From NCBI RefSeq assembly GCF_963921235.1, contig NC_086097.1:58778001-58842000 (forward strand): DNA of 64,000 nucleotides, written 5' to 3'. Below are positions 1 through 64,000 of this stretch, one piece after another. The notes under the pieces are model-generated. The model searched no databases and was not told where the DNA came from. It saw nothing but the letters and a program-made list of their open reading frames with translations. The translations under genes were made by a program, and so were the position numbers. Within the stretch, counting starts at the first letter, position 1. Each line of letters starts with the position of its first letter. The DNA is from Mobula hypostoma. Taxonomy: Eukaryota.

Positions 1-429
1 ATGTAGAATGGTTTTGTATTCAGGATGACCTCTACCACTCACTGCCTGGCACCTCACTACTACTACTATCCTCCAGCACCACAATTGATGGAAGATAGTT
101 AAAAAGTGAAATAGAATGTATGCTCACCAGTTGCACATTAAGTTCACCAAAATTATCTGGAATCTCCTTGTTTGTATGTCACAGCTTACCTTTATCGGCT
201 AGACCAGTTTTATGGAAGCTTGTTTATTGATGTTATGCAAATATTACCTGATAGATTTCACTGCTGGAGAATCAAAAACTTTGATTTCCTGGCAAATAAA
301 TGTTACTTTCCTTTGCAGGTCTGGATAGAATTTATTTGCTGCTATTAAAGTTTCATTCGGGTTTGTGGCAGGTTAATGAATCTCTTTTTGTTGAAATGGG
401 CTATTCTGCCGACCCAAACTGAAACATGC

Positions 430-3400
430 TTTAAGCAGACGAAGGTGCATTGCCACGACTGAAAGTGAGAGAAGTGGGGAGGGCTCCAAGTCATGGCTAA
501 AATGAAGCAGCAGGAAACTTCCTCTATCCGGCATCTTGTTAGTAAATGTACAGTTGCAGGAGAACATGATTGAGTACCCAAAGGCAAGGTTGCTGTATCA
601 GAGGGAAATGAGGAATTGCTGCAGTCTATGTTTCATGGAGACATGGTTCACTTTGAACACACTGGATATATCTGTAAATCCTGAGGGCTTCTCGATACAC
701 AGGATGGACTGGACTGCTGATTCGGAGAAGGCAAAAGGCGGCGATCTGTATTTCACAATAAACTCATCATGGTGCTTGGACACAGTGGTCTTGTCGCTCC
801 CAACCTGGAAGACCTAACAATTCTACTTACCATGGTGCTGACCATTCTACTTACCAAGAGAGTTCTCCTCTGTGATCCTGACAGACCACCAAAGGCTAAT
901 GTTAAGCAGGCACTCGATGTATTGAGTGCTGATATCTTCAAACAAGAAACAGCCTAACCTGATGCTTTTCAAATCATTGTTGGTGACTTTAGTCAGGCTT
1001 TCTTGAAGAAATATTTGCCCAATTATCATCAACATAACACCTGCAGTACCAGGGGTCTCAACACACTTGACAACTCGACCACACTCGACTGAGATGAGGA
1101 ATGTCTACCATACCATGCCTAGACAGTTTCTCATGAAATCTTGGCTGCCCTCTTTCTACCTACATACAGGCAAGAATACAGAGATAAGGACAACAAAGAG
1201 ATGGTCATGGGAGGCAGAGGAGCAGTTATGGGATTGCTTCAAGTTGGTGCACTGGGCCATGTACAAGGACTAATCAGAGGATCTGAACTAATACACCATG
1301 GTTGTCACAGACTTTATAAAAACAATTGTAGAGATATGTGGTCCCTCACAAATCATTCAGAATCTTTCCCATCCAGAAGTTCTAGATGAACCATGAGATC
1401 CACAATCCGCTGAGGGCTAGTTCGGTGGTGTTCATGTCTTGTGACCAAGTAAAATACAAGAAGTCCAGGAACAACCTCCAGAAAGCCATCTCACCTGTGA
1501 TTTGCCATGTCTGGACTAAACCTGAATGACAGAAAGATGCTTGCCAGGCATGTCAGGGCTTGAATAATATGACTCCTACAAAGGGAAACCAGGTGGCATA
1601 GGCTTTGATCCCAGATGAGCCTAATGCCTTTTATGCTCGCTTTGGCCATCAAAACATGGAGTCATCTTCATTAATTTCCACAGACTCTGATGACCCCTCT
1701 GATTTCAATCTCTGAGGCCAGTGTGAGAGTATCCTTCATGAGCATTAACCCACTGCTCAGACAGGCTACCTGTGCTGATCGACTGGCCAGAGTGTTCACT
1801 GAGATCTTTAGCCTCCTGCTTCGGCAGTCTGAGGTACCCACCTGTTTCAAGCAGGCTTCAATTATTTCAGTGCCTAAGAAGAATATGGTAACCTGCCTCA
1901 ATAACTATTGTCCAGTAGCACTTAACATTTGACAGTAATGAAGTGCTTTGAGAGGTTGGTGATGGAACATATCATCTCCTGCCTGGATCCAGTTCCAATA
2001 TGCCTACCTTCACAACAAGTCAACAGCAGATGCTATTTTATTGATTCTTCACTCAACCCTGGACATTTGGACAGCGAAGATGCATACATCAGGATGCTCT
2101 TCATTGAATACAGGTTGACATTCAGTACTATCATCCCTTCAAAACTAATGAATAAGCTTCAAGACCTTGGCCTCAGTAACTCTTTAAGCAACTGCATCCT
2201 TGATTTCCTCACTTGCTGACGACAGTCAGTTCAGATTGGCAACAGTATCTCCTCTACAATCACCATCAGCACAGGTACACCACAAACCTGAATACTTAGC
2301 CTCCCGCTCTGCTTGCTTTATATTTATGACTGTGGGGCTAAGCACAGCTCTAATGCCATATTTAAATTTGCTTATGACATAAATGTTGTTAGATGAATCA
2401 AAGGTGGTGATGGATCAGCATACAGGAAGAAGATTAAAAATCTGGCCGAGTGGTGAACAACAGCAACTTCTCACTCTATGTCAGCAAGACCGAGAAGCTG
2501 ATTATTGTCTTCAGGAGGAGGAAACTGGAGGTCCATGAGCCAATACTCATTGGAGGATCAGAGGTGGAGAGGATTAGCAGTTTTAAATTCCTCAGTGTTA
2601 CCATTTCAGAGTGATATAAATGCCACTATGAAAAAAGCACAGCAGTGCCTCTACTTTCTTAGAAGTTTGTGAAGATTCAGCATGTCAACTTTGAAAACTT
2701 CTATCAAACCAAATCAAGTTTAATTATCGTTCAAACCATACAGGGATACAACTGGATGAGACAGTGTTCCTTTGCAGCCAAGGTACAAAAACATATGCAC
2801 ACATTGAAAATAATGAGAGAGAGGAAAAAATACATAATCACACAAGAAACCATAGTTTTAGTCCAAGACACTGAGCAACAAGTCCCACAAATTGATGGTT
2901 TCTGGCAGTCCAGCTTGTAATTCCACCCATCCAATACAGGAAAGCAGCACCAATGCGAGAAGCTACTGCCAACTGAGCATGGATTCTTCGCTACACCGCC
3001 TCCAGTGTCTCCCCCTCACCTGGACTACAGCAGCAGGCAAACCCACGGCTTGAGGCCTAATCCTCGCTACAACAGAGCTCACACTGCTGCCTCACCTCCT
3101 GTCTCATTGCCAAACAAGGGAAACAGGACTGCACCAATCAATGTCCAACAGGGTCTTTCAATCACAATAAAAATGTCCAAGACCATCACTCACTGTTTCT
3201 CTGCATGCCACCTTCACACACCAATGCCACTGACTTCGAGTAGCAGACAGCAGCACAGTCTCCCAGGTCATCTCCTTCAAACCTATCCAGCTCCTCCTGT
3301 GGCCCAGTGGCTCGACTCTCCTGTTGTGGCCTGGTGGCCTGACTCTCCTCCCAAGGCCTGAAGACTGGCTTCCCTTTCTCTGAACCACCGGCTGATCCTA

Positions 3401-3733
3401 CGATACCCCGGCTGGCTACTCTGAACAATGAGTAGCTCACTGTTGCAGTAGACCTGCTGTACTCATAATTATTGGAGTCCAGTATAGACTTATGATTAAA
3501 AAACAAAGAGAGAAAGCACCTTTGGCCGGCCCCTGAGAGGCCACTGTGTCTACATGTGCTGCCATCTTAGCAGAAGTAAGATAGAAATATGGTGGAGAAC
3601 ATAATGACTGGTTGCATCATCGCCTGGTATGGAAATACCAATACCCTTGAATGGAGTAGCCTACAAAATGTGGTGGATATGGTTCCATCTATCATGGGTA
3701 AAGCCCTCCCCACTACTGAGCACATCTACATGA
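430..3733 (+). mobile_element. Degenerate Rex1/Babar-type LINE (APE endonuclease + RT), interrupted at 2705-3580
   Basis: ORF fragments LVNVQ..ENMIE..CFMETW..GFSIHRMD (endonuclease), TCADRLARVFTEIF..PTCFKQASIISVPKK..PVAL, VMKCFERLV..YIRMLFI. After the insert it resumes with VENIMTGCIIAWYGN. Many stops and frameshifts. Confidence 0.85.
2705..3580 (-). mobile_element. Non-coding (non-autonomous) retroposon inserted antisense into Rex1
   Basis: Rex1 sequence breaks at aacttctat| and resumes at |atagaaatatggtgg. On the minus strand the insert begins near AAGATGGC (3561-3568) and ends in an aattaaacttgatttggtttg tail. Confidence 0.65.
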
Positions 3734-4984
3734 ATTTCCTGCACGGTTATGGTTTATGTTCAAGCAGGGCCCCTTTAAGTTTTATGTAAATGTGCTGCAG
3801 AAAATCATACCTTCAACAATGAATATCTTGGAAGTGGTAGCCAATGATGAAGTCCTTCACATAACATGAAGTGCCATATTTACAATTGAAATTGGAGGAT
3901 GTGGTGCATGAGATGTGGTACCACTTGTCCCTATGTTGGGGTTCACATTCCTTTGAGAAGATATTGCATAAATTTTACTGTTAAATTTCACCTCCATTAT
4001 TTTCAGCTTTCTGAAATGACAGTGCACAATTGTATATAAAAACTGGTACACAGAGAAACTAACTGGCCTGTAATTTAATTGTAGCATTCAGAATCAAGTT
4101 TACAAATTAGTGCAGGTTTATGATGTCATTGAAACTCGTTGGCTAAATGACATTGATTAAGATCCATTATTCATTACTAACCATCAAGAAATCTGTAATT
4201 ATCACAATGGTACTGAAATGTTTGTTTGGTATAATTTCTAATTATGAAAACATTATCCATTGAACACATTGGAACATCATTTAACAAAGATTAATATATT
4301 CATGTTCTATAAATAGTGTGTTTCTATATTGATATTTGACTGGAAATCAGCTGTGTTCCAGGAAAAGTAAACATTTGCTTTAACTTGTACTTGAATTACT
4401 GCTGGACCTTCACTGGAATATGCTTTGCAGATGATTCTCACAAAGAAACAATATTGCATGGTATGGACAAATCTGAGTGTTTACAAGCACTTTCATGCAT
4501 AAATGTTGAGGAGATGCTGCATTACAATATCCTTGAAATGTTCCAAACTCCCACAGCCCTTCTGATGAAAGTCCTGGACCTGAAGCATTCTATATTGTTG
4601 CTGACCAACTGAGTGTTTTAAGTATTTGCTATATTTTGTGAGATGAAAGCTCTAGAGCAACACAGATTATGACATTTTGGTTCTAGTGCTGATGAATAGA
4701 ACCCCAGAACTCATTGCCGTGCTGTTCTAGCCAAGCTACTCCAATACAGTTACAATATTGGAAACTTCTTGATAACATAAAAAAATGCTCATATGACAAC
4801 AGAACAAATTTATTCCAACCAACAATCAGCTCACACATCTGATTTCAGCATCCCCCAAAACCAATAACAAGTGCAGCAGATATTTGTGAGCACCCTAACT
4901 TGTGGATACCTCTCCAAGCTACATTATTCCTGCTCCAGTACGTATTGGGTTAAGTACTAAAACATGTTACTCAGAAGCATTGAG

Positions 4985-5115
4985 AAAATATCTTTATCAA
5001 AGGTCTGCTGCAGTCCACAGGGTCTTTTTACCACTTCTCAAGGGCAATTATAAAAATGGACAACAAGTGCCGGGTCTGACAGTAATGCCCAAAACTCCAG
5101 AGAGAGTAAAAATAC
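4985..5115 (+). repeat. 3' tail fragment of a CR1-group LINE or SINE
   Basis: ccacttctcaagggcaatta..ggacaacaagtgccgggtctgacagtaatgccca..gtaaaaa resembles the common chondrichthyan LINE/SINE 3' end. Confidence 0.5.
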
Positions 5116-5914
5116 CACATATTTTAAGCTTCATTCCCTTAAGTATCTATGATCAGAATATTGCCATTTCATTTCCATTCCTTATGTCTATTCTTGAGTC
5201 AGTGTCTGGTGAGAAAGTGGTGATTTTCTATCACCATTTGCTATCATGTCCCAACAATATGGTAAACAATGATGTTAGTCTTGTCAGTCCAGATTAGATT
5301 TGGCTCAGGTTCAATAGATATTAGATTTGTTATAACTAGCTATAAGTACCCATTTCTGCACTATCCACTTTCAAACACTATAGGTCAGGAGAATGAAAGA
5401 AAGAATAAAATTAATCTATCCTTTCTGGGAAAATAAAGTCTCTTGACAGATCAATGAGTTTACACTTGGAATATAAAAATTCGGTTTTATCGTTAAAGGT
5501 CAGAAATAAGGTAAAGAGTCATCATAATGATATTGCGGAGAGGTCTTAATGACATTTTAGGCCAGAGGCCAGAAAGATTTCATCAATATATGCAAATTTT
5601 CTGCACAGCTTACAACTATTTATAGGCTAGTCATATTTCTGGTGAATAAAATAATTCTAATGCAATGAATCTTTACTTTGGCATTGTTAATAGCTCTTCA
5701 ACTAGTTATTATTCAGAAACTGCAGACATTGTATTGTGTTCTTAGTTATTGCTTAGGCAGCTATTCAAAAATTTTCAGGTCCTCAAAAATCCTTGGCTCA
5801 GGCAGTAAGTTTACTGTTATTACTTATTTGCGTTATTGTCGTGTGGATGAAAAGTTCAGGGTTCTGATTTCAATATTACAAAAGGACTTCAAGATGTGAT
5901 TGCATATCAGATTG

Positions 5915-8597
5915 ATTCATAGAAAAATACAAAATGGACACAGGCCCTTTGAGTCCATGCTGACAATGATGCCCACTCAGATAGTCCTAATTTTTTCATG
6001 TCCCTCTAAACTCACTCCTAATCGAGCCTATCCAAGTGCTTCTTAAATGATACAATTGTACCTCCCCACTTCTAGCAGCTCTTTCCACATACTCACCTCC
6101 TTCTACATGAAAAATCTGCCCCTCGTGTCCCTTTTAAATGTTTCGCCTCTCACCCTAAATCTATACTCCCTAGTTTTGGACTTCTCTACCCTGGGGAAAA
6201 GATGTTCACCTTATCCATACCTCTCAGAACTTTAAACATTTCCATAAGGTCCCCACTCATTCTCTGAAATTCCAAGGAATAAAGACTTAGCCTGGCCAGC
6301 TCTCCCTATAACTCAGACTCTCTGGTCCTTGCAAATCTTTCCTGCATTCTCTCTATTTTAACCATGCCTTTTCTCTAACAGGATGACCAAACCTATACAC
6401 AGTACTTCAAGTGGAGCCCCACCAAGAGCTTACTCAACTGCAACCAAATATCCCAATTCCTGTACTTACTGCCCTGAGTGATGAAGGCCTGTGTATTAAA
6501 TGCCTTTTTCACCAATCTGTCTATGTGTGATGCCGCCTTCAAGAGATAAGCATGTGTACTCCTAAGTCTCGTTATGCCATTACATTCATACAGAGGTTTC
6601 AGTGACTTTGAAGTCTTGTCAGTAGGCATTGAGGTCTGGACAGGCAGGAAGTGGAAGGCCCAGGATGCAGATGGCTGCGGCACAGGGATCTGGTAGGGAC
6701 AGTGGCGTCTGGTCACGTGGGTCTGGGCTGCTTCCCTTCAGCCCTTTTCGAAAGGGCCCAGGGTAGGGACATAAAACAAAGTGGCCCAGGAAGAGGTGCG
6801 AGCAGCTGTCAAGGAAGCCTGTACCACCAGGATGGCAGGAATGGGGCAGCCGGGAGCATGAACAAGGTAGGAGGGTGCGCTGAAGTGGAAGATCTCCTGA
6901 TCCAATACCTGGCAGGCAGAACACCAGTGCATCAAATTCATGATCCAGGCTGCGTATGATGTCCTGCCTAATCCATCAACACATTTTGCCTGGCGCATAT
7001 GCAAGGCACCATCATGTCCTCTCTGCCTGGCAGCAGAACCCTGAAACACATCCTCAGCAGCTGGTCTAAAGCCCTGGGAGAAGGCCTCTACTGCTGGTGC
7101 CATGGTCAGGTTCTGAAAGCAGCGGCAGGCAGTATCTCCTCGGCTAGTAAACACCTCGGCACCAGTAAACACCTCTGCCAAACCAGAAAGCCCACAGCCT
7201 CTGTCAAAGCTGGAGACCAGCCACAGCCTCAGCCCAGATCACCAGCGGGCTTGTTCGCCACAGCGTCTGATAGGCGACTGAAAGTTGATCTTGGCAAACT
7301 TCATTACATCATCATCACTGAGGCCTGACATGGTCATTTTGTCAGAAACCTCAAAGCAGGTGGTCACGATAGAACTGACAGTGCCTTGGGAAGACAGGGA
7401 GGATTCGAGTGTAAGATAGCCAAATACCAGGAGCTGGTAGAGCAGTGCCAGATACAAGGATGGAGAGCAAGATGCGAGCCTATAGAGGTGGGGTGCAGTG
7501 GTTTTTCTGGCTGTCTTCTCTGAAGAATCTGCTCTCTCCTTGGCACTATGGGGGTTGCAAATAGAAGAGCCATCAAGATGATCACAGAGGCTAATGAGTG
7601 AGCCTCTGGATGGCTATGGATATAGAGGTGTGACCTGTGCACTAATGCTGCTGGGATACAAGCCAGGGTCTGATCAGTCCTGTCTGGGTCACCTGGTCAA
7701 GAGTGTCCAATGTTGAAAGACCTGAAACACCTGATGACCCCAGGTTACATCACTGATGATGTGTCCGGGTGCATCCTAGGATGTATCTTAGCATCATTGT
7801 ACAGGCCCTAAGCTAGTTTGACTTCCAAAATTCATCATGTCACATGTATCTGTATTGAAATCCATTTCCCACTCCTCACTCAATTCCCTAACAGGTCCGC
7901 ATCTCCTTGTAGTCCTCGATAATTAACAACACTCTTAATTTTGTGTTGCATGCAAATTTACTAATCAAACCTTATGCATTTGCATCCAAATCATTTCTAT
8001 AAAAAAAAACAAACAACAGGGGTACTTGCATCAACACCTGAACTACAACCAGTCAATAGCTTCCATTCTGAGAAACAACCTTCATCGACCAGTCTCTGCT
8101 TGATACCTCTGAGCGAATTTTTAATCCACCTAACTAACTCTTTGGATCCTATGGGACATAAGCTTCCAACCAGATTACCATGCACGATCTTATCGAAGGC
8201 CTTGCTAAAATCCAACTTGGCAACACCCACTGCCCTATCCTTATCTACTATTTTAGTTATATCTTTGGAAAACTCTGAAATGCTTGTGAAGCATGACCCC
8301 CCTCACACTAAGGCATACTGATTCCCACTAATCAGACCCTGTCTATCTTAAGTTCTAGTAGATCCTGTCCCTCAGAATTCTCTCTAGTAACTTCCACACT
8401 ACTGATGTCAGGCTGACTGGTCTGTAATTCCCTGACTTGTCCATGCTACCTTAAACTGTGGAACAACATTAGCCATCATTCGGTCTTTGGTAACTTCACC
8501 TGTAGATAACGACGAAGCAAATATCTCTACAAGAACTTGAGCAGTTTTCTCTCCAGCCTCCTACAAGGTCTGAGGACGTACACAGTCAGGCCCTGGG
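5915..8597 (-). mobile_element. Degenerate CR1 LINE, 3' half, interrupted by a HERO-like insert
   Basis: Minus-strand fragments LDFSKAFDKIVHG..WIKN..QRLVDEGCFSEW and LVKKAF..LVGLHLKYCV; CR1-type 3' end near 5920. Confidence 0.85.
6589..7793 (+). mobile_element. HERO-like non-LTR retrotransposon 3' fragment (restriction-like endonuclease type)
   Basis: Broken translation gives GIEVWTGRKWKA, LRHRDLVGTVASGHVGLG, IKFMIQAAYDVLP, TLKHILSS..LGEGLYCW.H.QVLK, PDMVILSETSKQV, ELTVPWEDR, AKYQELVE and EPIEVGC, i.e. a PD-(D/E)xK endonuclease region followed by a 3'UTR. Confidence 0.8.
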
Positions 8598-9023
8598 CAA
8601 AATTATGAACTAGCTCTCAGTGTAAACCGCACACAGGATATCAGATCTGAAGAGTATGTCTAAACCTATGATACTTCACCAGGTATTCTTAGGTATGTGA
8701 TGAAGTCAGTTGAAAAGTTTTAATTGAATTTTACCTTTGAACTTCCAGAAATCTGGGAGGCTTTTTAAAATTCATTTATGTGACATGGGCATGGCTGGGG
8801 CCTTCAACATACTCAGCAGTAGGAAGAGAATGATGAATGGTTGTCTTTCACTTCATCCTGGTTGAGCTGGAAGGAGCAATTCAATACAGAGTCACAGGGC
8901 AGAATGGAATTTAATGGACAGCACAATCAGAGTCCTCAGGATGTGTTTCAACTACTCTAGGATTGCTTTGCATCACTATTAAAGCTATAGGATCCTCACA
9001 AGTATCTTACTGTACAGTCTAAG

Positions 9024-10269
9024 TGTTGCAAAGGGGTATTGGGAACGGACCCAAATGCAAGACCCAGACATTGAAGTACTAGGAACAGGACTAGGTTTAT
9101 CAAGAAAACAAGGGGAGTTAGGAAGAAACGACGCTGGACATGGACACAGGTCCTGGACAAAACAAGGACACCTGGGCCTGGACTAGGACTAAGACGAGGA
9201 AAGCGGGGCCAGGACAAGGAACTTGGAGGTAGGAGCCTGGGCTAGGACTCCAAGCCAGAGACAGGACAGGGAACTGGAACCTAGGTCTTGACTCTGGCTC
9301 GGACTCTGGATCTAGGCGAGGACAAGACGTGGCTACAGGACTGGACATGGAACTCCTGCACAGGACAAGACACATGGACAGGATGAGAACACAAAGCCTT
9401 GACTTGGACCGGATGAGGTTCTTGGATGTGGCTTGGACTGGACGAGGGAACTCCAGCACTAGGCTGGGCGAGGTACTCCTGGGCTGGGCGAAGAATCTCC
9501 AGCACAGGACGTGGCTCTTGAACTAGATTTGGCTTGGCTCTTGGACTCAGCTTGGTTAGGCTCTTGGGTACGGAGCCGGGACTCCTCCTTGGAGTGCGGG
9601 GCCAGGACCCTTCCTAGGATGCAGGGCTGGGATGTTTTCGCAGGTCGGGGCCCTTTCTTGGACACAGGGCCGGGATGACTGCCGAGGTAAACTGCCGAGG
9701 GACTCCTGGACTAGATGAGAACACGAAGCTTTGTCTTGGACAGGACTGGAACACGGCGCCTGGAACTTGGAAAACAGGACACAGAGCCGGGACCCCTCCT
9801 AGGGAACAGGACTTAGGACCAGGGCTTTACACAAAGTCGGGACCCCTCCTTGGGAACAGGACGTAGGGCCGGGACTCGTACACGGAACACAAAGCCAGAA
9901 CCCCTCCTTGGGAACAGGACTTAGAGCCAGGACTCTTCTTTGACACGGACACTAAACACAGGGACACAAAGAGATAGTTTCACACTCAACGATAGATAGT
10001 TCCTTATCTTGGCGTGGCAAGGCTCCAGTCACACTCCAGCGGTTGAACTTGACGGGGATGCAGGCGAGGCTTCAGAAGGAAGGGAAGGGAACAGTCCAGA
10101 GACCAATCCCTGGTTTGCAGAGGTATTTATGTGCCAGCCCGAAATGAGAATCAGGTGCCTCAATTAAGGGACCCAACAGAACAAGGGAGAAAACAGGGAA
10201 AACCCAGAACAAGGATCGATGGACCGGACTGTGAACCGGAATGTGGACTTCACGGACCGGACCATGACA
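9024..10269 (-). mobile_element. Solo LTR (Gypsy-type), 1246 bp
   Basis: TGT...ACA termini; perfect 5-bp TSD CTAAG (9019-9023 and 10270-10274); gcatttgggtcc near the minus-strand 3' end; no coding domains. Confidence 0.85.
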
Positions 10270-10887
10270 CTAAGGTCCTGAACAGAAGGGCAGTTCAAGA
10301 GCATCAAGACATTTCCCACATTTACATTATTAAGGATAAGTGATGTTACCATTATGATGATGAATGTTTGCATCAGCTGGGAGCCTCACTATCTCTTCCT
10401 GACATTCAGTATTATTAATATTGCTCAATCTCTCACCAGCAAATTCCTGAACTTCACTGGAGATTTAAGGAGCTTCTGATCAAGGTGGTGCTGAGCTGCA
10501 ATATTTGTCATCGCCGTGGCTCAGATGTAGGTGTTTTTAGGTTCATAGGGATGGTTTTGGGGACAGAACAAGGTTTTAGGAGACAGGAATGAGAGGGAAT
10601 TAGAGATCAGTGGCAGTCAATGAGGAATCAGGTGCAGGAGCTGGTGGATGGAATTCAAGTTGGAGTGTTCTCTTGTCCAAGGCCAGCAATCCCTTTGGAT
10701 GGATAATAGGTCAGCAAGTACTCAGGACTTGTGATTCCCATGGTCAATGACTGACAATGGTTGGCCCTGAGGATGAGAGATGGTGATGGCCCCCCTCCCC
10801 CAGGTCAGCGAGTCTGCTCAGGTCATTGAGTCCCAGGTCGGAGGTCCGTGTGTGCAGGAGCCACAAGGGCAGGTAGTCTTCCCTAGG

Positions 10888-11136
10888 TCAGCAAGTACCA
10901 GGGCAAAGCCTGTATGAGTCTGGAGGTTAAAGCCCTGTGACTAATGAGTACTGAGGTTGATATCCCGAAGTTGTTGAACGCTAGCCGTCAAAGCTAAAGT
11001 CCAGAGATCAGCAAGTACCAGGGCAAAGCCTGGATGAGTCTGGAGCTTAAAGTCCTGTGATTGATTAGTCCTGGGGTTGATACCCCGAAGCTGGTGAACT
11101 CTAGACATCAAAGCTAAAGTCCAGAGATCAGCAAGT
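10888..11136. repeat. Tandem duplication, 120-bp unit, about 2.1 copies
   Basis: tcagcaagt recurs at 10888, 11008 and 11128; the two full units align along their length. Confidence 0.9.
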
Positions 11137-11329
11137 CAAGTGGTTGAAGACTAAAGATCAAAAACCAAAATCAGTGAGTTTGAAGTTTGCAGTCCAAATA
11201 TCAAAACCCCTTTGTCATTGTGTCTGGAAATCAGAGGTCTTCAAGTCTGGGCTAGGGACTGTAGTTGGAGTCCCAATGTCTGAGAGAGAGTCTGGGACCA
11301 AGGAATGGTGATCAAAGGCCCAGAGACAG

Positions 11330-11600
11330 CCTGTCTTGGTGTTGGAGGCCTGTCTGCGTGTGTGAGTGTGGGTAATAGGTGGTGGTGGGGCGGAAGGAAC
11401 AGGGCTTATTTTGCTGTTGTTTCATTTTGTTGCTGCTCATAGTGGTCTGATGAACATGGTGGGGGTGCCATGTCGGTGCTGGAATCTGTGGTGACACTTA
11501 TAGGCTGCCACCACCACATCCTTAGATTGTGTTGGTTGCTAATGCAAACAATGTGTTTAACTGTATGTTCCAATTTTTCTCAAATAAGTGAATCTGAGTC
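11330..11600 (+). repeat. 3' part of a SINE-like repeat with a gaatct-type tail
   Basis: Aligns with the copy at 39243-39492 (gaacat..tgtcggtgctggaat.tgtgg.gacactt..ggctgcc...gaatctga). Confidence 0.7.
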
Positions 11601-12099
11601 TATAAATCCTACCACAACCAAACACATATTGCACAGTTTGAGATTCAACGCCTTACTTTGAGCCAATATCAGGGAACCTGAAAGACACCTCAGGGCTGCA
11701 GGATTATTTCTCTACAGTTCTAAATAGTCTAAAGAATCCTCTACTTCACTCTGCATGAAGTAACCTGCTCCTTGTCACGTCTAAGAACCACTCAGATCAG
11801 TGTTGTTGAGCGGCTCTGCAGACACAGGGACAGGGTGCCCCATGTTCTAAGGATGCTTTCTTTCTATTTCCAGAAGAATGTACTGCCTAGCAGGTCAATG
11901 ACAGCTAAATAAAACTTGTTGGGTAGACTCCAAATCGCATGACGTCCCAGTTGGAAGTACATATTCCCTTACTTATGCTCTCCATCATTCATCATAAGGA
12001 AGCTGTCAGATAAATAAAATGTTAAAGAGTTCTGTAACCACGCTTGTCAGCAAAGTGGCAGCTCATTGTTCTTTGGGGTACCTAGGAATAGACTAAATA

Positions 12100-12305
12100 A
12101 TCCTGAAAACACAAGAGACAGCAGATTCTGGAATTTGGAAAATGCTGAGGAACTCAACGAGTGAAGCAGTATCTGTGGAGGGAAATGCATTGTTATTGCT
12201 TGAGATGACAAGTCCAGATAATTAATGTTGACTGGAAACATAGCCTGCCCGTTTCTCTCCACACATACTGACCGAACTGCTGAGGTCCACCAGTATTTTG
12301 TCTGT
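12100..12305. repeat. Penelope-derived terminal repeat, inverted (reverse + forward) pair
   Basis: gaggaactcaacgagt..gcagtatctgtggaggg followed by ctccacacatactgaccgaactgctgaggtccaccag. Confidence 0.65.
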
Positions 12306-14079
12306 GGCTTATGTTTTGGTGAGGAACAGCAACCTGGACATTTTGCAGTGCCTCAACATACCGATGACTTCCCTTTGTGGAGGCACAAAGAATGAGTGAG
12401 TGCAAACTATTTAACCAATGGAAGCTGAGAATCATATGTCTTGCTCATTTTTTGTCAGTGTCGACACATACACTTTCCAGCAGGATTCACTAGATAGTTG
12501 CAAGGTGTAGGTACCTGAATTGTCTTATACAAAAAACACCAGAAGATTAAAAAAAACAGAAAACAGAGTTGATTAAATATCAAGGCCATCACAGTGCATT
12601 GCCATTATGTTAATTGTGCAATTTCAAATGAAGCACTATATACCAACTGATTATCGACAATCTATTATGTGCCAATTAGAAATAGATTCGGTGCACTTTT
12701 GTATTTTAAGGATTAAACTTGGATTATTTAAGACAGATTTTTACTGTTTACTTCATAATGCAAACACCTTGCTGATAGCTCAGATTAAGCATCAAAACTA
12801 TGTGAAAATCAAAACTGAATTTGAAAAAGAAAATTGATACATATTATTTCACAGTGATTGTGAACTCATCCGAAGAATAGGATATTTCAAAAGAGGTAGA
12901 TTGAGCTGGAGATTGAATCTTGTCAAATTTGAACCACTGACAATGGCCAATTTCACCTCCTATAATGTAAAAACCATTGCTGATTTTTTTTTGTGATAAA
13001 ATAACTAGTTAGCAGCTTGTAACAGATGTTCAGTATATTTTGGTCATTCTTTGTTCAGCTTACCATGTGAATATTTGAGGCTGAAATAGGACTCAGTTTT
13101 CTTCACATTTGCTGTTTGAAGAAACTCCTTCAAACCCAAAGATGACATCTCTGTGAAAATTTGCTGCACTTTAGTTTTGCATCAACAAGCAACCAGACAT
13201 GCACATGAATATTGTCGTCTGAAAGTGGCAATTTGTAGATGTGCTTTATCACAAAAGAACGAAAGAAAATAGAAAAGCTCACTTGGGTGGGTTGAAAATG
13301 ATAACCTCCACTTTTTGAAAGGAAGTAGGCTGGAGATTTTGTGCTCAATCTAAATCAGGTGAGGATTGGGTAATGTTCTCACTGCCCGTCTCATGCAGTG
13401 ATTTGGGTCTGGGCAATTTTTATTGTTGAGCCTGATTTATATCTGATTTGAGCCAGTGGCCAAGCACACTCCAGGTGACCAGCTTGCCAGCTGGGATCTG
13501 GGAAACTGAGTAAGACAACTCTCATAAAGCCTGTCCTTCAGGTATCTCAGGATATTCACTTAAAGCAGGGCTGTTTTTGCTGATATTTCATGGTTCTGTA
13601 AAGCAGCTGCAGACGTGACTCTCAGATTATTTAACGCAGCAGCAGAGCTGCTCATTGTTCAGGAGAACAGCAGGAAATAGATCCAGTTTCCTCCAAAGAC
13701 TGATGTTTACTGAGAGGAATTAATCAGGTTTTCAGAGAGAGGCAACAGAACAAGTCTGTGGCAATAGCATTGTACTCATTTCTCAGCTTCATACTACTTC
13801 TTGCCTCTTGTAACATCACTTGAAAGCACCTCTGGTTGTACCCATCCACAATGGCATCAGGTTCTACCCAGTCACAATATTTAGGTCCCTACCCTGACTC
13901 CGATTTGCCATGCTGATGAATATCAGTCAGAGCTGAATCAGCAGAAATTTCCTTCATGTAGACCTTTGGAAAATTTACTGTGACTCCAATCATTAGTTTG
14001 TTCCCTTTGATGGCTACTGACTTCCATTTTAACAGTGCTCCTTGATGCTATGCCTGTTCAAATTTGATGGGTGCAAGAA

Positions 14080-14822
14080 GAAAAGGAAATAAGAGCAGGG
14101 GTAGGATACCAGGCCCCTCAGATCTGCCTCACTATTCAATATGATGATGGCTAATCAATGGTAGCCTCAGTCCTGCTTCTGAATTATGGGAAAAATGGCA
14201 CAGAAAAGGGGTTGAGGCCAGAATTGCAAGCAGTACTCTAGCTGAAATCTGACTAATGGTTTATAAAGTTGCAGAATAATTTCCTTGATTTTTAAAATCT
14301 TGTATTCAATGCCCTAACTAATGAATTCCAGTTTTCCATACACCTTCTTAACCACATTATTTACCCATGTTGCCACCATTAAATATATTTGGTTCTGTAC
14401 TTCAAAGTCCCTCTGTTCTTCTACTTCTTTGGAGCCTACCGTCTATGGTGTATGTTCTAGTCTAATTCGTGCTCCTAAAATGCAAGACCTCACATTTTTC
14501 AAGATTAAACTCCATCTGTATTTTCTCAGTCCATTTCACTTGATTATTTCAAAAAATACAAGTGGTTCATTTGTGTCTTGATACTGTCACAATCACAGAG
14601 AAATAAATCTCTCTTGAAAGTGGTGCTTACCTCCTGTAAAATATGTATCAGTAATTATACAGTAGTTTAGGATTATCTTCCACAGTTTCAGCAACTCCAC
14701 CAATTTTGGTGTCATCTGTGAAATTATTGATCATACTTTGTGATCCACATCCAAATCATTCCTATATATTGCAAACAACAAGCATCTTAACAACTATCCT
14801 TGTGGAACACCACTAGTCACCT
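14080..14822 (-). mobile_element. Old CR1 fragments
   Basis: CR1-like 3' end at about 14090, and gtgactagtggtgttccacaagga (VTSGVPQG) on the minus strand at about 14800-14820. Confidence 0.6.
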
Positions 14823-14839
14823 AAAATGAAACAAATCTC

Positions 14840-15175
14840 TTGAAAGACCTCAACAGGTCAGATGCAGGGAAGGTGCTTCCCCGGTCGAGGAGTCTAGGAA
14901 CAACTGTTACTTTTTCAAAATAAATCTTTGGGTCACTTAGCACTGAATGAAGGACAGATTTCATCAATTTGGTGAATCCTTGCAATTTTTTACCTCAGGC
15001 ATTATATTTGTTCAAAACAGAAATTAATATATTCCGGTACATTAAGGAAATGAAGTGATATAGAGATAGTGCCAGAAATGATACTGAGGTAGACGAGCAG
15101 CCATAATCTGAAAGAATGAAGGAGGAGGCTAATGTACTAATGGCTTACTCCTGCTCCTAGTTTTTAATGCTCTTA
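14840..15175 (+). mobile_element. Old CR1 3' fragment
   Basis: Resembles the ORF2 C-terminus and 3'UTR (actcctgctccta..) of other CR1 copies in the window. Confidence 0.6.
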
Positions 15176-15764
15176 TACCGAACGAATTTAGCAATCTGTT
15201 TTGTTATCTGTTGGATTAATGTGTGGGAAAGAATTGGATATTCCTATCATCGCGGATCAACACTGTATCCTGAAAGTCTTTCATTTTTTACAGGAGATGA
15301 GCACCACTTACAAGAAAGGTTTATTTGTTTGTGATTGTGACAATATCAAGACCCGGATGAACCACTCATATTTTTGCAATAACCCAGTGGTTTTCATGGT
15401 TCTTTTTCTGCATTACCCCAGATACTACCAGATTTACAGAATCCAGTTTCATGGTGAGATTTAAACATATCATTTGGGTTGCTTGTGCTGAATGTTACAA
15501 AGTTTGAAATACTTTTGATTGTTTTACTGTTTAAGGAATATGCTTTAAGAAGCTTGCGTCATTCCTTCAATTGTTATCACTGACTTTTCTAGATATCCTA
15601 ATTCTTCGGTAGAACTTTCTAACTGATTTCTTTCTTTTCAATACACGTTTTTAAATAGGTTCATAATGGTCTAATGTAGCATGTTTTTTACTGTTTGAAT
15701 GCACTATTCCAACCAACGTCACATCTGCAAGCAATTTTAAATCTTGCAGCATGTTATTTAATCT

Positions 15765-16110
15765 GATAAAACTATGGGAGATATAGAGAGGGTAGATAGT
15801 CAGAGTCTTTTCCTCAGGGTGAAAATGACAAATGTTAAAAATAAGAGGTCTAACAGTGAAAAGGACAAAGATCTAAAGGAAATGGGTGAGGCAAAGTTTT
15901 AAATAGTGACTTGTAAGTACTTGGAACATGATATCAAGAGAGGTGTAGGAAGCAGATACATTGTCAACCTTGAGAAGCATTTAAACAAGCACATGAACAG
16001 ACAGGGAAATAGACCACGTCCAGGCAGCTGGGATTATGTAGATTGGTCTCCTGGTCAGCGCAGATATAATGGGCTGAAGAGTCTGATCCCGTGTTTATTG
16101 TTCTATACGT
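15765..16110 (+). mobile_element. Old CR1 3' fragment
   Basis: gatagtcagagtcttttcctcaggg..gaagcagatac..ttgttctat aligns with the 3' end of the CR1 at 52700-53016. Confidence 0.6.
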
Positions 16111-16149
16111 CTGTCCTGTTTAAACATCTCACAGCGAGCTGTTGATATC

Positions 16150-16250
16150 ACAAACAAGAGAAAATCTGCACATGCTGGCATCCAAAGTAACACACTCAAA
16201 ATGCTGGAGTAAACAGTCGACATTTCGGGCTGAGACCTCTCATCATTGGC
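16150..16250 (-). repeat. Penelope-derived terminal repeat with hammerhead remnant
   Basis: Reverse complement reads tgatgagaggtctcagcccgaaatgtcgact (16215-16245). Confidence 0.7.
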
Positions 16251-16839
16251 TGTTGATATACTCAGCCAACTTGTGTTTGTTGTGAGCACAACGGTTTGAT
16301 AAAAAACCTAATTTCCCCATTGGCGCTAGAGGTTTATCCCTTATTGATATAGCTGAGAAGAGAGGCACTTAAAATGCTGAGAAAGGGAGACATTTTTAGT
16401 TAGTCTCCTCCAGCATGGCAAAGGCCAGTCTTCAGCCCGTTCGAATCATTCCAGGTGATATAAGGAAACATCGAAGTGTATTGGACGCGGCAAACCTCTG
16501 GCATTAGTACTGTGAACTTTATCTCCAGAGATTGCCAGACCCATGGCCAAACTGTCCCGTAGAGCTACAATACAAATGTTAAGTTATATGAGAAGAAATT
16601 TATTCAAGTTATTTTCTGGGGACACTACCTGAATAACTTTCCCCAGACATATCAAAATGGAAGAGTTTCTCAACAAAAACTTCAGGTTATTTGTTTTGTT
16701 GCTTGTCTCAATGCCATGTGCCTACTAGTTTTATTGTGTCGAAGCCTCAGCATAATCTCAAGACTTGGGATTCTCATAGACACAGACTTCTTTTAGAAAA
16801 AAGGCTTAAACATAAAATCCAAAACCAAATCATGTACCA

Positions 16840-17000
16840 TAGATGCTGGAAACCTGAAATAAAACTTCAGAAAATGCTGGAAATACTTAGTTGGTCGAGG
16901 CACATCTGTGGAAAGAGAAACAATTAATATTTCTACTCAATGAACATTCATTAGTCCTCAGATGCTGTCTAATCTGCTACTTACAACATTTTGCTTTTAG
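16840..17000. repeat. Penelope-derived terminal repeat, inverted pair
   Basis: aaatgctggaaatacttag..cacatctgtggaaagag followed by cagatgctgtctaatctgct..acattttgc. Confidence 0.6.
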
Positions 17001-18616
17001 AAAAATATTAGCCTGATTATGTAAATTTATTTAATTATTTCCTTATTAAATACTCATTTCTCACGCAGTAAAGTATCCATTTCACGTCCTAAGAAATGAA
17101 GATGAAAACCAGAAAGATTACCAAAATTGATTTTGAGTGATTTCATTACTTTGCTTTTTATATTGTGGATTTAACTAATTACTTATCCTTTTTTTATTGA
17201 ACTCATGGCTTTGAATTCATTTGATACCTTCAGTGCTTATTCAGTTATTATTTATCATTGTCCTAAGCAGATGAAATTTCGGTAATCAAACACATTGCAA
17301 ATAATGTGTATGATTGACAGAGGAGACACTGACAATAGACTATGTTTTTACCCTGGTTTACCACAATATTGCTGAGGCTGACATGCTCCAGGTAATCAAA
17401 GCGTAGGCCATTTACAAATGAGCAAAGCACCATGAAAATTTTACGTTATTCTTCTGTTTTCTTATATCAGTATTCCTATTTATTCAATTAATTCAAGAAA
17501 GGATGGGCACTTCTAGCTTGATATCTGTAACCTCTGCTGGTCAATCCCTGCTCTTCACTCAGCACACTGTAATCCAAAAATGGTGTTGATGAAGTTCTTA
17601 CCAACATGTCCATTTATTGCATAAATGTTGCATTTGTTGCACTAATTGCAGTTAGAAACTGACTTCAATATTTCCACACTAACACAAGCCTTTTAAAATC
17701 ATAGTTAACTCTGCCACGCACTCTAAGGCATTCCTCGTTCCTTACCTGCTCGCATCTATTTCTTGGTACCACTATTGGTAAGCATGAGGTCAGCTATCAC
17801 ATGCTTGCTGATGAAACACAGATCTGCCATGCCATTTTCTCTGTCACTGCCACATTTGTAAGCAGTAATTGCTTACATTATGTGACATTAAAAACAATAT
17901 GGGCCACATCTTCTTTCATATGGGGCAAATTCTCATGGAGATTCTTCTTCTCATCCAGTGGCAGAGTCTGGAGAATCACAGATATCACTGTAAATGACTA
18001 GAAGTATGAGCAAGTCTATTTCTCTCCTCTCTACATGATACCTCTCTACCATCCATTCAGTTAAGGACTTGACCAAAGATAGTCCACTCACTGAATGAAC
18101 AGCCACAACAAAATTCAATGAATTCCTCAGTTTCCAAGGCAAAGTAGCCTGCACACTCTGCGTCTTTGCCATTGGGCCCTGTATTACTCTCCCATCATGG
18201 TTATTGCAACTGCACTTCTGCTGCTTGCAGAGGCTATTTTAACAACTGTTCTTTTTTCTCTGGTCTCTTCTGGGAAAAGAAAAGAACAGGAGTAGTAATG
18301 CTGTGGCAAAACTACCATCTTCAGCTTCTCCTGCTCTCACAGCACCCTGCCATCTTTTATGGTTAACATCCTGGAATTACCCATTTCAAATTTTTGAGGG
18401 AACATAACACAGGATGACTGCAGTGGTTCAGAATGAAGGGTCCTTGATACTGCGGCAGAATAAAGGCTGTTGTGCCTTGCCCGAGTTATCAGCACCCTGA
18501 GGACAACCTGTGTACTGGCCATTCACAATCATGAGAAACGACAAGATCAGCCAGGTTGTCCTGAGCTGCTGCTCCTTTCCTGAACCCCAGACAGGGAGTT
18601 TCAGTCATTGGGATGG

Positions 18617-20540
18617 AAGTCAAAACTAATGTAAAACCAAAGAGAGGGCATAAAACAGCACAAAAAATAGTGGTATGACAGAGGATTGGGAAGCTTTGAA
18701 AAACCTATAGAGAGAACCTAAGAGAATTATTAGGAGGGAAAAGATGAAATATGAAGGCAAGCTAACAAACAATATCAAAGTGGGTGGTAAAAGCTTTTTC
18801 AAGTATGTGAAAAATAAAAGACAATGAGAGTGGATATAGGACTACTAGAAAATGAGGCAAGAGAAATAATAACAGGGAACAAGGAGATGGCAGATGAACT
18901 AAATCAGTATTTTGCATCAGCCTTCACTGTGGAAGAGACTAGCAGTGTGCTAGATGCTGTTGAGTGTGAGGGAAGAGAAGTGAATGCAGTTACTATACAA
19001 GGGAGAAGGTGCTCAAAAAACTGAAAGACCTAAGGGTACATAAATCACCTGGACCAGATGAACTGCACCCTAGGGTTCTGAAAGAGGTAGCGTGAGAGAT
19101 TGTGGAGGCTTTAGTAATGATCTTTCAGAGGACTGGAAAATTGCAAATGTCACTCCACTCTTTGAGAAAGGAGGAAGACAGCAGAAGGGAAATTACAGAT
19201 CATTGGTTGGCAAGATGTTGGAGTCAATTGTAAAGATGAGGTTATGGAGTACTTGGTGATACAGGACAAGATAGGACAAAGTCAGCACAATTGCCTTAAG
19301 GGAAAATCTTGCCTGACGAACCTGTTGGAATTCCTTGAGGAGATTACAAGTAAGGTAGATAAAGAGGATGCAGTGGATGTTGTATATTTTGACTTTCAGA
19401 AGGCCTTTGACAAGGAGCCACACATGAGGCTGTTTACCAAGCTAAGAGCCCATGGTATTACAAGAAAGCTACTGGCATGGTTGGAGCATTAGCCGATTGA
19501 TAGGAGGCAGTGAGTGGCAATAAAAGGATCCTTTTCTGGTTGGCTGACAGTGACTAGTGGTGTTCTGCAGGGCTCGGTGTTGGGATTGCTTTTTTGTGCT
19601 GTAAATTGATGGTTTAGATGATGGAGTAGATGGCTTTGTTGCCAAGTTCACCAATGATACGAAGATCAGTGAAGGGGCAGGTGGTGTTGAGGAAACAGGA
19701 GAATGGACAAGAAAGCGGCAAATGAAACACAATGTTGGAAAATGCATGGTCATGCACTTTGGTAGAAGAAATAAATGTGCAGACAATTTTCTAAATGGGG
19801 AGAAAATCCAAAAATCTGAGATGCAAAGGGACATGGAAGTCCTTGTGCAGAGCACCCTAAAGATTAATTTGCAGGTAGAATTCATGGTGAGGAAGGCAAA
19901 TGCAATGTTAGCATTCATTTCAAGAGGTCTAGAATACAAGAGCAGGGATGTGATGCTGAGGCTTTATAAGGCACTGGTGAGGCCTCACCTCGAGTATTGT
20001 GAACAGTTCTGGGCTCCTCATCTGAGAAAAGATGTGCTGGTATTGGAACGGGTTCGTTCAGTGGAGTTGCATGAGGATGATTCCAGGAATGAAGGGATTA
20101 TCATATGAGGAATATTTGATAGTCCTGAGTCTGTACTCGCGGGAATTTAGAAGGATGAGGGAGGATCTTATTGAAACCTTTTGAATGTTGAAAGGACTTT
20201 ACAAAGTATATGTTGAAAGGATGTTTCCCATAGTGGGAGTTTCTAGGACAAGGGGGCACAGACTCAGGCTAGAGGGGTGTCCATTTAAAACAGAGATGTG
20301 GAGAAAATTCTTTAGCCAGAGGCTGGTGAATTTGTGGAATTTATTACCACAGGCAGCTGTAGAGTCCAGGACATTGGGTGTACTTAAGGCAGAGCTTGGT
20401 AAGTTCTTGATTGGGCATGGCATCAAAGGTTATGGGAAGAGGCTGGGCAGGGGTAAAAAAAGGATCAGTCATGATTAAATGGTGAAGAAGGCTTGAAGGG
20501 CCAAATGGCTTAAATCTACTCTATGTCTTATGGTCTTAGG
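18617..20540 (+). mobile_element. 5'-truncated, decayed CR1 LINE (RT to 3' tail)
   Basis: MADELNQYFASAFT, KGKSCLTNLLEF..DVVYFDFQKAFDK, LYKALVRPHLEYCEQFWAPHLRKD, FFSQRLVNLWNLLP; several frameshifts; tail ctatgtcttatggtctta. Confidence 0.92.
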
Positions 20541-21049
20541 GTTACCTCATTGGAATGTGTCAAGCTACTCTGCTGCCCCCAGCAGCACTGAGGTCTGTAC
20601 TCCTGTGGAGAGGAGTCATCTTTTGAAAAGCTGAGCTTCAATAGATTCTACATGTCCCATCCATACTGCAGTGGGGAAGCTGCAGGCTTCAAAGTCACAT
20701 CTGTATGTTGCCACATAATTTAAAGACTAACTTCAATGTTCTTTCATTCCATGTTCCTTGTGATTAGTGAATGACTCAGACCCACAACCCCCCAATACTA
20801 TCTAACTCTAATGACATGAAACATTTGAGTTGATGAGAATAATTGAGGACAATCTTTTCAGTGACTTTGGTGTGAATATCAGGAGACCAAGGCCAACCAT
20901 TTACTTGATTACATCCTTACATGCACATTCCTCACTAATACATTTAGTTCATAAAAATGATTTAATCATTGTAGTACATTTGGGTTATTGTTCTGTACTG
21001 GTGGAACATTACATATTTCACATGGAGTAGACACATCGAGGAAATTTAT

Positions 21050-21620
21050 CTGAAGCAGCAAACAATCTCCTGGAGGAACTCAGTGGGATGAGCAACATCA
21101 GTGGGGGCAGCGGATCTGTCAATATTCTGGGTTGGGACTCTGCATCAAGACTAAGATTGGCGAGGGGAGGTAGCCAGTATAAAGGGGAGGGGCAAACGGC
21201 TGTGATAGAAGGCTGAGGTGATAGGTGAACTGAGGATGGGCAAAGGATAATGGGCATTATGAACCAGGTGAGGAGCAGAGTTGAGACACCGAGGTGGATA
21301 TGTTGTGAATCGCGGCAGAGTGAGTAAAAGAAGGGGCAGATGGAGAAAGTTGGGGTGGAAGCGGAGGGTGAAAGTAGTGTTAGTTGCTGAAGGATGATAA
21401 GCGGGAACACAAATCCTATCAATGTTAAAATCTGATCCTTGAGGGAAGTGATCACGGGAACCATAGGAGGAGATGTGAATGGCAGATGGAAGCAGAACCA
21501 AATCGGGAGGGGGTGTGGTCTGTGAATGAACTATGTGCGTAGGATGGGGTGAAGGATAAAGGAGGATGGAAAAGAGACAGGAATGGTGGAGGATTGGAAG
21601 TGGGGTGGAAGAAGGAAGGA
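21050..21620 (-). repeat. Penelope-derived 3' region (pyrimidine-rich UTR plus degenerate hammerhead)
   Basis: Purine-rich on the plus strand; similar to the reverse complement of 35740-36230; minus strand reads agtcttgatgcagagtcccaacccagaatattgac. Confidence 0.6.
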
Positions 21621-22685
21621 AATCACATGGGGGTGGCAGTCTCAAACCATGGCATTTTAATTGTCTATGTAATTATGTCTCTAAGCCTCTTTGGGCCACT
21701 GATGTCCTGAGTTATTCACCTTCTAGAAAGCATTCTACTCTATCCATTCTGTGTGCAAGAAGGGTGATCTACATTTGCTTCCAATGAAATCCAATTGCAA
21801 TAATTTGGACATTGACTCATTTCTAATTGCTAACAGTGTGCTATGAGAGGAAAGCGCATTAGCATTGCTTCTGCAGAAAAGTTCTGTTTGGAGCAAATGT
21901 TTTGCTGAACATGGTAAAAAGAGACCTGGAGGACAATCTAATTAAAACTGTGAAGTCTTCCTTTCCTGCAGTGACCTTTCTGTTCTGCTGCTGACTCTGC
22001 CAAATCTTCTAGACAACTGTCAGCTAAGTGTGGAGCAAACTTGAAATATGGATTATCACCAATTGACAATCATACTAAACATTTCCCAGTTATCAGCTGC
22101 ATCAATCTTTATTAGACTTGGCTATTGACAGATTGCAATTCTTTGCCAAGTCCCTGTAGGATAACACAGATTATCAAGCAACTGACATAGAAAGCTATTT
22201 TGGGGTTACTTCTTCAGGTTACTGTTTTCTATTTCATTGCTTTAGAAATATGTAATCATGAGGGCAAAGTTATGGAAATAATCACAGGATAGATTCAAGT
22301 CCACTTTTATACAGTTTTCTTGCTTTGTGGCGATGGGACATTAGCGCATAAATCCTGAGGTTAAGCTTTACCTGCAGCTTAACTTCAGTTCTTCAGATAA
22401 ATATCTGGCCAACAGTTCATCAAATACTTACAGTATCTAACATGAGAGGAGACTGTAATGATGATGAGGCTACATTCATATCAGCCATGGTCATAATAAA
22501 TTGCAGATGAGGCTTGAGGGGCCATGAGGCCTAATGCTGCTCCTAACTCATATGTTCATATGTATACGAGTTAGATGTAAGGAAGTCCACATCAAATTAT
22601 ATTCTCTTAGGTCATAGGAGGAGCCTGGTCAGCCCATCAAGACTCCGAGCAATCCTCTTCCCCATTTATTTCCCTGTAACCTTTT

Positions 22686-22909
22686 GCATTTAACTTTATT
22701 GGACATGTGATTGGGAAAGAGGAATTAGAATGCAAGGGAAAAATTGAAGGGAAGAAAGCAAGAGGAAGGCAAAGACAAGTGATGATGGAGACAGCAGCCA
22801 GAGAATTGGAAATAAATACCAATGAACTGATCCACTTGACCCAAAACAGGACTGTGTGGGCCATGGCAGTCCAAGTCCAAACTGGGCATGGCACCTGATG
22901 ATGATGATG
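22686..22909 (+). mobile_element. RTE-clade LINE, 3' stub
   Basis: FIGHVIGKEELE..GKIEGKKARGRQR C-terminal motif; (TGA)n tail; 8-bp TSD AACCTTTT (22678-22685 and 22910-22917). Confidence 0.8.
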
Positions 22910-23759
22910 AACCTTTTTCAGGAAGCTACTGAATTCACAGCGAGGAATAATTGCTGAACCGATGGATCAAGAACGTATAGAAGAGGAAAGAGAGTAGGCC
23001 AGCTGGACCTACAAGCCTGCTCCACCACTCACTAAGATCAGGTTTATACAATTTTTGCTTCAACCTCATTTTCACACTCACTCCCGATACCTGTAATCTC
23101 CTTTGTATTTCAAGTGCCCTTCAATCCCTTTTTTCCTTTTTTTAAATTTTCAATCCATGCTGGCATTTTATCCACAATCACATATCTTTTAATTTTGCGC
23201 CTTGACCTCTTTTAACACAAGTCTTGTGAAAATCCAAACACTCCATTCATTGGTTTAACTCAATATTTAACCAATTACAGGCTATACCTGTTTACAAACA
23301 CCCATCATAAGACACACTCACATGCTAATAAGCTCCCATAAAAATAAATTCAGGAATCCAACATACATTAATTTGTTCCCATGAAGGGCAGAACTATTTT
23401 TTCCCTTTTTTTCTCTTATTCCCCACTTCTGGTAGATGTACTTTCTTATCAGTCTTATGTGCTTTTAATTCATTACAATACAATTCATTACAATACAGTG
23501 GAGATAGGATTATCACATTATGTGACATTTTTGTGTATTTTCTGACTTATGGACAAAAATTGACGAAAGGGAACTCTTTCATTTCTAGGGCCAGCCTGTA
23601 CATTCTTAAAAACTCTAGTAGGTCAGTCAAATGTGATTTCCATTTCATAAATTCTTCTTGACTTTATCTAATCACTTTGATATTTTCTAATTTTCCTTTT
23701 TCATATCCTTTATAACACACACTCTAAGAATTTCCAGCTGTTTATACAGGTTAAAGAAT

Positions 23760-23915
23760 TTTTAACAAAACATTCAAAATCCAGTAGGTCAGGCAACAAA
23801 TATGGAAGGAGACAAACAGTTGATATTTGTTTCCCTCCATAGATGCTGCCTGGTGAGTTACTCCGGCATTTTCTGTGTGTTGCTCAAGATTTCCAGCATC
23901 TACAGATCTCTTATG
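23760..23915. repeat. Penelope-derived terminal repeat, inverted pair
   Basis: cagtaggtcaggcaacaaatatggaagg followed by ccctccatagatgctgcctgg..ccggcatttt. Confidence 0.65.
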
Positions 23916-24025
23916 TAACCAATTTGTACTACTCTCATTTCTCCTCCTCTCCTGTTACATATGGTTCTTTGTCACCTGCTAATGTACAAGAATAGTCCAT
24001 AACCTGTAAAATTATAGATGAAAAC

Positions 24026-26149
24026 TGTAATGTATAGATCTATTTCTTTTAGAGCAATGACCTCCCCCTTAGCACCGTGTATTGATCTGTTGTCTGTGCA
24101 TGCACTGTTCCCTCACTCCTTCTGTCTCTTGTTCTCTCTCACTGCAATGTCAATGCACCGGTTAAAGCCATCTCCTGCATGAGTGCTTTTATTTAATTGA
24201 TATGTAGCTGTGTGTGTAAACACCATAAGTTGGCAATGAGTACAAACCTGAATGTCAGAAAATATCATGAAGTGCACCGATAGTTACGGAACGAAACAGC
24301 GAGACTTATACAGCATGAGAAAGCCGAAGGACCCGTGAGTAACAGTGAAAGATGCACTGAATTTAAAAAGAAAATAATGTGGTGATGGCTTCAGTTGGGA
24401 AAGATGATAATTTTGATAGCGCTGGGAGTCATATATCGAGAGAGTTGAATTGAATGTAACACAAACATGGAGGAGCAAAAGAAAACTCCTGTGTTCCTTA
24501 GTTTAGTGGTACAAGGATGTAAAGTCAATTACGCAACTTAATAACCCCTGAAAAGCCAGAAAGCAAGACGTTCGATGAAACTGTAACAATTTTACAAAAT
24601 TACTTGAGCCCTAAATCATAGGTAATAGCTAAGAAATTTAGATTTTACAGAAGGAACCAGTCAAAAGATGAAAGCATTTCTGAGTACTTCACAGAATTGT
24701 GCAAACCTTTCCGGAACTGTGACTTCAGTGATGGACTTAATGATGCATTAAGGGACAGGCTTGTATGTGGCATCCTTAGTCAAAGCATTCGAAAAAGGCT
24801 ACTGTCCAAAACAGAACTAACCTTAGAACGGGTATTGACCATTGCAATATTGTTAGAGACTGTAGCAAATGATACAGCAGAACTACTGAAAGGGAAGTTA
24901 GAATGTGAAATGCACAAAATGTCCCAGAATGGCGCAAAAGGCCAAAAGTGTTATCGATGTGACAAATCCTCTCATGATGCAGATGACTGTTCGTTTAAAC
25001 AAAAAGTCTGCAGAAACTGTCACAAACAAGGTTACATAGAGAGAATGTGCAAGACAGACAAAAAGCACAAGCAAGTGATAAGTCTCAAATACTAAACAAA
25101 ATAGATCGAATAAAGTTACCAAATATAAAACAGAATCAGACAACACAGAGTCTGACAAAGGTGAAGTGTCATGCCTAGAACTTAATAGTATTACTGAAGC
25201 AGATTGCAATATAACATGGATCACAATAGACGTGTCTGGTGTAAAACTGAACATAGAGCTGGATACAGGGTCAGCTTTGTCCATGATTCTAGAGTCTGAC
25301 AACAGACTGGTTTCTAAGATACCATTAGAAAAGATCTCAGTGATGCTAAAGCCCTACACAACTTTATGTGTTGAAAAGTGGAATGACAGCACTTTCTGAA
25401 TGAGAATGGTGGAGAAAAGGCACTGTTACACCATGGGAGTGGCTGTCATCACTATGGCAAAGAGGACGTATTGACTTTGCTGGGCTATTTATGGGCTCCA
25501 GGTTTCTGACTGCTGTGGATGCTCATTCAAAGTGGCCAGAGGTTATACCAATGAAGTCAACCACCTCAGCAAAGACTGTCTCTGCTCTGAGGACTATCAG
25601 AAATCTGAGATCTTGCATAGAGCTTCTGAAACCAGACTTCTGGAGGAAAGTATCAAACCTGATGCCACTCCACAAATCCAGAGGCGTAAGGAGAATGTGA
25701 TAATTGACAAGACACCTGCCAAACCTTCTGCCGCTCCACAGGTCAAGAGGTCCAGAGGTGCTATCCTGAAAGAAACAGAGCGTCACCCAAAAGACTGAAC
25801 TTTTAGAACTGTGAAGTTAGTTATGGACTGTTATTGTGAAAGCATGTTTATTTGGAATATGGGTTTATGAAAGGGAAATTGAACGTTATGTACATATACA
25901 GTTTTAAGTTGCATTAATCTAAAGGGGGAGGAAGTGGAATGTATGGATATATTTCTTTCAGAGTATTGAACCCCCACCCCTTAGCACTATGTATTGATTT
26001 ATTATCTATGTATGTGCACTGTTTTCTCTCTCTCTCACACACACACACTCTCTCTCAACCTCTCTCTACAATGTGAATACACCAGTAAGGCCATCTTTCA
26101 CGTATATGCTTTTTGTTTAATTGATATGTAGCTGTGCACAGACACAACA
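24026..26149 (+). mobile_element. Internally deleted Gypsy LTR retrotransposon with both LTRs
   Basis: LTRs 24026-24227 and 25935-26149; PBS-like tggcaatgag (24231-24240); PPT aaagggggaggaag. Gag LRDRLVCGI with zinc knuckle CYRCDKSSHDADDC; protease LDTGSA; integrase piece VDAHSKWPEVIPMKSTT. No RT or RNase H motifs seen. Confidence 0.88.
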
Positions 26150-26253
26150 ACAGCTATTATGTCTATGGCTAAATCCATGGGATGCAAATCACCAGGCCCT
26201 GGGGATCTATTAGTTCTCAGTTCTGCACTATCTTTTTACTGATGGCTATTTTA

Positions 26254-26448
26254 GCCGGCCGGTGATGCAGTGGAATCAGCAATAGACTTTGAGGCAAATG
26301 GTCCCAAGTTCGAATCCAGCCAGCTCCTTGCACACCTTCCATCTGTGCTGGGTTGAGTGTTGAGATAGCAACTCGACCTTGTAAAACACAGTGAAATGCT
26401 ACTGAAACAGCAAAAATGTTGTCTAATATGTGAAATGGAACAATAATA
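26254..26448 (+). mobile_element. tRNA-derived SINE
   Basis: A-box-like ggtgatgcagtgg and B box gttcgaatcc (26308-26317); second copy at 46187-46396. Confidence 0.75.
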
Positions 26449-26817
26449 GTTTTTTTCCTTTAATTCCTTCTTTTCATTAGTCCCTTGGTTCCATAGTTCC
26501 CTTGTTGTTATGTAGCAGTATTACACTGCAATACATAATAATATAAACAGTTAATTACAGTAAGTGTGTGTGTAAATAGTGAGGAGTGAGGTAGTGTTTA
26601 TGGGTTCAATGTCCATTCAGAAATCTGATGGCAGAGGGGAAGAAGTTCTTCCTGAATTATTGAGTGTGTGCATTAATTGTTCTGCAGTTTCTTTGTTCCC
26701 CATGATGAATTCTCCCATTTTGGACTGTAAAGAATCCACATTTGTCTTCACTATGTTAAAGCAAGTAATTTGAAAAATAATAATAGGATTGGGCAGAGTC
26801 CATATGATTGATGATTC

Positions 26818-28300
26818 AGGGAGTAGATTTAGGACAGAGATGAGGAGGAACTGCTTTTCCAAGAGAGTGGTGAATCTTTGGAATTCTCTGTCCAATGAAG
26901 CAGTGGAGGCTACCTCAGTAAATATATTTAAAACAAGGTTGGATAGAATTTTGCACAGTAGGGGAATTAAAGGTTATGGGGAAAATGCAGATAGGTAGAG
27001 ATGAGTCCATGCCCAGATCAGCCATGATCTGATTGAATGACAGAGCAGGCTCGACAGGCCAGATGTTCTACTCCTGCTTCTATTTCTGATGTTCTTATGA
27101 GGGGAAATCAAGTTGGTTAAATCTGATGGAATGTTTTGAAGTTGTAACTGGGAGAACATTAGGACAAAGTCAGTGAAGTGGTCCTTCAGAAGAGATTTGT
27201 TAAGCAATGGCATAAGAGTTTATTAAACAAAGTTAGAACACACTGCATAGGGAATTAAAAACATGAATTAAAAACTAGTTTACGGATAGAAAAGAGAGAG
27301 TAATGAATGATTCTGGTTTATATTGAGAGATAGTGTCACTTGGGTGCCATATAAATCGGTCCTTGGGTCCCAGTATTCACAATCTCTATTGATGATTTTG
27401 ATGAAGTGATCATGTAATATATCCATGTTTGCCTATGATACAAATGAGCTGTGGAGAGGATGCAGGGAAGCTTCAGGCATCTTTAAACAAGCCATGTGAA
27501 TGGACAACGTCATAGCAGGTGGAATATAACCTGGAAAAATGAGAGCTTATTTTCTTTGGTAGAAAAAATTAAAAAAAGGATTATTTATCAAATGGTGAGA
27601 CATTGAAATATGTTAGTGTTTGTTGCGACTTGGGTGTCCTTGTACAAGAATAACTAAAAGTTAACATGCAGGTTCAGAAAACAATTAGGAAGGTAAAAGG
27701 TGTGTTCCCCTGTACTACAAGAGGTTTGGAGCACAAGTAGAGACATATTGCTGTAATTATATCAAGCCCTGGTGAGACCACATCTGGAACATTATGTACA
27801 AATCTAGTCTCCCTATCTAAGGAACAATGTACTTGCAGTGAAAATTCAGCAGGTTTATTCCTGGATGGCGAGTTTGCTGAATAAGAAGATGTCAAGGACA
27901 CTGGGTGAATTCTTTTTAGCGTTTAGCAGAATGAATTTTAGCGTTTAGCAGAATGAAAGAGATTTCACTGAAGTAAATATAAACCTTAAAGATGAGGCAT
28001 GTGAAATGCAGTGTTGATGTTGCCTCTGTCTGTGATGTTCAGAGCTAGGCATCATAGTCTCAAAACAGGAATTAACCATTCAAGAGAGTTGAGAAGAAAT
28101 GAATTTACCATGAAGGAAGTGAATGAAAAAGGCTGTCATGAATCAATCACTTAGTATAGTCAGAACTGAGATCACGAGGGTAGACAAGGAATATAGGGAC
28201 ATTGTAGGAAAGTCGTTGTAGGATGTGAAATGAACTTATTGAATGGAAGAACAAACAGGATGGGTGGATTGTCTACATCCATTTCTAATTTCTATCTTTC
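26818..28300 (+). mobile_element. Two CR1 fragments (3' end 26818-27098; older RT fragment 27100-28300)
   Basis: FRTEMRRNCFSKRVVNLWNSL..GIKGYGE plus tail, then decayed CR1 RT similarity (gccctggtgagaccacatctggaac). Confidence 0.75.
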
Positions 28301-30819
28301 ACATTAACCCAGCACATAAAGAATCAAAGCAAACAAAATTCACAAGGTGCAGGTAATTTTCTGAGTAGTTAACTAAATATTAACCATATGAGTCATCAAG
28401 TCAGGATCAAATCTTACTTCTCTGAACTGGACTACTCCACTTGAGAAAACAAAACAAAAAAATAAATTCTAGCTGTCAAGACCCCTACTGTGTTACATAT
28501 ATTGAACACTGTTCATGAACTTAGAAGGCATATGGATCATATAAGGCTGAGAACATTAGAGATTTTTGCAGTATTAGATTCCAAACTGAGATAATGGTAG
28601 CTTTTTGATAGTTGCTGCAGTCATTTCTTGTTGCTTCTATCCATTGACAAGATCCACTAGTAACTACGCAGAATTAATGCAGAGAAAGACTTTAGCAACT
28701 ATTCTAGATTCAAAGTGAAATAAAGTACAATAAGAAACTAGAATGTACAGTTGACTGCCCCATAATTCTTTTTTTGAGGTCTGCTTGGATCATGTTTTGC
28801 AAACATAGGATTATACTCACCTTGATTCTTCCAGTACTCTTCCTTTGAAATTATTTATAGTTAGGTAATATTGAGAAATTCCTCTATGAAACAATTAATT
28901 AACAAATTAATTTTATATCACCTAACTAATGGGATTTTTTCCTAATGAGTCATTTTGGATTATAATAATTTAACTTTATTCCACAGAAAGCAATATTTTT
29001 AGTCCTATTCCTATTCATGTAAAACAAGGACAATCTCTTTGCCTCCATATCTGCTGCTTGACTAGCTGTTTTTCCATCTGTTTATTTTTTTCTCCAGATT
29101 CCAGCATTTGCAACCATTTGACTCTCAAAGGGGATTTTAGTTGTATATACAAGTTTATGTAAATTGACTATTTTGAATAAGAATATTACAAATAATTTTC
29201 TGAAAATATAATCTGTACTATAAATAATATGCTTTTGTTACAACAGTTAATAAACCTATACTAAATGTAATGAATTTATATTTATTTTAAATTAAAAATC
29301 GTAAAGTGGTATCAATAAAAAGAATAACTGAAATGATAATTATTCTTTATTTTTCAAATGGACAGTAAAACTATTTGTTAAAACTTAATTCATAGGGACA
29401 AAGTATCTATTTTTCTGCTTATATTTTCTACCGTTGGTTTTAATTTGCAAGCTGGTTAATATCTATCTTTATAATATGTATTTGTTCGTTGCTCTGGATT
29501 CTAGATCAATGATTTTATAGCACATCAGCAGCTCTTCCAGATAATTTGTCAGCATTGTGCAATTTTACAATGTTATCCATTGAAGATTGCATCTTATCTT
29601 ACAGATTTAAACAAATGCTTTGAGGGATAATCTATTTTCGAGAAAATGATCTGATTGAACTGGAGACTTCTTAGCTGAAATTCCATCTGAAATTCAATCA
29701 CAACCTTTGTTTGGGCTTGAGGATATATCTCTAGGATTTGAAATATTCTGTTATTTTAAAGTATTCCAGAGAAATCACAACATTTGCAGTTTTCTATGTG
29801 TAAGTAATGGAGGCTAAAACAGAACATAGACATTTATTGCATGTAAAATCAACAGAAACAAAATAGGAGTTTAAATTTTTATTCCTCACTTGCGAAAATG
29901 AAACCTCTTCGTCTTTAGCCTCTGTTGGTTGAAAGGTTATTTGAATCAGATGGCCTTAGGTACGTGCCCAGAAGGTGCAGCACTATGTTATTAAGGTGCT
30001 GGTGACAAATTGGCTACCACCCAAAGAGCTGAAAAATTGGTCAAATTAAGTTTGAAGCAGAATTAGCAAGGTCTACTCCTAGAACAAAGTTTTAAGACTT
30101 GCCCTGCTCTATTCCTGAAGGGATGAGGTTCAATAAGGCACAATTGCTGATACTTCACAGTCATCTCTTAAAGTCACACATCCCATATTAGCCAGAGGGC
30201 AGCTACATGCACAGAGAGGGCTGCAGAAGTCTTTTCTTGTTAAATATGTGCCAGCAAAGAAGAGGTGACCCAGCAAGATCTCCATCAGAAGCCCCTAGTA
30301 GGAGATGGCCAGAGATGTTTCCCCAAGACTGAGTATTCTGGCTCAATGAACCGAAGTCTGAAGATAGTTTAAGATTATATTGAAGTGAACAGTGCTGCAC
30401 GGGAAAGAACGCCTTCCTAAGCATGAATGCATACACAATTAACACATCCACTAATGTCATACATTCTTCCCCTTCTACACCACACCTTATCATCAGCCCA
30501 CCTTCAACCTTCACATGCGACCAGCACCCACGGAGAAGTAATCCTTCCAAGGCAGAGTAATGGAAAAATCACTCAATTTTCTTCATCTCTTCTATTTAGT
30601 GAAAGCTGCAAGCACCAGAAGAGAAATCACCCGCATGGCTGCGAGGTTCTTGCAGGTGCAGGGTCTACACAACTGTAGGATGGCACTCTTCCAGCTTATG
30701 GGGAGAGTGGTCGCAGAGATGCAACTCAGCTCGTCCTTTTAGGACACTGTGGATGTTCAAAGGTGTTAGAGCAGACTGCAAAGCCCAGTCAAGTCTCCTA
30801 ATGTCAGCTGTATTTATCT

Positions 30820-31047
30820 ATTTAAACATAGAGCATGATAACAGCTTTTCCAGCCCAATGAGCCCAATTACACCCATAACTAACCTAGTAACTCATAGGA
30901 ATATGGGAGAAAACCAGAGCACCTGGAGAAAAGCCACGTGGTCATGGGGAGAATGTACAAACATCTTACAATCAGCGAGGGGATTGGTCCAGGTTGCTGT
31001 TGCTGTAGTAATATTGTGCCAACAGCTACGCTACCATGCCACCCCAA
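30820..31047 (-). mobile_element. V-SINE (HE1-like) copy
   Basis: gggagaaaaccagagcacctggagaaaagccacgtggtcatggggagaatgtacaaac is the antisense V-domain pattern; tRNA-like head near 31040. Confidence 0.7.
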
Positions 31048-31054
31048 ATTATTC

Positions 31055-31460
31055 AAGAAAGAAACCAGGGACCATCCTGGAAACTATAAGCCAGTGAGTC
31101 TCACATCAGTGGTAGGTAAGGAAGTTACTGGACAGAATTCTTAGGGATAGGATATATGAGCATTTGGAAAACTATTGGCTTAATTAGGAAAACCAGCATA
31201 GCGTTGTGCAGGGCAATTCATATCTTACTAACTTGACTGAGTTTTTCGATGAGGTGAAGGGGGTGACTGATGAAGGTAGAGCAGTCCTAATGAAGGGTTC
31301 CGGCCCGAAACGTTGACTGATCATTTCCACAGACGCTGCCCGACCTGCTGAGTTCCTCCAGCGTGTTGTGAGTAGAGCTGTAGATGTTGTCTATATGGAT
31401 TTTAGTAAGGTCCCTCATGAGAGGGTCATCCAGAAGATTAAGATACATGGTGATCCATGG
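31055..31460 (+). mobile_element. CR1 RT fragment
   Basis: RDHPGNYKPVSLTSVVGK; gatgttgtctatatggattttagtaagg (DVVYMDFSK). Confidence 0.8.
31283..31371 (+). mobile_element. 89-bp Penelope-derived insertion carrying a minimal hammerhead-like motif
   Basis: 7-bp TSD GTAGAGC (31276-31282 and 31372-31378); sequence agtc-ctaatga-agggttccggccc-gaaacgtt-gact. Confidence 0.8.
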
Positions 31461-31826
31461 TTATTGATATTTATTTACATATGTATTTGTACAGTTTGTT
31501 GTCTTCTATGCTCTACTTGATCTTTCATTAATCCTGTTATAGTTACTATTCTATAGATTAGCTGAGTATGCCACAGGAAAAAGAACCTCAGGGTCGTATA
31601 TGTACAAGAGATAATAAAACTTACTCCATACTTTGATGGAATATGTTGTTTTGCAGCAGCAGAACACTGCAATACATAATAAAACTATAAATTATAATAT
31701 GATTATATATATATGAAAATTAAGTAAGTAGTGGAAAATGAGAACAAAAAAATGAAAAAAAAATAGTGAGGTTCATTGTCCATTCAGAATCTGATGGTTG
31801 TGGGGAAGAAGCTGTTCCTAAAATGT

Positions 31827-32931
31827 TACCTCCACAGCGATGAAGTGGTTTGAGAGTTTGCTGATGAAACATATCAACTCCTGTCTGAGAAGCAACTTAG
31901 ATCCACTCCAATTTGCCTATTGGATCAACAGGCCCAGAGCGGAGTCCATCTCATTGGCTCTTCACTCAACCCTGGAACATCTGGACAGGAAATATTCATA
32001 CATCAGGATGCTCTTGAAAGACTACAGCTCAGCATTTAATACCATCACCCCCTACAAACTAATCAATAAGATCCAAGACCTTGGGCTCAGTACCTCCTTG
32101 TACAATTGGTTCCTGTATTTCCTTACTTGTAGACCTCAGCCAGTTTGGATTGGTGACAACATCTCCATGATCTCCATCAGTACAGGTGCAGCATAAGGCT
32201 GTGTGCTTAGACCCTTGATCCACTCGCTTCGCACTTATGTGTGTGTGGCAAAGCACAGCTCCAACGCCATATTCAAGTTTGGTAACAACACCATTGTTGT
32301 GGGCCGAATCAAAGGTGGTGATGCATCAGCATATAGGAGGAAAATAGAAAATCTGGTTGAATGGTGTCATAACAACAACCTCTCACTCAATGTCAGAAAG
32401 ACAAAGGAACTGATTGTAGACTTCAGGAGAAGGAAAACAGAAGTGAACAAGCCTGTCCTCATTGGAGGATCAGAGGTGGACAGGGTTAGCAAGTTTAGAT
32501 TTCTCAGCGTTATTATTTCAGAGGACCTACTTGGGCCAAACACATAATTCCAATATGAGGGAAGCACAGAAGCGCCTCTACTTCTTTAGCAGTTTGAAGA
32601 GATGTGGCATGACATCTAAAACTTTGTCAAACTTCTATAAACGTGTAGTGGAATGTATATTGACTGGCTATATCACAGCCCGGTATGGAGACACCAATAC
32701 CTCCACCACCCATGATATGGTCTCTTCTTGCTGCTGCCATCAAGAGGAAGGTACAGAAGCTTCAGGACTTGCACCACCAGATTTAGAAACAGTTAGTGTC
32801 CTCAACCATCAGTCTCTTAAACAAAAGGGAATAACTTCAGTTAACTTCACTTGCTCCATCATTGAAATGTTCCCACAAACAATGGACTCAATTTAAAAGA
32901 CTCTTCATCTCATGTTCCTGATATTAATTGC

Positions 32932-32974
<43 letters not shown>

Positions 32975-33166
32975 TATTATTGGTTCATTTTTTGCATTTG
33001 CACAATTTATTGTCTTCTGCAGTCTGGTTGAATACACTAGTTGGGTGGCCTTTCATTGATTCTATTATAATTACTATTCTATTGAGTATGCCCACAAGAA
33101 AATGAATCTCAGGGTTGTAAATAGTGAAATATATGTACCTTGATAATAAAATTTACTTTGAACTTT
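31827..33166 (+). mobile_element. Rex1/Babar 3' fragment (RT to tail)
   Basis: LDPLQFAY..YIRMLLKDYSSAFNTI, IFKFGNNTIVVG..WCHNNNLSLNVRKTKELIVDFR; tail aataaaatttactttgaactttg. Confidence 0.88.
32932..32975. repeat. (TTTA)n microsatellite in the Rex1 3'UTR
   Basis: Read directly from the sequence. Confidence 0.95.
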
Positions 33167-33329
33167 GATTGTATGTCTTCAGGCTCCTGTACATCTTCCT
33201 TGATGGTAGCAATGACAGAAGGCCTGTCCAGGGTGATGGCGGTTCTAATATCAGATGCTGGCATTTTGAGCAAAAAGTTAAATCAAATCCCAAGAAAGAG
33301 GTGACATACTGCAGGATTGGAAGATGTAG

Positions 33330-34525
33330 AATCCTTGTGAATAAAGTTAAGGTACTGCAAGGTTAAAATGATCCTGATGGGAGTTATATACAGGCCCCCA
33401 AACAGTAGCCAGGACGTGGGCTACAAATTACAACAGGAGATGGAAAAGGCATGTAGTAAGGGCAATATTGTGATAATCATGGGGAATGCATAGAATGCCA
33501 ATGAAAATGTTTTTAGAGCAACTTGTGCTTGAGCCCACTAGGGGAATGCTATTTCTGGAATGGCTGTTATGTAATGACACAGATTTGATGAGGGAGCTTC
33601 TGGTAAAGGAACTCTTAGGAGACAGTAAATATAATATGATAGAATTCAACCTGCAAGTGGAATACTAGCATTCATTTTGAGAGGACTAGACAACAAAAGC
33701 AAGGATGTAATGCTAAGTCTTTATAAGGCATTGGTCAGAGTACGCTTGGAGTATTGTGTGCAGTTTTTGGCCCCTTATCTAAGAAAGGATGTGTTGGCAT
33801 TGGAGAAGCTCCAGAGGAGACTCATAAGAATGATTCCAGGAATGAAAATGTTGACATATTGTATAAGGAACATGTGATTGCTCCGTATAAGAAATGTGTG
33901 ATACTCTGTATAAGGAACGTGTGATTGATCTGTATAAGGAATGTGTGATTGATCTGTATAAGGAACGAGTGATTGATCTGTATAAGGAACGTGTGATTGA
34001 TCTGTATAAGGAATGTGTGATACTCTGTATAAGGAACGTGTGATTGATCTGTATAAGGAATGTGTGATTGATCTGTATAAGGAACGCGTGATTGCTCTGT
34101 ATAAGGAACATGTAATGGCTCTGGGACTGTACTCTCTGGGGTTTAGAAGTATGAGGGGATATCTCATCGAAACCTACTGAATATAGAAAGGCCTAGATAA
34201 AGTGGATGTGGAGAGGCTGTTTTCTAAGAGCCTAGGATCAAAGGGTACTGCCTCAGAATTATAAGGCATCCATTTAAAAGAGAGATGAGGAAAGATTTAT
34301 TTAGCCAGAAGGTGATGGATCTGTGGAATTAATTGCCACAGACAGCTGTGCAGGCCAAGTCATTAAATATATTTAAGATGGAGGTTAATCGGTTCTAGAC
34401 TGATCTGGGCATCAAAGGTTATGGGAGAAATGGGGCTGAGAGGGATAATAACTGAGCCATGATGGAATGGTGGAGCAGACTTGATGGGCTGAATGGCCTA
34501 ATTCTGTTCCTATGTCCTATGGCCT
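33330..34525 (+). mobile_element. Internally deleted CR1 (endonuclease piece joined to the ORF2 C-terminus)
   Basis: LEQLVLEPTRG..LGDSKYNMIEF joined to LYKALVRVRLEYCVQFLAPYLRKD; CR1 tail at about 34510. Confidence 0.8.
33860..34121. repeat. Minisatellite, 11 units of 23-24 bp (tgtataaggaacgtgtgattgatc)
   Basis: Units counted directly from the sequence. Confidence 0.95.
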
Positions 34526-35464
34526 TTTGAAGATGTCCTCATGCTGGGGAAGCTAGTGTCCATGATGGAGCTGGCTGACTTTGCAACTTTCAGCAACGTT
34601 GTCAATGCTGTGCAGTGGCCGTTTTGTACCAGGCATTGATGCAACCAGATAGAATGCTCTTCATAATACATCTGTAGAAATCTGTGAAAGCCTTTGGTGC
34701 AATATATAGTCTCCTCAAACTCCTAATGAAATAGAACTGCTGTCATGCCTTCTTTATATTTGAACCAATTGGTTGGGTCCAGGATAGATCTTCAGAAATG
34801 TTGACACCTAGGAACTTGAACCTGCTCACCCTTTCCACTACTGATCCCTTAATGAGGACTGGTGTGTGTTCCCTCGATTTCCGCTTCTTGAAGTCCACAA
34901 TCAATTCCTTAGTCTTATCAACAGCTAATGCTAATTGTAGACACACATGGAAACACTGATTAAAGTTAATTAAAGGAAGTATGATTACAGCCTGAAAATT
35001 TAATTCTGATTCATTTCATTAGAAGATGAGCACTCGTCCTGTGAACTGTGCTGCCCTCCTTCTCACTTTATAGTCTCTGCTTCTTGCTTCTTTCATATTA
35101 CAGCAGCTCCCTCACATCAATTATCATAAATGATTTTCATGAAATAAAGGCTCATTTGCAAATGATGCTGAATATTAAATGGACTTATTTACATCAGTGA
35201 TGAGAAAAGCCATTCATTCTATATTGCATCTTAATCTGTATGAACTGTGACTGCCCAGTTAGGGCATCTCAATAATAATCCTTATATCTGACTTCCTAAG
35301 TGGATTGTTCCAAATATTTACGATCCCGAGTAAGGATTTTTTTTGAGCAAATAGTCTTAACTACATTCTCGCAAAATCTCTTAGTTTCTACTTTCTTGGG
35401 ACACTTTAAAATGAAAATCTTGTTTAGTTCAGTTCAAAGATTCAGTACTTGAAAGAGTAAGAGC

Positions 35465-36290
35465 AAGCTGCTGTAGGAACTCAGCAGATCAGGCTGCATC
35501 TGTCAAAGAAACTGACAGTCGATAAATCTGGTCGAGGCACTTCATCCAGACTATCCAGGATTTCCTGGTAACTGGCCATTTTAATTCCACTTCCTGTTCC
35601 CACACTGATATGTCTGTTTATGGCTTGCTCTACTGTTACACTGAGACCAGATGCAAAATGGAGGAGTAACACCTCAGATTTTTCCTTGGTAGCTTCCAAC
35701 CTGATGGTATCAACGTTCATTTCTCCTACTTCCGGTAACTTCTCCTCTCTGTTCCCCCATCTCCCCACCCCCCACACCTTTTCTCTGATCTCTCCGGCCC
35801 TTTTATCCCTTCTCCTTCTCCTCTCTCGTTACCTGTACATCACTCAAATTTCTTCCCACCCGGTTCCCCCCACTTTCACTTTATTGCATGGTCTACTATC
35901 CTGTCCGATCAGACTCCTTCTTCTTCAGCCCTTTGCTTCTCGCATGTATCACCCCCCAGCTTTTCACATCATTGTCTTTCCCCCTACCACCCTTCCCCTC
36001 CCACCTTCCTACTTTTCCCCTCTCACCTGGATTTACCGATCATCCATTACGTTGTGCTCCTCCCTATTCCACACCACCCCCCACACACCAACTCTTTTAT
36101 TTTGGCTTCCGTCCTCTTTATTTACTTCTTTTTAGTCCTGATTTAAGGGTCTTGTCTCAAAACTAAGACTGTGCATTTCCCTCCATAGATGTTGCCTGAC
36201 CTGTTGCATTCCTCCAGCAATTTGAGTGTGAGTTGTTCTGGACTAGCAGTTTGTTTTTTTGCTCCAAATTGCAGTATCTGCAGTCTTGTA
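35465..36290 (+). mobile_element. Penelope-like element 3' part with an inverted 5' terminal copy
   Basis: gccattttaattccacttcctgttcccacactgatatgtctg resembles the GIY-YIG C-terminal region (HFNS..H.DMSV); CT-rich UTR; terminal repeat forward at 36134 and reversed at 35465-35552. Confidence 0.75.
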
Positions 36291-36404
36291 TCGCTAACAG
36301 TTGATAGATTTCTGTGGATATCCCTCTTTTGTCTAATTTTTATGCCGCGGATCTTAAGTTTTTTTCATTCCAACCTCCCCTCCCATTGCTCATCTTTAAA
36401 CTAG

Positions 36405-37785
36405 AATAGAATTGAACGTTATTGTTATTGCTGAAGACAATGAAATTGCAGTGCTACTCCAGTCTGTGCAAAACAAATATTTACAATACACGCAGTACGG
36501 CTTGCTAAAAAAAACTTCCCATATTTACATGCAACAAATGACTTTGATCGTCCGCAACGCTCAAAAGCCATTGACCAGCCAGGGTATAACATTTTTCAGC
36601 TGCACAACAGCCCTCAGGAAGAAGCTGTTTTTCAGTCTTACTGTCTTGGCTAGGATGATTCTATATCTTCCACCAGATAACAGGAGATTTGAACAAACAG
36701 TGTCTGGAATGTGATGGGTCTCTAATGAAGTTACGAACGTGCCATAGGCATCAAGAGTTGTATATTGTCGCCAGGTCTGGTAGTTGAGTCCTAATGATGG
36801 GCTGAGACTTCCTAATCACTCGTTGGAGTGTTTTGTGATCTGTTTTCCTGCAGCTAAAGTACTATACCGGTGTCCCCCGCTTTACGAACGTTCGCTTTAC
36901 GCCACTTCGCTTTTACGAAAGACCTACATTAGTACCTGTTTTCGCTAACCGAAAGAGGATTGTCACTTTTACGAAAAAGATGCCCGCTTTAAACCTGTGT
37001 TTACCCCAAGAAAGACTACCATGACTGTGAAGTCTTGCGTGGGCAGATGTGTGCGCATACGTGTACGTGCCGATTATTTTCTACAGATCGGCTTTTGGCT
37101 AAATCTTCCCGATTCTGTTAAGTGAAACTACACTGTACATATATTATTTCTACTTTATATAGGCTGTGTATTTATCATATAATTCCTGCTTTTACTATAT
37201 GTTAGTGCTATTTTAGGTTTTATGTGCTATTTGGTATGATTTGGTAGGTTATTTTTTGGGTCTGGGAACTCTCAAAAAATTTTCCCGTATAAATTAATGG
37301 TAATCGCTTCTTCGCTTTACGCCATTTTGGCTTACGAGCGGTTTCATAGGAATGCTCTACCTTCAGATAGCGGGGGAAACCTGTACTACTATTCTGTATG
37401 TCTGTATGCTCTCTATCACACCGATAGAAGATAGCCAGCAATTTTTGGAGCAGATAGCTCTCCTTAAGCACCTCTGGTAGTACAGTCACTGTTGTGTTTC
37501 CCGTACTATCGAGATTGTGTTGACAGATGAAGAAGGATCCTCAGTGATATTCAGCCCTGAAACTGGAGACCATTTTTGCTGCTTCATCATTTATGAATAG
37601 TGGGACTTGCTCGGGACCTTTTGCCTTCCTGAAGTCAGTTATAATTTCTTTGTCTTCTTGATGGTGAGTGATAGGCTGTAGTTCCTGAACAAATTGGACA
37701 GTTTCTGCACCTCCTCTGTCTGTGCAGATCCATTATTGTTTGTGATTAGGCCAATCACAGTTGTGTCATCTGCAAATTAGATGCT
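36405..37785 (-). mobile_element. Old Rex1/Babar fragment interrupted by a MITE
   Basis: Minus strand gives aaatttgcagatgacacaactgtgattggcctaatc (KFADDTTVIGLI) and LLAIFYRC. Confidence 0.7.
36867..37383. mobile_element. pogo/Tigger-type MITE, 517 bp
   Basis: Imperfect TIRs ccggtgtcccccgcttt and tagcgggggaaacctg, TA on both sides, CpG-rich, non-coding. Confidence 0.85.
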
Positions 37786-38309
37786 TGGGTTTGCAGCAAG
37801 TATTCAATTTTTAGTACATTCTCCTTGTGATACAAAATCAAAACAAGCAGAAATGAAAGCATGGTTTGGATATCCTTGGTATATTTTGCAGGGTTATTAT
37901 CTATTGCTTTTGCACTTAGAGTTCAATTTGCAGTTGTGTTTCACTGCAATGGTATACCGACATGTGTTTTCTGCTCATTTTCATCATGGTAAACTTAAAC
38001 AGAGATAAAAGATAGCAGATGCTGGAATCCGGAGCAGCAAACAACCTGCTAGAGGAAATCAGTAGATCAAGCAGCATCTATGGGAGAAAGGGAATGTTGA
38101 TGTCTCATGTTAAAACCCTGCTCCAGAGGAACATTGTTTCATTTGGTAGTATACTTGTGTACAGTTGAATGACAATAACCTGAACCTCCCTCAGGACAAC
38201 TTAAACACAGAATAATGAAATAAATAATTTTAAATTTTTTAGGTTGCAGCTTTAATCCTAGATGTTAAATTGTGATAATATGATCATTAAAAATGTTAGA
38301 AGCAGGTTT

Positions 38310-38700
38310 TGGTTAGTCTTGGAAGCAAAGCCTGAAGATTCAAGTGTTACTCCAAAGACATGAGCACAAAAGGCCTCGCTGATAGTTCAATGAGGTATAA
38401 ACAGATTATTATATTGTTAGCCTGAGGCATAAATATGAGGGCTTGTCTGCTCTTTTAGGTAAATGATTCAATGGATATTGTTGCGAATGGGAGTTATGAT
38501 TAGTGAGCTGGCCAATATTTGTTTCTCAGTGTCACAAAAATCAAGGCTCTAGCCATTTTCTAGTATTATGGACATTTACAAATTAGTTGCCCCTTTTCCT
38601 ACCTCACAATAGTGATTACACTTTGATAAGCTCTTTGTTGATTGTGAAGTGCTTTGAGAGCTTCTGAAAGGGCTTTGAAAGGCACCAAGTGCCAAGTATT
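38310..38700 (+). mobile_element. Ancient Deu-domain SINE (SacSINE1/LmeSINE-like), highly decayed
   Basis: Ordered motifs actccaaagacatgagcaca, ctggccaatattt, tttcctacctcacaatagtgattacactt and gtgaagtgctttgagag..tgaaaggc follow the DeuSINE layout as I recall it. Confidence 0.6.
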
Positions 38701-39242
38701 TAATTTTCTTTAATTACTTATGAAACAAAAGAGGGAAAAGCATCACCTTTTGCAGGACCCTGTATGGTACAGAGCTAAATCAATGTGTAGAACATGAAGA
38801 TTTATTGGCCGAATACAGTATGTAGGAAATGAAAAATTATATCTATTATTATCTGTGGATGCAGTTACTGCCCTGAGTTAATTAAGAAATTTTAATATAG
38901 CTTTCATTGTCACCTTTACAATTAGTCTGTAAATTTGGTAATGGATAATAAACTGGTCATGACAGTGGTAATCTGTATTACCACTTAAATTGAATCTTTA
39001 CTGTCAGCAATTTAAAATGTTGGAATGCAGTGCCATATGTTTCCCCATTAGTTGGATTTTAAGTTTTGACTGGTAGAAAGTGACTAAACGCTATAAACAG
39101 TTTGTAAGCTAAAAAAGGAGGCTAGACAACATCTGGGGAAAGACAGATTGTTAATGTTCCATATCAATGACCTTACATCAGAAATATGAACCAAACAAGA
39201 ATGCTGGAAGCACTCAGCAGGTCAGGCAAAATCAATGAACAG

Positions 39243-39492
39243 AGCTGCCTCTGTGGCTGGGAAAGTGGCCTATTTTGTTATTGTTGTCCTAGTCTGCTGA
39301 TGTTGCTGTTGCTGCTCGTGTTGTTCTGCCGAACATTACGGGCACGCTATGTTGGCACCAGAATGTGTGGCAACACTTGAGGGCTGCCCCCTGCACATTC
39401 TTGGGTGTGTTGATTGTTAACACAAATAACGTGTTTCACTGTGTGTTTCAACATACAGTACGTGTGATAAACAAAACTAAATCTGAATCTGA
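39243..39492 (+). repeat. SINE-like 3' fragment, same family as 11330-11600
   Basis: Internal similarity to 11330-11600; tail aaatctgaatctga. Confidence 0.7.
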
Positions 39493-39931
39493 TGGGTCAG
39501 CAGGGCTTCGGATGTGTGAAATTTTAGCTCACAAATATAACTGAGCTTTTTGAAGAGTTAATAAAAAAGATTGATGAGGGCAAGACAGCCTATATTTTCT
39601 CATGGATTTTAGCAAGGCCTTTGACAAGGTCACATACAAAAGTCCAGTCTAGAATGTTAAAACACATGGGATCCAGGGTAAGATAGACAATTGGATGCAA
39701 ATGGGTTTGGTGGAAAGAAATAGAGACTGGTAAATCAGAATTGCTTTTCAGATTGGAAGTCTGTGACCAGTGTTGTGCTACAGGGAGCAATGCTGGGCCT
39801 GCCATTATTAGAGATCGGTATGAATAATCCAGATGACAACATTGTGTAGGTTTGCAGCTGACACCAAAATTGTTGGTGTATTAGAAGGTGAAGGTTATAT
39901 AAGATGACACCAGGATCTAGATGAACTGGGA

Positions 39932-41783
39932 ATAGAAACATAGAAACATAGAAAATAGGTGCAGGAGTAGGCCATTCGGCCCTTCGAGCCTGCACCGCCA
40001 TTTATTATGATCATGGCTGATCATCCAACTCAGAACCCAGCCTTCCCTCCATACCCCCTGACCCCTGTAGCCACAAGGGCCATATCTAACTTCCTTTTAA
40101 ACATAGCTAATGAACTGGCCTCAACAGTTTGCTGTGGCAGAGAATTCCACAGATTCACCACTCTCTGTGTGAAGAAGTTTTTCCTAACCTCGGTCCTAAA
40201 AGGCTTCCCCTCTATCCTCAAACTGTGACCCCTCGTTCTAGACCTCCCCAACATCGGGAACAATCTTCCTGCATCTAGCCTGTCCAATCCCTTTAGGATC
40301 TTATACGTTTCAATCAGATCCCCCCTCAATCTTCTAAATTCCAACGAGTACAAGCCCAGTTCATCCAGTCTTTCTTCATATGAAAGACCTGCCATCCCAG
40401 GAATCAATCTGGTGAACCTTCTTTGTACTCCCTCTATGGCAAAGATGTCTTTCCTCAGATTAGGGGACCAAAACTGCACACAATACTCCAGGTGTGGTCT
40501 CACCAAGGCCTTGTACAACTGCAGTAGTACCTCCCTGCTCCTGTACTCGAATCCTCTCGCTATAAATGCCAGCATACCGTTCGCCTTTTTCACCGCCTGC
40601 TGTACCTGCATGCCCACTTTCAATGACTGGTGTATAATGACACCCAGGTCTCGTTGCACCTCCCCTTTTCCTAATCGGCCACCATTCAGATAATAATCTG
40701 TTTTCCTATTTTTGCCACCAAAGTGGATAACTTCACATTTATCCACATTAAATTGCATCTGCCATGAGTTTGCCCACTCACCCAACCTATCCAAGTCACC
40801 CTGCATCCTCTTAGCATCCTCCTCACTGCTAACACTGCCACCCAGCTTCGTGTCATCCGCAAACTTGGAGATGCTGCATTTAATTCCCTCATCCAAGTCA
40901 TTAATATATATTGTAAACAACTGGGGTCCCAGCACTGAGCCTTGCGGTACCCCACTAGTCACCGTCTGCCATTCTGAAAAGGTCCCGTTTATTCCCACTC
41001 TTTGCTTCCTGTCTGCTAACCAATTCTCCACCCACACCAATACCTTACCCCCAATACCGTGTGCTTTAAGTTTGCACACTAATCTCCTATGTGGGACCTT
41101 GTCAAAAGCCTTTTGAAAATCCAAATATACCACATCCACTGGTTCTCCCCTATCCACTCTACTAGTTACATCCTCAAAAAATTCTATGAGATTCGTCAGA
41201 CATGATTTTCCTTTCACAAATCCATGCTGACTTTGTCCGATCATTTCACCGCTTTCCAAATGTGCTGTTATCACATCCTTGATAACTGACTCCAGCAGTT
41301 TCCCCACCACCGACGTTAGGCTAACCGGCCTATAATTCCCCGGTTTCTCTCTCCCTCCTTTTTTAAAAAGTGGGGTTACATTAGCCACCCTCCAATCCTC
41401 AGGAACTAGTCCAGAATCTAACGAGTTTTGAAAAATTATCACTAATGCATCCACTATTTCTTGGGCCACTTCCTTAAGCACTCTGGGATGCAGACCATCT
41501 GGCCCTGGGGATTTATCTGCCTTCAATCCCTTCAATTTACCTAACACCACTTCCCTACTAACATGTATTTCGCTCAGTTCCTCCATCTCACTGGACCCTC
41601 TGTCCCTTACTATTTCTGGAAGATTATTTCTGTCCTCCTTAGTGAAGACAGAACCAAAGTAATTATTCAATTGGTCTGCCATGTCCTTGCTCCCCATAAT
41701 CAATTCACCTGTTTCTGTTTGCAGGGGACCTACATTTGTCTTTATCAGTCTTTTCCTTTTTACATATCTATAAAAGCTTTTTT
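39932..41783 (-). mobile_element. Young 5'-truncated CR1 LINE
   Basis: Uninterrupted ORF2 frame and an octamer tail, read as (ATAGAAAC)n on the plus strand. Confidence 0.95.
40030..41703 (-). CDS. CR1 ORF2 reverse transcriptase, N-terminally truncated, open frame of 557 aa
   Basis: KSPGPDG, GNYRPVSLTS, YLDFQKAFDKVPH, GVPQGSVLGP, KFADDTK, RPHLEYCVQFW. Confidence 0.9.
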   Translation of the reverse strand: MIMGSKDMADQLNNYFGSVFTKEDRNNLPEIVRDRGSSEMEELSEIHVSREVVLGKLKGLKADKSPGPDGLHPRVLKEVAQEIVDALVIIFQNSLDSGLVPEDWRVANVTPLFKKGGREKPGNYRPVSLTSVVGKLLESVIKDVITAHLESGEMIGQSQHGFVKGKSCLTNLIEFFEDVTSRVDRGEPVDVVYLDFQKAFDKVPHRRLVCKLKAHGIGGKVLVWVENWLADRKQRVGINGTFSEWQTVTSGVPQGSVLGPQLFTIYINDLDEGIKCSISKFADDTKLGGSVSSEEDAKRMQGDLDRLGEWANSWQMQFNVDKCEVIHFGGKNRKTDYYLNGGRLGKGEVQRDLGVIIHQSLKVGMQVQQAVKKANGMLAFIARGFEYRSREVLLQLYKALVRPHLEYCVQFWSPNLRKDIFAIEGVQRRFTRLIPGMAGLSYEERLDELGLYSLEFRRLRGDLIETYKILKGLDRLDAGRLFPMLGRSRTRGHSLRIEGKPFRTEVRKNFFTQRVVNLWNSLPQQTVEASSLAMFKRKLDMALVATGVRGYGGKAGF

Positions 41784-43029
41784 AGAATGTGGGCCAAGGA
41801 TTGGCAGGTGGAATTCTGGCAAGGGTTAGGTTATGTACTTTGTGAAGTTAAACCAAGGAAGCACCTGCAGAGTAAATGGTCATGCCCTGGAAATTGAGGT
41901 TGAAAGAGAGACAGGAGTAAAGGCACATAATTCCCTGAAAGTTTCATACAGACTGGTGAACAAAGTGTTTGGCATGCTTGCCTTCATTGATTGGGGTGTT
42001 AAATAGAGGAGTTGAGGTATCTTCTTGAAACTCGACAATTGATGAGACTGCACTTGAAATATAATGCTTAATTCTGGCCATCATTAAGCTAGATGGGTAA
42101 AAGGACATGATTAAGCTAGAAAGAGTGCAGAAAAGATTCATAAAGATGTTATCAGAATTAGAGAGCTTGTGTTATAAGGAGAGGCTGGATAGGCTGAACT
42201 TTTTTGCCTGGAGTATAGAAGGCTAATGGAGTGACTTTATGTAGGTATATAAAATAATGAAGGACGTAGCAAAAACTCCTTTTCCCAAGTTAAGGAAATC
42301 TAAAGCTAGCAGGCATAGGTTTAAGATGTGAGGGGAACGATTTAAAAGGAGGCTGAGTGGAAATGTTTTCATACAGAAGGCGGTGAGTATATGGAAGGAT
42401 TTGCCAGACGAAGTGGTCGAAGTGCGTTTTCAAACAGGTATATGGATAGGAAAAAGGTTCAGAGCGATACGGCCTAATGCAGGCAGATGGACCTAGATTG
42501 GATAGAAGACTTGGTTGGCATGGACAAGTTAGACTGAAGACTTTGTTTCTATGCTGGCTGCATAACTTTAACTCCAGAAACAATTAACTCTTTCTGTCAG
42601 GAACCTTCACAGAACTAAGAGAGAGCAGCCAATTACTGTACTTCACATAGCTGAGAAACTGGGGATGGATACTGGGTAGAACAAACAAAATTCTTTGATA
42701 GGGTGAAATAATGTGGCAATTAAGGGCAGGTTAAAATCAGATTAGTCTGCGTACAAGTCCTCCTCATGTTATCAATGCACAACTTAAGAAGCCCCTACAT
42801 ACGGAAGAGCATTTGGGAGACCAGTGAGATGAATTTGCCTGATTAATGTGTTGTTGAGGTGTATGGTCTGGCCCACTGAGAAGAAAAAGTGAAAGAAGGC
42901 TAGCAAGCAAAGTAAAAGAAAACCACTAAGTTATTGAAAGATGGAGAACTCATTACTGAGCCCTCAGGCTTCAACATACCAGACACAATGTGGGGAAGAT
43001 TTGTATAAATTTACAAAGAGATCAACATG

Positions 43030-43315
43030 GACATAAAGGCTGAATGGATCAAATCCGCGCTGTGCAACTCTTTGACTGTGTGGTGTTGTTCCTTGTACCA
43101 TTGCAAGAGCCCTGAGACAGGTAGGTGAGAGTGGGAGTGGGATAGTGCATTAAAGTAGCTCATGATCATACCTGCAGACTGAGCACAAGTGTCTTCAGAA
43201 TTATCACCCAATCTGCACTTGGTTTCTCCAACGGAGGGGAGGTCATATTCAAAACACTAGACACAGTATGCTAGATTGGAAAAGCTACCAGTGAATGGCT
43301 GCAGTACCTGGAAGA
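43030..43315 (-). mobile_element. Penelope GIY-YIG endonuclease relic
   Basis: Minus-strand translation FQVLQPFT..SNLAYCV..VGETKCRLGD..YFNALSHSHSHL. Confidence 0.7.
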
Positions 43316-43764
43316 CTGGGTAAAATGAAAAGAGAAAACGTGACAGATATTCAGCAGATCAGGCATCCTGTGTGCTTCCCAGTTGGTCCTCCCCATGCAT
43401 TTAAAAAATAGGCACCCACAATTGAAAATATGTTGCACTATTGTGCAGTATTAACACAAGTCTTAAAAAGTTACCATCAGCAGTGCTTGAAGCCTAAGAA
43501 GATTGTGATAACTGCAGTATGTCATACCTGTCAGCTCAGAGATTGTGTCTTGGAGAAAGCTACTGATGAAAGAATTGCCTTGAGCCCTGGTGGGAAGGCC
43601 CATTTCAAGCACTCTTAACTACATATACTACTCTGAAGGTCCAGGGAAAGCCAACTTGGATCTGTGCATCCCATATTAAGCCAGTGGTATCACCATACCA
43701 GGGAACCAGTAGCCAGAAGAAACCTGATGACGAAGACTGACTAACTGAACTATTTGATTATTAC

Positions 43765-46445
43765 TGTTATGTTTTTGTAACTCCAAAACATAAAAACCAT
43801 TCAGGAATCATGTGTCTAACTTCATTTCTAATTTTAGCAAGACACCAGCTATGTTGTCATGGTGTGATGACGTATACCATTCACATACTTGTACATATGA
43901 TCTGTAATGAATTATTTAAACAAGGAATTCTTAATCAAGCAATATATTTACAATATTACTAAAATATTACTGAAATATTAAATACACACTCCCCCCGCTT
44001 ATCTATAAACTCCAAATCAATATAGAATGCATCTCAACTTATATATTTATATACAGTATACTATATAATACAGTTACTATATAGACATCCAGAGCATAGC
44101 AAACTTTTAATTATCCCATTGAGACCTAAAGATTTAATTGCTGAGAAGGATTTCTTACTCTTGTGGGATAATGTCTTTCCTGACAAGAGGGGTCAGAATG
44201 GGTCAGGTGAAACATGTGGCTGTGAAACAATCTCAGGTTCTGGGATTTCCTCTTTGGCGGTTGTTGGAATTGACTCAGGGTCTGCAGTAAGTGGTTCTGA
44301 CAGCTCTGGGGCATCTTCTTTTCTGGACATGTTGACATTCCAGACAGTGCATGACAAGCGGTTCAATCTGCTGATCTATCCCAGGCCACCAGAAAAAGCT
44401 TTGACCCAATGCTTTCATTTTGACTACATCTAGGTGACTGGAATATTGCTCCTCTAACACTTTAGCTCCCAGCTTGGATTGTACAACAAACCTCAATTCC
44501 CATATAAAGCAACCTCAGTCAAAGACAAGTTCATCCTGGTGTTGGTAAAGATAGGGGAACTTGAGTTTCTGCTGCACATTCCAACATTTTTGTGTGGCCT
44601 TGTAGACCTGAGACAGTGTGGGTCTTTCCGGTTTCCCTTCGGATCACCTCTGCCATAATAGGGACTTTAAATTTGCATTAGGGAGAATACGTCAAGAGGA
44701 GTGTCCTCTTTTGTAAATTTTTCTGGTATTTCCTTTTCCAAAGGTAAATGGAACAATCCATCAGCATTTCCATGATTGTCTTCTTGACCTTGTAATTGTG
44801 TCCTCCAAGAAACAGAGCCCATCTCTGCAACCATACAGAGAATCGCCCTTCTGAAAATGGACACTAGCGGCTAATGATCAGTAAAGATGGTGAACTCTTT
44901 CTATACATGTACCGGTTGAAATGTTTTACACGCCAGACCAGACTCAAAGCCCATCTGTCAATCTGTGCATAATTTTCCTCTGCAGCGCTAAGGGAACGTG
45001 GGGCAAAGGCTATGGGGCATTCACCTCAATCACTCAAAACATGCCACATGACTGTACCAATACCACAAGGTGAAGTTTCACAGGTAAGCTTCACTGGGCA
45101 AAGTAGATCATAATGTGTGAGTACAGTGTTTGATTTCACCATTTTCATTACCTTTTTCAAAGCTCCCTCACAAGTGCTTTGTCCATTGCCATTTCTTCCC
45201 AATCCGTCGTAAGGTGTTCAAGGGGTGGGACACAGTAGCCAGGTTTGGCAGGAAACTGTTATGGCAATTGACAAATACTAAAAAGGACCACAACTGTGAC
45301 ATGCCCTTTGGCCTTGGGGCATCCACTACTGCTTGAAGTTTCTCAGTACACTTGTGTAAATCTTGTGCATCAAGGGTGTGACCACAGTAAGTGATGCTTG
45401 GTTTAAAGAATTCACACTTGTGTTGTGCTCTGAGTCCATAATCTTCTAATACTTTTAACACTCTTGTGGTTTTGGAGATTTTCCTTGTCATTGATTCCAG
45501 TAACAATGATATCATCCGGGTAACAAGAGTGCCTGGGCTGTCTTGCAGCACCTAGTACATAGCTTTCTGTCAGATTGTAGGTGTAGATGTTATTCCAAAA
45601 ATCAACCTATTATGGCGATATCACCCTCTGTGAGTATTTATGGTAAGAAACACTTTGGACTCTTCTTCCATCTCCATCTGTAGGAAGGCCTCAGCTAAGT
45701 CAACTATGCTGAAGTGCTTCCCTCCAGAAAGGTTTGCAAAGCTGGGCAGAGGATCTACTTTCAGTACTGGTTTTATGGTGACCTTAAAGTTACCACAGGT
45801 CCTGACAGATCCATTCTTCTTGGCTACTTGGACCACTGGCATTGGTCATAGGTTCCACTCAACCTTGAAAAGAATTCCTTTAGCTCCACGTGGTCCAGCT
45901 CACTGACTATATCATTATGGATGGGAAAAGGAACTGGACGGGCTTTGCAAAACTTGGGTGTGGCATTTTCATTTAACACTATTTTACTCTTGATATGTTT
46001 GAGTTTTCCAGTGCTATCCTTGAGTACTGTTGTGGCATCATGCAGTACTGTTCTTAATTTGATTTCAGTTCAGGGGATATGGCATGGAAGTAGTGGATAG
46101 ATCTCCAGTTGAGTTGTAGTTACCTCAGCATTCATGGCACCACAATTCTGTGCTTCCTGTTTTTACCACATACAAGCCCAAAATATGGCTGGTGGTGTAG
46201 TGGCATCGGCACCAGACTTCGAGACAAATAGTCCCAGGTTTGAAACGGGTTGGCCCCTTGCACACTTTCCATCAGTGCTGGATTGAGCATTGAGCTAGCA
46301 ACTGGACTTCATAAAAAACCAAACCAAAAAGCTAAGGAAACGGCAAGAAAATTCCACCTAATGCCCCACAAGGTGGGAAAAGGAACAACAAGAAGACCAA
46401 AATGGCATGTTGGTTATGTATTTCACTGTCACAAATGTCATTCCC
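43765..46445 (-). mobile_element. Gypsy LTR retrotransposon 3' part (RT, RNase H, partial integrase, 3' LTR)
   Basis: PVVQVAKKNGSVRTCGNFKVTI..FSIVDLAEAFLQM..TINTHRG, KCEFFKPSITYCGH, HGNADGL, WWPGIDQQIE; PPT aagcggggggag; LTR 43765-43988 with TG..CA ends. Confidence 0.88.
46187..46396 (+). mobile_element. tRNA-derived SINE inserted in the Gypsy element
   Basis: A box tggtgtagtgg and decayed B box ggtttgaaac; TSD CCAAAAT (46178-46184 and 46397-46403); homologous to 26254-26448. Confidence 0.8.
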
Positions 46446-46446
46446 A

Positions 46447-47070
46447 CTAATTTTTCTTTATTCTATTCCCTCTTTGGCTTTTATGTTGGCTTTGACTTCT
46501 CTAGTTAGCCATGCTTGTGTCATCTTGCCTCTTAGGATACAGCACCAACCCAATTTTCCAAATCTCCCTGCAGATAGAAATCACTGATGGCTATTATATT
46601 AACATTGCCCTTTTGGCATGCAGTTTCTATTTCCCATTGTAATTGGTAGACCACATCTTTACCACTGTTTGGGGGTCTGTGTATAACTCCTATCTTGGTC
46701 TTTTTACCCTGCAGTTCCTTAGTTCTACCCACAATGAATTCATCACCTTCTGACCTGAGGTCATCTCTTTCTAATGATTTGATTTCATTTTTTACCAACA
46801 GAGCCACACCACCTCCTCTGTCTACCTGCTTGTCCTTTTAATACAATGTGTATCACTGGATGTTAAGCTGTTAGCTATAATCTCTTACAGCCACGATTCA
46901 GTGAAGCCCACAACATCATAAATGCCAATCCATAACTGTGCGATGTTTATCTACCTTATTCCGTATTCTGTATACAGCACGCATTCAAGTAAAACACTTT
47001 CAGTCCTGTATTCACCCTTTTCAATTTTGTCCACCATTTACATTGCAGCTCATCCTGTTGTCTGCATTGT
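46447..47070 (-). mobile_element. CR1 ORF2 endonuclease fragment
   Basis: ALLVKNEIKSLERDDL..IGVIHRPPNSGKDV..ACQKG. Confidence 0.8.
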
Positions 47071-47169
47071 ATATGATGCATAGCATGTTTTGGATAGTCT
47101 GCGCATTTGTTTTCTGCCTAAGAACACTATTCCTGGGACAGTGAAAGACAACTGGTACATTAAGTAGTG

Positions 47170-47600
47170 GTACTTCTCCAGTTACGGCAGTCCACCCTTA
47201 TAGAACGGCTAGACAATGCTGGGAAATGATATCTATGACATCTGCAATGGAATCAATGAGATGGCTTCAGCTCTAGAGCAGACAAAAGATGCACTGACTG
47301 TACTGTTGGTTGAAGTGGTGGCGACTAGGACAGTCGCCCTGAAGAAAAGGTTGGCATTTGATTATTCATTTGCAGAGAAATGAGGCACCTCTACCATAAT
47401 TACACACCACGAGGGAACTGGTGGCCATTTGAAATGTTAGCAGGCTGGTGGGCTACCGTAATGCACTGAGGTGTTACTATAAGCACTTTGCTTTTACGCT
47501 TAGTTTTGCGGTTTGCTTGTAACTTGCTGGGGCATCTGTGGGGGTTGTATTGAAGTCTGTGGGCTGGATGTAACAGGGTTGCCTGGTGGACTTTGAGGAG
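47170..47600 (+). pseudogene. Endogenous retrovirus env transmembrane-subunit relic
   Basis: Frame from 47261 reads MASALEQTKDALTVLLVEVVATRTVALKKRLAFDYSFAEK*GTSTII, resembling the heptad repeat plus LQNRxxLDxLxxxxGGxC domain; a hydrophobic stretch follows. Confidence 0.65.
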
Positions 47601-48389
47601 TGGAACGTATTGTAAAAAGTTAATCTTTGTGCTTATTGAATGTCTTCACCACCGTAGCCTTGGGCATATGTGACTAGTTGCAGAAACTTCAATTATGACT
47701 GTGAGAACGCAATATGACTGTGCAAATATATACAACTGTGAGAACACAACTATGAGAACATGAAAGTCACGTGAACACACGGGTGTGACTTGTGAAGGGT
47801 GGTGACAAGTGATGACAGGCTTGGTGGTACAGTATGAGGTGGTGGTAATTTATTGCTTCACTTACTGGATGGAATTTTCATGCTGATCATTATTATATTC
47901 TCACTATTATTTGATGATTTATGCAAAGATATGATGGATAATGTACAAGTTACTATAATTGAATTATGCAATTCTCTGAGATGGTAAAATGTTCTTAAAT
48001 ATTTTGGGATAATATTAGTGAAACAATTTAAATATTTGCAGTATATATATATATTATAATGTAGAACTTTGTAATGCAGATTGTATTTAAAATAGACTGC
48101 ATTCGGCATTATTCCAATCACTTGCCTTGACTTCATGACTATGATCTTTTGTTCTGCACTTAATGTTACTTTCCTGATGTGGCAATTTATCAACAAGAAA
48201 TAAATTGGATTCAGGACAGCAACTAGGATTTCAATACTATATAATGCAAAACAGGAGTCCAGAAATTCAGATCATGTTGGATAACATATAATGGGGTTCT
48301 GATGTGCAAAGGGCCAAAGCTAATTAGACTACAAGAATCACACAGTACACAAAAAATAGCAAAAATCCAATGTGTCTAATCATTTTGAT

Positions 48390-49380
48390 TTCTACTCTCA
48401 GTCATCAGAACAGTATTGGAAGAGCATTATATACTGACAGTTATTCAACCATGCTGCACCTACCTTTCGTCAGAACCATTTGGATCACAGTCCTTGTCCA
48501 AACATGGGCCCAGAAGCTGAATTTCAGAGGTGAGAGTGACTGTCTTGACTTTAAGAAGAGCGATTGACTGAATGTGGCATAAGGAACCCTGGTAACACTG
48601 AGTTAATGCACATCAAGAGGAAAACACTCCAATGGACAGAGTTAGGTATCAAAGGAAGATAATTATGAATGTTGGAGTCTATCATCCCAGGCCCAGGATA
48701 TTGCTGCTGTGTTCTAGGCTTAACCATCTTCTTAATGACATTCTTCACATTTCAGAAGTGAGGAGGTTCACTGATGATTGCATAATGTTTAATTCCACTT
48801 GCAAATGAACAGTCCATGCCTGCATGCAAAGGAATCCACACAACTTTCAGGCATGGGCTGAATTGCAGCAAATAACATTTTTGCCTCAAAGCGCCAAGTA
48901 ATGACCATCTCCAACATGGGAGGATTCAGTATGTTTGACTTTTAATAGCATTATCATTGTCTTGTTTGTCACCAACAATATCATAGGTCACTGTTGATCA
49001 AAAACAACTCTGAACCAACTACGTCAACACTGTGACAACAAAGGCATATCAGAAGCTTGGTATATTATGGCAAGTGCCTCAGATTCTGACACTCCAACGT
49101 CTTTACATCAGCTAAAGGCACAAGGCAGGAGCATTTTAGAGTGTGTCCCACTTTACGGGGTAACAGCATTTGCCTTGATACTCACTTAGATCAACACCAT
49201 CCTGGATAAACCAGCTGCTGCATTGCTACCTGATCTATCACCACCTCCCCTCAAAAAAATTACTCCCCAGCTGACTGGCATACAATGGCTGTAGTGAGTA
49301 CCTTTAATACAAAGTACTGCAGTTACTCTCCAGAGGCTCAAACACCGCTAGACTGAAATAAGGAATGCCTACTGTACCAT
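48390..49380 (+). mobile_element. Decayed LINE RT fragment (second CR1-group lineage)
   Basis: ITVLVQTWAQKL..RGE..VTVLDFK..VWH-like pieces; ttcactgatgattgc (F.DD); caggcatgggctg..cagcaaataacatt. Confidence 0.6.
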
Positions 49381-49682
49381 GCCCTATTGCATTTTGAAAA
49401 TTCTGATTACTTGACTGTCCTCCTTCCTGCATACAGACAACGACTGAAGAGCAAGGCCCCAGTGATGACGGCAATAAAGAGGTGGTCGTGAGATGCAGAG
49501 GAGCAGCTACGGGATTGCTTCAAATCGGTGGACTGGGTCATGTTCAAGGAGTCAGCAGTGGATCTGAGTGAATACATCATAGTTCTTCTGGACTTTATAA
49601 AAATCATTGTAGATGTGTGTGCCTCCACATAATCATTCAGAGTCTCCTCCAACTAGATGCTCTGGATGAACCATGAGATCCA

Positions 49683-50023
49683 GAAGTCGTGATACATGTT
49701 GGGACCAATGATGTAGGCAGGAAGAGGGATGAGATCCTGAAGTGTGAGTTTCGGGAATTAGGCAGAAGGCTGAAGAACAGGACCTCAAAGGTGACGTTCT
49801 CAGGATTGCTGCCAGTGCTATGTGACAGAATTGGAGGAGATGGCAGTTGAATGCGTGGCTGAGGAGTTGGTGCAGGGAGCAGGGTTTTAGATTTTTAGAT
49901 CATTGGGATCTCTTCTGGGGAAGGTGGGACCTGTACAGATTGGATGGGTTGCACCTGAACTCGAGGGGGAGCAATATCCTTGCAGGTAGGTTTGCTAGCA
50001 TGGTTCGGGAGGGGTTAAACTAA
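49683..50023 (+). pseudogene. CR1 ORF1 C-terminal SGNH/GDSL esterase domain, truncated and frameshifted
   Basis: VVIHVGTND..SGLLPV, frameshift near 49825, then LNAWLRSWC..DGLHLN..REGLN*. Confidence 0.85.
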
Positions 50024-50058
50024 TTTGCGAGGGGGATGGGACCCAGAGCGATAGAGCA

Positions 50059-52950
50059 GTGAAAGAAGTGCATGGAGTAAAGCCAGATCTAACATACAGA
50101 GAGGCTTTGAGGAAAGAGAAGCAGAATAAACGGTGTAAAGACAGTAAGGTAGAAGGGCTGAAATGTGTGTACCTCAATGCAAGAAGCATCAGGAACAAAG
50201 GTGATGAACTGAGAGCTTGGATACATACATGGAATTATGATGTAATGGTTATTACAGAGACTTGGCTGGCACCAGGGCAGGAATGGATTCTCAATATTCC
50301 TGGATTTCAGTGCTTTAAAAGGGATAGAGAGGGTGCAAAAAGGGGAGGACGGGTGACATTACTGGTCAGTGATACTATTACAGCCACAGAAAGGGTAGGT
50401 AATGTAGCAGGATCCTCTTTTGAGTCAATATGGGTGGAAGTCAGGAACAGGAAGGGAGCAGTTACTCTACTGGGGGTATTCTATAGGCCTCCTGGTAGCA
50501 GCAGAGATACAGAGGAGCAGATTGGGAGGCAGATTTTGGAAAGGTGCAAAAATAACAGGGTTGTTATCATGGGTGACTTTAACTTCCCTAATATTGATTG
50601 GCACCTGATTAGTTCCAAGGGTTTAGATGGGGCAGAGTTTGTTAAGTGTGTCCAGGATGGATTCCTGTCACAGTACGTGGACAGGCCGACAAGGGGGAAT
50701 GCCATACTAGATCTAGTACTAGGTAATAAACCGGGTCAGGTCACAGATCTCTCAGTGGGAGAGTATCTGGGGGACAGTGACCACCGCTCCCTGGCCTTTA
50801 TAATTATCATGGAAAAGGATAGAATCAAAGAGGACAGGAAAATTTTTAATTGGGGAAAGGCAAATTATGAGGCTATAAGGCTAGAACTTGCGGGTGTGAA
50901 TTGGGATGATGTTTTTGCAGGGAAATGTACTATGGACATGTGGTCGATGTTTAGAGATCTCTTGCGGGATGTAAGGGATAAATTTGTCCGGGTGAGGAAG
51001 ATAAAGAATGGTAGGGTGAAGTAACCATGGGTGACAAGTCAGGTGGAAAATCTAGTCAGGTGGAAGAAGGCAGCATACATGAGGTTTAGGAAGCAAGGAT
51101 CAGATGGGTCTATTGAGGAATATAGGGAAGCAAGAAAAGACCTTAAGAAGCGGCTGAGAAGAGCAAGAAGGGGGCATGAGAAGGCCTTGGCGAGTAGGGT
51201 AAAGGAAAACCCCAAGGCATTCTTCAATTATGTGAAGGAAAAAAGGATGACAGGAGTGAAGGTAGGACCGATTAGAGATAAAGGTGGGAAGATATGCCTG
51301 GAGGCTGTGGAAGTGAGCGAGGTCCTCAATGAATACTTCTCTTCGGTATTCACCAATGAGAGGGAACTTGATGACGGTGAGGACAATATGAGTGAGGTTG
51401 ATGTTCTGGAGCATGTTGATATTAAGGGAGAGGAGGTGTTGGAGTTGGTAAAATACATTAGGACAGATAAGTCCCCGGGGCCTGACGGAATATTCCCCAG
51501 GCTGCTCTACGAGGTGAGAGAAAAGATTGCTGATCCTCTGGCTAGGAGCTTTATGTCCTCGTTGTCCACGGGAATGGTACCGGAGGATTGGAGGGAGGCA
51601 AATGTTGTTCCCTTGTTCAAAAAAGGTAGTAGGGATAGTCCGGGTAATTATAGACCAGTGAGCCTTACGTCTGTGGTGGGAAAGCTGTTGGAAAAGATTC
51701 TTAGAGAAAGGATCTATAAGCATTTAGAGAATTATGGTCTGATCAGGGACAGTCAGCATGGCTTTGTGAAGGGCAGATCGTGTCTAACAAGCCTGATAGA
51801 GTTCTTTGAGGAGGTGACCAGGCATATAGATGAGGGTAGTGCAGTGGATGTGATCTATATGGATTTTAGTAAGGCATTTGACAAGGTTCCACACGGTAGG
51901 CTTATTCAGAAAGTTAGAAGGCATGGGATCCAGGGAAGTTTGGCCAGGTGGATTCAGAATTGGATTGCCTGCAGAAGGCAGAGGGTGGTGGTGGAGGGAG
52001 TACATTCAGATTGGAGGATTGTGACTAGTGGTGTCCCACAAGGATCTGTTCTGGGACCTCTACTTATCGTGATTTTTATTTACGACCTGGATGTGGGGGT
52101 AGAAGGGTGGGCTGGCAAGTTTGCAGACGACACAAAGGTTGGTGGTGTGGTAGGTAGTGTAGAGGATCGTCAAAGGTTGCTGAGAGACATTGATAGGATG
52201 CAGAAGTGGGCTGAGAAGTGGCAGATGGAATTCAACCCGGAGAAGTGTGAGGTGGTACACTTTGGAAGGACAAACTCAAAGGCAGAGTACAAAGTAAATG
52301 GCAGGATACTTGGTAGTGTGGAGGAGCAGAGGGATCTGGGGGTACATGTCCACAGATCCCTGAAAGTTGCCTCACAGGTGGATAGGGTAGTTAAGAAAGC
52401 TTATGGGGTGTTAGCTTTCATAAGTCAAGGGATAGAGTTTAAGAGTCGCGATGTAATGATGCAGCTCTATAAAACTCTGGTTAGGCCACACTTGGAGTAC
52501 TGTGTCCAGTTCTGGTCACCTCACTATAGGAAGGATGTGGAAGCATTGGAAAGGGTACAGAGGAGATTTACCAGGATGCTGCCTGGTTTAGAAAGTATGC
52601 ATTATGATCAGAGATTAAGGGAGCTAGGGCTTTACTCTTTGGAGAGAAGGAGGATGAGAGGAGACACGATAGAGGTGTACAAGATAATAAGAGGAATAGA
52701 TAGAGTGGATAGCCAGCGCCTCTTCCCCAGGGCACCACTGCTCAATACAAGAGGACATGGCTTTAAGGTAAGGGGTGGGAAGTTCAAGGGGGATATTAGA
52801 GGAAGGTTTTTTACTCAGAGAGTGGTTGGTACGTGGAATGCACTGCCTGAATTAGTGGTGGAGGCAGATACACTAGTGAAGTTTAAGAGACTACCAGACA
52901 GGTATATGGAGGAATCTAAGGTTGGGGCTTATACGGGAGACAGGGTTTGA
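50059..52950 (+). pseudogene. CR1 ORF2 (APE endonuclease + RT) with one in-frame stop at 51022-51024
   Basis: YLNARSIRNK, ITETWL, FYRPP, MGDFNFP, GDSDH, then in the same frame KSPGPDG, MDFSKAFDKVPH, GVPQGSVLGP, KFADDTK. Confidence 0.93.
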
Positions 52951-53749
52951 CGGTCGACACAACATTGTGGGCTGATGGGCCTGTACTGTGCTGTACTATT
53001 CTATGTTCTATGTTCTATCCACCGTCTGCTGAGGGCCAGATCAGATGCATTCAAGTCTGGCAAGAAAGAAAGTTACAAGAGGTCCAGGTCTGATCTCTGA
53101 AAAGCTATCTCATGGGTGAACTGGCAATTCTGGAATAAGTTTGTATTAATGAAGGATGCTTGACTGTTGTGACAGGGCTTGAAAGCTATCACCTTTTATA
53201 AAGTAAAATCAAGTGTCAGAGGTCACAACAGGGCTTTGCTTCCAGATCAGTTCAATGTCTTCAATGGTCACTTTGACCATCAAAACATGGAGGAACCCTC
53301 AAGAACTCCCACAACCCTGATGATCCTGTGATTTCAGTCTCTGAGACTGACGTGTGAGCACCCTTCAGGAGGGTGAGCCCACAGAAAGCATCTGGTACAG
53401 ATGGGGTATCCGGTCGAGTACTAAGTACCTGTGCTGATCAGCTGGCTGCTGGAGTATTCACTGAGATCTTTAATCTCTTGCTTTGGCAGTCTGAGGTACC
53501 CACCTATTTCAAGCAGGATTCAATTCTACTGGTGCCAAAGAAGAACGTGGTGACTTGCCTCAATGATTATCATCCAGTAGCACTTACATCCACAGTGATG
53601 AAGAGTTTTGAGAGGATGGTGATGAAACATATCAACTCCTGCCTGAGAGGCAACTTGGATCTGGTCCAATTTGCCTACTGGCACAACAGGTCCACAGTAG
53701 ATGCCACCTCATTAGCTCTTCACTCAATCCTGGAACATGTGGACAGCAA

Positions 53750-54159
53750 TCTTTCTCCGTGGATTGTCACCTTGTCGCGGTGGAGAAGCTTGTGTGGTCC
53801 TGAGATCCCGAGAGCGATGCCGTCTAGAGCTGTGCTCCTGGTAGGGTCACCCATGGCAATAAGGTCGAGGGTGAGGTCCCTGACGAAGAACAATCCAACC
53901 AAGACCTCAGCGGTGGAACAGGCAGACGAAGTTACTTCAAACTCAATGGCTGTGAAGGCGAATGAAGGCTGCAACAAATCCATCAGCTCCAATCGTCGTG
54001 GTTTCCATGCCATTGGAATCAGTTGGTTGATTTGTGAAGTATCGTGTGGTTCTTGGAGTGCAACATCAAGTACAAGTCAAACAAATACACGCACAGGCAT
54101 CTTCGTTCTGTACGGAACGAAGACCATCATCCTTGACCTCGAGGGATAGCCACGACGAC
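53750..54159 (+). mobile_element. 410-bp non-autonomous RTE-type retroposon
   Basis: 9-bp TSD GGACAGCAA (53741-53749 and 54160-54168); RTE-like 5'UTR (caccttgtcgcggtgg..agggtcacccatgg..tgacgaag); (CGA)n tail; CpG-rich; no recognisable ORF. Confidence 0.85.
53752..53896 (+). ncRNA. Putative HDV-like self-cleaving ribozyme
   Basis: P1 TTTCTCC/GGAGAAG; P2 GGATTGTC/GAACAATCC with one bulge; P3 ACC/GGT around L3 TTGTCGC; J4/2 CGAA. Confidence 0.6.
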
Positions 54160-54605
54160 GGACAGCAAAGGTGTATACATCAGGATGTTCATTATTGACT
54201 ACAGCTTGGCATTCACTACTGTTGTACCCTCAAAACTAATCAATAAGCTTCAAGACCTTGGTCTCAATCCTTGATTTCCTCACTTGCAGACCCCCCACTC
54301 AGTTCAGATGGACAAAAACATCTCCTCCACAATCTCCATCAGTACAGGTACACCACAAGGCCAGTGCTCATCGGGGGATCAGAGGTGGAGAGGGCCAGCA
54401 ACTCTAAATTCCACAGTCTTATCATTTCAGAGGACCTGTCATGAACTCATTACATAAGTGCAATTACAAAGAAAGCACAACAGTGCCTCTACTTCCTTAG
54501 GAGTTTGCAAAGATTCAACATGACATCTAAAGCTTTGACAAACTCCTATAGCTGTGTGGTGGGGAGTATACTGATTGGCTGCATCACAGACTGGAATGGA
54601 AATAT

Positions 54606-55181
54606 TGTAACACACTGTAAAGTTTCACTGCTAATGTAATGGCTCCTCCGTAATGTTCCACTGCTAAGGTAATGGTTTCTCTTCAGCAGAAATGTTTGGG
54701 TTAAGACTAGAGATAACGGGGCATGCCAGCCAATGAGTGGGATGTTGTTCTTTCTTGTGTGTCTGGGAGTTGGGAATTCGCAGTCTTTTGCCAGGGAGAG
54801 ATGAGGAGAGAAGATGCGAATGGAGAGAGTTGGTAGACCTCGGACAGAGTGGACGTGGAGTGAGGGTCCGAAGGTCAGCGACGATTGGAGGAGGTTGATG
54901 GTGGACGAACGCCCTTATCAGTGAGCTCCAACCTTGCACAATAGACTGTTTCATGAGAATGGGCCTTTTTTCTTTTCTTTACTAACCATATAGTCAAATA
55001 AAGAACTACAAAGCTCAATCGTTTAATCGCATGCTGTTTGTTATTTTGTGGTACTGATTTGTAACAGGGGACACGTTGCGCTGTATCCACCAAAACAAGA
55101 TTTCTGAAGTTTGGCCAAGCTGGGGGAGTGGGGGTGGCTATCATCCCCTATATTAAGCCACTAGTGGAAGCAAGAGTTACA
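54606..55181 (+). mobile_element. Solo LTR, 576 bp
   Basis: TGTAAC...GTTACA termini; 4-bp TSD ATAT (54602-54605 and 55182-55185); aataaa at about 54997. Confidence 0.88.
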
Positions 55182-55576
55182 ATATCAATGCCTTTGAACA
55201 GAAAATCCTACAAAAGTAGTGGATACAGCCTAGTCCATCACAGGTAAAGCCCTCCCCACCATTGAACACCTCTACATGGAGCATTGTTTCAGGAAAGCCG
55301 CATCCATCATTAGGGACCTCCACTACCCAGGTCATGCTCTCCTCTCACTGTTGCTATCAGGAAGAAAGTACTAAAACCTCAGGACTCAGACCAGCAGGTT
55401 CAGGACCAGTTTTTGCTCCTCAGCTATTAAGCTGTTGAATCAAAGGGGATAACTTCATTCAACTTCACTTGCCCCATCACTGAAAAGTTTCCTCAATGTA
55501 TGTGCTCACTTTCAAGGACTCTCCTTCTCAAGTTCCCAGTATTTATTCTTTCTTTGTTAATTAATTAATTAATTAA

Positions 55577-58500
55577 AACAGTTTTATATTTTCTCAGCTC
55601 AAGCTGGTAAAACCTGAGGTATGGGCATAGCCAAGCATACTCATTATCAATTTCTAGCAACTTTCAGACTATAGTAGTGGTGGTTAATATTGTGGCTTTC
55701 TGGAGATTTACATAAATATTGTTGTGTCCGCCTAATTGTTTAATGCTGTTGAACAATATTGTGTAGTGACTTCGGAATGATACCAGTTGTAGATATTACT
55801 ATTGGGACAATGTATACTCTGTTTTTGTTCCATAATCTTTCAATTTCCTCTTTTAAGTCAGTATATTTCTGATGTTTTTTCCTTATTTATCTCTGTATGT
55901 ATTGTGTATTTGGAATGGCTATAATCTATTAAGTTGTTCTTGCTTGTTTATTCTGTAATATTATATCCGGATAGTTATTATGATTTATCCTATCTAATGA
56001 TTTGTAGGTTTCTGACTCTAACTCAAGATCTGGTTTGTATTTAGAGTAAGGTACTGTGTCTATCATGAGTTTGTATTTTAAAGCAAGATTTTGGTGAATG
56101 ATATCTGCCACTTGACTGTGCCGGTGCAATTAATCAGATAGAGTTAAACTGCTGCAGGATCCTGTAATGTGTTGGATAGTTTCTGGTTTCTCTAGCATTT
56201 TCTGCATCTTTTGTCTTGAATTTGTTGGTCTTTAATGATGTAATTTTGATAATTCTTGTGTTAATCACCTGGTCCTGTATTGCTACAAGGAACCCCTCTA
56301 TTTCTGGGAAGAAGTTTTCAACTCTGAGCCAGTCATTTAATGCCTTCTTGCCAACATTTTATCTGCTCAGATTGTGGTGATGTCTTCCATGGAGGGTCAT
56401 GCCCTTCCATTGGTTAATTTTTACTTCTATAGTAATAATTTATTTATTTTTTCTGGGTTGTGCTTTCATTTAAGTTAAATGGTGTGAACTTCTTATCAGA
56501 AATGCATATGCTTGCACAGTGTGCTGAATCCTGTTTTCATTGATGAAAATATATCCTTAGAAGTTTTACTTGACTGTTGTGGAATTTTTTTTCTTCCTCC
56601 TTCTGTCCAAAGTAGTGTTAATCTAAGTGTGTTTGTGTATACACAGTGTTTTCTAAAATTTATCATTTCAGTTCTTATTTTTCTTTGTAAATTTTAGAGA
56701 TCAGTTTCAGACCAAGATAATATGCCAAAAGAATAGGTTTATTGCCTTTGTTATAGTTTTACAATTGAACTCTTTTAGCAGATTTTCTTAAGCCTTGAAG
56801 TAAATTCTGTCAAAAGTTTTCCCCTTATCACATTATGATCTATTTTCTTTGCTTGTTGATATTCCAGATATGCGTATGTTTCATATTCATCCATTGGTTG
56901 TATTGTATTCTGCCTCTCTGTTTTATATTTTAATTTCTCTATTCTCCTTTCTTTATGTGTAATCTTCTGCACTTAACTAGTCCAACATTAATATTTATAT
57001 TTTTAGAAAATAGTTCTGCTATTTGAATTACTTACTTTAGCTGTTCTGATGAAGGAGTATAAATTTTAAACTGTCCCTTTATAGAAGGTGTGTTAAGGTA
57101 TAATTTGAATTGAATTTATTACTTATATCCTTTATATACATGAGGAGTAAAAATCTTTACATTACATCTCCGTTTAAATGTGCAACTATAGTAATTTAAA
57201 ATAAATATTATGTACAACAGGATAGTCAATATAACATAGAAATACAGTTGTGTCAGCATGAATTAAGCAGTCTGATGGCCAGGCGGAAGAAGCTGTCCCG
57301 GAGCTTGTTGGTCCTGGGTTTTATGCCGTGGTACTGTTTCCCAGATGGTACCAGCTGGAACAATTTGCGATTCGGGCGGCTCAGATCTCCAATGATCATT
57401 CGAGCTCTTTTTATGCACCTGTCTTTGCAAATGTCCTGAATAGTGGGAAGCTCACATCTACAGATGCGCAGGGTTGTCTGCACCACTCTCTGCAGAGTCC
57501 TGCAATTGAGGGAAGTACTGTTCCCATACCAGGCAGTGATGCAGCCAGTCAGGATGCTCTCAATCATGCCCCTCTAGAAAGTTCTTAGAATTTTGGGGGG
57601 CCATACCGAACTTCTTCGATCATCTGCGGTGAAAGAGGCGCTTTTGTGGCTTTTTCACCATACAGCTGGTATGTACAGACCACGTGAGATCCTCGGTGAT
57701 GTTTATGCCGAGGAACTTAAAGCTGTTCACCCTCTCAACCCCACATCCATTGATGTCTATAAGCATTAGCCTGTCTCCATTCCTCCTGTAGTCCACAACC
57801 AGCTCCTTTGTTTTTGTAACGTTGAGGGAGAGGTTGTTTTCTTGACACCAGTGTCAGGATGATGTCTTCCTCTCCGTAGGCTGCTTCATTATTATTTGAG
57901 ATTAGGACAATCAGTGTAGTGTCATCAGCAAATTTAATTAGCAGATTGGAGCTGTGGGTGGCGACACAGTCATAGGTATACTGAGGATAAAGGAGGGGGC
58001 TTCGTACACAGCCCTGAGGGTCAGAGAGACAGAGGTGAGGGAGCCCACTCTTACCACCTGCCGGTGATCTGACAGGAAGTCCAGGATCCAGCTACACAAG
58101 GCAGGGTGAAGGCCAAGGTCTCTGAGCTTCTTGCTGTGCTGAGATGGAATTATGGTGTTGAATGCTGAACTGTAGTCCAAGAACAGCACTCTCACATAAA
58201 CATCCCTCTTCTCCAGATGTGTAAAGGATAGTGTGTAGCTCTGAAGCTATTGCATGGTCTGTTGATCAGTTGTGTCAGTAGGTGAATCGTAGGAAGTCCA
58301 GTGTGGGTGGCAGCATACTGCAGGTGTAGTCCTTGACCAGCCTCTGAAAGCATTTGCTTATTATTAAGGTGAGTGCGACTGGACGCCAGTCATTCAGTCA
58401 TGTTACCTTGGTCTTTTTGTGGTTGTTTGTTTGGCTGTTTCTGATTTGATACCTTATTTTCATATGATCAGTAGATTTGAAAGCAGGTTTAAAGCTGGAC

Positions 58501-58865
58501 AAAACCATAGTGGGCTTAGAGAGTTGCCCTGGAAAATGCCTCAGTTTATTTTGGTCACAGTGCTTGTTATTTTTTGGAAGTTAATGGATAGGATGATTAT
58601 TGTACGCCATTGCTTCATCAGATGTTGTAGGAATTTCACAAGCACTGGGTGTATTAAGAACTTCTACTGATATGTGTGGGACAGAATCAAATGCTTTTTG
58701 GTAGTCAATATACAAACATGAAAGATTTTTGCTTTTATGCTGGGCTTAATTTAGAATTACAGAATCTATTATTAGTTGTTCTTTAGATCCTTTCTGTTCT
58801 TCTGTAAGTATATTGTGGTTATCTAAGTGAGTGGTGATTAGTTGCAAGATGCATGATGTTACAAT
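55577..58865 (-). mobile_element. R4/Dong-like non-LTR retrotransposon, 5'-truncated and decayed, split by a Rex1
   Basis: YIDYQKAFDSVPH (about 58700), GIFQGNSLSPLWF (about 58520), YAYLEYQQAKKIDH, HRHSQVADIIHQNLA..NNYPDIIL..IAIP (restriction-like endonuclease). Confidence 0.82.
57105..58418 (-). mobile_element. Rex1/Babar 3' fragment nested in the R4/Dong element
   Basis: VLFLDYSSAFNTIIP..LCSWILDFL, KFADDTT, IESILTGCITAWYG; tail aataaattcaattcaa on the minus strand. Confidence 0.88.
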
Positions 58866-58987
58866 TATAATAATAATTATTATTATTATTTCCCCTTTCT
58901 CTTTGTAGTCTTTGTATATGCACTTTTGTTGTCTTTTGCAAACCGGTTGTACACCGAGTTGGTGCAGTTTTCATTAATTCCATTATG

Positions 58988-59881
58988 TGTAACTAGGTGA
59001 CCGTTGAATATCATATTTTTATTATTAAGGTACACTTATGTATTTACCCTGGTAATGCTAAAATAGTTACCCATGCCTTTAAGAGATAACAGTGACATCA
59101 TTTTGCACAGGTGGAACAGAACGAAGAGTTGCCATGTTCTAGAGAGAACGACATTCATGTGCGTTTCCCAGGTCTGGGGAGGAAAGTTGAATAATATTTG
59201 ATAATATTCATGTAAATTCATTTAGACTTGTTTGTAAATCTAGAATATTGGTAATTTGATGTTTTACATGTGAATGCTTTAGATTTTCGCAAGTAAATTG
59301 ATCAGTGCTGGACTAGTGCGGTTTTGTGAATTACCTTATTGGCCTAATAGGTTAGTTTTTTTAGGAATTCAACTACAAGGCAATATAATGTAAAGGTTCT
59401 TGTAAAAGTTTATCTTGTCTTTCCTTATTGTTTCATGACCGAATGTGAATATGGTAATCTCTGTTTACATAGTGTGAGTGAGGAGAACTCATTTCAGGGT
59501 CTAGCCTATATGTGTTTGGAAGTAAAGCATTGTGTGTCAAAGTGAATATATCTCTTAGCTAAGGTGAGATGTATTTATTCGTATTTCTTTTGTTGTGTAT
59601 AAAGTACAGGGTTGGTGGGATTCTAACGTCGTTTGCAGTTTTTTTTAGAATTGCCACTGTATGGGTTTTGTAAATTTTGTTTTCGTTATTTTCATATTGC
59701 AGAGGTAACAATGGTATGGTCCAAAATTAAGCTGAGATTGTAACAGTGAGAACTGTATCTTTTAAAAATTTATTTCATTATTTTTATTTTGATACCCTCT
59801 TTCTGCATTAAAACATCGAAAACAGATAAAGACCCAAAAAATTTGTTGTCCTGCGTATGTGATTTTCCCCAGGCTATAAAA
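58988..59881 (+). mobile_element. Probable old solo LTR, 894 bp
   Basis: Interrupts the Rex1 3'UTR with duplicated TATG (58984-58987 and 59882-59885); starts TGTAAC; right terminus is degenerate. Confidence 0.55.
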
Positions 59882-59972
59882 TATGGTAATTGGATTTATT
59901 GAGTATGCCCACAGGAAAATTAATATCAGGGTGGCATATATGTACTTTGATTAAAAAAATTACTTTGAACTT

Positions 59973-60260
59973 TGGAGGTCCATTCTTTTAACTTCGCACT
60001 TAACTCCCTTAATTTGCTTTGCAAGACCTCATTATCCTTTCTGTTTATGTCATTGGTACCAGTGTGGATGCTCTGGCTGCTCACCTTTTCCCTTAAGAAT
60101 GCTATGGACTCGCTCCAAGGCGTCATTGACACTAGCACCTGGGATGCAACAGTGTCTGAGAGTCTTGATCCATCCACAGAAACCTGTCTATTCCCCTATC
60201 CAATGAATCCCTTATCATGGACAGTCACCTCTTTTTTTCTAAGTCATAGAGCCAGGTTCA
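59973..60260 (-). mobile_element. CR1 ORF1 esterase fragment
   Basis: IHTGTNDINRKDNEVLQSKLRELSAKLKEWTSK. Confidence 0.75.
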
Positions 60261-60879
60261 GAAAAGAAACAGGTCTAATTTCCTATATGGAGACACCAAC
60301 TCAATATGACTCTCTAAATGAGGGGATGCCTGCTGCTTGGCCAGACCAATGTGGTCATGTTACCAATTTCTCTCTGCTCAGGGAAGATGTTCATTCTCCT
60401 ATTGGATCTCCTGTGACAACTCCAAATACAGCTGTATTTGGCAGTTTCAGCTATTATGACCACCTGAATTAACTCAGGTATGAACTATTGTGACCTATAT
60501 TACAACAGGCAGAGTGATCCAGGTACAGCTACAGTACGTGCCTAGGCCTTCTCCTGCAACATGTACAGATCTCAGTGACCACTTCCATGCAAACTTAGCT
60601 TCTGCTTATATTTCTCTTCTGTGAGGGGATCAAAGGAGTATTTATCATAAAGGATTCTTGAAAATGCCTCCCTTGGATGGAACCTCGTTTCCCCTCCTTC
60701 TGCTCCTTTCCAGTGATGGTTGAAGTCCACCAGGTCCCAATTAAATACCCAACCTTCCATTTTTTGAAGGAATAGTCATTCTGCACCTCGACCTTCACAA
60801 GAGGTTTTATCAATTCTGCAGCTCCGCTCAGTTGGGCAAGGTCTTCCCAACTCAGTAGGCAACCTATTCGCAGGTACAC

Positions 60880-60980
60880 GAGCAACACACAAAGGTGCTG
60901 GAGGAACTCATTGTGGGTCCAGCACTGATGGAGGGAAATCAGCAGTCAGCTTGTCAGGTCAGGACCCTTTATCAGGACTG
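60880..60980 (-). repeat. Penelope-derived terminal repeat with hammerhead remnant
   Basis: Reverse complement reads agtcctgataaagggtcctgacctgacaagctgact. Confidence 0.7.
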
Positions 60981-61261
60981 GATTTTCAGCTTCTTGTAAA
61001 TACAGATACAAGAGCATGCCTATGAGTATAATGGGTGGGGAAAGATAAGTGGATACATTTCCTAAACTTGAGTACATGGGTGTTATTTCCCCTGGTGCTC
61101 AGACTAGTTCTCTTGCCCCTGGTTTACTTTGTACTTGAGGTGCATTTATATAGACTGAGTAAAGGGACAGTGTGAGAGCAGTATTGCATGAATATCAATA
61201 ACACCATGTGCCCAGCTCCCTTGTACAGAGCAGTTTAATTCATTCTATTAAGGAGGCTGGC

Positions 61262-61638
61262 TACCTACCGAATGTTGAAAGGACAGAGTGGATGTGGAGA
61301 GGATGTTTCCTATGGTGGAGGTATCCAGAACTAGAGGGCATACCCTCAAAATTGAGGGGTGACCCTTTAGAACAGAGGTAATGAGGAATATTTTTGATCA
61401 GAGAGTAGTGAATCTGTGTGATGCTCTGCCCCAGACTGCGATGGAGGCTAAGTCCATGGGTATATTTAAGGCGGAAGTTGATCATTTCTTGGTCGGTCAG
61501 GGCATCAAAAGATATGGCGTGAAGGCAGGTGTATGGAGTTGAAGGGGATCTGGGATCGGCCATGATGGAATGGCGGAGCAGACTTGATGGGCTGAATGGC
61601 TTAATTCTGCTCCTATGTCTTATGCTCTTATGGTCTAT
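61262..61638 (+). mobile_element. CR1 3' fragment
   Basis: Aligns with 20185-20540 and 34180-34525; tail ctatgtcttatgctcttatggtct. Confidence 0.85.
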
Positions 61639-61895
61639 ATTTAAAGTGATTTTCATTCACAATTAAAATTCTGGGCAAAACCTGTTGCTTTGAAGGAAAT
61701 AGTTAATTGTGATATATTTTCTACATCTTTGGACATATGCTTTCCATTCATTTGTTTCATTCTGACCTTAAGATGGAATGCCATTTGCAGTCCTGTTTAC
61801 CTAAAAGCAATAATAAAGCAGTAATGGATAGAAAACAAACAAAAGCCAAGAAAGAACATCTTGAAGATTTTAAAAAATTTACAAACCACATAATA

Positions 61896-62216
61896 TGAGG
61901 GGTGATTGATAAATTCGTGGCCCAAGGTAGAAGGAGTTGAGTTATTAACTTCAAACATTCTGCATAATTACTCAAAGAGCTGAACTGCATGTGCATGTAA
62001 CGAGAGTTGTATAACTCATCTCCTTCTACCTTAGGCCACGAACTTATCAATCACCCCCGCTGTGGACACTTTCTGGAGGTCCAAAATCCGTATGCCCCAC
62101 GACTGCTGGACTAAGTGTGTAAATGTAGGAGGAGACTATGTTGAAAAATAAATGTGCTAGGTTTTCTAAAATTGACTCCTTCTATCTTAGGCCACAAACT
62201 TATCAATCACCCCCCA
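61896..62216. mobile_element. mariner-type MITE, 321 bp, with an internal third TIR copy
   Basis: TA|tgaggggtgattgataaattcgtggcc ... ggccacaaacttatcaatcacccccca|TA; extra TIR copy at about 62015-62058. Confidence 0.85.
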
Positions 62217-63284
62217 TATTTGCCATTGCAATAACCACTGCATCACATAAGGGTCTGCATCTGAAGATGATGAAGGTCGATCATGAGGTTATGTGTTAAT
62301 TGGATGTCAAAGATGATAAAAATGTCCTCTATTTCACATCTTTTCTTTCAGATGTTCACGAGTCACCCTTTCACCTTTTATTGCTTTATTTCCAATGTCC
62401 TTCACTAAATTCTAATTAAAATTTCCCCACTTCCTGCCTTCATGGAGTTTGCTATATTCTTATATTTATTGCTGCAACTATTTTATCCCTCTGACATGTT
62501 CTTTTAATGTTACCCCTAAATCAGTCTCTTTGAACACCATTACATATCACCGTCCTTTAGTTGACTTTGATTACCTAGTTAACCTTTTCATAAGGTAAAA
62601 TTGTAACCCTGGAAAAGACTAATGGAAACTAGATAGGATGCTGGAGTCCTTCAACTGCTTATAATTAGGTCATTTGTACATTGTTTGTCACAGAAAAAGT
62701 TCTGTAAAGTCCATGCCATGGTGTTTAATTCTAATTATTGTTGATGTATTTTGAAAACAGAGCATTGAAGTGTTATCTGGTGGAAGTTTTCTAATCAACT
62801 TTATGATTTCAATTATGTTTGACTTTCATTTTGGCTGCAATGTCATTTCTGTACCGTTAATGAATTGGCAGATTAACAATTGGTTTATTTGAATTGTTTA
62901 TCATTGAAAAAAACATGACTTTTGTTCCTGGGTGACGATTTATGATGTAGTTCACTGGCATTTAATTTAAAAATCATTAGTTGTTCCTGCCTCATAATCA
63001 TGTCTTATCCAATAACATTTAAAATGAAAGCATTCAATTTTTAAGAAATTCAACACAGGTTGTAAAAGGCAAGTATGCTTGGTAGTTTATATTACAATTA
63101 TTAAGATGTCAATAAAGAAAAAGTTGCTTTTGCAGAACACCTTTGGATAAAGTACTTTGCAGCAAATTAAATAATTTTAAAGTATGCTGTTCTAATTTAG
63201 GAAAAGTGAAAATGGTTTTCAAACATCAAAATCCCACAAATAACTGTATGATATCGGCAATATAACATGGCGTTATTTGATGGA

Positions 63285-64000
63285 GAGGTGATCGGAAATA
63301 ACATCTCAACATTGACAATGCTGACAATTAACACTGGTGCTCCTCAAGGATACATGTTTAGCCCACTTCTCTACTCTCTCTATACCCACGATTGTGCAGG
63401 TAACACCACTTTTGCTGACAGAATTTCAGATGGTGACAAGGAGACGTACAGGAGTGAGACAGATCAGTTGGTTGAGTGGTGTCAAAACAACAACCTTGCA
63501 CTCAACATCAGTAAGACCCAGGAACTGATTGTGGACTTCAGGAAGGGCAAGTCGAAGGAACACACCCCTCCCCTCATCAAGGGGTCAGCAGTGGAAAGGG
63601 TGGAAAGCAAGTTCCTGGGTGTCAACATCTCTGAGGATCTATCCTTGCCCCAATATATTGATGCAATTACAAAGAAGGCACTACAGTAGCTATATTTCAT
63701 TCGAAGTTTGAGGAGATTTGGTTTGTCACCAAAGCTACTCATAAATTTCTGCAAATGTACTGTGGGGAACTTTCACCGTCTGGTATGGAGGGACTACTGC
63801 ACAGGATTGGGAAAAGCTGCATCATGCACACTAGCCTCCCTAGCATCAAGGACACCTTCAGAAGGCAATGCCTCACAAAGGATGCATCCATTATTAAAGA
63901 CCCATCTCATCCAGGATTTGCCCTCTTCTCATTGCTACCATCAAGGAGGAGATAACGAAGCCTCAACATTTCAGAAACAGCTACTTACCCTCTGCTATCT
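63285..64000 (+). mobile_element. Rex1/Babar RT 3' fragment
   Basis: INTGAPQGYMFSPLLYSLYTHDC..WCQNNNLALNISKTQELIVDFR..FLGVNISEDL. Confidence 0.88.

Follow-up and report, generated by a model that had tools for sequence, protein, structure and literature searches.

A probable ribozyme of HDV-like type at the 5′ end of an RTE-like LINE and its 410-bp deletion derivative in the ray Mobula hypostoma

The window, the whole stretch of 64,000 nucleotides analyzed here, harbors a 410-bp insert at positions 53750–54159 whose first ~145 nt (hereafter, the head) are probably a new addition to the HDV-like ribozymes known from retrotransposons. Matches to longer genomic copies identify the insert as an internal-deletion derivative of a ~3.9-kb RTE-like LINE carrying the same head. 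The demonstrated part of this reading comprises the relation between LINE and derivative, the 5′ and 3′ modules that they share, the exact 5′ end, the architectural fit of the head and the rarity of such a fit. In the family numbering used below, nt 1 corresponds to window position 53752. The features of the insert, with helices as predicted, are the following.

53741–53749, + strand: left target-site duplication (TSD), GGACAGCAA, with the identical 9-mer at 54160–54168 (TSD scan)
53750–53751, + strand: extra TC separating the left TSD from family nt 1, found in the window copy alone
53752–54111, + strand: LINE-5′-derived part, the first ~360 nt of the LINE (matches to copies L064 and L063)
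53752–53758, + strand: P1 5′ strand, CUUCUCC in the family majority, with U at nt 1 in the window copy
53759–53760, + strand: J1/2, GU, 2 nt (family nt 8–9)
53761–53768, + strand: P2 5′ strand, GGAUUGUC (family nt 10–17)
53769–53781, + strand: P3, ACC/GGU (strands 53769–53771 and 53779–53781), enclosing the 7-nt L3 UUGUCGC (53772–53778)
53782–53788, + strand: P1 3′ strand, GGAGAAG, directly after P3′ (family nt 31–37, pairing with nt 1–7)
53789–53790, + strand: P1.1, in which C53789 pairs with G53774 (G23–C38) and U53790 faces U53773 (U22/U39)
53791–53883, + strand: P4 domain, 93 nt, either three hairpins or one closed branched stem with closing pair G53796–C53879
53853–54149, + strand: ATG ORF of 98 codons, with its start codon inside the P4 domain
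53884–53887, + strand: J4/2, consisting of the candidate catalytic C at 53884 (family nt 133) followed by GAA here and AAA in the family
53888–53896, + strand: P2 3′ strand, GAACAAUCC, with A53890 bulged (family nt 137–145, A139 bulged)
54112–54159, + strand: LINE-3′-derived part, the last ~48 nt, consisting of the 3′ UTR and the (ACG)n tail (54152–54159)
54160–54168, + strand: right TSD, identical to the left 9-mer

The 9-bp TSD and the terminal repeat tail reported by the first-pass annotation are confirmed, the former both by direct reading and by a TSD scan, the latter by the sequence ACGACGAC at the 3′ end of the insert. The claimed retention of CpG dinucleotides is likewise real: there are 21 CpG in 410 bp, with an observed/expected ratio of 0.79 versus 0.26 in the flanks. 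The insert is not strictly non-coding, contrary to the earlier statement that it has no recognizable ORF, for one frame is open over almost the whole element and belongs to an ATG ORF spanning 53598–54149. In the window copy, the ATG at 53853 starts an ORF of 98 codons; in 21 of 30 copies, the ORF beginning there has 75 codons. The stop codon of the 75-codon family ORF, TAA, is lost in the window copy, which has C instead of T at 54078.

Contigs from other organisms break away from the window sequence at 54112–54115, and upstream of the break they share a different, consistent sequence. An 18-nt motif taken from this upstream sequence has 1039 matches in the genome, as opposed to 0 and 1 when the motif was reversed as a control. 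At these sites an ORF ends in a C-terminal C2H2 finger, followed by a stop codon, a ~50-nt 3′ UTR and an (ACG)n tail, and this 3′ UTR is identical to the last ~48 nt of the element. The LINE was reconstructed by extending six long copies, two of which (L064 and L063) are full-length. Element nt 3–362 correspond to the 5′ end of the LINE (L064:3009–3366 at 91% identity, L063 at 90%), and nt 363–410 correspond to the 3′ ends of the same two copies. Variants of the deletion junction also occur: three copies (L018, L025 and L029) retain 11 extra bases of the LINE 5′ region, and one (L038) retains the end of the ORF.

A query specific for the LINE 5′ region returned 305 first-look candidates in the genome. 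In the 20 LINE 5′ regions inspected out of 40 scored places, the head starts at the same C in 13, as it does in L063; two begin at element nt 30, four are truncated further in and one is rearranged.

The assignment of the LINE to a clade is based on its general build. An RT fragment yields an RVT_1 match with a value of 1.1e-5, below Pfam's cut-off, and also matches the RTs of L1 and R2 in PDB. Over 255 codons, the N-terminal endonuclease region shares 50% identity with its counterpart in a second RTE family of this genome, whose frame matches Exo_endo_phos at 29 bits against a Pfam cut-off of 24.5. Pfam searches with seven decayed LINE pieces gave no match for five of them, and comparison of the LINE endonuclease piece with PDB returned nothing significant. 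As reportedly described by Malik and Eickbush in 1998, RTE elements possess a single ORF, which codes for an AP-type endonuclease at its N terminus and for an RT, and they end in a very short 3′ UTR with a tail of short tandem repeats. The endonuclease, RT, ~50-nt 3′ UTR and (ACG)n tail of our LINE appear to fit the RTE clade as so described, the single ORF being read across frameshifts in a decayed copy. The first-pass annotation had called the insert a promoter-less RTE parasite. It does appear to be non-autonomous and dependent on the RTE-like LINE; however, its head is the LINE's own, and it is not a separate parasite.

The family is abundant and apparently homogeneous among the copies compared. 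In the window's own 3.48-Gb assembly, 3733 first-look candidates for the element were found, and the 40 that were scored show 91–94% identity over nearly full length. Thirty derivative copies were aligned together with their flanks; the sample leans towards young copies, since they were picked as the best matches to the window copy. Within it, the mean divergence from the majority sequence is 3.4% (2.0% outside CpG), and the window copy differs from the majority at 16 of 401 positions.

A C precedes TTCTCC in 28 of the 30 derivative copies, while the window copy reads T-C-T-TTCTCC. TSDs were found in 25 of the 30 copies by the scan and none in the other 5. In 19 of the 25 the TSD adjoins the family C exactly, and in 6, including the window copy, 1–6 extra bases lie in between. 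Runs with three other organisms gave 123, 100 and 122 contigs that leave the reference just before 53753; their diverging flanks are unrelated to one another (agreement 0.36–0.37), and in each of the three runs the consensus ends in C. A fourth, small run adds 5 contigs diverging just before 53753. No homology continuing upstream of P1 was seen in the copies examined. Thus TSDs, LINE starts and contig divergence all place the pile-up of 5′ ends, proposed earlier as a check, at P1 nt 1. The earlier remark that the element starts 2 nt upstream of P1 is true of the window copy, but these 2 nt are junction bases private to it. The genomic 5′ end of the family is P1 nt 1, that is, the predicted cleavage site; this is DNA evidence for the RNA 5′ end and not a proof of cleavage.

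For HDV-like ribozymes, the cut is described as falling at nucleotide one of a P1 of ~7 bp, with P1 as the start of the product (PMC4908430), and P3 is described as having 3 bp closing an L3 of ~7–8 nt, in which a U and a G can form the G25–U20 wobble (PMC4836649). The head follows the complete order P1-P2-P3-L3-P3′-P1′-P4-J4/2-P2′ with HDV-like spacing. Direct reading finds P1, P2, P3, L3 and the candidate catalytic C where they had first been placed. We compared 48 heads, 30 from derivative copies and 18 from LINE copies or flanks. Majority heads have seven Watson–Crick pairs in P1, eight in P2 and three pairs in P3 (family nt 18–20/28–30, with L3 at nt 21–27), and the J3/1 linker is absent. 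The candidate catalytic C, whose role is predicted, is invariant in all 48 heads, and the base following it at 53885 shows a nearly fixed G>A change in three other organisms. L3 has U at its first position and G at its sixth, the latter at least 90% conserved in the 48 heads, and its last base (position 7) is U in most copies of the three other organisms. Across the 48 heads, 96.4% of 911 cells pair, versus 28–53% when the partners are slid by 1–3 columns, a contrast that is partly built in because the structure was derived from these same sequences.

The deviations from the canonical fold that the first-pass annotation listed fare differently. The U–G first pair is present in the window copy but private to it; the pair is C–G in 42 of 48 heads, and in the family majority P1 begins at nt 1 and pairs perfectly over its 7 bp, which removes this objection. 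P1.1 does consist of one G–C pair plus a U–U, the G–C being found in 47 of 48 heads. The P2 bulge also stands: it is A53890, two pairs from the P2/P3 junction.

The P4 domain is ambiguous and has no single closing stem. Its best predicted fold consists of the three hairpins; the closed form is less stable than this fold by 0.5–0.9 kcal/mol in two majority-like copies and by 3.9 and 2.1 kcal/mol in two others, and would leave four unpaired nucleotides before the catalytic C. In one of the other organisms (organism A), variants at 53803, 53872, 53878 and 53881, presumed to be linked, would break two pairs of the three-hairpin form and none of the closed P4; as their linkage is a presumption, they are given no weight.

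The best-surviving alternative, possible but in our opinion unlikely, is chance resemblance: an ordinary structured LINE 5′ UTR with an internal promoter, in which the sharp 5′ end marks the transcription start and there is no ribozyme. A sharp 5′ end is indeed common to any LINE family with full-length copies. The rarity of the fold was estimated with a structural descriptor on a background of 258,740 anchors on both strands, comprising the window minus the element and the regions flanking 29 loci. Because the candidate was already known when the descriptor was drawn up, the chance figures are somewhat generous. The descriptor allows one bulge in P2. A version requiring 6 contiguous P2 pairs beside P3 missed the proposed P2 and picked a G-U-rich P2′ instead, which we consider spurious.

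The G-U-tolerant descriptor matches 271 background anchors (1.0e-3), and a frequency of 1 in 1000 genomic positions for so permissive a search is a point in favor of chance. With the L3/P1.1 core features added, 4 anchors remain (1.5e-5). The Watson–Crick descriptor matches 0 of the 258,740 background anchors. A factorized estimate of its chance frequency gives 2.9e-6 and, with core features, ~8e-8, the latter on a single count; the factorization is taken as valid because it reproduces the G-U-tolerant count (1.09e-3 versus 1.05e-3). Since the descriptor is post hoc and the core figure depends on one count, ~1e-5 is taken as a fair order of magnitude. In the motif search with an HDV descriptor suggested earlier, 27 of 48 heads fit the G-U-tolerant version and 16 the Watson–Crick version, 12 of them also with core features. 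The window copy fits only the G-U-tolerant tier, with core features. In the family, the anchor of the descriptor was fixed independently by the TSDs, and a Watson–Crick fit with no background match (estimate 3e-6) at a position determined beforehand argues against chance. The chance reading would have to accept further coincidences as well, namely all junction spacings, the U and G of L3, the C followed by AAA and the CPEB3-like P1.1. It must also contend with the fact, described in PMC6765202 and PMC3774820, that such ribozymes are well established in RTE elements.

Two null results are on the side of chance. In the 48 heads, covariation is nil: 96.4% of cells pair versus 96.2% in shuffled data (with a value as high in 36 of 500 shuffles), two pairs show changes on both sides versus 0.6 expected (56 of 500 shuffles), and the covariation score is 0.054 versus 0.052 (75 of 500 reach the observed value), the copies being too alike. 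Such an outcome is expected, because the copies lie only ~3.4% from their majority. Rfam returned no match to an HDV family at E up to 10 for the window copy and one majority-like copy. Each Rfam model is specific to its family, and pseudoknots are left unscored. What the null lowers is the likelihood that the head is a member of a described family, not that it works like one. At permissive thresholds, the window copy gave just two matches, to a miRNA (E 2.5) and to a lncRNA (E 4.8), which are attributed to chance; the majority-like copy gave none at such thresholds, and neither did the whole window at gathering thresholds.

The second RTE family of the genome also speaks for chance resemblance, as its 5′ end is sharp and yet lacks the fold. 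This end, UGGGGUGC..., defined by 9 copies, is G-rich and different in sequence. The strict descriptor anchored on the first base of this family fits 0 of the 9 copies, and 2 match only at shifted anchors. With no anchored fit in this family, an HDV-like head is not shown to be general among the RTEs of this genome. The second family was also tried as a source of covariation; a relaxed scan gave many mutually exclusive "HDV-like" solutions, and no support was drawn from it. Another point for the chance reading comes from L1Tc, in which the promoter start falls at the ribozyme site, as described in PMC3185411; owing to the same coincidence, a start site and a ribozyme are not mutually exclusive.

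Another reading, which we consider improbable, is that the head adopts a nested long-range hairpin, formed by P2 and UUGUC/GACAA round the branched domain, and serves translation or protein binding rather than cleavage. For three copies, energy minimization predicts this hairpin, which contains P2. It scores -55.3 kcal/mol versus about -51 for the HDV-like set (P1+P3+P4 -42.9, P2 duplex -8.1), and it buries both L3 and the catalytic C. The AUG of the 75-codon ORF lies inside the domain, which would suit a role in translation of this or the main ORF. By an informal reading, the second family seems to preserve a P2-like helix, with A–U changed to C–G. However, energy models score neither pseudoknots nor tertiary contacts, and the z-score of the fold is unremarkable (-0.94). 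Inactive alternative folds are known for HDV ribozymes, and we count this against the hairpin as the functional structure. The hairpin also leaves unexplained why nt 1–7 pair perfectly with the 7 nt that immediately follow P3′. A pol III SINE of the classical kind, headed by a promoter derived from tRNA, 5S or 7SL RNA, would match the short length, the high copy number (3733 first-look candidates) and the LINE-type tail, but it is hardly credible: ARAGORN detected no tRNA, neither of two copies gave an accepted Rfam match at E up to 10, and the LINE's own 5′ end makes up the first 362 nt, an identity that refutes a free-standing SINE, barring a pol III promoter inside that end.

The preferred HDV-like reading agrees with what is described for related elements. 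RTE, R4 and L1 ribozymes are reported to cleave at the 5′ junction (PMC3774820). RTEs are stated to carry no promoter of their own (PMC6765202), and the ribozyme-bearing RTE elements are thought to be promoter-less and to ride on other transcripts (PMC3774820, PMC6765202). The ray family resembles these RTE ribozymes, as there described, in being an RTE-like LINE with a ribozyme, here a probable one, at its extreme 5′ end and a predicted cut at the first base. It differs in that it occurs in a cartilaginous fish, its sequence is unrelated (the Rfam null) and its P4, predicted only, is a 93-nt branched domain; moreover, the short deletion derivative here vastly outnumbers the LINE.

A shared 5′ ribozyme in an autonomous LINE and its non-autonomous derivative is described for L1TcRz and NARTc (PMC3185411, PMC3383444). 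L1TcRz of Trypanosoma cruzi is active in vitro, with a product starting at C1 and a P1.1 of one Watson–Crick pair (PMC3185411), and both C at +1 and a P1.1 with one Watson–Crick pair recur in the ray head. In contrast, L1Tc belongs to another LINE clade, and its ribozyme is given as 77 nt long and doubling as the Pr77 promoter (PMC3185411). Internally deleted elements that retain the 5′ ribozyme and the 3′ end required by the protein are described for R2 and SIDE (PMC3774820, PMC3414825), much as in the ray derivative. R2 ribozymes are also reported to have frequent P2 mismatches near P3 and a weak or absent P4 (PMC3774820). However, R2 is described as specific for 28S rDNA and cut from the rRNA co-transcript (PMC3774820), whereas the ray family is dispersed, with variable TSDs.

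In its core, the head is reminiscent of CPEB3, for which U20, U21, C22, A23, G25, U26 and G37, U38 are given (PMC4836649). The first U and the penultimate G of the ray L3 occupy the U20 and G25 places of HDV and CPEB3. Both the ray head and CPEB3 have a 7-nt L3 with U at positions 1 and 2 and G at 6 (and, in most copies of the three other organisms, U at 7), and a P1.1 of one G/C pair plus U–U, oriented G–C in the ray and C–G in CPEB3 (PMC4836649). CPEB3 differs, according to the same source, in its G–U wobble first pair, opposed to a Watson–Crick C at +1 here, and in being single-copy and intronic with a short P4. A U21–U38 in P1.1 is reported for a fast-cleaving ribozyme, and a non-Watson–Crick second pair is cited there for CPEB3 ribozymes (PMC13635239); the ray P1.1, with one Watson–Crick pair plus U–U, has the same make-up as that of the fast ribozyme. 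In these systems, all deviations of the ray head (C at +1, a one-pair P1.1, U–U, the P2 mismatch and a poor P4) have precedents.

We hypothesize that a source copy is transcribed, probably within a longer host or read-through transcript, and that the head folds during synthesis, with P1 and P3 complete after 37 nt. Cleavage of the RNA would then fall just 5′ of P1 nt 1, C133 (window 53884) being the presumed catalytic base, and the ribozyme would remain on the released RNA. The LINE protein may recognize the common ~48-nt 3′ end and perform target-primed reverse transcription in trans, which would leave the TSD and the (ACG)n tail.

Insects and trypanosomes provide well-documented cases of LINEs processed by ribozymes. 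To our knowledge, there are few vertebrate examples beyond R2 and the CPEB3 intron. A literature search for HDV-like ribozymes and sharks returned no title on RTE elements, and an earlier vertebrate description may exist. A young family with thousands of candidate copies, comprising a LINE and its 410-bp derivative, would offer a compact natural system. It could be used to address whether promoter-less vertebrate LINEs rely on co-transcription combined with self-cleavage, and how small the 5′ and 3′ modules can be that still permit mobilization in trans. For annotation, an abundant "SINE-like" repeat of rays is hereby recognized as a LINE deletion product.

As a long shot, we speculate that a young, high-copy RTE lineage of cartilaginous fish carries an active CPEB3-type ribozyme, that vertebrate RTEs are a possible stock of CPEB3 and that P4 may act as a cap-independent translation start. 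If so, the single-copy CPEB3 ribozyme of mammals could have been recruited later from vertebrate RTE elements, and the P4 domain, with the AUG of the 75-codon ORF that the 410-bp derivative still has, could also serve as such a start.

The window copy itself is best regarded as a dead product, and three changes, the U at nt 1 and two in P4, should, according to the model, weaken its own head. Its closed P4 lies 4.5 kcal/mol above the best fold, with positions 53858 and 53859 changed there. The site at which 53750–54159 was inserted is an older LINE reverse-transcriptase frame, which the insert interrupts.

The 410-bp derivative at 53750-54159 is not the only internally deleted form of this LINE in the genome. 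Three genomic copies of the derivative (L018, L025 and L029, at about 1860-1880 in each) extend 11 bases further into the LINE 5′ part before the deletion junction, and at one LINE 3′-end locus (L038:1440-1520) the LINE 5′ part is fused to the final ~35 nt of the ORF. Judged from these junction sequences, the deletion derivatives had more than one origin or were formed stepwise.

The head, i.e., the first ~145 nt common to the LINE and the derivative, also occurs with another body. In X1, one small sequencing run from another organism, the head continues to about 53917 and is followed by a different sequence; here the head differs at four linked positions (53803, 53872, 53878 and 53881), and these changes also occur as minor variants in three other organisms (about 1–2% of depth). 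The pattern suggests a modular head that several elements have in common.

The 5′ region of the LINE contains a small open reading frame, which the derivative has retained:

Element nt ~104-331 (derivative copies L002-L030), window counterpart 53853-54149: ORF of 75 codons beginning with ATG

Its AUG lies within the P4 domain of the predicted ribozyme fold. The frame is intact in 21 of 30 derivative copies, about the level expected from neutral decay. In the window copy the stop codon is lost through a C in place of T at 54078, extending the frame to 98 codons.

At its other end, the long ORF of the LINE closes with a C2H2 zinc finger directly followed by the stop codon (full-length copy L064:6780-6845; 3′-end loci L031-L060); the Pfam zf-C2H2 match to this ORF end (2.4e-4) is below the cut-off.

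The insert is surrounded by the reverse-transcriptase frame of an older LINE (53500-53749 and 54160-54400). Contigs from three other organisms join both flanks without the insert, skipping 422–431 bases, and most likely represent paralogous copies of the interrupted older LINE.

A second RTE family in the same genome shares 50% amino-acid identity with the studied LINE in the endonuclease. Its 5′ end is G-rich, UGGGGUGC (L088:707 onward, L087, L089-L096), and its 5′ leader upstream of the conserved block measures about 520 nt, compared with about 365 nt in the studied family. In two of nine copies the first ~9 bases are present twice at the 5′ junction, as a short duplication. Adjoining one copy is a very young repeat (L088:1-682; G000:C1:31329900-31330581), found at 39 other places among those scored, with 98–99% identity over at least 680 bases; all 39 scored matches stop at one common base, the one adjoining the second-family copy.
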